Below are positions 1 to 34,805 of a DNA stretch of 34,805 nt, in pieces. Made by a program: the position numbers and the translations under genes. The stretch is from Candidatus Adlerbacteria bacterium (lineage in GTDB: Bacteria; Patescibacteriota; Minisyncoccia; Phycocordibacterales; SBAW01). Under the pieces are notes generated by a model. That model saw only the letters and a list, made by a program, of their open reading frames with translations. It had not been told where the DNA came from and made no database searches. Numbering within the stretch: the stretch's first letter is position 1; the number at the start of each line of letters is the position of its first letter. The DNA is taken from NCBI GenBank assembly GCA_043734325.1, contig JAYTFN010000089.1, positions 1-34,805 on the forward strand, read 5' to 3'.

Positions 1-1409
1 TTTTTCCAGCGCTGTTCTATTTCAGAGGTTTTTTCGCGAAGCTCTGCTATGTCTCTATCAATAATTTTTGTACGCGCCTTAGCTGAACGGTCGCTTTCCT
101 GAGCTGCTTCTTTTCGTAGCGCTTCTTTTTCTACCTCAAGGCGCATAATCTTTCGGTGTGCATCTTCAAGAATGGGCGGTTTATTTTCAAGCGAAATACG
201 AAGGGCTGAAGAAGCTTCGTCTATAAGGTCAATAGCTTTGTCAGGAAGAAAGCGATCAGGGATATAGCGCGCTGACAACTGTACTGCTGAGATAAGGGAG
301 TCGTCGGTGATATCGACTCCGTGAAAAAGCTCGTACTTTTCTTTAAGGCCGCGCATGATAGCAATAGCGTCGTCAACTGATGGCTCGAGCACATGAACGG
401 GTTGGAAACGTCTCTGAAAGGCCGGGTCGCGTTCTATGTGCTTTTGATATTCGCGCAATGTTGTTGCACCTATAACATGGAGGTCGCCGCGAGCTAGGGC
501 AGGTTTGAGCATATTACTCGCATCCATGGCACCTTCCGCAGCACCTGCACCTATAATCGTATGAATTTCGTCGATAAAGAGAAGTACTTTGCCTTCCGAG
601 CGCTCAATTTCTTTCATGATTGCCTTGAGACGCTCCTCAAACTCACCTCGATACTTTGTACCCGCAATAAGGGAACCGAGGTCGAGCGACACCAGGTCTT
701 TATCCTTAAGCGACTCGGGTACATCCCCCATAGCAATACGCGCCGCTAAACCTTCAGCTATCGCAGTCTTGCCGACACCCGCTTCTCCTATCAGGATTGG
801 ATTATTTTTGGTACGACGCGAAAGGATCTGTATGACTCTTTGAATTTCTTCATCGCGACCTATGACCGGGTCGAGTTTGTTTTCTGCGGCCAATTTAGTC
901 AATGAACGAGTGTACTTGGTGAGGGCGCGAAATTTTTTATGCTCCGTCGAAGTTGTGGCCTTTGATGAACGGAGCTCAGAAAGGGTGCGCACCACCGACT
1001 CGCGAGTAATACGGAAGCGCGACAACGTCTCGCGAGCAAGCCCCGGTATGTCGAGTATTGACACGAAGAGATGCTCTGTTGAAACGAACTCGTCATGAAG
1101 CTCAGTAGCAACCTTTGCAGATCGCTCCAACCCTTGGACTAACTCAGGAGTGAGATATAACTGATAGGAGGGCGATAATACAGATGAACTTGCGTTTCCG
1201 TCTAAAGATTCAAGCACGGTGTCCGTTAAAAGCACTATGTCCACTTCGAGTCTATCGAGAACTGAGGTAACGAGACTTTCCTCTTGAGTTAAGAGTGCGG
1301 CTAAGAGGTGCATGGGGCTGACCTGATTTTGACCACGCTCAACAGCAAGTTCGTGTGCCTTACGAACTGCTTCTTTTGCTTTTGTTGTGAAGTGATTGAA
1401 TGGTGGCAT
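1..1409 (-). CDS. clpB: ATP-dependent Clp chaperone (ClpB/ClpC family), N-terminal part; runs off the left edge
   Basis: Not in ORF track because truncated. Manual reverse translation from ATG 1409: [30 protein letters not shown] (Clp N-domain), Walker A GEAGVGKT (~770-790), Walker B FIDEIH (~560-578), [15 protein letters not shown], then coiled-coil middle domain. ClpB vs ClpC not firmly resolved. Confidence 0.9.
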
Positions 1410-1418
1410 ACTATATAG

Positions 1419-2228
1419 TTACGGTTTAGAAGGCACGTTAGTTTCATTTGCTGCTGCGGGAGCCGTCGTTTGGAGTGCCGCTATAGTATACATGTTGAGC
1501 CCTAAAGTTACTGACGCTGCAGTTGTTATACCTATCACATCGCCAAAACTGGTGACCAGGACAGACCCGGGTGTCGCAGACGGTATACTCGCTTCTATTA
1601 CATTACTAGAAGTGTTCGGCAACATCGCAACTACCCCCTGAGACACGCTGTCGACATTCTTACCTGAAATACGTATCACACTTTGGCCTAACCGAAGCTT
1701 TGAGCTGTCAGCAAGGGGTAGTGGCACTAACAGTGTAGAGGTACTGTTAACCGTGACCTGCAGCAGCGAGCTCGAGGTAGCTTTGGTAGATCGTAGTACG
1801 ACTGGCACTCGTACTCCACTCCAAAGAATTGCTTCAAATTCAGTTACTCCTGAGTTTTCCAGCGATGCTTTGTCAGTGAGCGCAGTGCCACGGGCATCTA
1901 CTATAACGCCTCGCGCAAGTAAATCATCACTCCCCTTAGCTGTTATTCTGATGATGCTCTTTTGCACCAAGGCTATCGTTTGTGCAATGAGGTCATCGTC
2001 TTTAACTATAATTGTTTTTTGAGTTGTGACTGTGGGGTTATTTTTTTGTACTGAAGGAATGACTGTTTGGACCGTACGTTCAATTATTTGATTGATGGTT
2101 CCCGAGACCGACGGAGGCGCTTGATTCATAAGCGAAACCGTCACAATGCCCGTTGCCATGGACGTGACGAAACTCACCAGAAGCGTCAGAAGAATGATCT
2201 GATGTTTCGTGAGGTTTTCAAGATCCAT
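1419..2228 (-). CDS. Membrane-anchored trypsin-like (HtrA/DegP-type fold) protein, catalytic motifs degenerate
   Basis: N-terminal TM (IILLTLLVSFVTSMATGIVTV); GVIVDARGTALT, LADSSKLRLGQSVI and GSVLVTSFGDVIGI match the HtrA protease layout; His and Ser motifs replaced. Confidence 0.65.
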   Translation of the reverse strand: MDLENLTKHQIILLTLLVSFVTSMATGIVTVSLMNQAPPSVSGTINQIIERTVQTVIPSVQKNNPTVTTQKTIIVKDDDLIAQTIALVQKSIIRITAKGSDDLLARGVIVDARGTALTDKASLENSGVTEFEAILWSGVRVPVVLRSTKATSSSLLQVTVNSTSTLLVPLPLADSSKLRLGQSVIRISGKNVDSVSQGVVAMLPNTSSNVIEASIPSATPGSVLVTSFGDVIGITTAASVTLGLNMYTIAALQTTAPAAANETNVPSKP

Positions 2229-2260
2229 AACTCTAGTATGTCATGATTCCACACGCACTG

Positions 2261-3469
2261 CTATTCAATTTTATATCTTTTCTCTACCTCTAGAAGTCGT
2301 GTAGCTATATATGTCGCATCACTTTTGGTCACCGTAGGCAGGAGGGTGAGCCGAATAGCGCTTTTGATACTGTCCGGAGGCAAGTGGAGTGCTTGTAAAA
2401 CGTGGGAAGGCGCTTCATCGCTTGAGTCACACGCCGAGCGAGTCGAGGCGGCGACGCCCAGCGCATCAAGTGCAATGACCGCCATTTCACCATCGAGCCC
2501 GGGAATAGAGATATTAAGATTATTTGCTACCCGTTGGTCCCCGACGGCCCCATTAACCGTTGCAGTTGGTATGCGTTTTAAAATTTCTTGCAGTAGAACA
2601 TTTCGAACTCCTGCAATTCTTTTTGCGTTTTCATTTTCTTTAGCTTGTGCGTCAGCCAATGCGACTGCAAACGAACCTGCCAGTGGAACATTTTCAGTTC
2701 CACTGCGTATACCTTTTTCTTGACCACCTCCACGATGCTGAGCCATAATCGTAACGCCTCTGCGGATGTATATAGCCCCAACTCCTTTCGGACCCATAAT
2801 TTTTTGACCATCCAGAGTAAGAAGGTCAACGCCTAATTTCTCGACTTCAACAGTTTTCCAAAGTGGTGCCTGAGAAGCGTCAACGTGCAAATACAGCGGT
2901 ACCACTGACTCTGAAGATGGGTGATCTCTTCTGGCGCGTATGGTACGAATAGCCCGTATTTCTTTTGCAATTTCGCGAATCGGCTCTATTGTTCCAATTT
3001 CACTATTAATAAATTGAATGGAAACTAATACGGTGTGCTCAGTAATTGCCTCAGTAAGTTCTTTAAGGGATATAAGTCCGGCGGAGTTAACACGGAGCTT
3101 GGTTAACTCGAGACCCTCTTTTTTAAGTGCTAAAAAAGGCTCAAGGACTGAAGGGTGCTCAATGACTGAAGTTACCGCATGTACTTTCTGCGTGCGCGAA
3201 AGTCGATGGCGAAGCGCGCCTTCAATAGCTAGGTTATTCCCTTCGGTACCACCTGAAGTAAAAACGATTTCGTCCGCATGAGCTCCTATCGAGGATGCCA
3301 CTAGCGCGCGAGCTTTTTCAAGTTCGTTTTTTGCTGCAACCGCTTCCTTGTGAAGCGCACCCGGGTTACCAAACAAGTCGAGTAGGCGAACGAGTTCAAG
3401 CCTAGCCTCGTTTGAAAGCGGCGTCGCTGCCGCAGCGTCTGCATATATTCGCTTCTTCTTCCAAATCAT
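2261..3469 (-). CDS. iscS: Cysteine desulfurase (IscS/NifS family, PLP-dependent)
   Basis: YADAAAATP, EIVFTSGGTEGNN, IEHPSV, HVDASQ, QKIMGPKGVG (PLP Lys), RSGTENV, TRSAC (catalytic Cys). Confidence 0.9.
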   Translation of the reverse strand: MIWKKKRIYADAAAATPLSNEARLELVRLLDLFGNPGALHKEAVAAKNELEKARALVASSIGAHADEIVFTSGGTEGNNLAIEGALRHRLSRTQKVHAVTSVIEHPSVLEPFLALKKEGLELTKLRVNSAGLISLKELTEAITEHTVLVSIQFINSEIGTIEPIREIAKEIRAIRTIRARRDHPSSESVVPLYLHVDASQAPLWKTVEVEKLGVDLLTLDGQKIMGPKGVGAIYIRRGVTIMAQHRGGGQEKGIRSGTENVPLAGSFAVALADAQAKENENAKRIAGVRNVLLQEILKRIPTATVNGAVGDQRVANNLNISIPGLDGEMAVIALDALGVAASTRSACDSSDEAPSHVLQALHLPPDSIKSAIRLTLLPTVTKSDATYIATRLLEVEKRYKIE

Positions 3470-3526
3470 TGTCTAATTAGTATATACTGCTTGGTACAGG
3501 TTCAACATCTTTGTTTTCCCCTGACT

Positions 3527-4036
3527 ATGAATATTCCATTTTTTATTCTACATTCCACACCGTATTTTGCTTTTGCAGCGATTGTACTCACTCTTGCAGC
3601 GTTGTTTTTTATCATCTCTATGAGTCACCGTCTCGACAAGCTGACCTTGGGCACAAGCGGCACTGTAGAAGAGACCGTGGGCATACTTACCGAACATATG
3701 AAAGAAATGAAGACTTTTCGCAGTGAGCTAGAGCTTTACCTGAAGCAAGCTGAGGCACGAATGCGGACCTCGGTGCGCGGTGTGGGCATTATTCGATACA
3801 ATCCCTTCGCTAACGACGGATCCTCGGGCGGAAATCAGAGTTTCGCCATCGCACTCCTTGACGAAATGCTATCTGGTGTGGTATTTTCTGCTCTCTACTC
3901 GCGTGATCATGTTGGGGTGTATGCTAAGCCCATCACAAGCAGCACCTCAACCTTTACCTTATCGGACGAAGAGCAACAAGCAGTAGACCAGGCAAAAGCA
4001 TCTCTTGCCGAGAAAAAACGTGGAGAACGAAAATAG
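3527..4036 (+). CDS. DUF4446-like membrane-anchored protein
   Basis: N-terminal TM, coiled coil, then GIIRYNPF..GGNQSFAIALLD..GVVFSALYSR..YAKPI, which I recognise as DUF4446-like. ATG 3527 preferred over upstream TTG. Confidence 0.7.
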   Translation: MNIPFFILHSTPYFAFAAIVLTLAALFFIISMSHRLDKLTLGTSGTVEETVGILTEHMKEMKTFRSELELYLKQAEARMRTSVRGVGIIRYNPFANDGSSGGNQSFAIALLDEMLSGVVFSALYSRDHVGVYAKPITSSTSTFTLSDEEQQAVDQAKASLAEKKRGERK

Positions 4037-4129
4037 AAAAATAGAAAAATATTTTTATATACTCGTCGTTCGTTCGGAATAGAAAATAAATTTTCTTTCA
4101 CTCACTTCACTAGATTATAACTACTCACT

Positions 4130-5659
4130 ATGCCAGAAAAAGAAATCATCCCGCGGGATCGCCCGCCTATTGTTACCGTTGTAGGGCACATCGACCATGG
4201 TAAGTCGACGCTTTTAGACTATATTCGAAAAAGTAATACTGCGGCAGGAGAAGCAGGCGGCATCACTCAACACCTGTCAGCATACGAAGCGGTGCATACT
4301 ACTCCGGCTGGTGTTCTGCGTCACATTACTTTTCTTGACACCCCCGGTCACGCAGCATTTCGTGCTATGCGATCGCGAGGACTAAACGCGGCAGACGTAG
4401 CCATTTTAGTTGTCTCAGCTGAAGACGGTGCAAAAACGCAAACAGTAGAAGCTATTACGTTAATACACGAAGCAAAAATTCCTTTTATTGTAGCTTTTAC
4501 AAAAATAGATAAGCCGAATGCAAACCTCGAGCGCGCGAAGCTGTCACTATTAGAACATAACGTCTTTGTTGAAGGGATGGGTGGTGACACACCGTTTGTC
4601 GCAGTCTCAAGTAAAACGGGCGAAGGTATTCCCGAGCTTCTTGACCTTATACTCCTAGCCGCAGAGCTCGAGGGACTTTCTGCTGACCCGTCTCTACCTG
4701 GCGTCGGTTTGATAATCGAAGCACACATTGACCAAAAACGCGGTAACACCGCAACGTTGATAGTGAAGGACGGTAGTGTCAGAAGTGGCCAATACATTGT
4801 CTGTGGAGAGAGTTTCGCACCAGTGCGAATTATGGAAAATTATATAGGCAAAAATATTAAAGAGGCGCTGCCGGGAAGTCCTATGCGTATCGTAGGCTTT
4901 ACCACCGCACCGGAAGTAGGAGCACAGTGGCGCGCAGTGGAGACAAAAAAAGACGCAGAGGCGCACGCAACAGAAGCACGAAAAAAACGTCTAAGCGAAA
5001 CGGTAGCGCCGACACGCAACACAGAGCCTGAAGAAGACGGCAAACTGCATGTGGTTATGCCATTAGTAATTAAAACTGATTTTTCAGGCACGGGCGACGC
5101 CGTGTTGCATGAGCTTTTAAAAATGCCGCAGGACCCACGCCTTGAAGTGCGCGTTGTGGGTCGCTCCGTGGGCCACATTAGCGAAAACGATGTAAAACTC
5201 GTCGGAGCATCCACGCCAGCAGGTATCATCGTCGGATTTAACGTCAAAGTCGAAAATGAAGCGCGTCAGCTTGCAGAGCGTTTGGGTGTCGAGGTCGCTA
5301 CTTTTGATATTATTTACAAACTCACCGAGTGGCTTCAAGAACAACTCACCAAACGTCATCCCCGCGAAAATATGGACGAAAAAACAGGTACCGCTAAAAT
5401 ACTAAAAGTATTTAGTAACCAGCAAGGTCGCGTTGTGTTGGGAGGACGATTAGAACAAGGAGTTTTTGAAGAAGGAAATCCGGTTAAGTTGATGCGCGGC
5501 GAACTAGAGCTTGGTCGCGGCGAAATACTTAGCCTTCAAATTCAAAAATCAGCCGTCAAAAAAGCGGAAGCTCCTTGTGAGTTTGGCACAATGATACGGA
5601 CATCGGCACAACCCGCACCCGGAGATTATATAGAAGCCTTTGAAGTAGTACTGAAATAA
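4130..5659 (+). CDS. infB: Translation initiation factor IF-2 (short form lacking the N-terminal domain)
   Basis: RPPIVTVVGHIDHGKSTLLD, EAGGITQH, FLDTPGHAAF, TKIDK, IIVGFNV, IIYKL; followed by rbfA. Confidence 0.97.
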   Translation: MPEKEIIPRDRPPIVTVVGHIDHGKSTLLDYIRKSNTAAGEAGGITQHLSAYEAVHTTPAGVLRHITFLDTPGHAAFRAMRSRGLNAADVAILVVSAEDGAKTQTVEAITLIHEAKIPFIVAFTKIDKPNANLERAKLSLLEHNVFVEGMGGDTPFVAVSSKTGEGIPELLDLILLAAELEGLSADPSLPGVGLIIEAHIDQKRGNTATLIVKDGSVRSGQYIVCGESFAPVRIMENYIGKNIKEALPGSPMRIVGFTTAPEVGAQWRAVETKKDAEAHATEARKKRLSETVAPTRNTEPEEDGKLHVVMPLVIKTDFSGTGDAVLHELLKMPQDPRLEVRVVGRSVGHISENDVKLVGASTPAGIIVGFNVKVENEARQLAERLGVEVATFDIIYKLTEWLQEQLTKRHPRENMDEKTGTAKILKVFSNQQGRVVLGGRLEQGVFEEGNPVKLMRGELELGRGEILSLQIQKSAVKKAEAPCEFGTMIRTSAQPAPGDYIEAFEVVLK

Positions 5660-5669
5660 TATTTTATTT

Positions 5670-5987
5670 ATGGACAATCGAAACGAACGTATACAAGAAG
5701 CATTGCGTGCTACTGCCGCAGAATATTTAGCCCGCGAAGCCGGTCGCCAGTCGTTAATCACCGTCACTGCAGTTCGCATGTCTGAAGATGGACGACGTGC
5801 GCTTATATTTATCACTGTCTTTCCTGATTCTTCTGAACAATCAGCACTTGCCTTTGCACAGAGGAGCCGCAAAGAGCTTTCGAAACCATTCAAACAGCAT
5901 GCACGAGGCGCATCACTCCCCCACATCGAATTTCGTATTGACGAAGGCGAAAAAAGCCGCCAACGCTTAGACGAGCTTTCCCAGTAG
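5670..5987 (+). CDS. rbfA: Ribosome-binding factor A
   Basis: Directly after infB; ITVTAVRMSEDGRRALIFIT and PHIEFRID motifs; 105 aa. Confidence 0.88.
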   Translation: MDNRNERIQEALRATAAEYLAREAGRQSLITVTAVRMSEDGRRALIFITVFPDSSEQSALAFAQRSRKELSKPFKQHARGASLPHIEFRIDEGEKSRQRLDELSQ

Positions 5988-6033
5988 GGCTTCGTGCGCT
6001 ACAGTAGTGGATGACTCGCCATAGCGGGCTTCA

Positions 6034-6108
6034 GTCCACGTAGTCAAGTGGTAAGACAAGAGTCTGCAAAACTCTTATGCGCGGGTTCGATTCCCGCCGT
6101 GGACTCCA
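6034..6108 (+). tRNA. tRNA-Cys (GCA), CCA encoded
   Basis: Acceptor GTCCACG/CGTGGAC-T-CCA; anticodon arm AGAGT-CTGCAAA-ACTCT; T arm GCGGG-TTCGATT-CCCGC. Confidence 0.95.
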
Positions 6109-6155
6109 AAAAGACTGGAACAAAGTGTCTAAGTAGTTTGGGTCTAGAATCAAAA

Positions 6156-6241
6156 GCCGGGATGATGAAATGGTAGACATAGGGGACTTAAAATCCCCAG
6201 AACGTAAGTTCGTGTGGGTTCGAGTCCCACTCCCGGCACCA
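6156..6241 (+). tRNA. tRNA-Leu (TAA), CCA encoded
   Basis: Acceptor GCCGGGA/TCCCGGC-A-CCA; anticodon arm GGGGA-CTTAAAA-TCCCC; long variable arm; T arm GTGGG-TTCGAGT-CCCAC. Confidence 0.95.
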
Positions 6242-6245
6242 CAAT

Positions 6246-7112
6246 ATGTTCAAAAATGAACACATGTTTATTACTTCCCTTCCGACAGAGTTTCATCCAC
6301 GGCAAGAATGGCCCGAGTACGCGGCACACCGCGATCTGCCGAGCTTTTTTCGACCAACGGTAGTTGGGACGCACCCACGGGGTATGCGACGTGGTGTATG
6401 GCCGCTCATTATCGAAGAGTACGTCAGCAACACCGAACCAATTGATTTCACCTCCGACTCTAACGCTCCAAATCGTATCATTGCATGGCGACGGGTGACC
6501 CGAAAAGACACCCCGCCCGGTTGGCACGCACTATCAAAAAAACCGTCGGCACTTGAAGGTTTTTTTGATCTTTTTCAATTTCCCGACTATGCGGCCCAGT
6601 GGATAAAAGTTGCGCGGTACGACCGACACCAGTGGCACAGCAACTACAGCACGAGGTACACTATCGAAAAGATAACGTGGAGCGAATATGCACACACATT
6701 TAAACACAGCACTGTCGGCAAAAAACTTGGCTTACTCATGGTTCGTTTGATGGAAAGAAAATGGAAGTCAGACCCCGAGCACATCATTTTTTGGGGCGCG
6801 CGCGAAAAGTCTACAGGCGAAGTTGTGGCGTGCATTGGTGTCATCAACTCTCCCAATTACCAGGCATCATATTATGCAACCGGGTGCATGCACTCAACAC
6901 AAGCCTCTACTCCGGTAATGGTGGGGCTTATAGACCACTGGTTTAAAACTTCGCAATCGCACCAAATTCGCTTTTTACATTTTGGATCATTTTGGATTCC
7001 GGGAGAGCCTAAGGCATGGAAGGGTTTCTCAACCTTTAAAATGAAATTTAAACCGCAACTTATTTTATATCCTCCGACGCTGGTACGACTCAAGTGTGGT
7101 ACATTTTTTTAG
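6246..7112 (+). CDS. Hypothetical protein, possibly GNAT/FemABX-like acyltransferase fold
   Basis: 288 aa ORF; C-terminal ASYYATG..LIDHWF..RFLHFG..WKGFSTFKMKF resembles the C-terminus of FemABX/GNAT-like proteins. Weak call. Confidence 0.45.
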   Translation: MFKNEHMFITSLPTEFHPRQEWPEYAAHRDLPSFFRPTVVGTHPRGMRRGVWPLIIEEYVSNTEPIDFTSDSNAPNRIIAWRRVTRKDTPPGWHALSKKPSALEGFFDLFQFPDYAAQWIKVARYDRHQWHSNYSTRYTIEKITWSEYAHTFKHSTVGKKLGLLMVRLMERKWKSDPEHIIFWGAREKSTGEVVACIGVINSPNYQASYYATGCMHSTQASTPVMVGLIDHWFKTSQSHQIRFLHFGSFWIPGEPKAWKGFSTFKMKFKPQLILYPPTLVRLKCGTFF

Positions 7113-7114
7113 GT

Positions 7115-7744
7115 ATGCACTGGATATTTGAAAGAAAAAATTTATTGTCCAGCAAAAATGGGCCCATTATGCTCGAGAAGTTTTTTGGTCGTCTGATGGT
7201 GCGGGCGGGCGGCGTTCAGCAAACCGGAGTGGAGCTGAACGCCATATGGCGTTATTCGTTTAAAAAGATACGGCAGTCGGTAGTCCTAAAACCGAGCGTG
7301 CTCATGCTAGGCCTGGGCGCTGGTGGAGCCCTCAAAGACCTCTACACCCTCTTTCCCGGATCAAGCATTACTACAGTCGAATACGACCCTATAATGGTTC
7401 ACCTAGCGCTAGAACTCCAGCTGTACAAACCTTACCCGTTGCCAAAAATAATTGAAGGCGACGCAGGTGACATACTTCCAACCCTATCTGAGAATTTCGA
7501 CCTCATTGTCATCGACCTATTTCAGGGCTCAAAGGTCTCATCGCTTATATCGCAAGAAAGTTTTTTAACGAATCTCAAAAAAATCTTGTCACCTCGAGGC
7601 ATTATTTTGATAAACGTATTCCGCGAACCGCAGTGCCTAGAAGCGGCACGTCGCATCTTTACACACTCGTCTCATTGGAAATACACAAGCAACACCATCG
7701 GTGCTTTTTGGGATTATTCGCCTTTGACCGAACACAGTTGTTAG
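7115..7744 (+). CDS. Class I SAM-dependent methyltransferase, spermidine-synthase-like
   Basis: VLMLGLGAGG (motif I), TTVEYDP, IIEGDA, FDLIVIDLF, LSPRGIILINV. Confidence 0.8.
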   Translation: MHWIFERKNLLSSKNGPIMLEKFFGRLMVRAGGVQQTGVELNAIWRYSFKKIRQSVVLKPSVLMLGLGAGGALKDLYTLFPGSSITTVEYDPIMVHLALELQLYKPYPLPKIIEGDAGDILPTLSENFDLIVIDLFQGSKVSSLISQESFLTNLKKILSPRGIILINVFREPQCLEAARRIFTHSSHWKYTSNTIGAFWDYSPLTEHSC

Positions 7745-7774
7745 AGTATGAATTTTCTAGTACTGTTTATTTAT

Positions 7775-7847
7775 CCGCCCATAGCTCAGTTGGTAGAGCA
7801 GCTCCCTCTTAAGGAGACTGTCCCAGGTTCGAGCCCTGGTGGGCGGA
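7775..7847 (+). tRNA. tRNA-Lys (CTT)
   Basis: Acceptor CCGCCCA/TGGGCGG-A; D arm GCTC-AGTTGGTA-GAGC; anticodon loop CTCTTAA; T arm CCAGG-TTCGAGC-CCTGG; CCA not encoded. Confidence 0.95.
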
Positions 7848-7977
7848 CAAAAGACATAACAATCCCACCTGCGTGGGATTTTGTGCTTTTGTCCGAGACG
7901 GAGCGATGTTTTGCATTTGCAAAATCGCGAGTCGGGGTCGCGAGCATATTTTGCGACGGCAAAATGTGACTTGTGAC
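7844..7977 (+). repeat. tRNA-Lys-associated structured trailer (partial copy of element family)
   Basis: CGGACAAAAG 7844-7853 pairs with CTTTTGTCCG 7886-7895; core 7896-7977 AGACGGAGC..GCGAGTCGGGGTCGCGA..GTGAC shared with 8342-8427. Confidence 0.75.
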
Positions 7978-8182
7978 GACTAATAAAAACAGCACCTGCG
8001 TAGTAGGGTCACGACCCTTATAGCGGACCTGTCCGGCAGCTTCAACGACTCGAGTTACATAGCACCTTTGGACTTTGTCGAAGGAACTCTTTCGCTTACC
8101 GTAACAAGTGAACACAGTTTTGACAACAAGACCATAGTCTACTACGTGACGGGAAAATAAATTCAGCGTACAATCGGTCTAT

Positions 8183-8264
8183 GCCCTCGTGGCGGAATTG
8201 GTATACGCGCGTGGCTTAGGACCACGTTCCGAAAGGATTAGAGGTTCAAGTCCTCTCGGGGGCA
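8183..8264 (+). tRNA. tRNA-Leu (TAG)
   Basis: Acceptor GCCCTCG/CGGGGGC-A; anticodon arm CGTGG-CTTAGGA-CCACG; variable arm TCC-GAAA-GGA; T arm AGAGG-TTCAAGT-CCTCT. Confidence 0.95.
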
Positions 8265-8571
8265 CAAGGAGGAAGCCGGCATTTGCCGGTTTTTTCGTGC
8301 CCACGAAGTACAGTGCCTGCGCACTGTGCGGAGGACTTGAAAGACGGAGCAATGTTTCGTTAGCAAACGAAACTGCGAGTCGGGGTCGCGAAAAAACGCT
8401 TGCGTCGGCAAGTGCTTTATTCGTGACCAAGTCCTCTCGGGGGCACCGAAAGAAAAGTTGGCTTTGTGCCAACTTTTTCTTTTGGTCCAAGGACTTGAAA
8501 GCCGGAAGGAGCGAAGGCGACTGAGGCGGGGTCGCGCAAATTTTCAGCAGAAAATTATGTGTGACCAAGTC
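8265..8571 (+). repeat. Two tandem tRNA-Leu-associated structured units containing inverted and direct copies of the tRNA 3' end
   Basis: 19-bp direct repeat CAAGTCCTCTCGGGGGCAC at 8247-8265 and 8428-8446; inverted T-arm copies GAGGACTTGAA 8331-8341 and AGGACTTGAA 8490-8499; shared core CGGGGTCGCG..GTGACCAAGTC. Confidence 0.85.
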
Positions 8572-8580
8572 TAATAATTT

Positions 8581-8853
8581 TTATGGCAAAAGTCCGTTTA
8601 CCGTTTCTGAGATAATACTCAATATCTTCACTGTTGAGACAATTATAAAAAGTCCAACCAAGCCCCACAACATATGCTGCTTTCCGTCACTAGTGGATTC
8701 GCCTCCACGGAGCTTCCACAAATACTGCACTATTCCCCATACGAACACTAATACCGCCAGTGAGGCAAGGAGTATAAGAATTGGATTGACTATGTAGGCT
8801 ATGAGCCGACTAAGGATAGAGCAGGTGTCTGCATCAGCAACACAACGTGGCAT
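8581..8853 (-). CDS. TrbC/VirB2-like pilin-family small membrane protein
   Basis: Two hydrophobic helices, LVFVWGIVQYL..GKQHMLWGLVGLFIIVS; part of a tandem array. Confidence 0.65.
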   Translation of the reverse strand: MPRCVADADTCSILSRLIAYIVNPILILLASLAVLVFVWGIVQYLWKLRGGESTSDGKQHMLWGLVGLFIIVSTVKILSIISETVNGLLP

Positions 8854-8879
8854 AGTATGAAAATGCTAGAGAGTAAGGA

Positions 8880-9230
8880 CTAGTTCGTTGGGAAGTGTGG
8901 AGCATTAACCGTGTTTGGCTGGTTCGTTCCGTTAAGAAGAGCACTTTGTATAAGACGAATGATGCCCCATATGGAAACCATCACAAAGAGCGCAATGATA
9001 CCATTTGCCATTATTTTTTGACCTATTCCTTTTTCAGCGTTATGGATGTATTTTATGAGACCGTAAAAGAACACAAGCATCGCTACACCTATCGAAATAG
9101 GAATAAGAAGTGCAATGATATTAGCGATAGAAACTATAAACTGCTGTATTGGCGCCAGCGTACCATATTGAGCTCCGGCGAAAAGCGGAAGTGCGAGTAG
9201 AACTGAGGAGAAGAGTGCTAATTTTTTCAT
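8880..9230 (-). CDS. TrbC/VirB2-like pilin-family protein with signal peptide
   Basis: Signal peptide MKKLALFSSVLLALPLFAGA; LVFFYGLIKYI..GQKIMANGIIALFVMVSIWG. Confidence 0.65.
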   Translation of the reverse strand: MKKLALFSSVLLALPLFAGAQYGTLAPIQQFIVSIANIIALLIPISIGVAMLVFFYGLIKYIHNAEKGIGQKIMANGIIALFVMVSIWGIIRLIQSALLNGTNQPNTVNAPHFPTN

Positions 9231-9353
9231 ACGAAGTTTATTGTTGCTCGATATCGTTTAAATGTATACCTGTTCAGTCTAACAGGATACCGTAGCGTCA
9301 CAATAGCCTTATGTGGATAGCACGTAGTACGCACCACGGGGTATATGCAAAAA

Positions 9354-9710
9354 TTATGCCGATTGAATAAACAAGGGAATATTTTTATCACCTGTATCAT
9401 TTATAGCAGGGTTAGGTTTAGGGTTAGTACAGTTTGCGTTTCCTAAAAAACTTATACACATTAACTTTAAAATACCTCCAAGCGAAAAAATTATAAAAAG
9501 TGATATAAGCCCCCACACAATAAGCTGCCTCCCTTCCTGCTGACCCTTAGGACCTGAGCTATTGCTTATATACCTGACTAATCCCCAAAAGAAAATAAGT
9601 ATGGCTATGCCCGATAATAGCCACACGAGGGAGTTCATAACTTCGACGATACCGAAGATTATAGAGCTAAACGTAGAATGGGTAGTGCCAAACATATTAA
9701 TTGCACGCAC
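9354..9710 (-). CDS. TrbC/VirB2-like pilin-family protein
   Basis: LIFFWGLVRYI..EGRQLIVWGLISLFIIFSLGG, same pattern as neighbours. Confidence 0.65.
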   Translation of the reverse strand: MRAINMFGTTHSTFSSIIFGIVEVMNSLVWLLSGIAILIFFWGLVRYISNSSGPKGQQEGRQLIVWGLISLFIIFSLGGILKLMCISFLGNANCTNPKPNPAINDTGDKNIPLFIQSA

Positions 9711-10119
9711 TCACACTTGCCGCATTTGTAGGCGAAATACTTTTAAGCGTATTTGCAATAACTTGTCCCAAGATCCACGCACCCATAAATATAAATATCC
9801 CAAGAAAGACATTAATAAGGTTGAGCCGAGCCTCTTTAAGTTTTTCCGGTTTGCCTCTTGCGTAAATGAACATGAAGCCGGCATATGCCAAAAATAATGC
9901 CGCGACCGGCATGCCAATTGCAAGTATAAAAGCCAGAATCTTCTTAATAAGACCACAAATTGAGTCTACATTAAGCGGATTCTGGATTTGAAAGCCAGAG
10001 GAAGGGTTTACTATTCCTTGTTGGCTCGCAGGGGTCTGTTGAGCAAATACCGGCAAAACTTGCGAAGCACCTAATACTAGTGCAAGTAAAAAAATATTCA
10101 CATACGCAAAGTGTCTCAT
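9697..10119 (-). CDS. TrbC/VirB2-like pilin-family protein with signal peptide
   Basis: Signal peptide ending PVFA; IQNPL..PVAALFLAYAGFMFIYARGKPEKLKEAR..; paralog of 27748-28134. Confidence 0.7.
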   Translation of the reverse strand: MRHFAYVNIFLLALVLGASQVLPVFAQQTPASQQGIVNPSSGFQIQNPLNVDSICGLIKKILAFILAIGMPVAALFLAYAGFMFIYARGKPEKLKEARLNLINVFLGIFIFMGAWILGQVIANTLKSISPTNAASVSACN

Positions 10120-11444
10120 CGTGTTTGTATTACATTCGTTTTAAGTAAAGTCTGGAGCGCTTGGTTGGCATTAAAGACAGCAGCGCTTGGTTGGGCCTTT
10201 CCGCTTATAACGGATTCTATCATGTCCTGAAAGATAATATCTGACTTCAGGGGGTCTGGGTCCAGCCAACCCCGCGAAGTGAGCGCCGCCTTTGCAAACA
10301 CGCTTTTTGCCGCGTCCTTTGACGTATCAACAGTTACATCGCGACGCACAGACGGCAAGTTTGAAAAACTAACGAGAGAGCTAATAGCAGACTTACTAGT
10401 GAGTTTTTGAGCTGCCAATAAAGCACCGCTCGCGTTTTTTGTGGTTCGTGGGATAGCAAAACCTGTTATTTGACCGAACGCAAGCGTAACTCCTGTATTC
10501 TGTATCTGTGGCATCTGCGAAATACCGAGGTGTAGATTTGGATTTCTATCTTTAAGCGTTGGATAATCGCTGGCAAAGCCGAAGTACAGCGCTAAATCTC
10601 CGGCAACAAAAGCATCTTGTGATAGTGGTAGCGAACGATTCCACGAGTAGGTAGTCTTAGTAGGGTTAGCAAATTCTGTATAAAACTGAAGGGCGGATGT
10701 GGTGGGGTTTTCATTAGCACTTGTGTTAGTGTTTTGAACTGCTCCAAGCGTTGACATGGGTTTGCCGGCCTCATTACGCAACACTATTGGGTCGCCTGCC
10801 TGCATAAAAAGCGTTGCTACAATATGTTTTGCATACAGGACATTGGACCAGCCACCAAGTGCTACAGCGCTTTTTTTAATATTTGAGCTCGCATCTAATT
10901 GAGTAAGCTTAGGCGACATTTCAAAAAAATCATTCCAAAATTCAGGCGGCTTCGAGTAACCGGCACTCGCTAAGGTAGCGCGATTCCAATACAGTACCAT
11001 CGGGTCAATGGCAAACGGCAAAGCAAGCGAGCCATCTGGCGTTAAAAAGAGCTGCGCCTCGTCAATATATGAATCGGTGTAGGTTAACTGCGATACAGCG
11101 CCGTACGGTATGACGCCTATTTTGTCGGTAAATGAGGTTATTTGGTCCTGAGAAATCATAAACAGGTCCGGACCATTCCCCGTGGCCATGGCGTTTATTA
11201 GGTCAGGTACGTAGGTTTTCGTATTTTTTTCTATATACGTCACATCCTCCATGGTTTTGTCCTTTAACCGCACGTCAGAAAGCGTTTGCTCGACAATACT
11301 CCCGTCCATAGTCCCCCACACAATCACTTTACCCACCTTGCTTGCATTAGTCACACCGCCAAATGTTGAAAAAATACCTATACCCACGAGCAATAACACC
11401 GCGAAGATAGCGAGGGACGCAAGCTGGAAGGTCGTCATTTTCAT
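10116..11444 (-). CDS. Extracellular solute-binding protein (sugar-binding ABC family 1-like), N-terminal anchor
   Basis: N-terminal TM then VIVWGT, GNGPDLF, ALPFAIDPMVLYWNR, AFVAGDLALYFG; overlaps the next pilin start by 4 bp. Confidence 0.8.
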   Translation of the reverse strand: MKMTTFQLASLAIFAVLLLVGIGIFSTFGGVTNASKVGKVIVWGTMDGSIVEQTLSDVRLKDKTMEDVTYIEKNTKTYVPDLINAMATGNGPDLFMISQDQITSFTDKIGVIPYGAVSQLTYTDSYIDEAQLFLTPDGSLALPFAIDPMVLYWNRATLASAGYSKPPEFWNDFFEMSPKLTQLDASSNIKKSAVALGGWSNVLYAKHIVATLFMQAGDPIVLRNEAGKPMSTLGAVQNTNTSANENPTTSALQFYTEFANPTKTTYSWNRSLPLSQDAFVAGDLALYFGFASDYPTLKDRNPNLHLGISQMPQIQNTGVTLAFGQITGFAIPRTTKNASGALLAAQKLTSKSAISSLVSFSNLPSVRRDVTVDTSKDAAKSVFAKAALTSRGWLDPDPLKSDIIFQDMIESVISGKAQPSAAVFNANQALQTLLKTNVIQTR

Positions 11445-11481
11445 ACTTTAGATTTTAAATATACATAAGTTGACATATATT

Positions 11482-12039
11482 TTATTTTTCGACTTTCTTT
11501 ACTTTTTTTCGTAACATAAATCCCCAGTGGAACTCTCCTGCCGGAATATCTTCCGTGTACAGTAGTCCGTTTTTCTCAAACATATCGCGCGCGGCCCCAA
11601 TGGTAATAACATGGTCTGGGTGCGGCCCCATACCGTCGTACGAGTCGCGCCAGTCTATAACTAATGCAATTCCAGTATCAGTGAGTACACGTGCAATTTC
11701 CTTTGCAAAAGCCGGCTTGTCGTCGAGCGAAAATAAAATATTTGTCGCAAGAACGACGTCGAACTTCCCCTGCGGTAAATGGCTGCCGTTTTTACTTTCA
11801 AGATTGCCTCGAACAATTTCAACGTTATGAAGCCCTTCCGCTGTTGAAATATTTTTAATTCGAGTAAGAAGATCAGGATTAATGTCGACCGCCCATACGA
11901 CACCCGTTGGGCTTACCGCACGTGCAGCTGCACGAGTAAAAAACCCCGAGCCCGCGCCGAAGTCGGCAACAAGCATACCGTCAGTCATATGCGCCGCCTC
12001 TAAAGCTTTCGCCGGATGCAAAAAAGAGCTCTCTTCCAT
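11482..12039 (-). CDS. Class I SAM-dependent methyltransferase (UbiE-like)
   Basis: VADFGAGSGFF, VWAVDIN, FDVVLATNIL, LVIDW..GPHPDH. Confidence 0.85.
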   Translation of the reverse strand: MEESSFLHPAKALEAAHMTDGMLVADFGAGSGFFTRAAARAVSPTGVVWAVDINPDLLTRIKNISTAEGLHNVEIVRGNLESKNGSHLPQGKFDVVLATNILFSLDDKPAFAKEIARVLTDTGIALVIDWRDSYDGMGPHPDHVITIGAARDMFEKNGLLYTEDIPAGEFHWGFMLRKKVKKVEK

Positions 12040-12098
12040 TACGATTTAGTATACCAGAGCTCAGGCACATATGCGGTCCCATAGTTAGGCAAATTCTA

Positions 12099-12132
12099 GT
12101 ATCACTTCTTCGCATATGCGAAAATGTGATAC
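12099..12132. repeat. Intergenic inverted repeat (terminator or operator)
   Basis: GTATCAC-TTC-TTCGCATATGCGAA-AAT-GTGATAC; 14-bp palindromic core at 12109-12122. Confidence 0.55.
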
Positions 12133-12182
12133 AAATATCAGACAACAACTTTTACACTTTTGAGGGGTCTGTCCCTCTATCG

Positions 12183-12770
12183 CTAATTCAGACCCAACTT
12201 TTCTTTCGCTTGCAGTGCGTCTTCATACACAAAGCTTTCGATTCCTAAGCCGGCAGCAACAGCTACATTTTTTTCACTATCATCAAAAAAAAGACATTCT
12301 TCGGCCTTAAGATTATTTTCCCTTAGTACCAGCTCGAAGCATCGCACGTCAGGCTTCACGTAGCCAGTTTGCCAAGAGTAATACACTTTTACAAAAAGCT
12401 CTTTAAGAAATGGAAAGTTTTTGTTGTAGTAAAAGGAGCGTTCTCTTAGATTGTTAGAAAGGATAAAAAGCTGCATACCCCGTTCCTTACATGTACGAGC
12501 AACCGCAACCATTTCGATATTTTCTTTCTCTGCAGTAAACCAAAAGTCTTCAAGTTCCTCTTCGGTTATTTCCAAATCCCAAGCGTCAAAGTACGGTTTC
12601 CAATATGAATACATACCTTCTGCTTCTGGCATTCGAACTTGAGCCATTACCTCGCTTAGTGCCGGTAAAAATATTTCTTGAGCAACACCATAAGTCTCGA
12701 AAAACCGGTCACTCAGTTTAGGCGACAAAATAAAAACCCCGTTCAAATCAAAAATCACCGCCTTTTTCAT
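12183..12770 (-). CDS. HAD-superfamily hydrolase (subfamily IA)
   Basis: VIFDLNGV (motif I variant), ILSN, KPD, FFDDSEKNV. Confidence 0.85.
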   Translation of the reverse strand: MKKAVIFDLNGVFILSPKLSDRFFETYGVAQEIFLPALSEVMAQVRMPEAEGMYSYWKPYFDAWDLEITEEELEDFWFTAEKENIEMVAVARTCKERGMQLFILSNNLRERSFYYNKNFPFLKELFVKVYYSWQTGYVKPDVRCFELVLRENNLKAEECLFFDDSEKNVAVAAGLGIESFVYEDALQAKEKLGLN

Positions 12771-12804
12771 ATGATTTTAAAATCTGTTGTTTTAATCACA
12801 GTCT

Positions 12805-15285
12805 TTACAAACACACGAAGCTTGCGATTTGGTCGCCGTCGCGGAGTTTCATTATTCGGACGCCTTGTGTGCCTCGGGACAGCGATGGGATTTCGGAGAG
12901 GTCGGTGCGAATAACTTGTCCTTTTTTGGATACAACAACTATTTCAGGAGAAATCTCAGCATCTTTTGATACAAGGCGTGCGGCGATAAGCGGGCCGGTT
13001 TTTGGTGTTACCTTAACTGTTTTAATGCCGGAGCCGCCACGATTTTGTGTTTTATATTCATCAACGGGAGTTGTTTTACCATATCCATTTCGCGATACGA
13101 CGAGCACTTCAGAGGTTGTGTCGCCCTTACGCAGTACATCTGCACCAACAATTATGTCACTTCCTGAAAGCTTCATGGCACGAACCCCGCCGGCCGTGCG
13201 TCCCATAGCGCGAATATCGCTTTCTTTAAATCGAATGGACTGTCCGGTCGAGGATGCAAGTAGAATTTCGTCACCCGGGTCAACAAATAGTGCGGAAATA
13301 AGCTCGTCACCTTTGTCCAAACGCATCGCAATGAGCCCACTGCGGCGCACATCGTGGAAGGCGGTTGCATCTACTTTTTTTGCAACTCCTTTTTTGGTAA
13401 TCATATACAAGGAACGCTGGCCTTCCTTTTCAACTTTACGCATAGGAAGGACGGACGAAATTTTTTCGCTATCCGAAATTGAAAGGAAATTCACCACAGC
13501 TTTACCTTTGGTTGATCGCTTCCCTTCAGGTAATTCGTACATTTTTATTTGATACGCTTTACCTAAGTCAGAGAAAAAGAGTAAGTCAGAATGGCTTGAA
13601 GTGGTTAGGAATGTCGTAACAAAGTCTTCTTCCTTTGTGTTGAGGTCGATAACACCCACACCACCGCGCTTCTGGTGCTTGTACTCCTCGGGGTTGGTGC
13701 GCTTTACATAACCACCGGACGTAAGCACTAACACCTGCTCTTCGTCGGGTACGAGGTCTTCGACATTGATTATTCCTGCAGCACCCTTCAATATTTTGGT
13801 CTCGCGGTCATCACCATACTTTTTAACGATGTCGGCAATTTCGGTCTTGATAACCAAAAGCATTTTTTTATCAGACTTGAGTAGATCTTCCAGTTCGGCT
13901 ATGAGTGTTTGTATTTCCGCAAGCTCGTCTTCGACTTTTTGACGCTCGAGGTTGGCAAGCTTCTGGAGTCGCATCTCGAGGATTGCGTTGGCTTGAATTT
14001 CGCTAAACTTGAACTTCTTCATCAAGTTGACGCGCGCATCTGCAACGTCTTTGGAGGCGCGGATGGTTTTAATTACTTCGTCTATATGGTCAAGCGCTTT
14101 CTTGAGGCCAATGAGGATATGTTCGCGCTCCCGTGCCCGCGTAAGATCGAACTGGGTCCTACGGCGTACAACATCGCGGCGGTGTTTGATGAACTCTTGC
14201 AAAATACTCTTGAGCGACATCGTCTGAGGAATGCCTTCAACAAGCATGACCATGTTGAAATGGAACGTGTCTTCAAGCGACGTGTGTTTATATAAAAAGT
14301 TAAGTACTTTTTGCGGTTGTGCGCCTTGTTTCAACTCCACCACAACGCGAATATCTTTTGTCGATTCGTCGCGTAGCCCGCGTATACCGTCTATTTTCTT
14401 ATCGCGCACCAAATCGGCGATACGCACTATCATGTCGGATTTGTTTACACGATATGGGATAGAGGTAATGATAATTTGAAAATCACCCTTCTTACCTTCA
14501 ACAATTTCGGCATTACCACGCACCACAACGCCGCCACGACCGGTGGTGTAGGCATGTAAAAGATCTTTTCGGTTATACGCTACGGCTCCTGTTGGAAAGT
14601 CCGGACCCGAGACAAATTCCATTAAATCTTCAACCGTTGCCTCCGGATTGTCTATAAGATGCACCAAGGCACCGGTCACTTCTCTAAGGTTGTGCGGCGG
14701 GATGTTCGTTGCCATTCCAACGGCAATACCGAGTGTACCGTTGAGTAAAATGTTTGGAAGCATTGCCGGCAACACCTCAGGCTCCTTTAAAGAGCCGTCG
14801 TAGTTTGAGCGCCAGTTAACGGTGTCCTTATCGAGGTCGCGCAAAAGTTCTTCAGCGACACGCGACATTTTTGCTTCGGTGTATCGCATAGCTGCTGCTG
14901 AGTCGCCGTCAATTGAACCAAAGTTACCTTGGCCTAAAATAAGCGGGTACCGCATCGCAAAGGTTTGCGCCATTTTAACCATGGCGTCATACACGGACGA
15001 GTCGCCGTGCGGGTGGTACTTACCCAGCACCTCTCCTACCACGGTTGCTGATTTTCGAAAACGCGAGCCGGGAGTGAGCCCCATGCGAAACATGGCGTAC
15101 AAAATACGTCGGTGTACCGGCTTTAAACCGTCGCGCACGTCAGGAAGTGCGCGCGAGGTAATAACCGACATGGCATAGTCGAGGTACGAGTCGCGCATCT
15201 CGCTGGAAATGTTGCGGCCTATAACATTCTGGTGCACTACCGCAACCTCAGTACTATCCTTTTTGTTTTTATCTTTATCTGCCAT
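12805..15285 (-). CDS. gyrA: DNA gyrase subunit A
   Basis: [31 protein letters not shown] (catalytic Tyr), GyrA-box QKRGGVG, C-terminal beta-pinwheel repeats. Confidence 0.97.
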
Positions 15286-15290
15286 ATTAT

Positions 15291-15581
15291 TTATTGTCCA
15301 CCTTGCTCTGGATTGTTAGTGTAGGTGGTTGTGGTAGAAACCTCAAGGGTGTTAGTGGAAGAATAGGTACCCAAACCGCTTATCGCATTGGAAAGTTGGG
15401 TTTCTTGAGTTGGTGAGTCACTAGCTGCAATTTGAGCGGACGGTGTTGAAACACGAACACTAAGAGTAGCAATCCACCCGACAAAAACAACCGCAGTGAC
15501 TGTCGTTGCTATTTTAACTGCGTGCTGGCGTCGATAATGCGCAGGCTGTGCATGGATGTTTTCAAGATAGCGCTTCAACAT
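15291..15581 (-). CDS. Hypothetical single-pass membrane protein
   Basis: 96 aa, one TM ([17 protein letters not shown]), Ser/Thr-rich tail; tightly co-oriented with neighbours. Confidence 0.6.
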
Positions 15582-15591
15582 ACGTAAAAAT

Positions 15592-16209
15592 CTAAGATTC
15601 TATAACAATTATCTCTGCTTCCTTTCCTTCGAGCTCCTTCTTTTTTGTAGTGAGTTTCTCTATGGGCTTAACCTCTTCTGCACTTGCCTCTTTAAGAAAA
15701 GCCTTAAGCGACTCGGGCGTATAATGCATTGGAATAATCGCTTTTGGTTCGAGTCCCACTGCAAGTTTATATGCTTCGGAATGGTCAAGTACACCGTCGC
15801 CGCCCACAGGCACAAAGAGAATATCTATATCATCAAGCTCTTGTTTAGCAGCAGGAGGCAGTGTGGTTGACCCTACTGCACCTAAGAAACAAAGGTTAGT
15901 TCCTTCCAACAGCACACTATATATAGTATTAAGGTGTTCACCGCCCAGTTGTGACGGAGAACTGAAGCCGCGCACCGCTATTCCTTTGATTTCATACTCG
16001 CCCGGACCGGTTATGATAAAAGGATCTCGTTCTCCGTACTTCATATTTTCTGCACCATTAAAATCGGGATGGTCTTGTGACACCAACACGATATCTGAGC
16101 CAAACCGTACACTTTTAAGCTTTGAGTCTTTTGAGGGCGGATTAAAGGCAATGGTTAGTTCCCCCTGCGTTATTTTAAAGCACTGTCCACCAAAGTAGCT
16201 AATTACCAT
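15592..16209 (-). CDS. Metallo-beta-lactamase-fold protein with degenerate metal motif
   Basis: ISYFGGQCFKI, LVSQDHPDFN (HxHxDH variant), ITGPGEYEIKG, DILFVPVGG, IIPMHY. Confidence 0.8.
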   Translation of the reverse strand: MVISYFGGQCFKITQGELTIAFNPPSKDSKLKSVRFGSDIVLVSQDHPDFNGAENMKYGERDPFIITGPGEYEIKGIAVRGFSSPSQLGGEHLNTIYSVLLEGTNLCFLGAVGSTTLPPAAKQELDDIDILFVPVGGDGVLDHSEAYKLAVGLEPKAIIPMHYTPESLKAFLKEASAEEVKPIEKLTTKKKELEGKEAEIIVIES

Positions 16210-16259
16210 GCGAGCATTTTAACACAGTTTTTACATCTTTTCACACACCGCGGTTTCTC

Positions 16260-16288
16260 TTGACCCAACAAGCAGCAAACGGTACAGT
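16260..16288 (+). promoter_or_regulatory. Sigma70-like promoter of small ORF unit 1
   Basis: TTGACC 16260-16265, 17-nt spacer, TACAGT 16283-16288. Confidence 0.5.
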
Positions 16289-16365
16289 TTCAATGGCAGT
16301 TCCTTGTGAGCAGTTAATTAAAACCTGCTCAGGTGAATATGCCATCTCCACGCAAGGAGTACAGA

Positions 16366-16479
16366 ATGTTCAGAAAGCATCACCGGCATTACAAACGTGC
16401 AGCGGGACTAAACCCCACTGGCGGCGTCAGAGTACTGCGCCCAGAAGCAGATTTGACTCGCTATCGCATCCGAAAGTAG
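16366..16479 (+). CDS. Putative 37-aa basic peptide
   Basis: AAGGAG RBS at 16354-16359; MFRKHHRHYKRAAGLNPTGGVRVLRPEADLTRYRIRK*; upstream promoter; terminator-like GCCCC..GGGGC-TTTTTT at ~16611-16631. Confidence 0.4.
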   Translation: MFRKHHRHYKRAAGLNPTGGVRVLRPEADLTRYRIRK

Positions 16480-16697
16480 CCGGGTGCCTAGCTACTAAAA
16501 AGCCCGGGCGAGCTCTATCGTCCCGCCTACACGGAGACGACGCGCTTCAGCACATAGCGCGTCCCTCCACCCACTCGTACTTTTTATATCTATGACTATG
16601 TTTGACTTCGCCCCACACCAGGGGCTTTTTTATTTCCAAAATAACGTTTATTTACAACGCATTTTAGCTTTCAAGCAGTATAGCTATACTGTTTTGC

Positions 16698-16725
16698 TTG
16701 ACAAATATTTTACATCGTGTATAGT
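16698..16725 (+). promoter_or_regulatory. Sigma70-like promoter of small ORF unit 2
   Basis: TTGACA 16698-16703, 16-nt spacer, TATAGT 16720-16725. Confidence 0.55.
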
Positions 16726-16802
16726 ACCTTTGTTCAGCGCATGGAGCTGATCTGCCAATAGCACGGCAACGTACATTTCAACGTTCTAACAAAGGAGACT
16801 TC

Positions 16803-16916
16803 ATGCGAAGTACCACCGGTTTCTCCGCGACTCATCGCGGTTTTGAAGAGAATCATTCCGTCGGCCACACCTTCGGCATCATCAGCTCGGACGGCCGCTC
16901 GCAGCACACCAGCTGA
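16803..16916 (+). CDS. Putative 37-aa peptide
   Basis: AAAGGAG RBS 16791-16797; MRSTTGFSATHRGFEENHSVGHTFGIISSDGRSQHTS*. Confidence 0.4.
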   Translation: MRSTTGFSATHRGFEENHSVGHTFGIISSDGRSQHTS

Positions 16917-17280
16917 CCCTGGGCGCCGGAAAAAAATAGCATAGCTCATTTTGAGCTATGGGCCCTCTTGAGGAGAAATCCTCACTAAAATGGGCAACAA
17001 TCAACAAAATGGGCGTCGCTACTTAACTGTAGCGGCGCCTATACCCTTTTATGCAGAATCCCTACTTCAGCACTAGCACTTCTTTCACCTATCCCTCGAC
17101 CCTCCAAGGCTCGGGGGTTTTACTTTTTTTAAAAATGCGGTATATATAGAGCAATTGCATTTAATAGCAATAGTTCACTTGAGGCTCTGCCTTGTGTGGG
17201 CGCAGCGCGTAGAAGTAACCTTTATGCTCCCTAAGGCACACCTTACGGAATATAAAACCTCTACCGTAAAATTACATACA

Positions 17281-18423
17281 ATGACAACAGAAATAATTAC
17301 CGCCTCAGGCGGGACCCCGTCGCTAATTGTTGCAACGGAAAAGGATACACTTAACTTTTCGGTTATGGCAGACATAGCTGGTAAGAGTCAAGAACCACCT
17401 AAAGAGGGCGATATTATCGAAGGTCATGTACTCGCTCTTGACCGTGCGCGACTCTATATCGACCTGCCACCCTTCGGGACTGGAGTTATCTTTGGTCGTG
17501 AGTACATGAATGCGCGCGAAGTTATCAAACGTGTCAACGTGGGTGACCTTGTTGCCGCTAAGGTAATTTCGACCAATACAAAAGACGGCTACATTGAACT
17601 TTCTCTTAAAGAAGCGCGCCAAGCAATAGTGTGGGCCGAGGCTGAAGAAGCAGTCAAAGGAAAGAAGCCGTTTGAACTTACCGTAAAAGAGGCTAACAAG
17701 GGCGGACTTATCCTAGACTGGCAAGGCATCATGGGCTTCCTCCCCGCCTCCCAACTTAAACCTGACCATTATCCTCGCGTCACCGACGGCGACAAAGACC
17801 GTATTCTTGATGAGTTGCGCAAATTTGTCGGCACGAAACTCACTGTTTCTGTTATTTCAGCAACACCTAAAGAAGGCAAACTTATCTTCTCCGAAAAAGG
17901 TCAAGACGATACCGAGAAGCGCGAAATTATCGAACACTACCAAGTTGGCGACACGCTTGATGGCGAGGTCACCGGCATGGTCGACTTCGGAGTCTTCGTT
18001 AAGATCGAAGAAGGCCTTGAAGGGTTGGTCCACATATCCGAAATTGACTGGGGACTCGTTGATGATCCTCGACACTTCTTTAAGGTCGGCGACCAAGTGA
18101 AAGTAAAAATAATTGACATAAAAGACGGAAAGGTTTCGCTTTCAGTTAAAGCACTCAAAATGAATCCATGGCAGTCAGCCGGGGATAAATACAAAAAAGG
18201 TGATCATATTGAAGGTATCGTTATCAAGTTCAACAAACATGGGGCACTTGCTTCTATCGAGGAAGGTATAGCTGGCTTGGTACACATTTCAGAGTTCGGC
18301 TCAGAGGACAAACTTCGTGGCGCGCTTGAGCTCGGTAAGCGATACCCATTCACCATTTCCCTCTTTGATCCTAAAGAGATGCGCATGGCACTTACCTACA
18401 GCGCTCCTGAAAAGAAAGCGTAG
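17281..18423 (+). CDS. rpsA: 30S ribosomal protein S1 (four S1 domains)
   Basis: S1 repeats: EANKGGL..GFLPASQL, FGVFVKIEEGLEGLVHISEIDW, GIAGLVHISEF. ATG 17281 more plausible than TTG 17155. Confidence 0.92.
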   Translation: MTTEIITASGGTPSLIVATEKDTLNFSVMADIAGKSQEPPKEGDIIEGHVLALDRARLYIDLPPFGTGVIFGREYMNAREVIKRVNVGDLVAAKVISTNTKDGYIELSLKEARQAIVWAEAEEAVKGKKPFELTVKEANKGGLILDWQGIMGFLPASQLKPDHYPRVTDGDKDRILDELRKFVGTKLTVSVISATPKEGKLIFSEKGQDDTEKREIIEHYQVGDTLDGEVTGMVDFGVFVKIEEGLEGLVHISEIDWGLVDDPRHFFKVGDQVKVKIIDIKDGKVSLSVKALKMNPWQSAGDKYKKGDHIEGIVIKFNKHGALASIEEGIAGLVHISEFGSEDKLRGALELGKRYPFTISLFDPKEMRMALTYSAPEKKA

Positions 18424-18441
18424 TCTAAAAGTTGGACATAG

Positions 18442-18476
18442 AAAAAACTCGTCGGTCACAAGCCGGCGAGTTTTTT
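18442..18476. terminator. Bidirectional intrinsic terminator between convergent rpsA and pth
   Basis: AAAAAA-CTCGTCGG-TCACAAG-CCGGCGAG-TTTTTT. Confidence 0.8.
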
Positions 18477-18498
18477 AATGTCTATATCGAGCTATAGG

Positions 18499-19095
18499 TC
18501 AGTACTTTGAATGAATGACCATGGTAGCGTGGTCGCGCCCTTCAGTCAGAAGAAGCTTGATCGCTTCGGCGACGAGTTTTTGGACCATTTTAAGCTTTTC
18601 CTGCTCAGAAGCTTTAAATTTTCCCAGTACAAAATCGGTCACTGCCTCCGCTTCAGGTTTTTTTACTTTTCCTTTAGGTGTTACGGGTGATATTCCTATG
18701 CGAATACGTATAAAATCTTTAGTTTTGAGAGCTCTTTGAATGGAAATAATTCCATTATGCCCGCCAGCCGAACTGCCGTAGGAAAGTTTTATGCGGCCCA
18801 AAGGCATATCCAGCTCATCCTGGAGCACCACAAGCGTTTCTGCCGCTTTTGCTGTTGCAACAAGAGACGTAAGCGCACTACCAGAGTTATTCATGTACGT
18901 ATCCGGTAGGAGCAACGTGGCTTTTTTACCAAATATTTCTGCTTTTGCAGTAAGTGAATGCGCTTTTATGTCTTCTTTCCACTTCATCACACCTTCTTCC
19001 TTTGCAATAGATGCTAAAAAATCACGCCCTACATTGTGGCGCGTGCCGTCATACTCTCCTCCCGGGTTACCGAGTCCTACAAAAATCCATTGCAT
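18499..19095 (-). CDS. pth: Peptidyl-tRNA hydrolase
   Basis: VGLGNPG..TRHNVG, TYMNNSG, QDELD, GGHNG, RIRIGI. Confidence 0.95.
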   Translation of the reverse strand: MQWIFVGLGNPGGEYDGTRHNVGRDFLASIAKEEGVMKWKEDIKAHSLTAKAEIFGKKATLLLPDTYMNNSGSALTSLVATAKAAETLVVLQDELDMPLGRIKLSYGSSAGGHNGIISIQRALKTKDFIRIRIGISPVTPKGKVKKPEAEAVTDFVLGKFKASEQEKLKMVQKLVAEAIKLLLTEGRDHATMVIHSKY

Positions 19096-19210
19096 ACAAC
19101 AACCGTATCATAAGAAGAAAAAAATTTCCTTACTATGGAATACCTCCTAAATTTGTTTTTAAAAAGTAACATACTCGCTAATTCTATTACGAATGCATCA
19201 TTTTTATATT

Positions 19211-19246
19211 TTTTTTATATTTTTTTATATAAAAAAATATAAAAAA
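19211..19246. repeat. Perfect 36-bp A/T-only palindrome in the divergent pth/lepB promoter region
   Basis: T6-ATAT-T6-ATAT-A6-ATAT-A6 is its own reverse complement. Confidence 0.85.
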
Positions 19247-19282
19247 CTTGCAGAGTTGAAAAAGCAAGCATACAATACTTGC

Positions 19283-19840
19283 ATGCCACATGAGCGCAGT
19301 GAGAATTTTTTCATTGAGCTGGTCAAATTTGCTCTTCTTGCATTATGCATTGTCATCCCTGTTCGACTTTTTGTCGCACAACCTTTTATAGTATCCGGTG
19401 AGTCCATGGTTCCTACATTTCAAAATGGTCAATACCTTATCGTCGATGAATTGACCTATCACTTTAAGTCGCCTGAGCGCGGTGAGGTAATTGTTTTTCG
19501 ATATCCAAAAGACCCGTCACAATTTTTCATTAAACGAATCATAGGCTTACCTGGTGACGTGGTTCACATTACCGACGAGGGCGTATCTATCACCCGAACA
19601 GACGGCACCACCTCAAGCCTGGACGAGTCCTACGTTGTAAATCATGGCAACGGCGGCACACACGACTACACCGTCCCCGCACAAGAATACTTTGCAATGG
19701 GAGACAACCGACCAGAGAGTTCTGACTCTCGGTCATGGGGATATCTTCCACGCAAAAATATAGTTGGTCGCACCTTCCTTCGGGTGTTGCCTTTCCAAAC
19801 TTTAAGTCTTTTCCCCGGGAGCGCATCAGAACCGCAATAA
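19283..19840 (+). CDS. lepB: Signal peptidase I
   Basis: VSGESMVPT (Ser), FIKRIIGLPGD (Lys), MGDNRPESSDSR; promoter TTGCAG-17-TACAAT just upstream of ATG 19283. Confidence 0.95.
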   Translation: MPHERSENFFIELVKFALLALCIVIPVRLFVAQPFIVSGESMVPTFQNGQYLIVDELTYHFKSPERGEVIVFRYPKDPSQFFIKRIIGLPGDVVHITDEGVSITRTDGTTSSLDESYVVNHGNGGTHDYTVPAQEYFAMGDNRPESSDSRSWGYLPRKNIVGRTFLRVLPFQTLSLFPGSASEPQ

Positions 19841-19857
19841 TAGTAACCATACATAAT

Positions 19858-21006
19858 ATGAGTGCAACACAGAGTCTTTCACCTGCAGCGTTCGTTAGAC
19901 ACGCATCCGACGTTTCTTCTTCATACGGGTTTCGTCCCATCCATCAAGTTGAAAAAGGCTTGCCTGGCAAAAGGCCCCGCATACAACACAGCTTTCAAAC
20001 AAGCATAGAATCGTGTGCGCAGCGTTTTGGCTTCCAACCAGGAGATGAACCGGTACTTTCATATTACGCAAGTGTTACGCCACTTTATACGCCACAAGGA
20101 ATTTCTTCGCGCGATGTAGGAGAATTCGGACTCCACGTAGTCGGTTCGCCACAAAGTTTAGGCGAAATTATTTTGCTTAAGACTCTCTATTCTATTGTAA
20201 ACGAGTGGGGCACTTCAGTGGTGAAGGTCCGTGTCAATGCGCTGGGCGATCATGACTCTAAAGTACGTTTTGAACGCGAGTTGATTGCGTACTTACGAAA
20301 AAACGCAACTTCTTTGTGCGTCGAGTGTCGCGCAGTTACCGGAGAAAATCCTCTTTCAACATTTATATGCACCCATGTGCCGTGCCGCGAAATTTTAGCC
20401 GAAGGTCCGCACTCTATAAACTTTTTATCTGAGAAAAGTCGCACACATTTCCGCGAAGTTTTGGAATATATTGAAAGCTTAGGACTCCCGTATGAGGTCG
20501 ACGACCTACTTGTAGGCGACCCTCGCGAACCGCGTGTTACCTTCGCACTTGACCTGAGTGAGCAGGATACGACCATAGTAAGCGGTATAGGCGGACGCTT
20601 TGACGAACACATCAAGAAAATAGGAAGCAAAAAAGATGGAGCGGGAGTTTCCGCAAGCATATACTTCCGTAAAAAAGGGTTGTTAAAGTCCTCATTCGTT
20701 ATACCGCCTACTTCACAAATACCAAAAATTTATTTTGTTCAACTCGGCCTTCGTGCAAAACTCCAAAGTCTTTCGGTTGTAGATATGTTACGCGAGGCTC
20801 AGGTGCCCATTTCGCAGTCCTTTGACGCAAAAAGCTTCGGGCCACAACTGGAATGCGCACGCGAACAAGGAGTCTCCCACCTGCTTATCATGGGTCAGCG
20901 CGAAGCAATCGACGGCACTATAATAGTACGCTCCATGACCAATAGCTCACAAACTATAGTCCAACTAGCCGCCCTTCCCCGCTTCCTCAAGACCCTAAAG
21001 GTCTAA
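19858..21006 (+). CDS. Degenerate histidyl-tRNA synthetase paralog (retains anticodon-binding domain)
   Basis: VRVNALGD, LCVEC..NPL, HFREVLEYIESLGLPYEVDDLLV, GGRFD, C-terminal anticodon-binding domain (LIMGQRE..GTIIVRSM); class II motif 2 not recognisable. Confidence 0.75.
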   Translation: MSATQSLSPAAFVRHASDVSSSYGFRPIHQVEKGLPGKRPRIQHSFQTSIESCAQRFGFQPGDEPVLSYYASVTPLYTPQGISSRDVGEFGLHVVGSPQSLGEIILLKTLYSIVNEWGTSVVKVRVNALGDHDSKVRFERELIAYLRKNATSLCVECRAVTGENPLSTFICTHVPCREILAEGPHSINFLSEKSRTHFREVLEYIESLGLPYEVDDLLVGDPREPRVTFALDLSEQDTTIVSGIGGRFDEHIKKIGSKKDGAGVSASIYFRKKGLLKSSFVIPPTSQIPKIYFVQLGLRAKLQSLSVVDMLREAQVPISQSFDAKSFGPQLECAREQGVSHLLIMGQREAIDGTIIVRSMTNSSQTIVQLAALPRFLKTLKV

Positions 21007-21106
21007 TTTTCAAACCCTAATCGGCTGAAACATGTCCCCTTATAGTTTGAAAGAGGGGTGACACAAAGCTTGCGAGAGGGAAAGATGGATGGTAGTATGG
21101 CTTTAC

Positions 21107-21361
21107 ATGGCAACAAATGCGGAAGTAACTAAAAACGAGAACGAGACACCGGTAAACCTTATTCGCCGTTTTTCTAAACGTGTTCAAGGAACCGGGCTTA
21201 TACAGCGTATGCGTACTCGTCGCTACTATGTTCGCTTTAAATCGGACAGTGTTCGTCGCAAACAAACTCTTAAGGTTATAAAGCGTCGCGAGGAAGTCCA
21301 AGAGCTTATCAAGCTCGGCAAAATGATGGAACGCACAACTCGCGGCCCACGACGACGCTAA
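21107..21361 (+). CDS. rpsU: 30S ribosomal protein S21
   Basis: VTKNENETPVNLIRRFSKRVQGTG..RRYY..KS; basic, 84 aa. Confidence 0.8.
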   Translation: MATNAEVTKNENETPVNLIRRFSKRVQGTGLIQRMRTRRYYVRFKSDSVRRKQTLKVIKRREEVQELIKLGKMMERTTRGPRRR

Positions 21362-21366
21362 CACTA

Positions 21367-21783
21367 GTGTCACAAGACCGTACTCTTTCCATAAAAAACA
21401 ACACCCGCGGCGCTATGCCGCTTTTTCCGTTTATTGATATGAAGAATTTTATACTTGGTTCAAAGTATGACCTCTCAGTCGCACTTCTTCCAAGCGCTCA
21501 AATGCGTGAGGCGATGGTGTATAAAAAATCAAAAGAAAGCGACCCACAAGCCTTGGCAAGTAACGTACTCGCCTTCCCCCTTTCAAAAAGTTCAGGAGAA
21601 ATTTTGCTTTGCCCTGCAACGGCGCGCGTTCAAGCAAAAAACTTTAGTATGTCTCCGAACGTTTTTGTGGCATATCTCTTTATCCACGGACTACTCCACT
21701 TAAAAGGCTTGATACATGGTGCTACAATGGAACGTGAAGAACGCCGAATCATGATTCGGTTTGACCTTCGCGCTGATGAATAA
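21367..21783 (+). CDS. ybeY: rRNA maturation endoribonuclease YbeY
   Basis: NVLAFP, GEILLC, IHGLLHLKGLIH zinc motif. Confidence 0.9.
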   Translation: MSQDRTLSIKNNTRGAMPLFPFIDMKNFILGSKYDLSVALLPSAQMREAMVYKKSKESDPQALASNVLAFPLSKSSGEILLCPATARVQAKNFSMSPNVFVAYLFIHGLLHLKGLIHGATMEREERRIMIRFDLRADE

Positions 21784-22966
21784 AGTAGTAACCGGAATAG
21801 ATGTTGGATCGTACCATGTCAAAGTGGTCATAGCCGAGCTTGCTGATGACCCGAGGCAACCGCCACGCATTTTAGGCAGTGGATACGCCGAAAGCAGAGG
21901 ACTTAAGCAAGGCTATGTTATATCCGTGGAGGAAACTTCTCGGTCTATTGCTGCCGCAGTACTACAAGCGAGCAGAGCGGCACATGTACCGGTTAAACGT
22001 GCCTATGTGGCACTAGGCGGCGTGGGGCTTGACGAAGTATTCGCACGCGGAGAGGTAGTTGTAGAACGGGGCGACTCAGAAATTACTGAGCGTGACATAC
22101 CGCGCGCTATTGCCGCAAGTGAAAAAGCTCTGCCGCCATCCGCTACGCTTAATCGTAAGATAATACATACCATTCCACTTCGCTTTACGGTCGACGGTGT
22201 ACCGGTCATGGGTGGCAACCCAATGGGCATGAAAGGCATGCGACTGTCGGTAGAAACTCTTTTTATAACGTGCGTCGAGCGCCATGTGCGCGACTTAGTC
22301 GAAGCAGTCGAACGCGCCGGTGTTGAAGTAGAAGACTTAGTTGCCTCCCCTATTGCCGCTAGTTTTGTGGCTACGTCTAAGATGCAAAAACGAGTCGGCT
22401 GCGTGCTGGCAAATATCGGCGCTGAGACGCTTTCAATTATAATTTTTGAAGATACTAAGCCCATATCAATTAAAGTGTTTCCTGTTGGTGGTGCCGATAT
22501 TACAAACGACCTAGCTCTTGGTTTACGTATTTCGCCTGAAGATGCCGAACAGCTTAAACACGGTGCAGCGTTTAACAGTCCAGTCTCAAAAAAGAAAATA
22601 GACGACATAACCAATCGACGACTAGCCGAGATGTTTAAACTTATTGAAACGCACCTCAAGCGTATTGGCAAAAGCGAACTACTTCCCTCAGGAGCACTCC
22701 TCACCGGCGGCGGCTCGTCTGTGAGATCTGCCCCAGACATAGCAAAACTGATACTCAAGCTTCCCGCACGCATAGCAAGCCTTAGCGAAAGTAACGCAAC
22801 AAAGATGCAACTAAGCGACGGCATTTGGTCAGTAGCGTATGGTCTAACCCTCTGGGGCTTTACCTCGGGCGAAGGCATAACTGAACACTCCCACTCAGGC
22901 TCCCTACAAGACATTAAAGACTCCATCAAAAGTGCAGTAAAATACCTAAAAAAGTTTTTACCGTAA
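21776..22966 (+). CDS. ftsA: Cell division protein FtsA
   Basis: TGIDVGSYHVKV, SRGLKQG, NIGAETL, VGGADITNDL, AEQLK, LTGGGS. Confidence 0.92.
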   Translation: MNKVVTGIDVGSYHVKVVIAELADDPRQPPRILGSGYAESRGLKQGYVISVEETSRSIAAAVLQASRAAHVPVKRAYVALGGVGLDEVFARGEVVVERGDSEITERDIPRAIAASEKALPPSATLNRKIIHTIPLRFTVDGVPVMGGNPMGMKGMRLSVETLFITCVERHVRDLVEAVERAGVEVEDLVASPIAASFVATSKMQKRVGCVLANIGAETLSIIIFEDTKPISIKVFPVGGADITNDLALGLRISPEDAEQLKHGAAFNSPVSKKKIDDITNRRLAEMFKLIETHLKRIGKSELLPSGALLTGGGSSVRSAPDIAKLILKLPARIASLSESNATKMQLSDGIWSVAYGLTLWGFTSGEGITEHSHSGSLQDIKDSIKSAVKYLKKFLP

Positions 22967-24373
22967 TAATGATTTAAAAATGTGATTTTTTGTAACCTGT
23001 AGCATACCTTTTATTACAGTAGTTTTGTATTCTGTTCTAACAAAAACTTTTGTATAAATATCAGGAAAAACCCTAACTGCCAAATACTTTTGCCTGAGTC
23101 CTTCATACCACTCTTTGTCATATATTTTCCAAAACTCCTCCAAAGGATAGTAGGCATGAGCATATAAAACCTTTCGGCCGCCTAACTCTTCGGTAATTTT
23201 TTCTATTTCTCGGTTAGAAGATTTAAACTGCGCATAGTCTCCAGATGACGTTCCCCATATTCCAACATTTAGAACCATATCTGTTTTAATATAATTCGGT
23301 GACAACCTTACGTTAGTATCGGGTCGCAAAGGACACAACCATAAAGGGTAGATTTGTATTTTTTGCTGAATATATCTAATAAACTGAAGCGCAGAACGAC
23401 CAGGAACACTGATATCTTGCACTATGTATTCCTGGGATATATTAGTTGCATGTAAAAAAGAGTACAGTCTCCGAGTACTCATTGCGGGGTTTAGAATATA
23501 CCTGCTCAGCCGATTGAAGGGTATATAAAAACGACTGAGGGAATGTTTTCCTACCCAAAACCCTCCTCTATCATACCGAAAGATATAGTCTTTTAACGGT
23601 ATCAATTCTTCATAAACTTCAAATTTTTTTGTTATTTTCTGGGCATGTATATAAAACCAGTCATCTTGAGCTCTTGAAAAAGATACGATGGGCATTTTTA
23701 CTTTATCGTTAAAGGTTCCAGTCATTACCGTACCTAGCTTGTCCGAAAAAATAATACCGTCCACAAAGTCATTTTCTAGAACTTTTGCTTGCTGCAGTGT
23801 CTCATCTATCGTGTCTTTTGCACCAATTGTTCGCTTATAGGTAAGTTTGACATACTCTTTTGCTGGTATGAGGGAAATTTTTATTGCTGTTAATATACCA
23901 AGCGAGCCATATGAACATGCCGTTCCATAAAAAAGATCTGGATGTAAGTTAGGAGATACTATTACGACCTCTCCGTTGCCTATAACCATTTCATATTCAA
24001 GACACGTCTCATGAAATAAACCATATTTAAAAGAGCTGCTTTCACCCGAACCTCCTTGTATACCCCCACCGACAGTAATTCCCGGAAACTCCATAACGAC
24101 AGGCGGAATCAAACCATGCTTCATAGTGGCGTCCACTAGCGCATCCATTGGCACATTTGGTTCAACAAGCGCATATTTTTCCTTAAAGTTGATAGTTATG
24201 ACTCGGTTCATTTTACTAACGTCAACCATTTTCGTGGGATCAAACACTTGCGCCCGAGTTGAATTGCTGCTCCCGTGAAAAATTCGTACGTGTATTCCTT
24301 TCTCATTAAAATCTTTAACTGAAATACTGATTTTTTGCACGGCCTCAATATGCTCTTTTTCTAGTTCATCCAT
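22958..24373 (-). CDS. FAD-binding oxidoreductase, Delta24-sterol reductase (DHCR24/DWF1)-like
   Basis: RIFHGSSNSTR, VEPNVPMDALV, PVVMEFPGITVGG..GESSSFKYGLF, DLFYGTACSYGSLG, DYIFRYDRGGFW, QDISVP, YPLWLCP, GRKVLYAHAYY..EFW. Start placed at ATG 24373. Confidence 0.8.
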   Translation of the reverse strand: MDELEKEHIEAVQKISISVKDFNEKGIHVRIFHGSSNSTRAQVFDPTKMVDVSKMNRVITINFKEKYALVEPNVPMDALVDATMKHGLIPPVVMEFPGITVGGGIQGGSGESSSFKYGLFHETCLEYEMVIGNGEVVIVSPNLHPDLFYGTACSYGSLGILTAIKISLIPAKEYVKLTYKRTIGAKDTIDETLQQAKVLENDFVDGIIFSDKLGTVMTGTFNDKVKMPIVSFSRAQDDWFYIHAQKITKKFEVYEELIPLKDYIFRYDRGGFWVGKHSLSRFYIPFNRLSRYILNPAMSTRRLYSFLHATNISQEYIVQDISVPGRSALQFIRYIQQKIQIYPLWLCPLRPDTNVRLSPNYIKTDMVLNVGIWGTSSGDYAQFKSSNREIEKITEELGGRKVLYAHAYYPLEEFWKIYDKEWYEGLRQKYLAVRVFPDIYTKVFVRTEYKTTVIKGMLQVTKNHIFKSLLR

Positions 24374-24428
24374 ATTAATACTGTAGCATTCTATAACAAT
24401 TACTTTTCCCTGGCACACCCCATCCATC

Positions 24429-24463
24429 TAAAAGCTAAAATTTAATTAAAATTTTAGCTTTTA
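24429..24463. repeat. 15-bp perfect inverted repeat
   Basis: TAAAAGCTAAAATTT-AATTA-AAATTTTAGCTTTTA. Confidence 0.75.
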
Positions 24464-24716
24464 CCATAAAGTATTAGCATCTTTATTTATCCCGAGCGAA
24501 ACCGTTGCCGAAGTGGCCGTATTTTGCTGCATACATGCGGCCGGTTGCTGGATGGATCTTTGAACCAGTGCTCCAACCATCACTCGTAATATTTGCGCAA
24601 AAATTTCGTGCTTTTTTATTCTTGCACACAATTATTTTCATCAAAAAATAAGTCCAAAACGATTCCAATAATTGTCAAAGTTTGCAAAGGGGCGGCGTGG
24701 TGTTAGAGTGTGGGTC

Positions 24717-25922
24717 ATGCCGCAAGTACAACCTGAAATAGAAGCGTTCGCACGTATCCGTGTTGTAGGTGTCGGAGGTTCCGGCAACAACGCCATCAAT
24801 CACATGATGGAAAACAAGATGCGAGGTGTCGATTTCGTCGCTATAAACACCGATGCCCAGGACCTCCACCAATCACTCGCTAAAAAGAAAATTCATATTG
24901 GCAAAAACCTCACTCGCGGCCTTGGTGCGGGTATGAACCCTGACCTCGGCAAGCGTGCCGCTGAGGAAACTAAAGAAGAAATTCAACAGTCTATGAAAGG
25001 CTCGGACATGGTATTCGTTGCCTGTGGTATGGGCGGCGGTACCGGTACTGGTGCCGCGCCTATAGTCGCTAAAACAGCCAAGGAGCTCGGTGCGCTCACT
25101 GTCGCTGTAGTTACCAAGCCTTTCTCTTTTGAAGGCCAGCAGCGTATGCGTCTTGCCGAGCAGGGTCTCGAAGACCTTCGAAAAGAAGTAGACGCGCTTA
25201 TAGTCATCCCGAACGACCGTATTTTGGCGAGTGTTGCAAAAGACACCACCCTCAAGCAGGCCTTTGCTATGTGCGATGATATTTTAAAACAAGCAGTAGA
25301 AGGAATTTCCGACCTTATCACCCACCCCGGCATCATCAACGTTGACTTCGCCGACATCCGAGCCGTTATGGAAAACGCCGGCTCTGCACTCATGGGTATC
25401 GGCATAGCCTCTGGCGAGAATCGCGCACAGGTTGCCGCAAAGATGGCAGTTTCGTCCCCCCTCCTTGAACTCTCTATCAATGGTGCCAAGGGCGTACTCT
25501 TTGCAATTGCCGGTGGAGACGACCTCGGTATGATTGAAGTGCACGAAGCCGCTAAAATTGTCACCGAGTCTGTTGATCCAAATGCCAAAATTATCTTTGG
25601 CGCCATCAAAGACGACAAACTAAAAAAGAATGACGTACGAGTCACCGTTATAGCAACAGGCTTCCCTACTGCAGGAAATTCTCAACAGCTTCGTGGTGCA
25701 CCTCTGTTTACCTTTGGACGTGACGCAAAGGAAGCAGACGTACCTCCTGTCGGTGCGATGGGCAAAATTTTTAACACTCCAACACCCTCTATGCCTATGG
25801 CTCCCGCACCTTCAAAGGAACCTGAGTTGCAGATTCCCACAATGGATGGAGAAACTAAAAAGGATGACGAAGATGAGTGGGGCGCAGTGCCCTCCTTCCT
25901 ACGCCGACCGAAAATTAAATAA
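24717..25922 (+). CDS. ftsZ: Cell division protein FtsZ
   Basis: VVGVGGSGNNA, NTDAQDL, GMGGGTGTGAAP, NVDFAD, C-terminal VPSFLRR. Confidence 0.97.
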   Translation: MPQVQPEIEAFARIRVVGVGGSGNNAINHMMENKMRGVDFVAINTDAQDLHQSLAKKKIHIGKNLTRGLGAGMNPDLGKRAAEETKEEIQQSMKGSDMVFVACGMGGGTGTGAAPIVAKTAKELGALTVAVVTKPFSFEGQQRMRLAEQGLEDLRKEVDALIVIPNDRILASVAKDTTLKQAFAMCDDILKQAVEGISDLITHPGIINVDFADIRAVMENAGSALMGIGIASGENRAQVAAKMAVSSPLLELSINGAKGVLFAIAGGDDLGMIEVHEAAKIVTESVDPNAKIIFGAIKDDKLKKNDVRVTVIATGFPTAGNSQQLRGAPLFTFGRDAKEADVPPVGAMGKIFNTPTPSMPMAPAPSKEPELQIPTMDGETKKDDEDEWGAVPSFLRRPKIK

Positions 25923-25928
25923 AAAAAT

Positions 25929-25960
25929 AAACCCCGAAGAGATTCACTCCTCGGGGTTTT
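25929..25960. terminator. Intrinsic terminator after ftsZ, probably bidirectional
   Basis: AAACCCCGA..TCGGGGTTTT hairpin between convergent genes. Confidence 0.7.
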
Positions 25961-26387
25961 ACTTTATAAGATGCCAGGCACCCTTGTACGGTCTAAGATC
26001 AAATGTGTTGGGGTTTTTAGAAGTGAGGCCAGGCGGATATATCCGCAATGTCTTCGTCGGATCATTTCCTAACCACTCCACCATTCGACTTGTAGGCACA
26101 ATGTAATATACGGGCTCAAGTTCAGGATCAATTGGAATTACAAATATTCTAAAGCGTACGGCCTGTAATATAGGTAGAGTATACAAAAACTCGCTGTATA
26201 CGAACCCTTTGCGATGCCAGCACACTTCTATGCGACAGCTCTGAGAATTTATTCCCAAACAGCAGTACGAAGCGCAAAGTACGCGCCCCTCATATACAGT
26301 AACGGCTCTTTGAAAGTTTAAGCCCCGCCTCCCTGCAATGTCCCTGACCCCACACAAGTACGGTTCATACTCTTCACGGATGGTCAT
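25959..26387 (-). CDS. Hypothetical protein (142 aa)
   Basis: AAAGGAG RBS before ATG 26387 (MTIREEYE..); no recognisable family. Confidence 0.55.
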   Translation of the reverse strand: MTIREEYEPYLCGVRDIAGRRGLNFQRAVTVYEGRVLCASYCCLGINSQSCRIEVCWHRKGFVYSEFLYTLPILQAVRFRIFVIPIDPELEPVYYIVPTSRMVEWLGNDPTKTLRIYPPGLTSKNPNTFDLRPYKGAWHLIK

Positions 26388-26479
26388 ATCGCACTCCTTT
26401 CCATGTAACGTTATACCATAGAGCGTATATACGACACTATATTTGCTCAAGAGACTCACAAACGGTAAGCTACTACCAT

Positions 26480-27451
26480 ATGTACGACTTAGCTATCATT
26501 GGTGGGGGTCCGGCAGGGGTTGCTGCGGGAGTGTATGCGGCACGAAAACGTCTTAACACTGTATTTATTGCCGATACCATTGGCGGCCAGAGTACTGACT
26601 CCATCGAGATAGAGAACTGGATCGGGACCGAAAAGATATCCGGCCTCGACCTGGCAAAGTCGCTCGAAAAGCATTTGCGCGCCTACGCTCACAACGGCGT
26701 TGATCTCAAAATCGGCGAGCGCGCGAATGGGGTAAAGATAATTGATGGTGGATTTGTAATTGAAACCTCAAAAGACTCCTACGAAGCCGCAACCGTGCTC
26801 GTAGCGACCGGCGGCTCACGTAAAAAACTTGGCATACCCGGTGCTTTAAATTTTGAAAACAAAGGTGTTACCTACTGCGCTTCGTGTGACGGGCCGCTCT
26901 TTTCGGGACAGGATGTTGTAGTCGTTGGTGGAGGCAACGCCGGGTTTGAAACGGCCGCGCAGCTGCTTGCGTACGCCAAATCCGTAACACTAATACACCG
27001 CAGTCCAAACTTTGATAAGGCAGACGCTGCGACAGTCGAAGTTGTACTATCCCACCCCAACATGCGTTCGTTTAAGAATACCCTTCCCGTTGAAGTCAAA
27101 GGCGCACAGTTCGTTAACACGATAGTTGTAAAAGATACGGTAACGGGCGATATTCGAGACATCCCAACCGCTGGCATTTTTGTCGAAATAGGTATGGTAC
27201 CGGCAACTGACTACGTTAAAGACCTCGTAGAGCGAGACGAGTGGGGTCGTATCGTTGTAGACGGCAAGAGCCAACGCACCACCAGGCAGGGCATATGGGC
27301 CGCAGGCGACTGCTCTAACGCGCTATATCACCAAAACAACATTGCCGCAGGCGACGCCATTAAAGCCCTCGAAGATATCTATTTTTATTTAAAAGCAGGC
27401 ACCAACGTTGCTATAAAAAAAGAATCCGCTCCTGCAATAACAATGCAGTAA
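26480..27451 (+). CDS. trxB: Thioredoxin reductase / AhpF C-terminal-like FAD disulfide oxidoreductase
   Basis: IIGGGPAG, GVTYCASCDG (CxxC), VVGGGNAG, GIWAAGD. Confidence 0.88.
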   Translation: MYDLAIIGGGPAGVAAGVYAARKRLNTVFIADTIGGQSTDSIEIENWIGTEKISGLDLAKSLEKHLRAYAHNGVDLKIGERANGVKIIDGGFVIETSKDSYEAATVLVATGGSRKKLGIPGALNFENKGVTYCASCDGPLFSGQDVVVVGGGNAGFETAAQLLAYAKSVTLIHRSPNFDKADAATVEVVLSHPNMRSFKNTLPVEVKGAQFVNTIVVKDTVTGDIRDIPTAGIFVEIGMVPATDYVKDLVERDEWGRIVVDGKSQRTTRQGIWAAGDCSNALYHQNNIAAGDAIKALEDIYFYLKAGTNVAIKKESAPAITMQ

Positions 27452-27474
27452 CGGACTAGAGCAAATGCATACCG

Positions 27475-27627
27475 TTACAAACTGTATTTAGTCAGTAAGT
27501 ATACAAATGCAAAAAAAACAGTGGAGAAAGCGGACCAACAAAAAATGCCGCCGAGCATGTGACTACCATCATACCAATCTTGGTCTTCTTCAGCAGGGCT
27601 GATTATATTAGTATTTTTGTAAGTCAT
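27475..27627 (-). CDS. Putative 50-aa membrane peptide
   Basis: Manual translation MTYKNTNIISPAEEDQDWYDGSHMLGGIFCWSAFSTVFFAFVYLLTKYSL*; GGAGG RBS; upstream TTGACA (27690-27685)-16-TACAGT. Confidence 0.55.
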   Translation of the reverse strand: MTYKNTNIISPAEEDQDWYDGSHMLGGIFCWSAFSTVFFAFVYLLTKYSL

Positions 27628-27747
27628 GGCACCCTCCCTTAACTAAGGCTTCATCCACCATAACTGTATATAATTTTTTTAAATTGTCAAAGCTATACAT
27701 ATCCAAGCCTCAATTCAGGTAAATTTACTATTTCAAGGTTATGACCG

Positions 27748-28134
27748 TTAACACGACGCAATACCTGGTATGAGGCCGGGTATAATTGAGTTTGCAGTAT
27801 TTACAAGAGTTATACCCAAAAGCCATGAGCCAAAAAATAAGAATACTCCAAGCAAAACGTGTACGAGCTTAGTGCGAGCATCAGCAAGCGCTCCGGCATT
27901 TCCCCTTGCATACACAAACAAAAATCCTACATACGCTATTGCGAGTGCAGCTACCGGCGTTCCAATTAAATAGATGCCGCCGATAAACCCTTTTAAAGCG
28001 CACACAAGCGGCTGGTTGTTTAAAGGATCTTCAAATGTAAACGTTTCCGTTTGTGCAAAAGCAATGACAGGCAGCAGAAAAGACACGAGAAGCGCAATTG
28101 AAACTTTTTTATTAAAATAAGCTCTCACCACCAA
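27748..28134 (-). CDS. Orphan TrbC/VirB2-like pilin, paralog of 9697-10119
   Basis: Signal peptide ending IAFA; FEDPL..PVAALAIAYVGFLFVYARGN..ADAR..LGVFLFFGSW. Confidence 0.7.
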   Translation of the reverse strand: MVVRAYFNKKVSIALLVSFLLPVIAFAQTETFTFEDPLNNQPLVCALKGFIGGIYLIGTPVAALAIAYVGFLFVYARGNAGALADARTKLVHVLLGVFLFFGSWLLGITLVNTANSIIPGLIPGIASC

Positions 28135-28157
28135 ATACTACCATTGTATGTGATCTA

Positions 28158-28504
28158 CGACTCAAATTTGCTGTCGCAAAATTTGGTCGCCGAACTCGCC
28201 TTCCGCATCGGAACGTCCGAAGGGACGTAGGCGGTTTTTGCCTTTGCTTATAGCAAAACAAAAACAACACTGCGGCCGTCACACGTAAACAAAAAAAGCG
28301 GAATTATCCGCTTTTTTGAATCGTGTGACCCTACCGGGAGTCTTTCCTTACAGGAACAGTAGGGGTTTCGTATCTCACTTCGTTTTGGAACAAAACTCGT
28401 TACGATATACTCAACCCTTTCGACTCCCGGCCGTAGGCAAAGTAGTTTGCCTACTTAGGGTCATGAATAGAAAAGGCGCCTTTCGGCGCTCATTTCTGTA
28501 CTCA
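28158..28504 (-). repeat. tRNA-Glu-associated structured trailer, two units
   Basis: 17-bp direct repeat TGACCCTACCGGGAGTC at 28326-28342 and 28505-28521; inverted copies TTCGACTCCCGG 28419-28430 and TAGGGTCATGA 28456-28466 separated by hairpin 28433-28454. Confidence 0.8.
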
Positions 28505-28576
28505 TGACCCTACCGGGAGTCGAACCCGGCTTTAAAGCTTGAAAAGCTTTCGTCCTAACCGATAGACGATAGGGCC
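28505..28576 (-). tRNA. tRNA-Glu (TTC)
   Basis: Reverse complement: acceptor GGCCCTA/TAGGGTC-A; anticodon arm AAAGC-TTTTCAA-GCTTT; T arm CCGGG-TTCGACT-CCCGG. Confidence 0.93.
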
Positions 28577-28675
28577 ATTACGGCAAATATAGCCTAAAGT
28601 GCAAAAAAATGCTATTTTGCAAACTGTTCGACCTATGAAAGGAAGAAGAATGTTAGTTCTTTCCTACTAACATCT

Positions 28676-28762
28676 GGAGAGGTGGCTGAGTGGTCGAAGG
28701 CACCGGTTTCGAAAACCGGCATCCGGGAAACTGGATCGAGGGTTCAAATCCCTCCCTCTCCG
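28676..28762 (+). tRNA. tRNA-Ser (CGA)
   Basis: Acceptor GGAGAGG/CCTCTCC-G; anticodon arm CCGGT-TTCGAAA-ACCGG; long variable arm; T arm GAGGG-TTCAAAT-CCCTC. Confidence 0.95.
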
Positions 28763-28777
28763 CAGAAATAAACTTCC

Positions 28778-28975
28778 GAATCCGAAAGGTGGGGGCGAAA
28801 ACATGAAAAAATACGACTCAAAAAAGGTATGTCGCAAGGCGACATCTGCCGTGAGTTAAGGTTAGATAGAGTGTATATTAGTAATGTTGAGAACGGCAAA
28901 CAAAACCTTACAATTAGCACAATGGAAAAGGTAGCTAAAGTACTTGGGGTTAGCGTATATCAACTTTTGAAATAA
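28778..28975 (+). pseudogene. XRE-family HTH regulator, 5'-damaged copy
   Basis: Intact frame from ATG 28829: MSQGDICRELRLDRVYISNVENGKQNLTISTMEKVAKVLGVSVYQLLK*. Upstream GENMKK segment (ATG 28803) is out of frame relative to IRLKKG, and an in-frame stop lies at 28769-28771. Confidence 0.7.
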
Positions 28976-28977
28976 TT

Positions 28978-29883
28978 ATGACTACACAAAACCAAACCAT
29001 TACCAAAATCGCAATATTCCAAAAAAAGGAAGTCCGCAAGATTCTTCACAAAAACGAATGGTGGTTCTCTGTAATTGATGTGATTGAGGTTTTAACAGAT
29101 ACTGCACGTTCTCGAAAATATTGGAGCGACCTCAAGAGAAAACTTATAAAAGAGGGTTATTCCGAAGTGTCCGAAAAAATCGGACAGTTGAAAATGACCT
29201 CTCCAGACGGAAAAAAGCGAGAAACTGACTGCGCTAATACCGAGACAATTTTCCGTATTATCCAAGCCATTCCTTCGCCAAAAGCAGAACCATTCAAACG
29301 CTGGTTGGCACGAGTTGGTTTTGAACGAATTGAGGAGATAGAAAATCCAGAACTTGCCACAAAACGCACGCGTGCATTATACAAAGCCAAAGGATATTCT
29401 GATACGTGGATTGAGAAAAGAATGCAAGAAATAGAAATAGAAACAGATACAATACCAACAGAACTCAAAAAAATTCTCGTAGATAAAATTAATCAATCGT
29501 TATGGTGGCATGTAACACCTAGCGATCCAGATGCATATAAAAAACGGGGAAAATTTTTAGCCTCTACATACAGTCAGGCAGCTTTTTATGGGAAGCCCAA
29601 TATAAAACCGGAAAGAATCAAAATATCGCACCCACTATGTAGTGACTCAGAGAAAGAAATTCTTAAAGTTCTATTTCCAGAGACACACCAGAGAATGCTT
29701 CTTTTTATTACAAGTGCAAATGAGTCGGATTACTATGAGCGAAGAATTAATTTAGATGAAAAGATGCACGAGCAAGCAAAGAAGTTAGGATATGATTCAA
29801 TTGTTCTTCTCGGCTCAACGGCAATAAATGAACTTGTGAAGAACCGTAAACCTCGTTCAATCGAATTAAATCTATGTGTATGA
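28978..29883 (+). CDS. BRO-N domain protein fused to a putative ADP-ribosyltransferase-like C-terminal domain
   Basis: N-half WWFSVIDVI..YWSDLKRKL..DGKKRETD..RIIQAIPSPKAEPFKRWLA (BRO family); C-half WWHVT..GKFLAST..AAFYG..ISHPL..GYDSIVL..IELN. Confidence 0.75.
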   Translation: MTTQNQTITKIAIFQKKEVRKILHKNEWWFSVIDVIEVLTDTARSRKYWSDLKRKLIKEGYSEVSEKIGQLKMTSPDGKKRETDCANTETIFRIIQAIPSPKAEPFKRWLARVGFERIEEIENPELATKRTRALYKAKGYSDTWIEKRMQEIEIETDTIPTELKKILVDKINQSLWWHVTPSDPDAYKKRGKFLASTYSQAAFYGKPNIKPERIKISHPLCSDSEKEILKVLFPETHQRMLLFITSANESDYYERRINLDEKMHEQAKKLGYDSIVLLGSTAINELVKNRKPRSIELNLCV

Positions 29884-30836
29884 TACAAAATAAAGTAATA
29901 ACAGAAATTGCGAACACGTTCGACATAAACAAGATTTATGCACACAGAGTTTTTTCGCTTGCAGACAAGTCAAATCTGATAGAAGATTCCTCTCGCATCA
30001 TTTCAGAAAAACCAAAACCTTTTGTTAAATGGGTCGGTGGTAAACGTCAGTTATTAGCTCAATTTCGAAGACTAAATCTTTATCCTCCAGAAAAATTTGA
30101 TCCAAAAAACGGAAAATATTTTGAACCCTTTGTTGGTGGCGGTGCAGTGTTCTTTGATCTACTTCCTGAAACAGCTTATCTTTCTGATTTAAACAATGAA
30201 CTTGTTATTACTTATAATGTGATTAAAAATGATGTTGAAAATCTAATAAAATCACTAAAAAAACACAAACTAGACAAAGAATACTTCCTAAAAATACGAA
30301 CACAGAGCCCAGAAAAACTTTCTGGTTTAAATACCGCCTCTCGTTTTATATATTTAAACAGAACTTGTTTCAATGGTATGTATCGGGTAAACAGTAAAGG
30401 TGGATTTAATGTTCCATTTGGTAAATACACAAACCCTCTTATTTGCGATGAAAATAATCTTAGAAAAGCATCAAAAGCATTGAAAAATGTTGAGATTAAA
30501 AAACAGGATTATAAAGAAGTGTTAAAAAAAGCAAATAAAGGAGATTTTATATATTTTGATCCTCCTTACTATCCTATAAACAAAACATCTTCGTTTACTT
30601 CCTACACCAAAGAGTCATTTTTAGACAAAGAACAAATTGAACTAAGAGATACATTTGTAGAACTACACAAAAGAGGTTGCTTTGTTATGCTTTCAAATTC
30701 CGATACTCCGTTTATAAACAAAATCTATTCTGAACCTAAAGGTCTCCGTATTACAAAAGTACAAGCGGGTCGCGCCATTAACTCTGATGCTTCTAAAAGG
30801 GGCAAAATTACAGAAGTACTGGTAACTAACTACTGA
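29880..30836 (+). CDS. Dam-family (D12 class) N6-adenine DNA methyltransferase
   Basis: PFVKWVGGKRQL, YFEPFVGGGAV, YLNRTCFNGMYRVN, YFDPPY, MLSNS; ATGA overlap with upstream gene. Confidence 0.93.
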   Translation: MIQNKVITEIANTFDINKIYAHRVFSLADKSNLIEDSSRIISEKPKPFVKWVGGKRQLLAQFRRLNLYPPEKFDPKNGKYFEPFVGGGAVFFDLLPETAYLSDLNNELVITYNVIKNDVENLIKSLKKHKLDKEYFLKIRTQSPEKLSGLNTASRFIYLNRTCFNGMYRVNSKGGFNVPFGKYTNPLICDENNLRKASKALKNVEIKKQDYKEVLKKANKGDFIYFDPPYYPINKTSSFTSYTKESFLDKEQIELRDTFVELHKRGCFVMLSNSDTPFINKIYSEPKGLRITKVQAGRAINSDASKRGKITEVLVTNY

Positions 30837-30843
30837 TTTCTTT

Positions 30844-31602
30844 ATGGCAAACAACAATTCTTGGAAAAAAATATTTGATGATAATAAAATTTTGGAAAAT
30901 GACTTTTCTAAACAGCCTTTCTATTTATCTGCAAAAGATATAAAGAAGTCTGTCCAAGATTTTCAAAATACTTCAGAAAAAGAGGTGCGAATCTTATGCA
31001 AAATGGACACACGCGAAAGCGTTCCTGAGATAATGAAGAAAAATGGCTTAATTTTATTACCTGTAAAAAATAAATTTTACGTTATTGTAAAAGGAGAAGG
31101 CTATGTAGATATCCCAGATATTGAAGGTGACGCAGAGATATACAGTACGAAGCTTGATTTTGATTTAGATACTACAAAAATAGGAAATTCTGAGATGCAA
31201 CATCTTGATTTTGCCTATGCCTCAAGTCTCATTAGAACTTTCATAGAAGATCCAAGTCTTGTTCTCACTATTCGCGGTAGAAAATATACTCCCGAATTTA
31301 CTTATAAGGTGGGTAATAATACGGTTGAAACAAAAGGGGTGCAAACAGAAGTAGATGCTGGTTACGAGGGCAAGGATAAGGTTGTTTTAATTGAAGCAAA
31401 AAATTCTTCCACAAAAAATACAATAATTAGACAGTTGTATTACCCCTATAGACAATGGTCAGAACATACGAAGAAAAAAGTTTTCTTGTTATTTTTTGAA
31501 AAAAGAGTTGATGAGTATTTAATTTGGCAATACGAGTTTACAGATAAAAATAGTTACGATTCAATAAAACTTGTAAAGTCAAAAAAATATAAGATTATTT
31601 AA
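30844..31602 (+). CDS. Putative type II restriction endonuclease (PD-(D/E)xK)
   Basis: QTEVDAGYEG..VLIEAK catalytic-like motif and IRQLYYPYR; lies between two MTases. Confidence 0.7.
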   Translation: MANNNSWKKIFDDNKILENDFSKQPFYLSAKDIKKSVQDFQNTSEKEVRILCKMDTRESVPEIMKKNGLILLPVKNKFYVIVKGEGYVDIPDIEGDAEIYSTKLDFDLDTTKIGNSEMQHLDFAYASSLIRTFIEDPSLVLTIRGRKYTPEFTYKVGNNTVETKGVQTEVDAGYEGKDKVVLIEAKNSSTKNTIIRQLYYPYRQWSEHTKKKVFLLFFEKRVDEYLIWQYEFTDKNSYDSIKLVKSKKYKII

Positions 31603-32351
31603 TGTCTCAAAAAGATTTAAAACTTCACCCCGAAGAATTTGAATTAGAGTGTACAACTGTATGGGCTTTTCCACGTAGAGGAAATTGGGCTACACATACA
31701 TCTGATTGGCGTGGAAATTGGTCGCCAGAAGTAGCTAGAAATCTTATTTTGCGTTACTCAATAGAGAAAGACCACTTACTCGATTGTATGATTGGTGGAG
31801 GCACTACTGCGATAGAAGCAAAAATTTTAAATCGACACATTACTTGCATTGATGTTAATGAGGAAGCGTTAGAGAGAACGAAAAAATCTCTTGAATTTGA
31901 GGTTGATAATAAAGCAAAACAACGGGTCGTGAAATGTGATGCAAGGGATATGAGCTTTATTAAAGATAATGAGATTGATTTTGTTTTAACTCATCCTCCG
32001 TATGCAGACATTATAAAATACAGTGAGGGTAAAATTAAAGAAGATTTATCGGGTATACACGACATAGATGCTTTTGTTGATGAAATAGGAAAAGTTGCAA
32101 AAGAATTGTTTAGGGTTTTGAAGAAAGGTAAATATTGCGCGATTCTCATGGGAGATACACGCAGAAACAAAATGTACCAACCTCTTGCGTTTAAGGTAAT
32201 GCAGAAGTTTCTAGATACAGGTTTTGTATTGAAAGAAGACATTATAAAAAGACAGTTTAATTGCAAGGCAACAGGTTTTTGGGTTACAAAGTCAAAAGAA
32301 TCAAACTTCTTGCTGATAATGCATGAGCATCTTTTTGTATTTCAAAAATAA
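31602..32351 (+). CDS. Amino-methyltransferase (N6A/N4C DNA MTase or Trm11-like)
   Basis: Motif I LDCMIGGGTT followed by motif IV THPPY; TAATG overlap with the nuclease gene. Confidence 0.8.
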   Translation: MSQKDLKLHPEEFELECTTVWAFPRRGNWATHTSDWRGNWSPEVARNLILRYSIEKDHLLDCMIGGGTTAIEAKILNRHITCIDVNEEALERTKKSLEFEVDNKAKQRVVKCDARDMSFIKDNEIDFVLTHPPYADIIKYSEGKIKEDLSGIHDIDAFVDEIGKVAKELFRVLKKGKYCAILMGDTRRNKMYQPLAFKVMQKFLDTGFVLKEDIIKRQFNCKATGFWVTKSKESNFLLIMHEHLFVFQK

Positions 32352-32354
32352 TCT

Positions 32355-32474
32355 ATGAAATTAACTTTTAGAAATCAAACTGCCGCAATCGTTATTGGTG
32401 CTTTAATTTTAGCTGTTGCACTTTGGTTTATATTCAAGTACACAGGAGTTAATCTTTCGAGCCTACAGCCCTAG
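32355..32474 (+). CDS. 39-aa single-TM peptide
   Basis: MKLTFRNQTAAIVIGALILAVALWFIFKYTGVNLSSLQP*, starting 3 nt after the MTase stop. Confidence 0.55.
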   Translation: MKLTFRNQTAAIVIGALILAVALWFIFKYTGVNLSSLQP

Positions 32475-32480
32475 TTGGGC

Positions 32481-32509
32481 TTGACAGAAAGATATCCGTA
32501 TGTTAGGAT
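32481..32509 (+). promoter_or_regulatory. Sigma70 promoter with extended -10
   Basis: TTGACA 32481-32486, 17-nt spacer, TGt-TAGGAT with -10 at 32504-32509. Confidence 0.65.
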
Positions 32510-32580
32510 AGTAGCGACTTCGGATTTGAGCTATTGTGGCTCAAAACAAGCAGGTTTCCAAACCAAACTGGAGGTTTACC

Positions 32581-32955
32581 ATGCAGTTCCCAATGCGAGA
32601 TACGATGACGGCAGGACAAGCTGTCATAAACAACGCGAAACAACAGAATTTGGCTCGCGGAAAATACTACCGCTTCGAGCCACCGGTTACGGCGACGGCT
32701 GTCCCGACTGGTGGACCGAACACCTGCGCGCTGGAGGAATGCACGTTCAATCGTGGCTGGTACATCGGCTTCGCGGAAGGCAATCATGTCTTCCAGGGCA
32801 AGCCGGTGAATGACCAGCGAGTGATCCCGATGCCGAAAGGCTTCGAGGACGCGTCGAACCTGAACGAAATCCTGAAACAACTTCGAGACTGCTACTTCCT
32901 TGTCCTGTTTATCGGTGGAAGCGCGGCGGTTCTCGATGTCAACCAGGATCACTGA
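32581..32955 (+). CDS. Hypothetical protein (124 aa), GC-rich
   Basis: GGAGG RBS 32570-32574, ATG 32581; own promoter and terminator. Confidence 0.65.
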   Translation: MQFPMRDTMTAGQAVINNAKQQNLARGKYYRFEPPVTATAVPTGGPNTCALEECTFNRGWYIGFAEGNHVFQGKPVNDQRVIPMPKGFEDASNLNEILKQLRDCYFLVLFIGGSAAVLDVNQDH

Positions 32956-32969
32956 ACAACGAACTGCTT

Positions 32970-33012
32970 GCCCGCCATGTCGAAAGACCTCTGGCGGGCT
33001 TTTCATTTTTTC
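32970..33012 (+). terminator. Intrinsic terminator
   Basis: GCCCGCCA..GTC-GAAA-GAC..TGGCGGGC followed by TTTTCATTTTTT. Confidence 0.7.
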
Positions 33013-33183
33013 AAGGGAGCAATCCCCGCCGTTTTATAATATCTCCTAAAAACGGCGAGGACTTGCGCAAGCACAGGGCGGGCGGGGCAAGCACAATAGG
33101 ATTTGCTTGTGCCTTAGCGCAATCCATATTTTGAGTTACCACGACCAGTTTCCGAAGTCGCAGAGTTTAGAACTACTAGTAAA

Positions 33184-33211
33184 CGCCGAGAAGAAGCGCT
33201 TCTTCTCGGCG
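33184..33211. repeat. Perfect 28-bp palindrome
   Basis: CGCCGAGAAGAAGC|GCTTCTTCTCGGCG. Confidence 0.85.
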
Positions 33212-33291
33212 CTATCAATTTATACACCTATTGTGATATATCACATTATTGATATACGACACAACAAGTTGCTACAATACCAACTGTGGAT

Positions 33292-33498
33292 ATGAAAAAT
33301 TCGTCAATAAAACTTGGGAAAAACATAAAACGCATACGAGAGCGGAAGAAAATGTCGCAAGGCGACATTTGCCGAGCGCTTGGCTTTGATCGTGCTCAAA
33401 TGAGTAATATTGAAGGGGGTAAAGGAAATCCGACACTTGCAACCATTGAGAAAATCGCTCAAGCGTTGGGAGTTACGAGCGATAAACTTTTGAAATAA
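33292..33498 (+). CDS. XRE-family HTH transcriptional regulator
   Basis: LGKNIKRIRERKKMSQGDICRALGFDRAQMSNIEGGKGNPTLATIEKIAQALGV. Confidence 0.9.
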   Translation: MKNSSIKLGKNIKRIRERKKMSQGDICRALGFDRAQMSNIEGGKGNPTLATIEKIAQALGVTSDKLLK

Positions 33499-33500
33499 TT

Positions 33501-34751
33501 ATGGATCAAACAATTACTGATAATCAACGATGGCTTTCGAGAAAATATCTCACGTATGAACTGCTTACAAATCTTTGGTTTGTAGGTGCAATCTGGCTTT
33601 ATTTTTACCGAATATTTATAACCGATCAACAAGTCGGGCTTCTTGATGGCTTTGCGTTCGCAATCGGTCTAATTGCAGAAGTTCCGTCTGGTGCGTTGGC
33701 TGACAGATTCGGACGCGACAAAATGGTTAAGCTAGGACAAGTTCTTGTTGGAATCGGTCTTTTGATTCAAGCGTTCGGTAGTAGTTTTGTTCCATTTTTT
33801 GTAGGACAAGCAATTATGATGATTGGCGTCTCGTTTGTATCTGGTGCTGATGAAGCATTGTTCTTCGGAAAACTTAATTTTGATCGCTCATCTGTAAATT
33901 GGCGCAGGTTGGTGACACGTGGCTCTCAATTTGCTCTTGTGGGCTCGTTGTTTGCAGTTGTAACTGGAGGATGGTTGTACTCGGTCAATCCGCGTATTCC
34001 TTGGATTTTAACAGGCCTATCATTCATAAGTTCCACACTATTGATTTGGTCAATCAAAGACACTCGGATTGAAAGGCAGACGAAAAAGTTTTCAGTAGAA
34101 ATCAAAGAGCACCTAGCCAGTATCAAAATGGGCTTCACACAATTTCGCGCGCCGAAATTGTTGTTATATATACCGATAATAATTACAGTGCAAGGACTTT
34201 TTTATACTGCAGGATGGGGATTATTACGATTAGTTTTGCTTGACCGTTTTCATTTCGATCCATTTTGGGGTTCTCTTGTGATAGCAACAAGTAGCCTCAT
34301 TACTGTGGGAATTTTAGCTCTTATGCATAAGTACGCAGAAAACATGAGCGAGAAGCACGTGGTTACTCTAATTTCACTTAGTGCGGCCGCAAGTTTATTG
34401 TTATCACTTGCGGACATTGGCATGTGGGGCTATATCGTTATCTTTGCACTCTATGCAGGAGAGCGTGTTCTTTATCCATTCATGAGCGAGATTCTCAATA
34501 ATCAGACACCAGAAGACCAACGCGCGACAGTCTTGTCTGTCGCCTCATTTTTACGGACATTACCTTATGTTGCACTTGCACCAATCATCGGCTATTTAAA
34601 TATGCGTGGCGATCTTGAGTATTTCTTGATAAGTTGGGCGCTACTGATTTGTTTCGCTGTTTTATTATATCTTTCTCTTAAAAAGGCGGATGACCAAATT
34701 AGTATGATTCCCCATACCTCGACGCTCTGCGTCGGTCCTCCAGTGTGCTAG
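33501..34751 (+). CDS. MFS transporter
   Basis: About 12 hydrophobic segments; EVPSGALADRFGR (motif A), SGADEAL, RATVLS. Confidence 0.9.
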   Translation: MDQTITDNQRWLSRKYLTYELLTNLWFVGAIWLYFYRIFITDQQVGLLDGFAFAIGLIAEVPSGALADRFGRDKMVKLGQVLVGIGLLIQAFGSSFVPFFVGQAIMMIGVSFVSGADEALFFGKLNFDRSSVNWRRLVTRGSQFALVGSLFAVVTGGWLYSVNPRIPWILTGLSFISSTLLIWSIKDTRIERQTKKFSVEIKEHLASIKMGFTQFRAPKLLLYIPIIITVQGLFYTAGWGLLRLVLLDRFHFDPFWGSLVIATSSLITVGILALMHKYAENMSEKHVVTLISLSAAASLLLSLADIGMWGYIVIFALYAGERVLYPFMSEILNNQTPEDQRATVLSVASFLRTLPYVALAPIIGYLNMRGDLEYFLISWALLICFAVLLYLSLKKADDQISMIPHTSTLCVGPPVC

Positions 34752-34805
34752 GTTGAGTGGGTAATGGCCGACCATATACGTAAACGCTCGGAGGATACCT
34801 CGGGG

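Follow-up and report, generated by a model that had tools for sequence, protein, structure and literature searches.

The conserved structured cores that follow the tRNA-Lys and tRNA-Leu genes of this Candidatus Adlerbacteria contig are copies of a widespread, uncatalogued family of folded elements lying behind tRNA genes of Patescibacteria. Units 1, 2 and 3 are described here from the window, the whole stretch of 34,805 nt that was analysed. Each core forms the apex of a gene-less module of 110–190 nt, on the same strand as the tRNA, that consists of a terminator-type hairpin, a 5' arm, the two-hairpin core and, directly after GTGAC, a direct copy of tRNA sequence. The initial annotation of this DNA had recognised the cores and their dispersal among tRNA loci; it overlooked the larger modules, which are closed by the tRNA's own 3' end, and the large size of the family.

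Results

Anatomy of the cores

Cores 1 (7896–7977) and 2 (8342–8427) read AGACGGAGC, hairpin 1, GCGAGTCGGGGTCGCGA, hairpin 2 and GTGAC, as had been described, and a reading of the sequence confirms that the two differ in the letters of the hairpin arms with complementarity kept. The third core (8500–8571) likewise contains CGGGGTCGCG, the AATTTTC/GAAAATT hairpin and GTGACC. The description could be refined at two points: hairpin 1 (H1), which carries a tandem G-A internal loop, is enclosed by a 3-bp helix (GNC/GN'C) whose middle pair covaries, and hairpin 2 (H2) starts within the conserved GTCGCG and closes at YGTGAC, its conserved base being GUCGCG/YGUGAC with an invariant G-U. When folded in isolation, cores 1, 2 and 3 give the identical two-hairpin fold (z-scores of -6.0, -4.5 and -4.5), and the MFE folds of the three whole units (z-scores of -9.8, -7.4 and -5.5) agree with the proposed module architecture. 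A covariance model of the family, R1, scores core 1 at 48.9 bits (E 7e-10), core 2 at 44.2 bits (E 1e-8) and core 3 at 66.7 bits (E 1.4e-14), the last being the top match in the source genome. The exact CGGGGTCGCG occurs at 3 sites in the window; with up to one mismatch there are 7 sites against 1.14 expected, a number reached by 0 of 100 shuffles, and further core copies lie elsewhere in the same genome. The coordinates of all features are given in Table 1.

Table 1. Features of the tRNA-Lys and tRNA-Leu loci and of their three units
Feature	Position	Strand	Basis
tRNA-Lys(CTT), host gene of unit 1	7775..7848	+	ARAGORN; Rfam tRNA 63.2 bits
T(1) of unit 1: terminal 4-5 tRNA-Lys bases and A-rich trailer (CGGACAAAAG)	7844..7853	+	sequence; MFE fold
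Terminator-like hairpin, CTGC loop, then T-rich tract	7861..7880	+	terminator scan; fold
Unit 1 5' arm (CTTTTGTCCG), antisense to tRNA-Lys end and trailer	7886..7895	+	sequence
Core 1, long form: H1 7897-7933, GGG linker 7934-7936, H2 7937-7977	7896..7977	+	
Unit 1 post-core flank, GAC and A-rich run	7978..7989	+	sequence
Promoter-like site at tRNA-Leu gene	8146-8174		
tRNA-Leu(TAG), host gene of units 2 and 3	8183..8265	+	ARAGORN; Rfam
T(1) of tRNA-Leu	8247-8265	+	
GC hairpin and T6, terminator-like, separating tRNA-Leu and unit 2	8275..8295	+	sequence read; missed by terminator scan
Unit 2 outer 5' arm (GTGCCCACGA)	8297..8306	+	fold; sequence
Spacer hairpin ACAGTGC-CTGC-GCACTGT, branching between the unit 2 arm segments	8310..8327	+	fold
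Unit 2 inner 5' arm (GGAGGACTTG + AA + A), antisense to tRNA positions 54-65	8330..8342	+	arm register; fold
Core 2, long form: H1 8343-8381, GGG 8382-8384, H2 8385-8427	8343..8427	+	fold
T(2), 19-nt direct repeat, tRNA-Leu T-loop C56 to 3' end	8428..8446	+	
Terminator-like hairpin and T tract following unit 2	8452..8484	+	terminator scan; fold
Unit 3 5' arm (GGACTTG + AAA)	8491..8500	+	sequence; fold
Core 3, short form: H1 8501-8527, GGG 8528-8530, H2 8531-8565	8501..8565	+	
T(3) CAAGTC, truncated copy of tRNA-Leu T-loop start	8566..8571	+	sequence; fold

The closing helix

Arm and copy pair with each other, which places H1 and H2 on a three-way junction. The units are of two types: in the T-loop type (units 2 and 3) the arm is complementary to the tRNA from T-loop position 54 on, and in the 3'-end type (unit 1) it is complementary to the final few acceptor bases and the trailer. 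At both types of site the reach of the arm into the tRNA exceeds that of the copy by 2 nt; for the T-loop type, the copy begins at offset 0 past GTGAC, at tRNA position -19, and the arm reaches -21. Across 28 T-loop-type units the arm is composed of a 5-nt stem part, a 5-nt complement of positions 56–60, AA and A. The loop part is perfectly Watson-Crick in 17 of the 28, and among the remaining arms at least 4 have one or two G-A oppositions there. For the stem part, compared as sense copy (of the T-stem 5' strand) versus antisense, the 13 informative positions split 4, 3 and 6. The closing helix evolves as a helix: G57 of the tRNA is matched in L121 by A57 in the copy, with a compensating change in the arm, and across the genus both the arm and the post-core flank of the tRNA-Lys unit track the GGAC/GCAC difference of the tRNA-Lys ends.

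In unit 1, T(1) pairs with the 5' arm, the antisense match covering tRNA positions -5 to +5, and the hairpin at 7861–7880 caps the long T(1):arm hairpin; hairpins of this CTGC-loop type were found again in relatives. The arm (GTCC/GTGC) varies among the genus relatives in step with the tRNA-Lys end (GGAC/GCAC), and the post-core sequence of the orthologues is GAC.. or CAC.., agreeing with their own tRNA end. The flank at 7978–7989 is a degenerate direct copy of the tRNA-Lys end and trailer. Units 2 and 3 are a tandem pair behind the single tRNA-Leu. The outer arm of unit 2 forms a helix with that part of T(2) which derives from the acceptor 3' strand, and its spacer hairpin compares with the unit 1 hairpin as a stem that covaries around an unchanged CTGC loop. 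T(2) (8428–8446) is identical to 8247–8265 at 19/19 positions (DR score 19, offset 0). The tails of the other units are shorter, the copy being only 6 nt in unit 3 and 3 nt plus an A-rich run in unit 1. A scan found no promoter-like sites between the tRNAs and the units.

Covariation and strand specificity

The proposed covariation is real and strong, and was upheld on larger sets of cores. A set of 21 gap-free cores of 63 nt, taken from other genomes, has 99.6% of its cells paired and 14 of 22 pairs double-changed, which none of 500 shuffles equalled. An alignment of 120 cores (118 distinct) to the covariance model, which is biased towards the structure by that fitting, has 98.2% of cells paired and compensatory changes in 19 of 22 pairs; pairing falls to 29–45% when the partners are slid, and the compensatory level of the 118 distinct cores was reached by 0/500 shuffles. 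A MAFFT alignment of both size classes (A1) was left out because its 5' anchor was misplaced. Core pairing is strand-specific, with one pair being G-U in 116 of the 118 distinct cores and another alternating between G-U and G-C (74 to 34). Such a signal is no proof of RNA, since G-T and G-A pairs form in single-stranded DNA too.

Distribution and linkage to tRNA genes

The link to tRNA genes is overwhelming. Of 102 cores in a pattern-defined set, 63 are preceded on their own strand by a tRNA whose end is at most 150 nt away. In a complete relative, G094, tRNA or tmRNA genes are followed within 150 nt by 23 units in their own orientation and by one in the opposite orientation, where random placement predicts 0.34. 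By strict pattern the family is present in 52 of 101 related genomes; among another 150 genomes, sampled from the whole phylum, the covariance model detects it in 5. Its hosts are at least 32 tRNA species and tmRNA, and copy number runs from 0 to 77 per genome, the 77 being in one genome of 0.8 Mb. In the source genome 3 of the 29 tRNA genes found bear a unit, so the unit is no general need of tRNA maturation; the set of tRNAs bearing units is a minority that varies between genomes. Units also occur in tandem and far from any tRNA, there are sub-families unlinked to tRNAs, and decayed, truncated and hybrid copies exist (sub-families and hybrids in G094).

The nearest core in another genome lies behind the same tRNA in 4 of 72 cases, against 2.1 by chance, and cores therefore do not co-diverge with their tRNA. 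Of 88 cores, 18 have their nearest neighbour within their own genome (2.2 by chance). The genus as a whole retains the tRNA-Lys unit, whose arm and copy vary together with the tRNA end. A pattern scan of the whole collection matched at least 120 stretches; the 80 loci among the matches listed were all searched with R1 and gave three true family members, one in a Patescibacteria group MAG, one in a Candidatus Saccharibacteria MAG (L225) and one in a bin; the other listed matches proved to be chance, in GC-rich genomes. Nested copies in G094 were considered as insertions at a T-loop-like site, and their junctions were inconsistent, so no target motif is claimed. The source-sample contigs over 7000–9300 contain no joints or variants that skip a unit.

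Comparison with known families

The cmscan search of 7000–9500 against Rfam 15 (E ≤ 10) returned no family match to the element; permissive thresholds, applied to the region and to contig C70, yielded nothing beyond tRNAs and matches at chance level, and the known self-cleaving ribozymes (hammerhead, twister, pistol, hatchet, HDV-like) gave no model match at E ≤ 10. Literature searches found no description of such elements in Patescibacteria. The initial view that this is no known family is thus in agreement with Rfam; what had escaped it is a likeness in design to the RtT RNA of E. coli.

RtT is known behind the tRNA-Tyr of enterobacteria. In the E. coli tyrT-tyrV operon the RtT RNA (rttR repeats) similarly lies directly behind a tRNA, on the same strand and in tandem units. 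Each unit has a 5' arm (GGGGAAGGAU+GAGAA) antisense to the T-stem 3' strand of tRNA-Tyr, then a core, and finishes with the 19 terminal nt of tRNA-Tyr, CCA included; the copy in our unit 2 is also 19 nt. The Rfam consensus of RtT is closed by the same arm:copy helix, with the CCA tail single-stranded, and in K-12 the annotated 3' end of the rttR sRNA is exactly the CCA of the copied tRNA-Tyr tail. A GAUGAGAA junction is common to RtT and the element family (e.g., GGGATGAGAAAG in L122). The present units share these features with RtT: tandem-capable, same-strand units downstream of a tRNA, a copy of the tRNA end, and a 5' antisense arm that closes on it. The cores, however, are unlike in sequence and fold, the RtT copy starts at A58 and the element copy at C56 or the last 3 bases, and the element family, unlike RtT, occurs with at least 32 tRNA species and the tmRNA of Patescibacteria in up to 77 copies. 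The likeness is one of design only, and neither model finds the other family: RF00391 scores 133–138 bits on four E. coli RtT units (K-12 locus) and has no match in 7000–9500 at E ≤ 10 (family threshold 45 bits), and R1 has no match on the E. coli RtT locus. The rtT RNA is described as involved in processing of the tyrT transcript, by a mode of action given as unknown (bioRxiv 10.1101/2024.07.17.603846), and RF00391 appears as a listed entry in the methods of PMC12540744.

Discussion

We read the elements, at a probability of roughly 0.45, as an RtT-like tRNA-trailer RNA that also multiplies as a repeat. The module would act as an RNA, made by read-through from the tRNA promoter. The part of the copied tRNA tail beyond the pairing would hang free as a tRNA-like 3' end, and the enzymes that finish tRNA 3' ends would trim the module at the copied end, freeing a stable small RNA that may have a role in the cell, as in the E. 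coli RtT repeats of the same design. As a repeat, the family forms tandem arrays via the repeated tRNA ends, occurs behind many different tRNAs and tmRNA and has risen to 77 copies in one genome. Small RNAs from tRNA precursors (3' external transcribed spacers) likewise come from the tRNA transcript and are freed by tRNA processing, as is proposed for the element, but to our knowledge they are without a copied tRNA end, an antisense arm or repeat-family behaviour. Against an RNA, a terminator-like hairpin and T tract stands between each tRNA and core (7861–7880; 8275–8295), so read-through may be rare. A search of RNA sequencing runs listed none that contains this DNA. The range of 0–77 copies, the decayed and hybrid copies and the sub-families unlinked to tRNAs also look like a selfish repeat and not a tuned gene.

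A serious, if rather unlikely, alternative is that the module is a miniature non-autonomous integrative or transposable element, purely at the DNA level, that enters tRNA and tmRNA genes at the T-loop or the 3' end. Its own tail copy would restore the tRNA, the direct repeat would be an attL/attR pair, and a recombinase provided in trans would recognise the core fold on one of the DNA strands. The direct repeats do begin at T-loop C56 or 3 bases before the tRNA end, reach that end, and extend into the terminator in L004 and L035 (at least 30 nt); the T-loop and 3'-end sublocations are said, in work attributed to Williams in 2002, to be classical integrase sites in tRNA genes. With the elements that target tRNA and tmRNA genes by tyrosine integrases the units have in common this att-like repeat of the tRNA 3' part, the intact upstream tRNA, the use of tmRNA and tandem copies behind one tRNA, and the copy number of 0 to 77, the decayed, truncated and hybrid copies, the independence of core lineages from tRNA identity (4/72) and the excess of same-genome neighbours (18/88 against 2.2) would also fit. 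Yet the units are 110–190 bp without integrase, genes or ORF (unit 2 has 162 nt between its repeats, with no ORF beyond chance frames and neither integrase nor cargo), and integrase sites lack an antisense arm and a covarying structured core, the latter having no known use to an integrase. Within ±1.5 kb of seven tRNA-less loci there are only housekeeping genes, with no integrase, transposase or reverse transcriptase; RVT_1 and TnpB matches are absent from G000 and G094, and a single tyrosine recombinase is present in G000. Y1 transposase genes are frequent and unassociated with the element (2×2 table 34/17/29/20); three Y1_Tnp loci have no flanking cores, and the RAYT-like genes of G000 are flanked by a different hairpin repeat. 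G094 has no replichore strand bias, unlike single-strand transposons. The arms of L012, L021 and L035 are imperfect beside perfect direct repeats, which indicates that the arm was not copied from the target at insertion. REP/REPIN and MITE-like repeats (Correia, RPE, BOX) are likewise short, gene-less, intergenic and hairpin-forming, with uneven copy number, sub-families and hybrids, but the RAYT-type genes present are accompanied by another repeat, and the element, unlike REP/REPIN and MITE-like repeats, lacks fixed inverted repeats at its termini and short duplications of its target, takes its arms from the neighbouring tRNA and has an orientation strictly tied to that tRNA. It is unlikely that the core is itself what moves, in a new kind of protein-less element that would settle behind tRNA and tmRNA genes and come to lie between an inverted and a direct copy of the host gene. 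A generic G-A-forming arm (GAGAA) would then allow docking on the universal T-loop, the core might be catalytic or bring in a tRNA enzyme of the host, and E. coli RtT would be an isolated member of a far larger class.

Two further explanations were considered. It is improbable that the module is a cis-acting switch on its host tRNA, tuning termination or 3' maturation, in which the 5' arm would pair either with the tRNA end and trailer, so as to lengthen the terminator hairpin and invade the acceptor stem, or with the copy downstream, so as to close the core junction. In the MFE fold of unit 1 the arm (7886–7895) pairs with the tRNA-Lys end and trailer (7844–7853), and it is able to pair also with the post-core GAC and A-rich flank; the arm going 2 nt deeper into the tRNA than the copy at both types of site, and the genus-wide keeping of the tRNA-Lys unit with co-varying arm, copy and tRNA end, would suit a switch as well. 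However, pairing of a T-loop-type arm with the real tRNA would require an unfolded T-arm, units occur in tandem and far from tRNAs, a minority of tRNAs, differing by genome, has a unit, and nothing seen suggests a ligand or partner. The succession of a scaffold and a 3' segment that has the size of a guide and matches a genomic target exactly, in many copies per genome, recalls the guide RNA of an RNA-guided nuclease or transposase (TnpB/Cas12-type), with the core as scaffold and the 19–22 nt tRNA copy as guide. This we regard as very improbable, given that TnpB (PF07282) has 0 matches in G000 and in the carriers G094, G199, G245, G050 and G010, no large ORF adjoins the units, the supposed guide is mostly base-paired with the unit's own 5' arm, and no Rfam guide-RNA family matches.

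Ultra-small bacteria discard useless DNA, yet these retain a strongly covarying element, which one genome multiplies to 77 copies. Annotation pipelines should model the family, which the covariance model built here detects cleanly. If the elements are RNA, they would form a new, widespread class of tRNA-linked small RNAs and offer a fresh approach to the decades-old question of RtT function; if they are mobile, they would spread, with neither a gene of their own nor a known enzyme, at the most conserved genomic sites. Under either reading, the family explains many of the 'integration scars' that these genomes seem to have at their tRNA genes.

Repeat Units of the Window

The three structured cores that the initial annotation had described behind two tRNA genes were re-read in the window and match that description in sequence. 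They share the decamer CGGGGTCGCG, with exact occurrences at 7933, 8381 and 8527; if one mismatch is allowed, the window has seven matches against 1.14 expected, a number reached in none of 100 shuffles. Each core belongs to a larger unit with an arm, a 5′ segment antisense to the 3′ region of the tRNA, and a copy, a direct repeat of the same region after the terminal GTGAC. Unit 2 has, directly after GTGAC, a 19-base copy (8428–8446) of the tRNA-Leu stretch that runs from T-loop C56 through the tRNA end (8247–8265), and two segments ahead of the core are antisense to that stretch; exactly this multi-branched fold is returned by RNAfold for 8299–8446 (−75.5 kcal/mol, z −7.4). In unit 3 the arm is GGACTTG, and CAAGTC is all that is left of the copy. 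Unit 1 represents a second, 3′-end type, in which arm and copy start from the last acceptor bases and include the trailer. Its arm, CTTTTGTCCG (7886–7895), is complementary to the final tRNA-Lys bases and the A-rich trailer (7844–7853), with which it folds into a long hairpin whose tip (7861–7880) is terminator-like, and GAC plus an A-rich run after the core form a short copy of the tRNA-Lys end and trailer.

Features of the tRNA-Lys and tRNA-Leu loci
Feature	Coordinates	Remarks
tRNA-Lys(CTT)	7775–7848	ARAGORN; host of unit 1
Core 1	7896–7977	long size class
tRNA-Leu(TAG)	8183–8265	ARAGORN; host of units 2 and 3
Unit 2 arm segment GTGCCCACGA	8297–8306	faces acceptor 3′ strand
Unit 2 hairpin with CTGC loop	8310–8327	between the two arm segments
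Unit 2 arm segment GGAGGACTTG plus AA	8330–8341	faces tRNA positions 54–65
Core 2	8342–8427	long size class
Core 3	8500–8571	short size class

Fold of the Core and Covariation

An alignment (A2) of 21 gap-free 63-nt cores, all from genomes other than the source genome (G000) and not fitted to a model, defines the fold. Hairpin 1 (H1) has an outer 3-bp helix, GNC/GN′C, with a covarying middle pair, then an internal loop of GGA (5′) and GA (3′), i.e., a tandem G-A and one bulged G, and a 4-bp hairpin. A GGG linker leads to hairpin 2 (H2), which is long, with base GUCGCG paired to YGUGAC, one bulged A and a loop that is usually AGCA. In A2, 99.6% of 462 cells are paired and 14 of 22 pairs show both-sided change, values reached by none of 500 shuffles; sliding the partners by 1–3 columns lowers pairing to 29–51%. 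A covariance model built from A2 (R1) was used to align 120 matches from 100 sources, 118 of them distinct. In this alignment, which is fitted to the model and hence biased towards structure, 98.2% of cells are paired, 19 of 22 pairs show compensatory changes, and both-sided change occurs in 579 cells versus 144 in shuffles. The covariation of the hairpin arms, proposed initially from the window, is borne out in both sets. Since one pair is G-U in 116 of the 118 sequences and a second pair alternates between G-U (74) and G-C (34), the fold is confined to the tRNA-sense strand.

Pattern-defined cores fall into size classes of 61–66 nt (44 copies) and 78–90 nt (33 copies). The short-form H2 is nearly letter-identical among organisms of the sample; contigs of the source samples break or switch at 8523–8565, and several short contigs from other organisms match core 3 there only.

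Distribution and Linkage to tRNA Genes

The proposed covariance-model search recovered copies both in G000 and in other Patescibacteria. Within the G000 assembly (653,689 bases, 130 contigs, 80.6% complete) these comprise a solid core at C70:1025–1088, a core at C90:227–307 behind tRNA-Val(TAC) and followed by an exact 19-nt copy of the tRNA-Val end, and two adjoining decayed cores at C94:480–682 (+), on a contig without tRNA, the better scoring 19.7 bits. Units stand behind 3 of the 29 tRNA genes found by ARAGORN. Some 700 nt around the C70 core (C70:600–1300, L001) contain no long ORF or Rfam match, and the hairpin preceding it, GAGAAAGCG...GCTTTCGC, is found again in G019 (L020) and in G094 hybrid units. 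On C40 (~4,860–5,060, −), a CTGC-loop hairpin, GGGTAGGACTCGAAAG, then an apparent core start lie directly upstream of a degraded RAYT-like ORF, and could represent a truncated family unit.

Scanning 101 genomes of the same order with a strict pattern (GGAG, gap, GGGGTCGCG, gap, GTGAC) gave 115 matches in 52 of them, and the reversed-pattern control six. Dispersal among tRNA loci, as first suggested, is upheld by the 102 pattern-defined cores gathered with flanks: a same-strand tRNA ends within 150 nt upstream of 63 and within 300 nt of 72, and the upstream tRNAs represent 32 anticodon classes. Units whose arm and copy run from the T-loop onward have the copy at offset 0 after GTGAC, from tRNA position −19, and the arm from −21, 2 nt further in; for the 3′-end type, the starts are about −3 and −5. 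In 28 T-loop-type units, the arm starts with five stem nucleotides, continues with the complement of positions 56–60, and ends in AA and A. Its 56–60 part is perfectly Watson–Crick in 17 of the 28, and at least four others have one or two G-A oppositions there (GAG for TCG). The direct repeat mostly ends with the tRNA, and continues into the terminator for at least 30 nt in two loci (L004, L035). Most genomes of the G000 genus retrieved with the window as query carry a unit-1-like tRNA-Lys unit, in which arm (GTCC/GTGC) and post-core flank (GAC/CAC) track the tRNA end (GGAC/GCAC); these loci, being retrieved by likeness to the window, were excluded from the unbiased counts. Orthologous units without an upstream tRNA occur in L011 (G065) 1430–1600 and G094 C7:599960–600120; the source of their arms, CCGGAGTAG... 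with ...CACTCCGG, seems to be another RNA gene or structured region.

R1 matches at E ≤ 1e-4 were present in 5 of 150 further genomes sampled evenly over the phylum, three of them outside the class. These distant copies keep the architecture unchanged; the host tRNAs encode CCA, the copy runs from C56 to CCA (21–22 nt, 0–1 mismatch), and the arm pairs only with the first 7–9 copy bases. At one locus (L121) the tRNA has G57 and the copy A57, and the arm base matches the copy. A more distant core relative in G172 (L124, L129, L132) has the same H1 and upper H2, lacks GGGGTCGCG, and has long closing stems unrelated to any tRNA and no tRNA linkage.

The complete relative G094 (0.8 Mb) has 77 R1 matches at E ≤ 0.01, 73 of which were placed on a 680-kb contig. 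Twenty-three units lie within 150 nt downstream of tRNA/tmRNA genes on the same strand, versus one on the opposite strand and 0.34 under random placement, and 18 of 43 tRNA/tmRNA genes are followed by a unit. The remaining matches are hybrids of two units, or sub-families with H1 and a shortened H2. The latter lack GGGGTCGCG (C7, L164–L197, e.g., 71686–71737, 181798–181846 and 13664–13720) and are closed by their own 18–20 bp AT-rich inverted repeats, which covary between copies. Among 42 intergenic copies without a tRNA link, 34 share the orientation of the downstream gene; relative to the replichores, G094 units show no strand bias.

Known Families and Mobile Elements

That the structure was not recognised as a known family agrees with Rfam 15, which gives no meaningful match besides tRNA in 7000–9500, so that known self-cleaving ribozymes, RtT and guide-RNA families are excluded. 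Non-tRNA matches up to E 10 score far under gathering and overlap the tRNAs or unrelated sequence. A weak, single-copy CRISPR direct-repeat match at 7232–7268 (−) (24.1 bits, gathering score 39, E 0.034) is probably due to chance.

RVT_1 and TnpB-type domains have no match in G000 or G094, and G000 has one tyrosine recombinase. Y1 transposase domains occur in 64 of the 101 genomes of the order with no association with the pattern (both 34, pattern only 17, Y1 only 29, neither 20, tallied by hand), and no core adjoins the three Y1 transposase or three RT genes examined. Housekeeping genes (aminoacyl-tRNA synthetases, SmpB, DnaJ, TsaD, IF3) neighbour the seven loci without a nearby tRNA. The Y1 genes of G000 are accompanied by a hairpin repeat different from the family core, and appear with it to form a separate REP/RAYT-type system. 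Four ORFs have the Y1 (IS200/RAYT-like) domain: C109:122–814 (+), C40 ~4311–4862 (−), the C87:1–630 region (−) and C66:467–1288 (+). The repeat, AAACGGTGCCTGTCCCCGTTT, lies upstream (inverted) and twice downstream of the C109 gene, and the same repeat lies downstream of the degraded-looking C40 copy.

Comparison with RtT and Proposed Mechanism

In tyrT-tyrV of E. coli K-12 there are six occurrences of the 3′-terminal 19 nt of tRNA-Tyr, two in tRNAs and four at repeat-unit ends, and RF00391 finds four units (133–138 bits). In its consensus, GGGGAAGG and CCUUCCC from the copied tRNA tail form the closing helix, with a GAUGAGAA junction after the arm and an unpaired CCACCA tail; the annotated K-12 rttR sRNA ends at CCA of the copied tail. 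This design is common to RtT and the present family, including the GAGAA junction (GGGATGAGAAAG in L122), but the cores are unlike: RF00391 has no match in 7000–9500 of the window, and R1 none on the E. coli locus. The original RtT papers are reportedly those of Egan and Landy (1978), Rossi et al. (1981) and Bosl and Kersten (1991), and Williams (2002) is said to survey integrase sublocations in tRNA genes. No account of such elements in Patescibacteria was found in open-access papers and bioRxiv, and we rate the family as RtT-like tRNA-trailer repeats not previously described there, as far as that literature shows. A preprint gives rtT RNA a role in processing of the tyrT transcript, by an unknown mode of action, and a likely part in modulating the stringent response (bioRxiv 10.1101/2024.07.17.603846).

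Judged from sequence, family members are most likely RtT-like RNAs. Points for an RNA are that units are strictly co-oriented with the tRNA, that G-U and G-A pairs occur, that a change in the closing helix of L121 is compensated, and that arm, copy and tRNA end co-vary in tRNA-Lys units. Terminator-like hairpins between tRNA and core speak against it, as does the family's clearly repeat-like behaviour. When cores are compared between genomes, the nearest one lies behind the same tRNA in only 4 of 72 cases versus 2.1 by chance, and 18 of 88 cores have their nearest neighbour in the same genome versus 2.2 by chance, counts that are noisy as the sequences are short; they suggest that cores move or convert between loci rather than co-diverge with the tRNA. 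Arms are imperfect even at loci with a perfect direct repeat, which argues against the arm being copied from the target at insertion and fits arms for which pairing with the T-loop half, common to many tRNAs, is enough.

The window has a promoter-like site at 8146–8174 and none between tRNA and units. As RtT-like RNAs, units would be made by read-through from the tRNA promoter and would fold into a three-way junction of H1, H2 and a closing helix of arm and copy. In the copied tRNA tail, the enzymes of tRNA 3′ processing would meet an identical site for a second time, and processing there would define the 3′ terminus of a stable small RNA.

Follow-up and report, generated by a model that had tools for sequence, protein, structure and literature searches.

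Why should a tRNA gene be followed by its own 3′ end, once inverted and once again in direct orientation? The question is raised by tRNA-Leu(tag) in the window, i.e., the whole stretch of 34,805 nt from a contig of a Candidatus Adlerbacteria bacterium that was analysed here. The direct repeat is exact over 19 nt, has a spacing of 181 and spans from C56 of the T-loop to one base beyond the discriminator. We denote the copy within the live tRNA as X, the distal copy as X2 and the two parts of the inverted copy (X') as X'a and X't (Table 1).

Table 1. Positions of the tRNA-Leu(tag) locus and of related units in the window
Feature	Position	Strand	Evidence
Promoter-like site ahead of tRNA-Leu(tag)	8146-8174		Promoter scan
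tRNA-Leu(tag)	8183-8265	+	ARAGORN; Rfam tRNA 56 bits
X, copy 1 of tRNA 3′ end, inside live tRNA-Leu(tag)	8247-8265	+	Exact 19-nt repeat
Terminator-like hairpin and T-run, element-borne	8269-8296	+	Fold and sequence comparison
X'a, reverse complement of acceptor 3′ strand, discriminator and one further base	8297-8306	+	10 nt, 1 mismatch; helix with 8437-8446
Hairpin inserted at acceptor/T-stem boundary of the inverted copy	8308-8329	+	Folds
X't, reverse complement of T-stem 3′ strand and T-loop	8331-8341	+	11 nt, 100% complementary to 8245-8255
Family A core, unit 1	8342-8427	+	Covariance model R1, 96.5 bits, E = 3.8e-28; covariation; fold
X2, direct copy of tRNA 3′ end	8428-8446	+	Exact repeat; pairs with X't and X'a (helices P3, P1)
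Ancestral terminator of tRNA-Leu(tag)	8452-8478	+	Terminator scan; in G079, a homologous hairpin follows the tRNA directly
Unit 2, short family A unit	8486-8577	+	R1 70.1 bits, E = 1.4e-19
Unit 2, inverted T-arm	8489-8499
Unit 2, core	8500-8565
Unit 2, 6-nt direct copy	8566-8571
Trailer-type family A unit behind tRNA-Lys(ctt) (7775-7848)	7861-7989	+	R1 88.4 bits; terminator scan
Sister T-loop-type element with family B core, behind tRNA-Glu(ttc) (28504-28577, -)	28319-28503	-
Glu(ttc) element, inverted copy	28419-28430
Glu(ttc) element, direct copy	28326-28342

Architecture of the tRNA-Leu(tag) locus

The coordinates of every item in the original prediction (tRNA, direct repeat, hairpins, inverted T-arm, second unit) were confirmed. 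The inverted acceptor copy described there is present as well, but only its first 6 nt had been given, whereas the actual match covers 10 nt with one mismatch. The conserved three-way-junction core, its wide distribution and the trailer class of units had escaped that account.

Unit 1 comprises 181 bp and contains no ORF. Its own terminator-like hairpin resembles that of a Tyr-linked unit on another contig (C105) and is visible in the fold only, as the terminator consensus scan did not list it. X't extends back to T54, and sister elements carry hairpins of different sequence at the position equivalent to the one that splits the inverted copy. The fold of 8266-8446 has -97.1 kcal/mol (z = -9.6 vs 200 shuffles), with X'a and X't paired to X2 in the DNA and the RNA fold alike. 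The minus strand reached -79.0 kcal/mol, 18 kcal/mol less stable than the plus strand; the folding model shows that good predicted folding is limited to the strand with the tRNA sense, as RNA or as single-stranded DNA.

Further units lie in the window. Unit 2 follows the ancestral terminator of tRNA-Leu(tag), and a short core similar to its own exists directly behind tRNA-Leu(tag) in genome G063. The unit behind tRNA-Lys(ctt) consists of a long hairpin reaching into the tRNA 3′ end and then the core, an arrangement that is identical in G028; it belongs to the trailer class, which has no T-arm copy and repeats only 5-7 nt of the tRNA end. The element behind tRNA-Glu(ttc) is built like unit 1 around a different core. 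Altogether, the Leu(tag) region is best explained by a widespread family of small modular elements, of which it would contain one copy specific to its tRNA and, behind it, a second one that is older and eroded.

The source genome is a fragmented MAG (130 contigs, 80.6% complete), a circumstance in which chance similarity or an assembly artefact has to be considered. Logan contigs from three runs cover 7700-8900 with zero differences and zero alternative joints (a single contig over the whole stretch in one run, 8183-8571 fully covered in the other two), although this cover is not independent support, since the three runs belong to one study that possibly includes the source sample. The same architecture recurs in hundreds of independent assemblies, and we regard chance or an artefact as next to inconceivable.

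Core fold and distribution

The original prediction had proposed to look for copies behind every tRNA. Within 450 nt downstream, 6 of the 29 tRNAs of the genome are followed by their own 3′ end as a 16-21-nt direct and a 10-12-nt inverted copy, and the architecture recurs in relatives. Upstream of the same 29 tRNAs, the longest copy was 9 nt; hence, the combination of mirror and direct copies is beyond chance.

The family A core, about 85 nt within units of about 110-180 nt, is a three-way junction consisting of helix H1 with hairpin Pa, a GGG junction, and helix H2 with hairpin Pb. H1 pairs G-N-C with G-N'-C, and H2 pairs GUCGCGAA with UUAYYUGUGAC, including an invariant G.U. The last four bases of the core, TGAC, pair with GTCG immediately 5′ of the Pb stem, while the bases beside the foot of Pa pair with the flank (T54, T55). 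About 25 junction positions are near-invariant and conserved across phyla. Paired cells amounted to 89% vs 72% in shuffles and 34-40% in slid controls, and the covariation score of 0.43 vs 0.16 in shuffles was exceeded by 0 of 500 shuffles, covariation on alignment A3 being biased towards the model used to align it. The 90 hits of covariance model R1 gave the same picture of pairing and covariation, with the invariant G.U in 83 of 86. Strong covariation together with the invariant G.U argues that the core folds on the tRNA strand. Families A and B represent two unrelated cores; neither is a simple palindrome and both are tied to tRNA 3′ ends.

Searches against Rfam 15 at the gathering threshold revealed only tRNAs in the window, and at E ≤ 10 the matches beyond tRNAs in 5800-9000 were at chance level. 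The best non-tRNA scores on the element were 21.4 bits for Bp1_162 (over X2 and the second terminator) and 17.4 bits for rsmX (over unit 1). Like the motifs collected in Rfam (ribozymes, T-box, tRNA-like RNAs), the cores have a compact junction, covariation and invariant unpaired bases, but they are preceded by terminators and their closing helix is built from the local flank. Group I tRNA introns possess a conserved catalytic core and are positioned in the anticodon loop; here, the insert lies in the T-loop and has an internal terminator, and no Rfam intron match was obtained, which speaks against a self-splicing intron. In the literature on structured RNAs of the CPR, on RAYT/REPIN and on repeats downstream of tRNA genes (main texts) we found no description of such an element, nor does the outline of a preprint on bacterial tRNA mimics treat it.

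Within the source genome, R1 found 8 hits at E ≤ 3.1e-4, and five genomes of the genus yielded 38, 22, 17, 16 and 7. The 90 hits, in 100 loci, came from Patescibacteria, Elusimicrobia or MAGs titled only “bacterium”. Same-strand tRNA ends, of 19 tRNA kinds, were located within 300 nt upstream of 66 of 84 hits, most of them 14-86 nt away. Some units form tandem arrays of the form a-b-a'. Ahead of most cores, and of all cores in the tandem arrays, stands a terminator-like hairpin with its T-run; in some units, the tRNA and the core are not separated by a terminator. The promoter scan detected no promoter-like site within the units. Two pattern scans of a viral collection returned 6 stretches, none of them with a tRNA and one with a weak model match (22 bits).

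Empty sites and exchange of arms and cores

A comparison of empty and filled sites, as had been suggested, revealed empty sites in relatives at both Leu(tag) and Glu(ttc). For the seven closest tRNA-Leu(tag) orthologues the match ends at the tRNA end, and in G079 tRNA-Leu(tag) is joined straight to the counterpart of 8447-8483. For tRNA-Glu(ttc), the matches in G017 and G098 are 100% and that in G030 is 93% identical, with no element behind any of the three. Since empty sites exist next to identical or near-identical tRNAs in relatives, unit 1 is an insertion: aligned to the empty site of a relative, it shows as 181 bp inserted at T55/C56 of the T-loop. Judged by the G079 junction, X2 is the displaced original tRNA end. 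The base after the tRNA end is C in all three Glu(ttc) relatives, as it is after X2 of the Glu(ttc) element in the window, which has a T after its copy 1 and an X'a complementing that T. The tRNA-proximal X, whose downstream context differs from that of the empty site, probably arrived with the element, and the live tRNA appears to have been rebuilt by the element's own X and terminator.

In 41 elements, X't tracks the tRNA. Of the 92 positions where X2 has drifted, 67 have X' in agreement with the live tRNA and 7 have it in agreement with X2, and at 18 it agrees with neither; distal copies erode quickly. Near-identical cores stand behind tRNA-Glu and tRNA-Ala (L017 and L019), each with cognate flanks, while the Glu(ttc) arm that holds a family B core here holds a family A core in G012. 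On the evidence of such alignments, these cases show that arms (X, terminator, X') and cores behave as modules that can be exchanged. The carrying tRNAs are a subset, which differs between close relatives. Trailer-type units, in turn, have retained their locus among relatives and show compensatory changes there.

T-loop-type units sit after T55 of the GGTT present in nearly all tRNAs and have their flank duplicated, whereas trailer-type units sit at the tRNA end. A target-site duplication of fixed stagger was rejected, as the repeat varies from 16 to 35 nt across elements with its left edge fixed in the T-loop. Such a direct repeat, of variable length and running from the T-loop to or past the tRNA end, together with an element-borne proximal copy as in attL/attR pairs made by integrases, would fit decayed remnants of tyrosine-integrase islands or phages (att or CIME-like) in which the inverted copies are incidental. 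We consider this origin improbable. The 85-nt structured core with its covariation is not random debris, the same architecture occurs at 19 tRNA kinds in many genomes, the source genome has a single tyrosine recombinase, and no genuine match emerged from the two pattern scans of viral sequences. Sublocation rules for tRNA-targeting integrative elements were reportedly set out by Williams in 2002. With these elements and CIMEs the units share the direct repeat from the T-loop (19 nt from C56 here, 16-35 nt in sisters), the supply of a new 3′ end by the element and tandem accretion with the newest copy beside the tRNA. They differ in being gene-less, 110-180 nt in size and equipped with a three-way-junction core, in the inverted copy of the att segment, in the presence of the same cores at many tRNAs and in that no cognate integrase was found in the source genome.

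The original prediction had also envisaged decoy att sites, arrays that would keep integrating elements away from the tRNA gene. The gene is indeed followed by spare copies of its 3′ end, but distal ones erode quickly, a decoy would require no inverted copy and no conserved core, and trailer-type units carry just 5-7 nt of the tRNA end. The analysis yielded no supporting evidence for decoys, which we regard as very improbable.

Mobile element or functional RNA

We favor, at about an even chance, a mobile element that is non-autonomous, works as a folded single strand and has a stem replicating its target; the strand-specific fold is in line with this reading. The order of a unit would be a replacement X, the terminator-like hairpin, X' split by a small hairpin, the core, and the displaced X2 at the far side. 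X' pairs in the folds with the tRNA's own X or with X2. At the base of the three-way junction, the stem formed by X' and X would constitute a double-stranded replica of the target, and a recombinase or HUH-type nuclease provided in trans would employ this replica for recombination with the tRNA gene. New units would enter at the live tRNA and push older ones outward, where they would erode; this proposal would account for the tandem pattern at Leu(tag). A non-autonomous mobile element with ends templated from its target had been among the original suggestions. Its mobile part agrees with the empty sites, the copy number of 7-38, the tandem arrays and the same core with cognate flanks behind different tRNAs, but the evidence fits persisting tRNA-specific arms with swapped cores better than templating at insertion. 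Against mobility, the proposal gives no account of how a core gets between arms cognate to a new tRNA. Also against it, the conservation of ~25 near-invariant junction positions across phyla is more usual for functional RNAs than for transposon ends.

Two known systems offer an analogy for such a replica. The folded attP(+) single strand of phage CTX is said to form a hairpin that mimics dif (Val et al., 2005). As in CTX and other elements exploiting Xer, two inverted target copies ~90 nt apart would fold into a double-stranded target replica, and the integrated topology is site, element, inverted site, loop and site, with tandem arrays. However, the target is the T-loop of tRNA genes instead of dif, with many target specificities, the “genome” consists of a terminator only, the loop is a conserved structured core, and Rep and phage genes are absent. 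In IS608 and other members of IS200/IS605, including the miniature PATEs, internal guide bases beside subterminal hairpins reportedly recognize the target and the cleavage sites by base pairing (work by Guynet, Ton-Hoang and Chandler on IS608). Reminiscent of IS200/IS605/PATE are the strand-specific fold with G.U/G.T pairs and the two hairpins Pa and Pb, the TGAC-GTCG pairing by Pb, the pairing of Pa-foot bases with the flank, and the Y1 homologues common in the genus. In contrast, the flank pairing comprises 7-21 nt and not 4, the flank is duplicated, neither a fixed target word nor a copy with tnpA or tnpB was found, and there is no correlation with the number of Y1 genes. REP/REPIN-RAYT systems likewise involve small, abundant hairpin repeats behind genes whose copy number varies between relatives, and a RAYT is present; yet it is flanked by other 20-nt ends, and the cores are tied to tRNA 3′ ends and not simple palindromes.

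A co-occurring enzyme, as proposed in the original prediction, was sought among tyrosine recombinases, HUH/RAYT and RT, and none was linked to the elements. In favor of mobility, 51 of the 80 genomes examined in the genus have homologues of Y1/HUH transposases, and the source genome contains a RAYT above the curated cut-off. No Y1 gene adjoins a core in the source genome except for one family B unit on contig C40; this was rejected as an autonomous copy since the gene represents a separate IS with its own inverted ends. Neither does the number of Y1 genes follow the number of cores (G026: 0 Y1 and 22 cores; G018: one weak Y1 match and 38 cores). The RAYT genes on C109 and C40 are flanked by unrelated 20-nt inverted ends, of which the genome has just 6 occurrences. 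RVT_1 was absent from the source genome and present in only 28 of the 80 genomes of the genus. A retroelement origin was dismissed on the absence of RVT_1 and because the inverted copy matches the gene context and not the CCA end. The one tyrosine recombinase of the source genome (80.6% complete), on another contig, looks Xer-like from a reading of its 283-aa frame; a word resembling the core, next to the recombinase gene on C20, falls within the ORF and was discarded as a chance match. No copy with an internal ORF was found, loose half-motif searches giving coding-sequence noise only, and Cas12f1-like_TNB (Pfam PF07282), which we take to be a marker of TnpB, is absent from the source genome. 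Among the Logan contigs, no free circular or excised form was seen.

A possible but less probable explanation regards the core as a functional RNA, made together with the tRNA when transcription reads through, in the form of a trailer RNA or a cis-acting switch, with copy-number changes due to duplication and loss. It might be freed as tRNA-trailer RNA by tRNA 3′ processing; alternatively, X' might either invade the tRNA, at its T-arm and the 3′ strand of its acceptor, or stay paired with X2 in helix P3, such that the folded junction gates maturation of the read-through tRNA; or the core might be a ribozyme or protein-binding RNA. Such an RNA is consistent with the usual position on the tRNA strand close behind the tRNA, the G.U pairs and junction nucleotides conserved across phyla, the trailer-type units kept in place with compensatory changes, the units without a terminator between tRNA and core, and the way X' follows the live tRNA where X2 has drifted. 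In the minimum free energy (MFE) structure of the transcript up to X', X' pairs with the tRNA 3′ half, whereas that of the full read-through rebuilds the cloverleaf with X2 and leaves the unit as a self-contained domain inside the T-loop. The terminator-like hairpins with T-runs ahead of most cores, every tandem-array unit included, argue against it, as do the lack of promoter-like sites in the units, the restriction to a subset of tRNAs that differs between close relatives, the range of 7-38 copies within the genus, and the sharing of one arm by two unrelated cores, A and B. The “cis-antisense trailer” of the original prediction fares similarly: the inverted copy follows the live tRNA and pairs with its 3′ half in the read-through fold, but a mobile element is better supported. 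A single RNA run contained only tRNA-like contigs, 90-95% alike, from other organisms, and has no bearing on the element.

Returning to the mobile element as the favored reading, we suggest, with considerable reservation, that it may belong to a new class of its own, a module without genes that folds as a single strand and has a mirror-and-direct replica of the 3′ half of a specific tRNA gene at the foot of its conserved junction. The replica would then serve both as recognition site for T-loop insertion and as spare part keeping the tRNA alive, and catalysis or the recruitment of proteins would fall to the interchangeable A and B cores. Should the core act at the RNA level, it could represent a new ribozyme or some device gating tRNA maturation.

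In any case, the family seems to represent a kind of mobile element or RNA that has not been described before. Tools for tRNA annotation and island finding will misread the duplicated tRNA ends, and under either reading the units provide a ready marker of strain-level variation. These bacteria have among the smallest genomes known, yet one genome of 0.8 Mb harbors 38 core copies, and nearly every tRNA kind is touched without breakage, via the element's own replacement tail and terminator. If mobile, the family would represent a safe way of targeting an essential gene for an element that has no genes of its own, and point to a host or trans-acting enzyme reading a folded target replica; if RNA, it would rank with the most abundant structured RNAs of the Candidate Phyla Radiation that are still undescribed, with a tie to tRNA 3′ ends.

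Inverted and direct copies of tRNA 3′ ends

The original prediction described the 3′ end of tRNA-Leu(tag) as rebuilt downstream of the gene, in inverted and then in direct orientation, within a first unit (unit 1, ending at 8446) that an eroded one (unit 2) echoes. A repeat finder confirmed the direct, inverted and second-unit repeats, and since the whole reverse complement of the tRNA 3′ end can be read in the sequence, this account is right. The inverted acceptor part is indeed present but longer than the predicted 8297-8302, and a hairpin splits the inverted copy exactly at the boundary of acceptor and T-stem. Mis-assembly was not borne out: from 7700 to 8900 the Logan contigs of three runs agree throughout, with zero alternative joints, which excludes a local mis-join without amounting to independent support, since all three stem from a single study in which the source sample may be included.

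Features in the window, with repeats, units and neighbouring reading frames
Feature	Positions	Strand	Remarks
288-aa ORF between tRNA-Leu(taa) and tRNA-Lys	6246-7112	plus	no Pfam/NCBIfam match
Lys(ctt) unit	7861-7989		trailer class
tRNA-Leu(tag)	8183-8265	+	ARAGORN, Rfam
Direct repeat, exact, 19 nt	8247-8265 / 8428-8446		spacing 181
Inverted repeat, perfect, 11 nt	8245-8255 / 8331-8341		
Reverse complement of last 21 nt of tRNA-Leu(tag)	8297-8306 + 8331-8341		one mismatch in the first part
Unit 2	8486-8577		
Second-unit repeats	8332-8348/8490-8506, 8377-8394/8523-8540, 8417-8433/8555-8571		
ORF converging on unit 2	8581-8853	minus	type IV secretion pilin family PF18895 (28.8 bits)
Degenerate trailer-type family A unit	28141-28291	minus	covariance model R1, 16.6 bits, E = 0.03

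Recurrence at other tRNAs, a check proposed in the original prediction, was found when all 29 tRNAs of the window's genome (654 kb, 130 contigs, 80.6% complete) were scanned. Six of them (Leu-tag, Glu-ttc, Val-tac, Asp-gtc, Val-gac and Glu-ctc) have, in the 450 nt that follow them, both a direct copy of 16–21 nt and an inverted copy of 10–12 nt matching their own 3′ ends, and a seventh, Tyr-gta, has an inverted copy of 12 nt before its contig ends; on the upstream side of the same 29 tRNAs, the same test gave at most 9 nt. The order is fixed in every case: tRNA, hairpin with T-run, inverted acceptor part, small hairpin, inverted T-arm, core of ~85 nt, direct copy. The inverted T-arm always ends in the complement of T54-T55, and the direct copy always starts at T-loop position 56-57.

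Across genomes, two types of unit occur. In the T-loop class the inverted copy spans T54 to about position 65 or beyond, and a direct copy of 15–24 nt lies beyond the core. Trailer-class cores begin 31–36 nt after the tRNA, and the gap is a long A/U-rich hairpin with a GC-rich tip, whose stem extends 3–7 nt into the tRNA 3′ end and whose last bases (UUGUG) have an alternative pairing with CACAA after the core. Trailer units also form tandem arrays, such as a-b-a′ after tRNA-Arg in the relative G018.

Core structure and distribution

The cores of Leu (both units), Lys, Val-tac and Tyr have the motif GAGYCGGGGTCGCG in common, which occurs three times in the window at ≤1 mismatch and nine times at ≤3 mismatches, vs 1.5 expected. 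For the family A core, 26 aligned copies, drawn from this genome and relatives, support a three-way junction. Its closing helix P3 is built of flank sequence, the middle pair of the 3-bp helix H1 is G-C in 16 copies, C-G in 6 and A-U in 4, and the remaining parts are hairpin Pa, a GGG junction, helix H2 (a G.U in 26/26 copies plus two covarying pairs) and hairpin Pb. Paired cells reached 89.2% vs 72.3% in shuffles and the covariation score 0.43 vs 0.16 (exceeded by 0 of 500 shuffles), with 34–40% pairing in a slid-partner control. In 90 hits of the covariance model from other phyla, an alignment fitted to and leaning towards the model, pairing was 89.8% vs 69.8% and the G.U was retained in 83 of 86. 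The inner 4–6 pairs of P3 are kept in both alignments. The conserved G.U pairs assign the fold to the strand carrying the tRNA sense, on which the unit folds with −97.1 kcal/mol (z = −9.6) vs −79.0 on the other; its DNA minimum is the same structure as the RNA fold.

The second core, family B, consists of a long hairpin, YACUG and a small hairpin with a UGUAA loop, and is used at Glu-ttc, Asp-gtc, Val-gac and others. Its loose exact pattern is present in 22 of 61 relatives, with ~47 matches vs 12 for the reversed control. On contig C94 of the window's genome (400-800), where ARAGORN finds no tRNA, a family B and a family A core are nested inside tRNA-like 3′-end copies, one inverted and one direct.

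The 14-nt motif (≤1 mismatch) was found in 59 of 61 sampled relatives, representing 24 of the order's 25 genera. When one genome of each species was scanned for the pattern, at least 120 stretches matched, and the 90 model hits came from the first 100 of these loci. By record titles, their sources are MAGs of Saccharibacteria, Paceibacterota, Kaiser-, Nomura-, Adler-, Yonath- and Taylorbacteria, the Parcubacteria/Patescibacteria group, Elusimicrobia and others titled only “bacterium”. GC-rich actinobacterial and proteobacterial pattern matches among these 100 gave zero model hits; among the final 20, a single Nocardia record produced a weak hit (21.8 bits, E = 1.8e-4). The window's genome holds 8 hits at E ≤ 3.1e-4, and five genomes of the genus hold 38, 22, 17, 16 and 7. 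A same-strand tRNA, of 19 kinds in all, ends ≤300 nt upstream in 66 of 84 hits, the six weakest (E ≥ 3.7e-6) being omitted. At one Saccharibacteria locus (L110, ~6790-6929, oriented) a family A core lies 33 nt downstream of a tRNA that ARAGORN calls with anticodon tta, possibly an ochre suppressor. Rfam 15 contains no family matching the element, and a literature search found no description of it.

Empty sites and apparent exchange of modules

Empty as well as filled sites, a comparison suggested by the original prediction, exist at two loci. In the seven closest tRNA-Leu(tag) orthologues (89–95% identical) the match to the window stops at the tRNA end. In G079 a terminator homologous to window 8447-8483 directly follows the tRNA, and the BLAST piece for 8428-8483 overlaps the tRNA match; unit 1 is therefore an insertion of 181 bp. 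The tRNA-Glu(ttc) counterparts are 100% identical in G017 and G098 and 93% in G030, and all three lack an element behind this tRNA. A C follows the tRNA end there, as it follows the distal direct copy in the window; the window's tRNA itself is followed by a T, which the inverted acceptor part complements. These bases indicate that the proximal copy is the newcomer, which arrived together with its terminator and the inverted copy, and that the distal copy is the old tRNA end. With their length of 16–35 nt and a left edge fixed in the T-loop, the repeats are better matched by recombination inside the shared segment than by a cut of constant stagger. The degenerate family A unit sits behind the displaced tRNA-Glu(ttc) end, so this locus carries a family B unit that was inserted ahead of an older one of family A.

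Arms (tRNA 3′ end, terminator and inverted copy) and cores behave as interchangeable modules in several comparisons. Behind tRNA-Glu(ttc) in G012, the arm shares 86% identity with that of the window from the tRNA through terminator, inverted acceptor part and hairpin into the beginning of the inverted T-arm; the core attached to it belongs to family A (61 bits) rather than B. The inverted acceptor part of this G012 arm and the T-loop base of its inverted T-arm both depart from the window's where the two tRNAs differ; in its T-stem portion, the inverted T-arm agrees with the distal copy, not the present tRNA. Loci L017 and L019, from two genera, have cores that are almost identical between the junction and the terminal GTGACC, apart from the tip of Pb, with host tRNAs Glu and Ala and flanks cognate in each. 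In G076 a core 83% identical to unit 1 follows that genome's own tRNA-Leu(tag), with a direct copy of its own, different acceptor sequence and without an inverted acceptor part. Together with G018, these comparisons make the arms look tRNA-specific and long-lived, and the cores exchanged or homogenised. Among G018 loci L204-L228, Pa is nearly identical at eight or more, and Pb and terminator stems vary with pairing staying perfect, which points to one part evolving in concert and the others changing quickly in matched pairs. A Glu(ttc) locus variant (L235, G002:C4:7726-7935), at which ARAGORN does not find the tRNA, has an arm of terminator, inverted acceptor part and hairpin joined straight to a family A core, without inverted T-arm, B core or distal copy.

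Enzymes, pairing and proposed mode of action

Of the enzymes that the original prediction advised looking for, none was linked to the element. RVT_1 and Cas12f1-like_TNB (PF07282) have no match in this genome, which encodes one tyrosine recombinase. Of 80 genomes in the genus, 51 have Y1 transposase homologues (up to 9 per genome). These are not attached to the cores, and their number does not track core number. They are distant homologues of 210–290 aa, and genomes with up to 9 copies measure 0.5–0.9 Mb, an unusual load for such small genomes. A REP-associated tyrosine transposase (84.6 bits vs the NCBIfam cut-off of 80) is found in the window's genome at C109:122-814 and C40 (oriented 634-1185), flanked by 20-nt inverted ends, which this genome contains only 6 times; on C40 the copy appears degenerate and follows a family B unit at ~30 nt.

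The sole promoter-like site precedes the tRNA. Among terminator-like hairpins before cores, the scan finds those at the Lys-linked core and unit 2; that before unit 1's core is visible in the fold only. The 41 T-loop-type elements that we kept each had a recognisable T-loop, a tRNA no more than 400 nt away and an inverted copy with ≥8 of 14 matches. At the 92 positions where their distal copy is unlike the tRNA, the inverted copy complements the tRNA in 67 cases and the distal copy in 7, leaving 18 where it complements neither; the count of 67 is somewhat inflated by faulty extraction of a few distal copies. When a transcript ending at the inverted copy is folded, this copy pairs with the tRNA's own 3′ half; in full read-through the cloverleaf is rebuilt with the distal copy, and the unit is a closed domain within the T-loop. 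A cellular RNA role of the element is a serious rival, and is compatible with mobility. We infer that the element would work as one folded strand, with a stem that duplicates the target; the nearest precedents are IS608, with its pairing of guide and target, and the attP(+) hairpin of CTX. Overall, the data show a modular, insertion-prone element that is folded strand-specifically, is directed at tRNA 3′ ends and restores what it disrupts.

Follow-up and report, generated by a model that had tools for sequence, protein, structure and literature searches.

What kind of sequence carries both an antisense and a sense copy of the 3' end of the tRNA gene that it follows, and how could it have come to lie there? 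The question is raised by the tRNA-Glu(UUC) gene in a contig of a Candidatus Adlerbacteria bacterium, which was analysed over its 34,805 nucleotides (hereafter the window). An initial annotation had described a mirror architecture behind this gene on the minus strand, consisting of the tRNA end, a hairpin, inverted copies of the acceptor and T-arm parts separated by a further hairpin, a structured core, and a direct copy of the tRNA end. The whole of this arrangement, with its coordinates, holds (Table 1). The region contains two tandem members of a lineage-specific superfamily of non-coding units, about 100-180 bp long, which lie at gene 3' ends, mostly those of tRNAs. A member is laid out as the gene end (X), a trailer or terminator, an inverted copy (X') usually split by a hairpin, a core, and a second X. 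Since antisense and sense copies of the gene end flank folded elements, the units are either a new mobile repeat or a new RNA device at gene 3' ends.

Anatomy of the tRNA-Glu locus

The 17-bp direct copy reported for the tRNA end is an exact repeat with the reported period, and shuffled controls yield no comparable matches. The distal copy GACTCCCGGTAGGGTCA has two matches in the window at up to two mismatches and any match in 0/100 shuffles; the T-arm part of X', CCGGGAGTCGAA, is likewise found twice (at its own site and, on the opposite strand, in the tRNA), against a shuffle mean of 0.06 and two matches in only 1/100 shuffles. The 162 nt between the X repeats are without an ORF of at least 80 aa. 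Seven terminator-like sites were observed in the tRNA-Glu region where 1.4 were expected, and the first hairpin behind the gene (28489..28476) has the G+C-rich stem and following U run (CTTTTCTATT) of an intrinsic terminator. The hairpin GTAGGCAAA/TTTGCCTAC inside X' belongs to a recurrent class with loops AACUGCUU or CCUGCG and has homologues in other units.

The core of unit 1 comprises a helix Pa, an internal loop GAGUA/CGAA, a helix Pc with an inner hairpin, and a junction CUACUG, and it ends with a hairpin Pb whose UGUAA loop is closed by a C-G pair (CUGUAAG). Pairing of the distal X with X' is predicted to be able to close this core as a further helix, P1.

In unit 2, the terminator AAAAAAGCGGA/TCCGCTTTTTT is flanked on both sides by GTCACACG/CGTGTGAC. 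The 3' part of the unit had been said to resemble the core behind tRNA-Lys. The model built for that core family (R2) does match at 28209..28153, at a weak 18.8 bits (E 0.021); given this low score relative to the Lys and Leu units, the resemblance is real and unit 2 is decayed. An ortholog of unit 2 in genome G002 is about 88-90% identical as judged by eye. The next gene downstream encodes a TrbC/VirB2 pilin-like product, with a Pfam TrbC score of 24.5 bits, below the 27.9-bit cut-off.

Table 1. Features of the tRNA-Glu locus and of the other units in the window
Feature	Position	Strand	Basis
tRNA-Glu(UUC), the gene whose 3' end is copied	28577..28504	minus	ARAGORN; Rfam tRNA 28576..28505, 59.3 bits
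Proximal X, tRNA-Glu G57 to A73 (T-loop, T-stem 3' strand, acceptor 3' strand, discriminator)	28505..28521	minus	sequence
Trailer and terminator-like hairpin GAGCGCC-GAAA-GGCGCC, then UUUUCU	28467..28503	minus	terminator site 28489..28476, which also scores on the plus strand
X', acceptor part TCATGACCCT, complement of the tRNA-Glu end AGGGTCA and three trailer bases TGA	28466..28457	minus	sequence; paired with the tRNA end in the predicted MFE fold
Hairpin inserted in X', perfect 9 bp, GTAGGCAAA-CTAC-TTTGCCTAC	28454..28433	minus	sequence
X', T-arm part CCGGGAGTCGAA, reverse complement of tRNA-Glu T54 to G65	28430..28419	minus	motif count against shuffles
Type B core	28343..28418	minus	model R1 match 28327-28432, 96.6 bits; covariation; fold
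Distal X GACTCCCGGTAGGGTCA, exact 17-nt direct copy of the tRNA-Glu 3' end	28342..28326	minus	identical to 28521..28505, period 179
Unit 2, 5' module: trailer CACG, terminator AAAAAAGCGGA-TAA-TTCCGCTTTTTT, then CGTGTGAC complementary to GTCACACG	28278..28325	minus	sequence
Unit 2 core, decayed or variant type A, ending in GAGTCGTAGATCAC, a decayed tRNA 3'-end copy	28150..28277	minus	R2 match
TrbC/VirB2 pilin-like ORF, next downstream gene, start 15 nt past unit 2 (context)	27748..28134	minus	ORF; Pfam TrbC
Short-form type A unit behind tRNA-Lys(CUU); arm CTTTTGTCCG complements the tRNA end and trailer	7849..7978	plus	R2 83.2 bits
Two tandem type A units behind tRNA-Leu(UAG)	8266..8566	plus	R2 99.6 and 38.6 bits

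Conserved RNA-like cores and their distribution

The cores form two or more conserved families with covariation; additional core types, C and D, were also encountered. Unit 1 at tRNA-Glu is of type B, the Lys and Leu units are of type A, and the second tRNA-Glu unit is weakly type A. In a test of covariation and strand bias that included independent alignments from other genomes (A3 and A5, where fitting to the models favours pairing), 87.6% of type B cells were paired as compared with 67.7% after shuffling, and changes on both sides were found in 18/23 pairs; for type A the values were 90.7%, 76.9%, and 20/29 pairs. Both types also have conserved unpaired bases. G.U outnumbers A.C by 45 to 5 in type A and by 30 to 2 in the type B core helices, a pattern typical of RNA on the tRNA strand. 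One type A G.U pair, close to the core-X junction, is kept in 34/35 sequences. Both types thus show the compensatory changes and the sense-strand G.U excess of a structured non-coding RNA. On the sense strand of the gene the cores fold into RNA-like three-way junctions, which makes it very probable that they act at the RNA level, within read-through transcripts.

Among 151 genomes of the order, all very small, type B was matched in 98 (model R1) and type A in 120 (R2), with at least about 800 matches for each model. One or the other type was present in 127 genomes and neither in 24, and outside the order, a sample of 150 genomes from elsewhere in the phylum gave a type B match in one. The highest counts reach at least 27-28 units in one genome. 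Units lie without exception downstream of their gene and on its strand: of 37 type B matches, 30 have a tRNA on the same strand no more than 400 nt upstream, and 21 repeat 12 nt or more of the end of that tRNA exactly. Any function of the units would touch a large share of the tRNA genes of the lineage.

The two conserved RNA-like folds are missing from Rfam. When the Rfam 15 covariance models were run on the window, gathering scores were reached by tRNAs only, and at E values up to 10 there was neither a credible overlap with the units nor a ribozyme match, HDV-like ribozymes included. The layout of the units matches no known mobile element, terminator or riboswitch; article listings and abstract openings in the full-text literature contain no description of such units, and the family is abundant and apparently undescribed. 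A likeness of type B to hammerhead, k-turn or hairpin-ribozyme structures was considered by eye and dropped, since type B has the topology of a two-strand internal loop and lacks an Rfam match.

Recurrence at other genes and tracking by X'

An exact direct copy of 16-20 nt lies 141-190 nt downstream of 6 of the 29 tRNAs of the source genome (the first tRNA-Leu(UAG) unit, for example, has the 19-nt copy CAAGTCCTCTCGGGGGCAC at 8429-8447), and at a seventh tRNA the inverted copy is present and the contig ends beyond it. The corresponding count in the loci of relatives is 8/38. The initial annotation had noted at two loci the same order and length of parts with tRNA-specific sequence; the order holds, and the length does so only roughly, with X-to-X periods varying from 118 to 205 nt. 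Repeat boundaries were compared in 43 units. The left edge precedes the tRNA end by 17-24 nt in 37 of them. The right edge coincides with the tRNA end to within 3 nt in 31, reaches 4-41 nt into the trailer in 10, and is off by a whole period in 2. Direct repeats range across units from about 5 to 70 nt, and their frequent extension into the trailer points to duplication at the DNA level.

A hairpin resembling an intrinsic terminator usually separates the gene from the unit, so that the core is found behind it, 40-90 nt from the tRNA end. Trailer and anti-trailer are mutually complementary inside units. The core lies beside T54 in long forms and beside acceptor bases in short forms; no fixed tRNA site is addressed. 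Arrays combine different cores in tandem, perfect tandem duplicates occur too, and many copies are decayed. A decayed tandem tRNA duplicate was considered as an origin and rejected, both because the T-loop is present as its reverse complement in the inverted part and in view of the case of topoisomerase I (topA).

The gene X–trailer–X'–core–X layout also occurs outside tRNA genes. In three families, the 3' end of topA has an X' of 8-12 nt and a type A core, followed by a 60-70-nt duplicate of the coding end. Across these three families X' covaries with the coding sequence, a pattern that selection on an RNA helix and correction would explain equally well. Free-standing topA units retain P1 through compensatory changes, and a seamless empty topA site was found in a congener. 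For the topA unit of genome G117, a recent intragenomic jump was considered and is not supported, given that no near-identical donor copy is present in that genome. The mechanism proposed in the initial annotation, a general one by which the 3' end of each tRNA is copied or evolves together with its copies, is supported, in that neither of the two refuting conditions named there (comparable matches in shuffled controls, and inverted copies that fail to follow the cognate tRNA) held. The phenomenon extends to a protein gene.

It had also been predicted that inverted copies should follow their cognate tRNA in other genomes, and they do. The 3' end of the orthologous tRNA-Glu of genome G012 has three substitutions, two of which recur in mirrored form in the inverted copy. 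Across 26 type B units, the distal copy differs from the tRNA at 11 helix positions; at 7 of these X' pairs with the tRNA base, at 3 with both, and at 1 with the copy alone. X' tracks the gene-proximal copy, and the distal copy drifts. In three comparisons, made by eye on weak similarities, the proximal and not the distal trailer resembled the empty-site trailer of a relative.

The distribution of units among close relatives is patchy. Within one genus, tRNA-Asp has a unit and tRNA-Met has none in G000, the reverse is true of G009, and tRNA-Glu of G007 is empty. When units are compared by their cores, those of one genome group together (17 label changes; none of 200 shuffles had fewer than 19), and those of one tRNA identity do not (23 label changes; shuffle mean, 23.9). 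One genome has near-identical cores with different arms at five loci, namely tRNAs for Pro, Trp and Tyr, an uncalled tRNA-like gene, and a site behind another unit. Stable positions exist as well: the type A unit behind tRNA-Lys(CUU) occupies the same place in G000, G002, G009, and another family, and the first 77 nt past tRNA-Glu are 95% identical between G000 and G002, against 72-74% in flanking coding DNA. No excised or empty variant was found in the four metagenome DNA runs that contain the window; the contigs bridging 27600-29000 are identical to it, with no joint skipping a unit. No RNA run is listed for this region. The four DNA runs come from one study, possibly the source of the window, and contigs drop rare variants, so the lack of unit-skipping joints says little.

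Origin of the units and comparison with known systems

The explanation that we favour, at slightly less than an even chance, is the insertion and duplication of a structured repeat by enzyme-less DNA-level templating. The inserted entity would be X' plus core, and the second X would be a DNA-level duplication from the pairing point of X' (the T-loop in tRNAs) to the insertion point. The source would be host replication or recombination, for example a copy-choice template switch with re-entry at the conserved T-loop, or else recombination between X repeats, and no element-encoded transposase would take part. Hairpin (quasipalindrome) correction or selection may keep X' complementary to the proximal, functional end, and the X repeats, by recombining with one another, could let units be lost precisely, be amplified in tandem, or swap cores with other loci of the same genome. 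As selfish elements, which we infer them to be, the units would be repeats that spread without a transposase and never break their essential targets. Several observations speak against templated insertion. Non-coding conservation is stronger than expected for junk, the tRNA-Lys(CUU) unit is fixed in place across the three genomes and the additional family, the G117 topA donor is absent, and the four runs lack an excised or empty variant; template switching alone also does not explain the conserved hairpin inside X', and the evidence on which X copy came first consists of the weak trailer similarities judged by eye.

The main rival, possible and in our judgment less probable than not by a clear measure, is a host cis-acting RNA module co-transcribed by read-through. 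X' would pair either with the 3' end of its own gene, as a longer terminator hairpin, or with the distal copy, as P1, in an attenuator-like toggle; alternatively, the module would act in the processing, stability or termination of tRNA and mRNA 3' ends, with the core a putative protein binder or ribozyme. Such a role agrees with the covariation and conserved unpaired bases of both cores, the invariant G.U pair and strong sense-strand bias, the invariable position downstream on the strand of the gene, the presence in 127 of 151 genomes of very small size, and a non-coding part better conserved than the neighbouring genes. It agrees, too, with the complementarity of X' to the functional gene end across lineages and with the preservation of P1 by compensatory changes in free-standing topA units. 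Both pairings are predicted by folding: tRNA plus unit has an MFE of -118.7 kcal/mol (z -9.3), and the unit alone closes P1. A host module is harder to reconcile with the terminator-like hairpin that usually stands between gene and unit, with the 24 genomes matched by neither type and the locus-by-locus differences between close relatives, or with the many decayed copies. Moreover, P1 needs the distal copy, which drifts while X' does not, the cores do not follow tRNA identity, and their position relative to the tRNA end varies. Functional units would be a new device acting on the 3' ends of RNAs, in organisms about whose RNA processing little is known.

An integrated tiny single-stranded DNA element, circular or in hairpin form and bearing the gene 3' end as its attachment site, is unlikely. 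P1 (X':X) beside the core would present a folded site, as in CTX-phi/IMEX or integron attC, and the single Xer-like recombinase of the host, or Campbell-type homologous recombination via X, would insert the element at the T-loop; its X would become the gene end and the old X would be shifted downstream. The order X, spacer, X', core, X is the exact product of integration at the core-X junction, and of the two X copies it is the proximal one, the presumed hairpin partner of X', that X' matches. Trailer and anti-trailer complementarity, tandem arrays with mixed cores, the seamless empty site, the tyrosine recombinase in 19/19 genomes, and the folding preference for one strand also speak for it. 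Yet genomes with zero copies carry the same recombinase, the proximal trailer resembles that of the empty site in the three by-eye comparisons, and the conserved G.U, a G.T in DNA, better suits RNA. Every target would need its own X and X', yet near-identical cores occur at different tRNAs, and no free or phage-borne copy was found: none of 18 IMG/VR loci with two exact motifs passed R1 or R2, a narrow test given that only these two motifs were scanned. Still less probable, and in our view very unlikely, is RNA-level 3'-end replacement or an intron-like element of the T-loop, in which the cores would be small ribozymes with cleaving or joining activity at the junction of core and X. The transcript would fold as a tRNA with the distal copy as its 3' half, and the proximal X:X' hairpin with the core would be a T-loop insert. 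Trans-splicing ribozymes have the order of antisense guide, core, and sense 3' part that is general here, topA included; in the MFE fold, the acceptor and T-stem 5' strands of the tRNA pair with the distal copy, and core conservation is RNA-like, with the invariant G.U near the core-X junction. Against this stand the lack of an Rfam ribozyme match at E up to 10, the absence of RtcB from all ten high-copy genomes examined, the decay of the distal copy in many units, and an intact upstream gene that needs no splicing. Catalytic cores would represent additional ribozyme classes with programmable arms. A protein-independent system programmed by base pairing is improbable. In it, a small RNA with a type A or B core, an antisense guide to the 3' end of a host gene or RNA, and a spare sense copy of that end would replace or re-join gene 3' ends, as a T-loop intron-like or trans-splicing mini-ribozyme, or would direct its own insertion at the guided site; such RNAs, mobile or serving repair and equipped with guides, would form a new class with hundreds of copies.

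A direct repeat of the tRNA 3' end from the T-loop is the classical att signature, and ordinary att scars of a prophage or integrative element would account for it, as might chance or an assembly artefact. This reading is extremely unlikely and is contradicted by the data. The insert is the 162-nt stretch between the repeats, which lacks an ORF of at least 80 aa, distant second copies of tRNA ends amount genome-wide to two chance 14-mers inside coding DNA, and each core recurs at least about 800 times in 151 independent assemblies, with shuffles free of matches.

Enzymes were compared between 10 high-copy and 9 zero-copy genomes. Phage_integrase has 1-3 matches per genome in 19/19, a single match in 6/10 high-copy and 5/9 zero-copy genomes, and most of the 19, zero-copy ones included, have one tyrosine (Xer-like) recombinase. 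The reverse transcriptase domain RVT_1, the mark of a retroelement, shows no link with the units (4/10 vs 3/9), and the IS110 DEDD recombinase expected of bridge-RNA systems exceeds the Pfam cut-off in 0/19. An initial contrast for Y1_Tnp, the mark of REPIN/RAYT and PATE systems (8/10 vs 3/9), disappeared over 151 genomes (79/127 with units vs 12/24 without, P = 0.27), and only 1 of 18 Y1-like genes adjoins a unit, which shows no linkage.

Integrative elements are reported to target tRNA genes and to restore their 3' ends, with att duplications that start in the T-loop or the anticodon loop. The units share with them the T-loop-to-3'-end direct repeat (17 nt, exact, on both sides of the tRNA-Glu insert), the intact gene, tandem accretion at one tRNA, and, at topA, an analogous duplication of a protein-gene 3' end. 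They differ in being gene-less and 100-180 bp long, in their antisense copy and structured core, and in the variable right edge of the repeat; neither an integrase or cargo between the repeats nor an extra, dedicated integrase in carriers was found. In IS200/IS605 single-strand transposition, a guide beside a subterminal hairpin is said to pair with the flanking target. Like these elements and PATEs, the units have a guide by conserved hairpins that complements the immediate upstream flank, strand specificity, seamless empty sites, and small non-autonomous forms; unlike them, they have Watson-Crick guides of 8-20 nt rather than 4 nt, long direct repeats, and Y1 genes neither linked nor correlated. 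CTX-phi attP(+)/IMEX and integron attC are folded single-stranded attachment sites used by host recombinases. The resemblance to CTX-phi attP(+) and attC lies in two inverted target-like copies with a short spacer, a duplex that mimics the target, and arrays at the target; the contrast lies in many gene-end targets instead of one conserved site, no phage or cassette cargo, and a preference for RNA-type pairing. Theta (HDV-like) ribozymes lie just behind phage tRNAs, and engineered trans-splicing group I ribozymes consist of guide, core, and 3' exon. A structured RNA downstream of tRNAs and the order antisense guide, core, sense 3' part recall both; unlike theta ribozymes, the units showed no similarity to HDV-like or other Rfam ribozymes, and their core is set 40-90 nt off, behind a terminator.

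In REP/REPIN, ERIC, Correia and MITE-like repeats the arms belong to the element and there is no long target-derived direct repeat, and REPINs accompany a RAYT (Y1) gene. The units have neither terminal inverted repeats of their own nor a target duplication of fixed length, as a MITE would; their arms are the 3' end of the neighbouring gene and differ at every locus. They also differ from REPINs in the lack of a Y1_Tnp association and in cores that are three-way junctions with a conserved G.U rather than simple palindromes. Like REP/REPIN, ERIC and Correia sequences, they are small, abundant, lineage-specific, and hairpin-forming, lie at gene 3' ends, and are probably transcribed with their neighbours; their copy number likewise varies widely among relatives, and they evolve in concert within genomes.

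Anatomy and recurrence of the units

Downstream of tRNA-Glu(UUC), an antisense copy of the tRNA 3' end (X') is followed by a structured core and by a direct copy of the same end (distal X, the gene's own end being proximal X). X' is usually split by a small hairpin in such units. The coordinates that the initial annotation had assigned here all proved correct against the minus-strand sequence and the tRNA and terminator predictions. At up to two mismatches, the 17-mer of the tRNA-Glu end occurs twice in the window and has no match in any of 100 shuffles, so the repeat stands up to the shuffled control.

The first tRNA-Glu unit and its tRNA, positions in the window
Feature	Position	Strand
tRNA-Glu(UUC)	28577..28504	minus
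Trailer, 12 nt	directly 3' of tRNA-Glu end	minus
Terminator-like hairpin with U run	28489..28476	minus
TCATGACCCT, complement of last seven tRNA-Glu bases and three trailer bases	28466..28457	minus
9-bp hairpin, perfect	28454..28433	minus
CCGGGAGTCGAA, reverse complement of tRNA-Glu T54 to G65	28430..28419	minus
Core, 76 nt (type B)	28418..28343	minus
GACTCCCGGTAGGGTCA, identical to tRNA-Glu G57 to A73	28342..28326	minus

A second unit with a variant core lies downstream of the first. Its terminator is flanked by GTCACACG and CGTGTGAC, its 3' end, GAGTCGTAGATCAC, is a decayed copy of the tRNA end, and it matches the model of type A cores weakly (18.8 bits, E 0.021); the orthologue in a relative (G002) is clearly the same unit. 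A TrbC/VirB2 pilin-like ORF (27748-28134, minus strand; Pfam 24.5 bits, under cut-off) starts 15 nt past the second unit on the same strand, thus the Glu units also form the upstream region of that ORF, an arrangement retained in G002. Within the second unit, the motif CCGCCTA, hairpin, TTCCGAGGCGGAAG (28210-28250) was observed; it also stands directly 5' of tRNA-Leu(UAG) in G002 (L080:2170-2215) and may be a separate mobile module.

In the window's own genome (654 kb, 130 contigs), exact direct copies of the tRNA 3' end, 16-20 nt long and 141-190 nt downstream, were found at 6 of the 29 tRNAs (Leu-UAG, Glu-UUC, Val-UAC, Asp, Val-GAC and Glu-CUC), and a Tyr tRNA has an inverted copy followed by the contig end. 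Direct copies lie downstream of 8/38 tRNAs at loci fetched from relatives. About one third of the 29 tRNA genes encode CCA and none of the six does; in other genomes units also occur at CCA-encoding tRNAs, the copy then often including CCA.

The type B model (R1) matched 98 of the 151 genomes of the order, with at least ~813 matches (E ≤0.001, the best 27 candidates per genome being scored), and 1 of 150 genomes in a wider-phylum sample, 144 of which lie outside the class. The type A model (R2) matched 120/151 genomes of the order (at least ~793 matches). Either type is present in 127 of the 151 and both in 91. A same-strand tRNA stands no more than 400 nt upstream of 30 of the 37 type B hits (30 loci), and 21 of the 37 contain 12 nt or more of that tRNA's end, for many tRNA identities. 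Of the 36 type A hits (29 loci), 21 are within 120 nt of a same-strand tRNA. Neither type matched Rfam 15, and no description of such units was found in the part of the literature reached by full-text searches. Core types C and D (e.g. GGGGGTCGGGGA ... GAGTGAGAT) were seen to fill the same slot between inverted and direct copies, at Ile-UAU of G011 (L007), Arg-CCU of G025 (L021) and contig C129:1119-1325 of the window's genome; since the type A and B counts leave them out, these counts understate the share of tRNAs with units. In two genomes (L091 in G041, L144 in G114), units are found at a tRNA-like gene ending GGGTTCGATTCCCGGCATCTCCA, which has no ARAGORN call and is possibly an unusual tRNA.

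Core folds and the template of X'

At least four core types emerged from alignment of the units. Type B, that of the first Glu unit, is a three-way junction of P1 (the X':distal X helix closing the core, here the inverted T-arm paired with the direct copy), an arm Pa-Pc with internal loop GAGUA/CGAA, and a hairpin Pb whose UGUAA loop is closed by a C-G pair (CUGUAAG). Among 13 hand-picked units, 87.6% of the cells are paired, compared with 67.7% in shuffles and 37-52% for slid partners, and 18 of the 23 pairs have changes on both sides. Type A, that of the window's Lys and Leu units, comprises nested helices P2-P3-P4 and P5-P6, with 90.7% paired cells in 17 units (shuffles, 76.9%), two-sided changes at 20/29 pairs, and one G.U pair invariant in all 17. 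In independent sets found in other genomes with R1 and R2, the ratio of G.U to A.C is 45 to 5 in type A, where the invariant G.U is retained in 34 of 35 sequences, and 30 to 2 in the type B core helices; fitting these alignments to the models favours pairing, not strand bias. The excess of G.U indicates that the fold is read on the gene's sense strand, as RNA would be. The loop motifs CCUGCG, AACUGCUU and a CUGC centre are common to the small hairpins and terminators of the units across tRNAs, core types and genomes (window 28433-28454, 8296-8330, and many loci), and may serve for recognition by a protein or nuclease.

The initial annotation had inferred a mechanism that copies or co-evolves with each tRNA 3' end and had named tracking of the cognate tRNA by the inverted copies as a test; two comparisons show such tracking. 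Among 26 type B units, the distal copy differs from the tRNA at 11 P1 positions, where X' pairs with the tRNA base alone at seven, with both at three and with the copy alone at one; the model used to find the units rewards X':copy pairing, so its bias opposes this result. At the tRNA-Glu orthologue in G012, the module that starts with the trailer and ends with the inverted T-arm shares 89% identity with that of the window and mirrors two of three tRNA substitutions, and is then followed by a type A core, not type B.

Protein gene ends and turnover

In many type A units a long copy is missing. P1 is then, by eye, 4-6 bp (TGTGG/CCACA, TATG/CATA, TCATG/CATGA), and its 5' strand also prolongs the terminator hairpin so that it reaches into the trailer and tRNA end. 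Three type A units from three families (G128, L136; G170, L139; G117, L147:1350-1660) have no upstream tRNA and instead follow the stop codon of a protein gene, DNA topoisomerase I in G117 (Topoisom_bac 299.7 bits, Zn_ribbon_Top1 123.4 bits) and, by sequence likeness only, in G128 and G170. First comes X, the final 60-70 nt of coding sequence ending at the stop, followed by a CCUGCG-loop hairpin, X' (8-12 nt, complementary to the start of X), the core, and a second X; in G117 this second copy is identical over 59 nt, and in G128 and G170 it has diverged. Among the three genomes, X' changes along with the coding sequence, and its match to the proximal copy is closer than that to the distal copy. 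In a congener of G117, this gene end is present with no unit behind it. Thus, the architecture concerns gene 3' ends in general. If RNAs were joined there, the duplicate could code for an alternative C-terminus.

Unit presence varies locus by locus between congeners: tRNA-Asp is filled and tRNA-Met empty in the window's genome, the opposite holds in G009, and tRNA-Glu is empty in G007. Cores are mixed in arrays (B then A at Glu in the window; B, D and a third type at Arg in G025; B, B, A, A, A at Lys in G122), and perfect tandem duplicates of the entire 138-182-bp period exist. In a tree built from 85 different type B cores, with arms removed and identical units dropped, genome labels require 17 changes, compared with at least 19 (mean 26.5) in 200 shuffles, whereas tRNA amino-acid labels require 23 (mean 23.9), with 72 of the 200 shuffles equally good. 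G041 has near-identical cores at five loci (behind Pro, Trp and Tyr tRNAs, a tRNA-like gene without ARAGORN call, and another unit), with wholly different arms and with small hairpins diverged through compensating changes. The tree and these copies indicate that cores move or become homogenised within genomes and arms remain local.

At the pilin-side syntenic locus in G002 (L014, contig C4), a 37-nt remnant (GGCCCTA, hairpin, then TGGTTCA) stands in place of tRNA-Glu, ~120 nt upstream of the match. The module of trailer, terminator, inverted acceptor and hairpin is there 95% identical to the window's, and the type B unit is absent between two ACGGCCG repeats.

Origin of the units

By itself, the unit has a predicted fold (-59.3 kcal/mol, z -6.0) in which a closed P1 encloses the type B junction. 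For tRNA plus unit, the best predicted fold is a swapped form (-118.7 kcal/mol, z -9.3), in which the distal copy would pair with the 5' strands of the tRNA acceptor and T-stem and proximal X with X' around the terminator, the long X:X' hairpin and core being placed like a T-loop insert. Both alternative pairings put forward in the initial annotation therefore appear available in these predictions. The first 77 nt past tRNA-Glu are 95% identical between the window's genome and G002, compared with 72-74% for syntenic coding DNA, and the Lys unit is retained at the same position in several genomes, which counts against simple junk. Because of this conservation, a host cis-acting RNA module with alternative pairings is still a strong rival, if a somewhat unlikely one.

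The left edge of the repeat lies 17-24 nt before the tRNA end, i.e., in the T-loop, in 37 of 43 type B units. In 31 units the right edge is no more than 3 nt from the tRNA end, in 10 it is 4-41 nt inside the trailer (some reaching the start of X'), and in two, from tandem arrays, the repeat spans the whole period; post-transcriptional CCA is not regular in the copies. These edges suggest that the repeat is a DNA duplication that starts where X' pairs and stops at the insertion point, not a copy of mature tRNA. The best fit, which we hold tentatively, is an inserted X' and core with the duplicated target end alongside, made and reshuffled by host replication or recombination. The inserted entity would be X' plus core, the flanks being a duplication of the target's end. 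Host processes would make and reshuffle units by template switching, with re-entry at the conserved T-loop, and by recombination between X repeats, and hairpin correction or selection would keep X' matched to the constrained gene end. Quasipalindrome (hairpin) correction is a known process.

A folded single-stranded circle integrating through X is doubtful, though less so than RNA-level 3'-end replacement or a T-loop-intron-like ribozyme, which seems very improbable. Between 10 high-copy and 9 zero-copy genomes, no link to units was found for RVT_1 (4/10 and 3/9), Phage_integrase (10/10 and 9/9, mostly one copy in both) or RtcB (0/10 and 1/9), and IS110 DEDD exceeded the cut-off in none of either group. 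In IMG/VR, scans for two motifs returned 18 loci, of which neither R1 nor R2 confirmed any. Ordinary att scars or chance can be set aside for practical purposes, given the unmatched shuffles and an own-genome search in which distant tRNA-end copies, the mark of large integrated elements, were not found. Y1_Tnp was rejected as a partner: the initial 8/10 against 3/9 became 79 of 127 genomes with units against 12 of 24 without (p 0.27) over 151 genomes, and a unit is present at only 1 of 18 Y1-like loci. In the window's genome, a type B unit (89.8 bits; C40:4404-4912, L170) has a Y1_Tnp-like ORF immediately downstream; on its upstream side is a tRNA-like 3' end that terminates in GCGGAGCCA, without ARAGORN call, to which the unit's direct copy, GAGTCCTACCGCCGGAGCA, is a poor match.

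Follow-up and report, generated by a model that had tools for sequence, protein, structure and literature searches.

The gene at positions 28978..29883 of the window (the whole stretch of 34,805 nucleotides analysed here, in which all genes described lie on the forward strand) encodes a protein that joins a Bro-N module to a domain with the predicted fold of ADP-ribosyltransferases (ARTs). Restriction-modification (R-M) operons of GATC type appear to draw their coupled third gene from the family of this ART-like domain, for which DNA is the likelier target; to this reading as a whole we give a probability of about 0.6. Type II R-M is the textbook two-enzyme defence, and here a third conserved, enzyme-like gene travels with GATC-type cassettes in about a dozen phyla. 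If the reading is true, GATC-type R-M systems do more than cut and methylate.

The fusion ORF (P0001) starts with ATG and codes for 301 amino acids. Residues 18-111 (29029..29310) match the Bro-N profile PF02498 with 52.3 bits, above the Pfam cut-off of 25.6 bits. Bro-N is a presumed DNA-binding domain. The part held in common with the ~280-aa Bro-N/"DinD"-like proteins extends over residues 1 to ~164 (28978..29472), as indicated by PADLOC PDC-S13 (residues 9-157, 2.2e-66), by phrog_15286 (residues 10-169 in the PHROG profile search), by the unfused protein P0007 and by the related contig L048, on which the Bro-N gene is unfused. P0007 shows 89.7% amino-acid identity with the Bro-N half over 165 alignment columns, and L048 shows 86.5% DNA identity with window positions 28806-29425 over 620 nt. 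The Bro-N/"DinD"-like proteins of Patescibacteria (PDC-S13, phrog_15286), which are up to 90% identical to fusion residues 1 to ~164, have a C-terminal part of their own of ~120 aa, whereas the fusion has the ART-like domain instead. The ~280-aa family is very large in Patescibacteria. An earlier reading of the letters alone (the sequence-only reading) had placed the end of BRO-family similarity near 29425, in agreement with what we found: tblastn of P0007 stops at residue 164 (29472) and the DNA alignment with L048 collapses at ~29425-29440, so that the fusion junction, where Bro-N/DinD similarity ends and the ART-like domain begins, lies within 29425..29472.

Homologous clusters, the structure model and structural matches delimit the ART-fold domain to residues 165-301 (29470..29880). 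This domain of ~137 aa has 197 homologous clusters of 75-240 aa, and the usual form of the family is a free-standing protein of ~142 aa. H178, Y204, D273 and E296 of the fusion (H14, Y40, D109 and E132 in domain numbering) are invariant in 55 close homologues. In a wider alignment of 72 rows, distant members included, conservation is 100% for R190, P219 and D273, 99% for E296 and F193, 93% for Y204 and 82% for S196. H178 (codon CAT, 29509..29511; WWH in strand 1) is kept in 83% of these rows, and the remaining 12 of 72 have Arg in its place. A mixed full-length alignment was set aside, in which the C-termini of DinD proteins had been forced onto the ART domain.

The motifs listed by the sequence-only reading, WWHVT (29503-29517), GKFLAST..FYG, HPL, GYDSIV and SIELN, are all found where it had located them, and they go beyond chance because they form the conserved core of a family; T180 of the proposed H-x-T is not conserved. 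Strand 2 consists of K-F-L-A, followed by S-T, with Y198 and Y204 in the next helix (R190-G-K-F193-L-A-S-T ... F-Y204-G, 29545..29589, by conservation and model). Where the superfamily patterns have Tyr (H-Y-E/D type) or Ser-Thr-Ser (R-S-E type), F193 is aromatic without being the canonical Tyr. The His or Arg expected in strand 1 of the ART superfamily corresponds to H178, in the first strand of the model, and the late catalytic acid may be either D273 (codon 29794..29796; GYD, just before strand 4) or E296 (codon 29863..29865; SIELN, last strand). The sequence-only reading had named the terminal-strand Glu; D273 is at least an equal candidate for the catalytic acid.

Searches with the ART-like domain gave no match in Pfam (E<=10), NCBIfam or PADLOC, and in PHROGs only phrog_4700 at 0.026. 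The PDB held no relative by sequence: phmmer with the ORF gave only Osa (E 1.4), and a search with the family profile gave chance-level rows only. Judged by sequence comparison, the ART-like domain is an undescribed family, distinct from the entries of these four collections. With about 200 clusters, this new ART family, missing from all four, offers clear candidate catalytic residues and simple three-gene operons.

The AF2 model of the domain has a pLDDT of 96.2 and a pTM of 0.88. VIA-align showed that only 73 of 48,161 PDB representatives reach Z>=2 with this model; of the 22 best rows, 19 can be assigned to the ART superfamily from their titles or from the AcrIF11 paper, and these span model residues 1-137. 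The best row is MbcT (6fkg; Z 5.1, 103 aligned, rmsd 3.7); AcrIF11 follows with Z 4.8 (6kyf) and 4.1 (8dwq), and further rows of the superfamily are ParT, NatT, Xre-RES, diphtheria-toxin homologues, tankyrases and PARP1-3. All Z values are at most 5.1, and no single match is significant; according to the tool, models without a true match often reach a best Z of 7-8. In Foldseek searches of the PDB, 6kyf ranked first for both models, at E 9e-3 and 1.3e-2 and with probabilities of 0.98 and 0.96, and none of the matches was at E<=1e-3. BFVD yielded five matches at E<=1e-3, and 10 of the 50 matches listed were named ART-PolyVal or PolyVal ADP-ribosyltransferase. In the ESM Atlas, 23 of the 30 nearest clusters belong to the set carrying PF18760; without this family the AcrIF11 clusters come next (0.87), and a RES-family cluster has 0.79. 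Together, these comparisons with the model support an ART-superfamily fold for the C-terminal ~137 aa, which seems nearest to the minimal ARTs of the ART-PolyVal and AcrIF11 kind. The likeness to H-Y-E folds such as ART-PolyVal, proposed from the sequence, holds as an ART fold by Foldseek, VIA-align and BFVD; it does not extend to the PF18760 threshold or to the strand-2 Tyr, which here is Phe.

Iyer et al. 2017 (PMC5512222) describe ART-PolyVal as an ART found in polyvalent proteins of phages and conjugative elements, with an active site of H (strand 1), Y (strand 2) and D (strand 5), and count it among protein-modifying domains. The ART-like domain resembles PF18760 in its small ART fold and in the order of motifs, [HR] in strand 1, G-x-aromatic-x-[AS]-[ST] in strand 2, A-x-x-Y-G and G-Y-D-x-[IV]; a GYD-type motif is present in true PF18760 proteins too. 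Residues 145-301 match neither PF18760 nor PF26151 even at E<=10, and PF18760 has no match at E<=10 in the window's own genome. Sub-threshold PF18760 matches occur in 5 of 38 divergent stand-alone relatives (13.5-25.4 bits; gathering cut-off 31.2 bits), the best in P0327 (2.7e-5, profile positions 19-134 of 140). Aligning the family profile with four true PF18760 sequences by hhalign gave a sensible motif register, with P values of 0.03 (55 rows) and 0.018 (72 rows; probability 2.6%) that are not significant; hmmsearch of the profile against the loci of those sequences gave nothing significant, and a search to deepen the PF18760 alignment returned the query's own cluster only.

The phmmer search showed that 13 of 122 matches are proteins of 875-4287 aa, distant relatives that, as in ART-PolyVal, have the domain in giant polyvalent proteins; the company of the distant relatives includes D12 methylase, SNF2, GNAT and ParB-like domains. 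P0257 combines it with LPD38 and SNF2, P0297 with GNAT, and in P0293 a D12 methylase begins 15 residues after the ART-like domain; among matches of 421-526 aa, GNAT is found in P0305 and a ParB-like domain in P0274. Only these distant relatives occur in polyvalent proteins, whereas the close family is cellular, free-standing and located in R-M operons, a context absent from the accessible part of PMC5512222. The two families differ also in strand 2, where the description of ART-PolyVal gives Tyr and the ART-like domain has Phe. P0306 contains the domain in tandem with a separate weak PF18760 match, and therefore we regard the ART-like domain as a distinct family.

AcrIF11 is an anti-CRISPR ADP-ribosyltransferase of phage and plasmid counter-defence that modifies Csy1; its structures (PDB 6KYF, 8DWQ) have a variable helical insert at residues ~51-107, and its catalytic residues are H/Y early and D/E late, with D115/E116 to be compared with D273 (mBio 2025, PMC12421852, accessible sections). 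The ART-like domain is similar in length (~135-145 aa) and in layout, a variable helical insert interrupting the beta core mid-way and the candidate catalytic residues lying early (H/Y) and late (D/E), and AcrIF11 is its top Foldseek PDB match. It differs in having no sequence-level match to the AcrIF11 family (PF26151) and in its place in R-M operons, as opposed to a counter-defence role. DarT, mentioned in PMC9503650 and PMC10273834, is the toxin of the DarTG system; it ADP-ribosylates DNA and is paired with an antitoxin that is a macrodomain protein. It is likewise an ART-superfamily enzyme in anti-phage defence and gives a precedent for DNA as an ART target; the differences are that no search returned a DarT match, that no macrodomain is linked and that the partners here are methylase and nuclease. 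A profile scan of 40 non-overlapping window ORFs of >=70 aa (E<=0.1 for six ORFs, E<=1e-4 for 34 ORFs and two extra frames) found no macrodomain or ADP-ribosylhydrolase, as the sequence-only reading had it, and no ADP-ribose-removing antitoxin was present among 94 neighbours of stand-alone homologues.

The fusion gene lies in a low-GC island (28764..32351, a region without strand), recognised by its GC content against a backbone of 0.46; the GC content is 0.37 for the HTH frame, 0.40 for Bro-N, 0.36 for ART, 0.32 for the first methylase, 0.31 for the nuclease and 0.35 for the second methylase. The left border is the 3' end of tRNA-Ser(CGA) (28676..28763; ARAGORN, Rfam), and synteny with genomes of the same genus (thioredoxin reductase, tRNA-Glu, tRNA-Ser) ends at 28763. 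The right border is approximate, being set by GC content alone, and no direct repeats were found at the island ends. Directly upstream of the fusion is an XRE/HTH_3 reading frame (28772..28975, stop to stop; HTH_3 E 4.9e-14), with its stop 2 nt before the fusion ATG. The first canonical start of this frame is ATG 28829, and therefore only 48 aa are certain; the L048 homologue has 113 aa, and ~90 nt of L048 are missing in the window, where the gene is 5'-truncated. A promoter and terminator scan of 28400-33400 gave 17 sites, which is not above the 12.5 +/- 3.7 in shuffles; a promoter-like site at 28887-28914 is a consensus match only.

Downstream, the genes bear out the placement of the fusion at the head of an R-M operon: a D12-class (Dam/DpnM-like) N6-adenine DNA methyltransferase (29874..30836; PF02086 at 9.4e-64), a probable type II restriction endonuclease with DUF6996 and DUF6997 (30844..31602; Pfam; PADLOC REase_II PDLC03513 4.1e-31) and a second DNA methyltransferase, of the N6_N4 family (31602..32351; PF01555 1.9e-21; PADLOC MTase_II 4.9e-90). 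The fusion stop TGA (29881-29883) overlaps ATG 29880, the ATGA coupling noted before, and the first ATG of the D12 frame is 29874; because both ATGs overlap the fusion end, the two genes are coupled with either start.

DpnII-type (GATC) cassettes have two methylases, their genes being DpnM, DpnA and DpnB. The window resembles them in its DpnM-like D12 methylase, nuclease and second N6_N4 methylase, and true DpnII-family or MutH-like nucleases occur in loci related to the window. The best solved relative of the D12 methylase is DpnM (2dpm, 3.2e-69), against 4.5e-36 for E. coli Dam. The window nuclease is of the DUF6996 plus DUF6997 kind, without a solved relative by sequence, and not of the DpnII family PF04556. 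What sets the window operon apart is the extra ART-like gene, fused to Bro-N. From the family names and the DpnM similarity we infer a cassette of DpnII/GATC type. The GATC observed/expected ratio in the window is 0.73, the third lowest of 16 palindromic tetramers; this depletion is too mild to serve as an argument for specificity and was put aside.

Genome loci of the ART-like family showed that the linkage to R-M genes recurs, a point that the sequence-only reading had proposed to check. A DNA methylase is located at -1, +1 or +2 of the ART-like gene in 26 of 32 loci from about a dozen phyla (N6_N4 at -1 in 16; D12 at +1 in 4; D12, MT-A70 or N6_N4 at +2 in 6). Ordinary Bro-N/DinD-like genes, taken as control, have a methylase at these positions in 0 of 29 loci (Fisher p = 1.4e-11, for loci that are not independent). 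Six of the 32 loci have no methylase at these positions, and two of the six end at contig ends. A recognised nuclease is found at +1 or +2 in 19 of the 32 (DpnII 7, MutH-like 5, DUF6996/6997 4, BglII-like 2, PDDEXK_11 1), with a weak PDDEXK_11 match in four more. Most often the genes run methylase-ART-nuclease or ART-Dam-nuclease(-methylase), and the median gap from the ART-like gene to its same-strand neighbour is 1 nt upstream (n=23) and 13 nt downstream (n=28). In L023 the ART reads through into the D12 methylase as one ORF of 453 aa, which could be a simple loss of the stop codon. The R-M link belongs to the ART module and not to Bro-N, and the presence of the ART-like domain in R-M operons is a recurring feature that goes beyond this one locus. 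The literature search found no description of an ART-like gene as a component of R-M operons, the review examined mentioning neither restriction nor methyltransferase, and the earlier suggestion of a possibly undescribed defence configuration stands. Where it stands alone, the ART-like protein appears to be encoded by a third gene that is dedicated to type II R-M operons of DpnII/GATC type and translationally coupled within them; these operons, whose identity across phyla is 50-60%, move between many phyla.

As we read it, the fused gene encodes a two-part protein in which the ART-like domain is the part that matters. The window fusion could instead be a functionless by-product of cassette insertion, with an ART half that acts as the stand-alone protein does or is not properly made. 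Several observations fit this alternative. Starting at the tRNA, the window and L048 remain collinear over the HTH and Bro-N genes as far as ~29425; beyond this point identity collapses, and the L048 gene goes on like any ordinary DinD-like gene. No homologue exceeds 69% identity with the ART half, as against the 89.7% of the Bro-N half to P0007; the displaced 3' part of the Bro-N/DinD-like gene has left no remnant in the window; and stand-alone ARTs usually begin a few codons after the position of the junction. The junction is probably recent, as judged from these alignments, the ART-R-M cassette having taken the place of the last third of a Bro-N/DinD-like gene at its 3' end, and with so young a junction the case for selection concerns the fusions as a class, not this copy.

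Against the by-product stand the reading frame, intact over 301 codons, and the recurrence of the arrangement. Bro-N-ART is found in seven 90%-identity clusters with at least four different junctions; besides P0001 these are P0003-6, P0010 and P0018, and the six others (53-62% identity) keep both halves intact, with different linkers, ahead of the same operon. L045 reads Bro-N-ART, D12, MutH-like, N6_N4, and L051 reads Bro-N-ART, D12, DUF6996-6997, N6_N4. A one-off deletion chimera had been named as the finding that would refute the sequence-only reading; this is partly true of the window copy, whose junction looks young, but the seven clusters, their junctions and the shared operon of L045 and L051 show that the fusion is no one-off. 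That six other clusters retain both halves is hard to explain unless fusions of this class have been selected for, and we consider the by-product rather unlikely. In a quick tree of ART domains the fused rows fall into three groups, and constraining them together costs 5 log-likelihood units (AU p 0.40); a single origin is not rejected, so that the apparent recurrence may reflect one old fusion with linker changes.

What the ART-like protein acts on can be approached through its partners. It would be an active NAD+-using transferase that serves restriction, not housekeeping, and its target would be something common to all linked R-M systems. At least five unrelated families are represented among the partner nucleases (DpnII, MutH-like, DUF6996/6997, BglII-like and small PD-(D/E)XK), and three among the partner methylases (N6_N4, D12, MT-A70). 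Because both vary, the common target is likelier DNA than an R or M protein, and by elimination DNA would be the target. The candidates would be GATC-type DNA that lacks methylation, or else the nicks and 5'-GATC ends left by the partner nucleases, with the Bro-N half tethering the ART enzyme to DNA.

Relatives with known or proposed protein targets are AcrIF11, on Cas8f/Csy1, and ART-PolyVal and T4 Alt, on host proteins. The ART-like protein might accordingly modify a phage protein that overcomes GATC restriction, such as an anti-restriction protein or a Dam methylase, or a host repair protein such as a ligase or recombination enzyme; in the latter case breaks would be left unmended. The nearest characterised structures and families (AcrIF11, ParT, ART-PolyVal) act on proteins or NAD, and the domain is present in polyvalent proteins thought to be injected into cells. 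If proteins are modified, the family would be a defence-side counterpart of phage ARTs such as AcrIF11 and the ARTs of polyvalent proteins. The operons contain no conserved protein partner, the nuclease and methylase families both varying, and fusions to Bro-N and to a Dam-type methylase point towards DNA. Further, 50,697 phage records searched by tblastn with the ART-like domain and with P0327 contained no match, and an IMG/VR scan with family patterns gave 22 pattern matches, none of them confirmed; the absence of the close family from IMG/VR contigs and isolated phages fits a cellular defence role and gives no hint of a protein target. We regard protein modification as unlikely.

A DNA-directed ART could make restriction irreversible or extend it, in one of two forms, and we put this forward as a distinctly tentative mechanism. 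In the first, the enzyme would mark unmethylated GATC-type DNA in a methylation-sensitive manner, a 'generalised R' activity of the kind that appears as speculation in the accessible text of PMC10273834. In the second, it would cap the 5'-phosphate at nicks and at the 5'-GATC cohesive ends made by DpnII-, BglII- and MutH-like nucleases; capped ends would not be resealed by ligase, giving a cut-and-cap restriction system. With DNA as its substrate, one conserved enzyme could serve unrelated nucleases and methylases that share only the type of site, and this would account for the fusion to a Bro-N module or a Dam methylase and for MutH-like single-domain nickases serving as restriction enzymes. 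ADP-ribosylation of DNA or of DNA ends would be a new mode of DNA restriction and would define a new class of DNA-modifying enzyme.

The ART-like protein might also regulate its own cassette in the manner of controller (C) proteins but at the post-translational level, delaying or tuning nuclease or methylase activity when the cassette enters a new cell. The position of the gene between methylase and nuclease, translationally coupled to both, is consistent with regulation, as are the high mobility of the cassettes, seen in their identity across phyla and in the low-GC island of the window, and the ART-D12 methylase read-through or fusion in L023 and P0293. One conserved enzyme would, however, need to recognise at least five nuclease or three methylase families, and no removal enzyme (macro or ARH) is linked, which makes this role very unlikely. 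Least probable of all is an NAD+-degrading enzyme of the MbcT/RES kind that, as a back-up, aborts infection by NAD+ depletion when restriction fails: the MbcT and RES-domain NAD+ phosphorylases and NADases among the best or near-best structural rows (6fkg, 8qnl and 9r35; Z 5.1, 4.4 and 3.7), with the NAD+ phosphorylase MbcT in front and NatT and Xre-RES also present, and the RES-family Atlas cluster speak for it, but these scores are not above those of transferases, MbcT, NatT and RES enzymes are toxins paired with antitoxins, the typical methylase-ART-nuclease operon contains no candidate antitoxin, and in the window there is no macrodomain, ARH or Xre-RES-type partner, the upstream HTH being 5'-truncated.

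A DndB-like neighbour accompanies the ART-like gene in L028, one of the loci without a methylase, and also in L030 and L031, there together with a D12 methylase at +2.

The first gene of the cassette (28978-29883, forward strand) encodes a Bro-N-ART fusion protein of 301 aa. Pfam detects Bro-N at residues 18-111 (52.3 bits; cut-off 25.6), and the N-terminal half is also described by phrog_15286, which spans residues 10-169, and by PDC-S13, a PADLOC candidate that spans residues 9-157 (2.2e-66). The family of this half is very large, with at least 8000 members: every one of the 8000 candidates scored matched at E<=1e-3. Nearly all of 120 relatives among the matches listed are Patescibacteria proteins of ~275-285 aa, named Bro-N, phage antirepressor or DinD at source, which share up to 90% identity and cover only 49-62% of the query. 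The C-terminal ~137 aa gave no match in Pfam (E<=10), NCBIfam, PHROGs or PADLOC. Every motif that the sequence-only reading had placed in this part was recovered at its coordinates. The coupling to the Dam-like methylase proposed there is seen as an overlap of the stop codon with the ATG of the next gene, and the reported lack of a macrodomain or ARH antitoxin extends to all 40 ORFs called in the window.

Used alone as a query, the C-terminal domain retrieved 197 clusters of 75-240 aa, mostly 'hypothetical proteins' of 139-150 aa with 52-69% identity across the whole domain. In 55 of these clusters N8, W12, W13, H14, P17, G27, F29, Y40, G41, P43, P55, R92, D96, A103, D109, L122, P128 and E132 do not vary (numbered within the domain; ORF numbers are 164 higher). 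A 72-row alignment including distant members showed full conservation of R26, P55 and D109, 99% of G27, F29 and E132, 93% of Y40 and 83% of H14, which is Arg in the remaining 12 rows. Exhaustive phmmer over 1.84 billion representatives yielded 122 matches, 13 of them proteins of 875-4287 aa. Pfam partners in relatives are LPD38 and SNF2 (P0257, a long protein), a D12 methylase 15 residues downstream of the ART-like domain (P0293, 3638 aa), GNAT (P0297 and P0305), a ParB-like nuclease (P0274) and a separate weak ART-PolyVal match immediately after the domain (P0306). With the domain beside such partners in long proteins, the distant relatives are therefore parts of polyvalent proteins, in the sense used in passages of Iyer et al. 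2017 (PMC5512222). In the 238-aa relative P0283, a fragment at residues 2-48 preceding the ART-like domain matches the DpnI/Dam-replacing family (PF06044, 2.9e-7), a further tie to GATC-methylation biology.

A first structural model of the domain, from 55 sequences, had pLDDT 85.1, and a second, from 58 sequences including divergent stand-alone members, had pLDDT 96.2 and pTM 0.88. The predicted order is strand 11-13 (holding WWH), strand 28-31 (KFLA), a helix, strand 55-58, a helical insert (61-105), strand 110-114 with GYD just before it, and strand 131-135 (IELNL). Aligned to the second model, only 73 of 48,161 PDB representatives had Z>=2, and the scores are all low, the best being MbcT at Z 5.1 (103 residues aligned, rmsd 3.7). 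The AcrIF11 structures 6kyf and 8dwq, so named in excerpts of PMC12421852, gave Z 4.8 and 4.1, and ParT 4.1; other top rows were NatT, Xre-RES, diphtheria toxin with three homologues, tankyrases 1 and 2 and PARP1-3. Of the 22 top-ranked rows, 19 could be assigned to the ART superfamily from their titles or from the AcrIF11 paper, the class of 9k3a_B, 9qe9_B and 8gug_A being undecided. Residues 1418-1592 of 9k3a chain B, a cyanophage A4 pre-ejectosome protein, aligned at Z 4.9 over 114 residues; the paper on this structure contains no word starting 'ADP-ribosyl' or 'ribosyltransferase'. Foldseek against the PDB placed 6kyf first for both models, then MbcT, PARPs and diphtheria toxin, with no row at E<=1e-3. 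Among predicted viral structures five rows reached this threshold, and 10 of the 50 rows listed were named ART-PolyVal or PolyVal ADP-ribosyltransferase. Sub-threshold matches to PF18760 (ART-PolyVal) occur in 5 of 38 divergent relatives (best 2.7e-5, profile positions 19-134 of 140). In the ESM Atlas 23 of the 30 nearest clusters fall in the PF18760-carrying set; when this family is set aside AcrIF11 clusters come next (0.87), a lead only.

The domain has a conserved, enzyme-like set of ART-type residues: His/Arg in strand 1, an aromatic residue and Ser/Thr in strand 2, and late in the domain D273 and E296, invariant in the 55 close homologues. The one departure is Phe in place of Tyr. The architecture is that of AcrIF11, which has a variable helical insert and catalytic H/Y and D/E, according to the part of PMC12421852 consulted. 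Against the ART reading stand the low Z scores, the lack of any Pfam ART match (E<=10) for the domain in the window, and hhalign of the family profile with four true PF18760 sequences, which was not significant. On the evidence as a whole the ART fold is well supported, as the earlier note had read it, but we do not place the domain in PF18760 or PF26151 (AcrIF11). We rate the domain as a new ART family.

When one genome of each species was scanned with the family pattern, 35 loci with an ART-like gene were retrieved, from Saccharibacteria, Gribaldobacteria, Paceibacterota, Elusimicrobia, Planctomycetota, Omnitrophota, Desantisbacteria, Zixibacteria, delta-proteobacteria, Parachlamydiales, Actinobacteria, Acidobacteria and others. 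Leaving out three partial matches (L033-L035), we scanned the 94 ORFs at -1, +1 and +2 of 32 loci. A DNA methylase was present in 26 of the 32 (N6_N4 at -1 in 16; D12 at +1 in four; D12, MT-A70 or N6_N4 at +2 in six), and a recognised nuclease at +1 or +2 in 19 (DpnII seven, MutH-like five, DUF6996/6997 four, BglII-like two, PDDEXK_11 one); four additional +1/+2 ORFs of 173-180 aa matched PDDEXK_11 weakly. The methylase-free loci are L011 and L024, both cut by contig ends, L020, L025, L028, with a DndB-like neighbour, and L029. As a control we took 31 of 75 non-fusion Bro-N/DinD loci from a metagenome scan, picked for long flanks; two had no ORF, and the other 29 (84 ORFs) had no methylase at these positions (Fisher p 1.4e-11 for loci that are not independent). 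Because of this difference the restriction-modification (R-M) link is a property of the ART-like module. Spacing is tight, with a median of 1 nt to a neighbour upstream on the same strand (n=23) and of 13 nt to one downstream (n=28). By operon linkage the ART-fold gene is co-transcribed with the R-M genes, and it is probably co-translated with them.

Some loci hold further neighbours. At L007 the stand-alone ART-like gene and a MutH-like nuclease are directly preceded by a 501-aa ORF (2466-3968) in which an N6_N4 methylase is joined to LexA DNA-binding and Peptidase_S24 autocleavage domains; this R-M methylase carries a cleavable module of the SOS type. At L027 a 375-aa ORF (2688-3812) with two matches to the RNA polymerase alpha C-terminal domain lies immediately upstream of the ART-like gene, a D12 methylase and a small PD-(D/E)XK-like ORF. 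The most divergent stand-alone genes (L028, L030 and L031, Acidobacteria, 41-44% identity, at about 4000-4380) are followed by a DndB-like ORF of 538-779 aa and, in L030 and L031, then by a D12 methylase, a partner set that differs from DpnII-type operons.

In the window the D12 methylase (29874-30836) most resembles DpnM from the DpnII system (2dpm, 3.2e-69, versus 4.5e-36 for E. coli Dam), the DUF6996/DUF6997 protein (30844-31602) is labelled type II nuclease by PADLOC, and the third gene behind the fusion is an N6_N4 methylase (31602-32351). A Saccharibacteria locus has the same four genes, its ART protein bearing a short, unrelated N-terminal extension. We rate the window system as a type II R-M cassette plus a third, ART-fold component. 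Among published full texts we found none describing an ART in R-M operons, on which Aravind et al. 2015 (ART natural history) may bear, or an ART fused to Bro-N. The words 'restriction' and 'methyltransferase' are both absent from the review PMC8120803, and the portion of PMC10273834 consulted only speculates on DNA ADP-ribosylation as 'generalised R'.

Seven clusters (P0001, P0003-6 and the N-truncated P0010 and P0018) are Bro-N-ART fusions, with at least four different junctions, both halves kept and 53-62% overall identity. The metagenome scan, with 80 of 153 relatives retained, contained five full-length fusions (L045-47, L050 and L051). L045 reads T5orf172, Bro-N-ART, D12, MutH-like, N6_N4, AAA_21, and L051 reads Bro-N-ART, D12, DUF6996-6997, N6_N4; since both carry the fusion at R-M genes, the configuration with Dam, nuclease and methylase recurs, with the nuclease exchanged. 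The fusion is thus no one-off chimera, although from sequence comparison the junction in the window's own copy looks young. The related contig L048 is collinear with the window from tRNA through HTH gene to Bro-N gene (86.5% over 620 nt), up to ~29425; beyond this point its gene is an ordinary DinD-like one. Identity of the Bro-N half to the unfused P0007 is 89.7%, and no trace of the displaced C-terminal part is left in the window. A quick-method tree groups the window ART with stand-alone proteins, away from other fusions; the data are also compatible with a single clade of all fusions (AU p 0.40). At L023 (2235-3596) a single 453-aa ORF runs from the ART-like domain into the D12 methylase, seemingly because the ART stop codon was lost; P0293 has the same ART-then-D12 order. 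A DpnII-family nuclease and an N6_N4 methylase lie downstream of the L023 ORF.

The ART-fold protein would be an active NAD+-dependent enzyme that may serve restriction. Its partners share only the kind of system that they form: the methylases resemble Dam/DpnM or are other adenine methylases, nucleases are of DpnII, MutH or BglII type, and the proteins come from unrelated families. To judge by the names and known properties of these nuclease families, they act at GATC-containing sites. Because only the kind of system is constant, DNA is weakly favoured as the target, which would be sites lacking methylation, or else the nicks and cohesive ends left by cutting; that the domain is found fused to Bro-N and to Dam methylase also points to DNA. 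An ART directed at proteins, like AcrIF11 and the ARTs of polyvalent proteins, is rather unlikely. More doubtful still is a post-translational controller of the R-M cassette, and an NAD+-degrading back-up of the MbcT/RES kind, for which no antitoxin is present, is the least probable.

The cassette lies in a block (28764-32351) of 31-40% GC, against 46% in the backbone, which begins at the 3' end of tRNA-Ser, where same-genus synteny ends. An HTH_3 frame (28772-28975, E 4.9e-14) is open from a stop adjoining the tRNA; helix 1 would be lost because ATG, GTG and TTG are absent before 28829. Its homologue in L048 has 113 aa, and ~90 nt between tRNA and HTH there are absent from the window. The right border is not defined, because the cassette is followed by a 48%-GC stretch (32352-33285) in which ORFs of 139 and 167 aa, on opposite strands, overlap and give no Pfam match. 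Next comes an intact 70-aa XRE HTH gene (33286-33498), which precedes an MFS transporter and is a paralogue of the truncated HTH (28829-28975; about 68% DNA identity). Elsewhere, at 8584-10119 and 27751-28134, three small ORFs match T4SS_pilin (PF18895) and one gives a sub-threshold TrbC/VirB2-pilin match (24.5 bits, cut-off 27.9); these pilin-like ORFs sit among housekeeping genes of a small genome (654 kb, about 81% complete).
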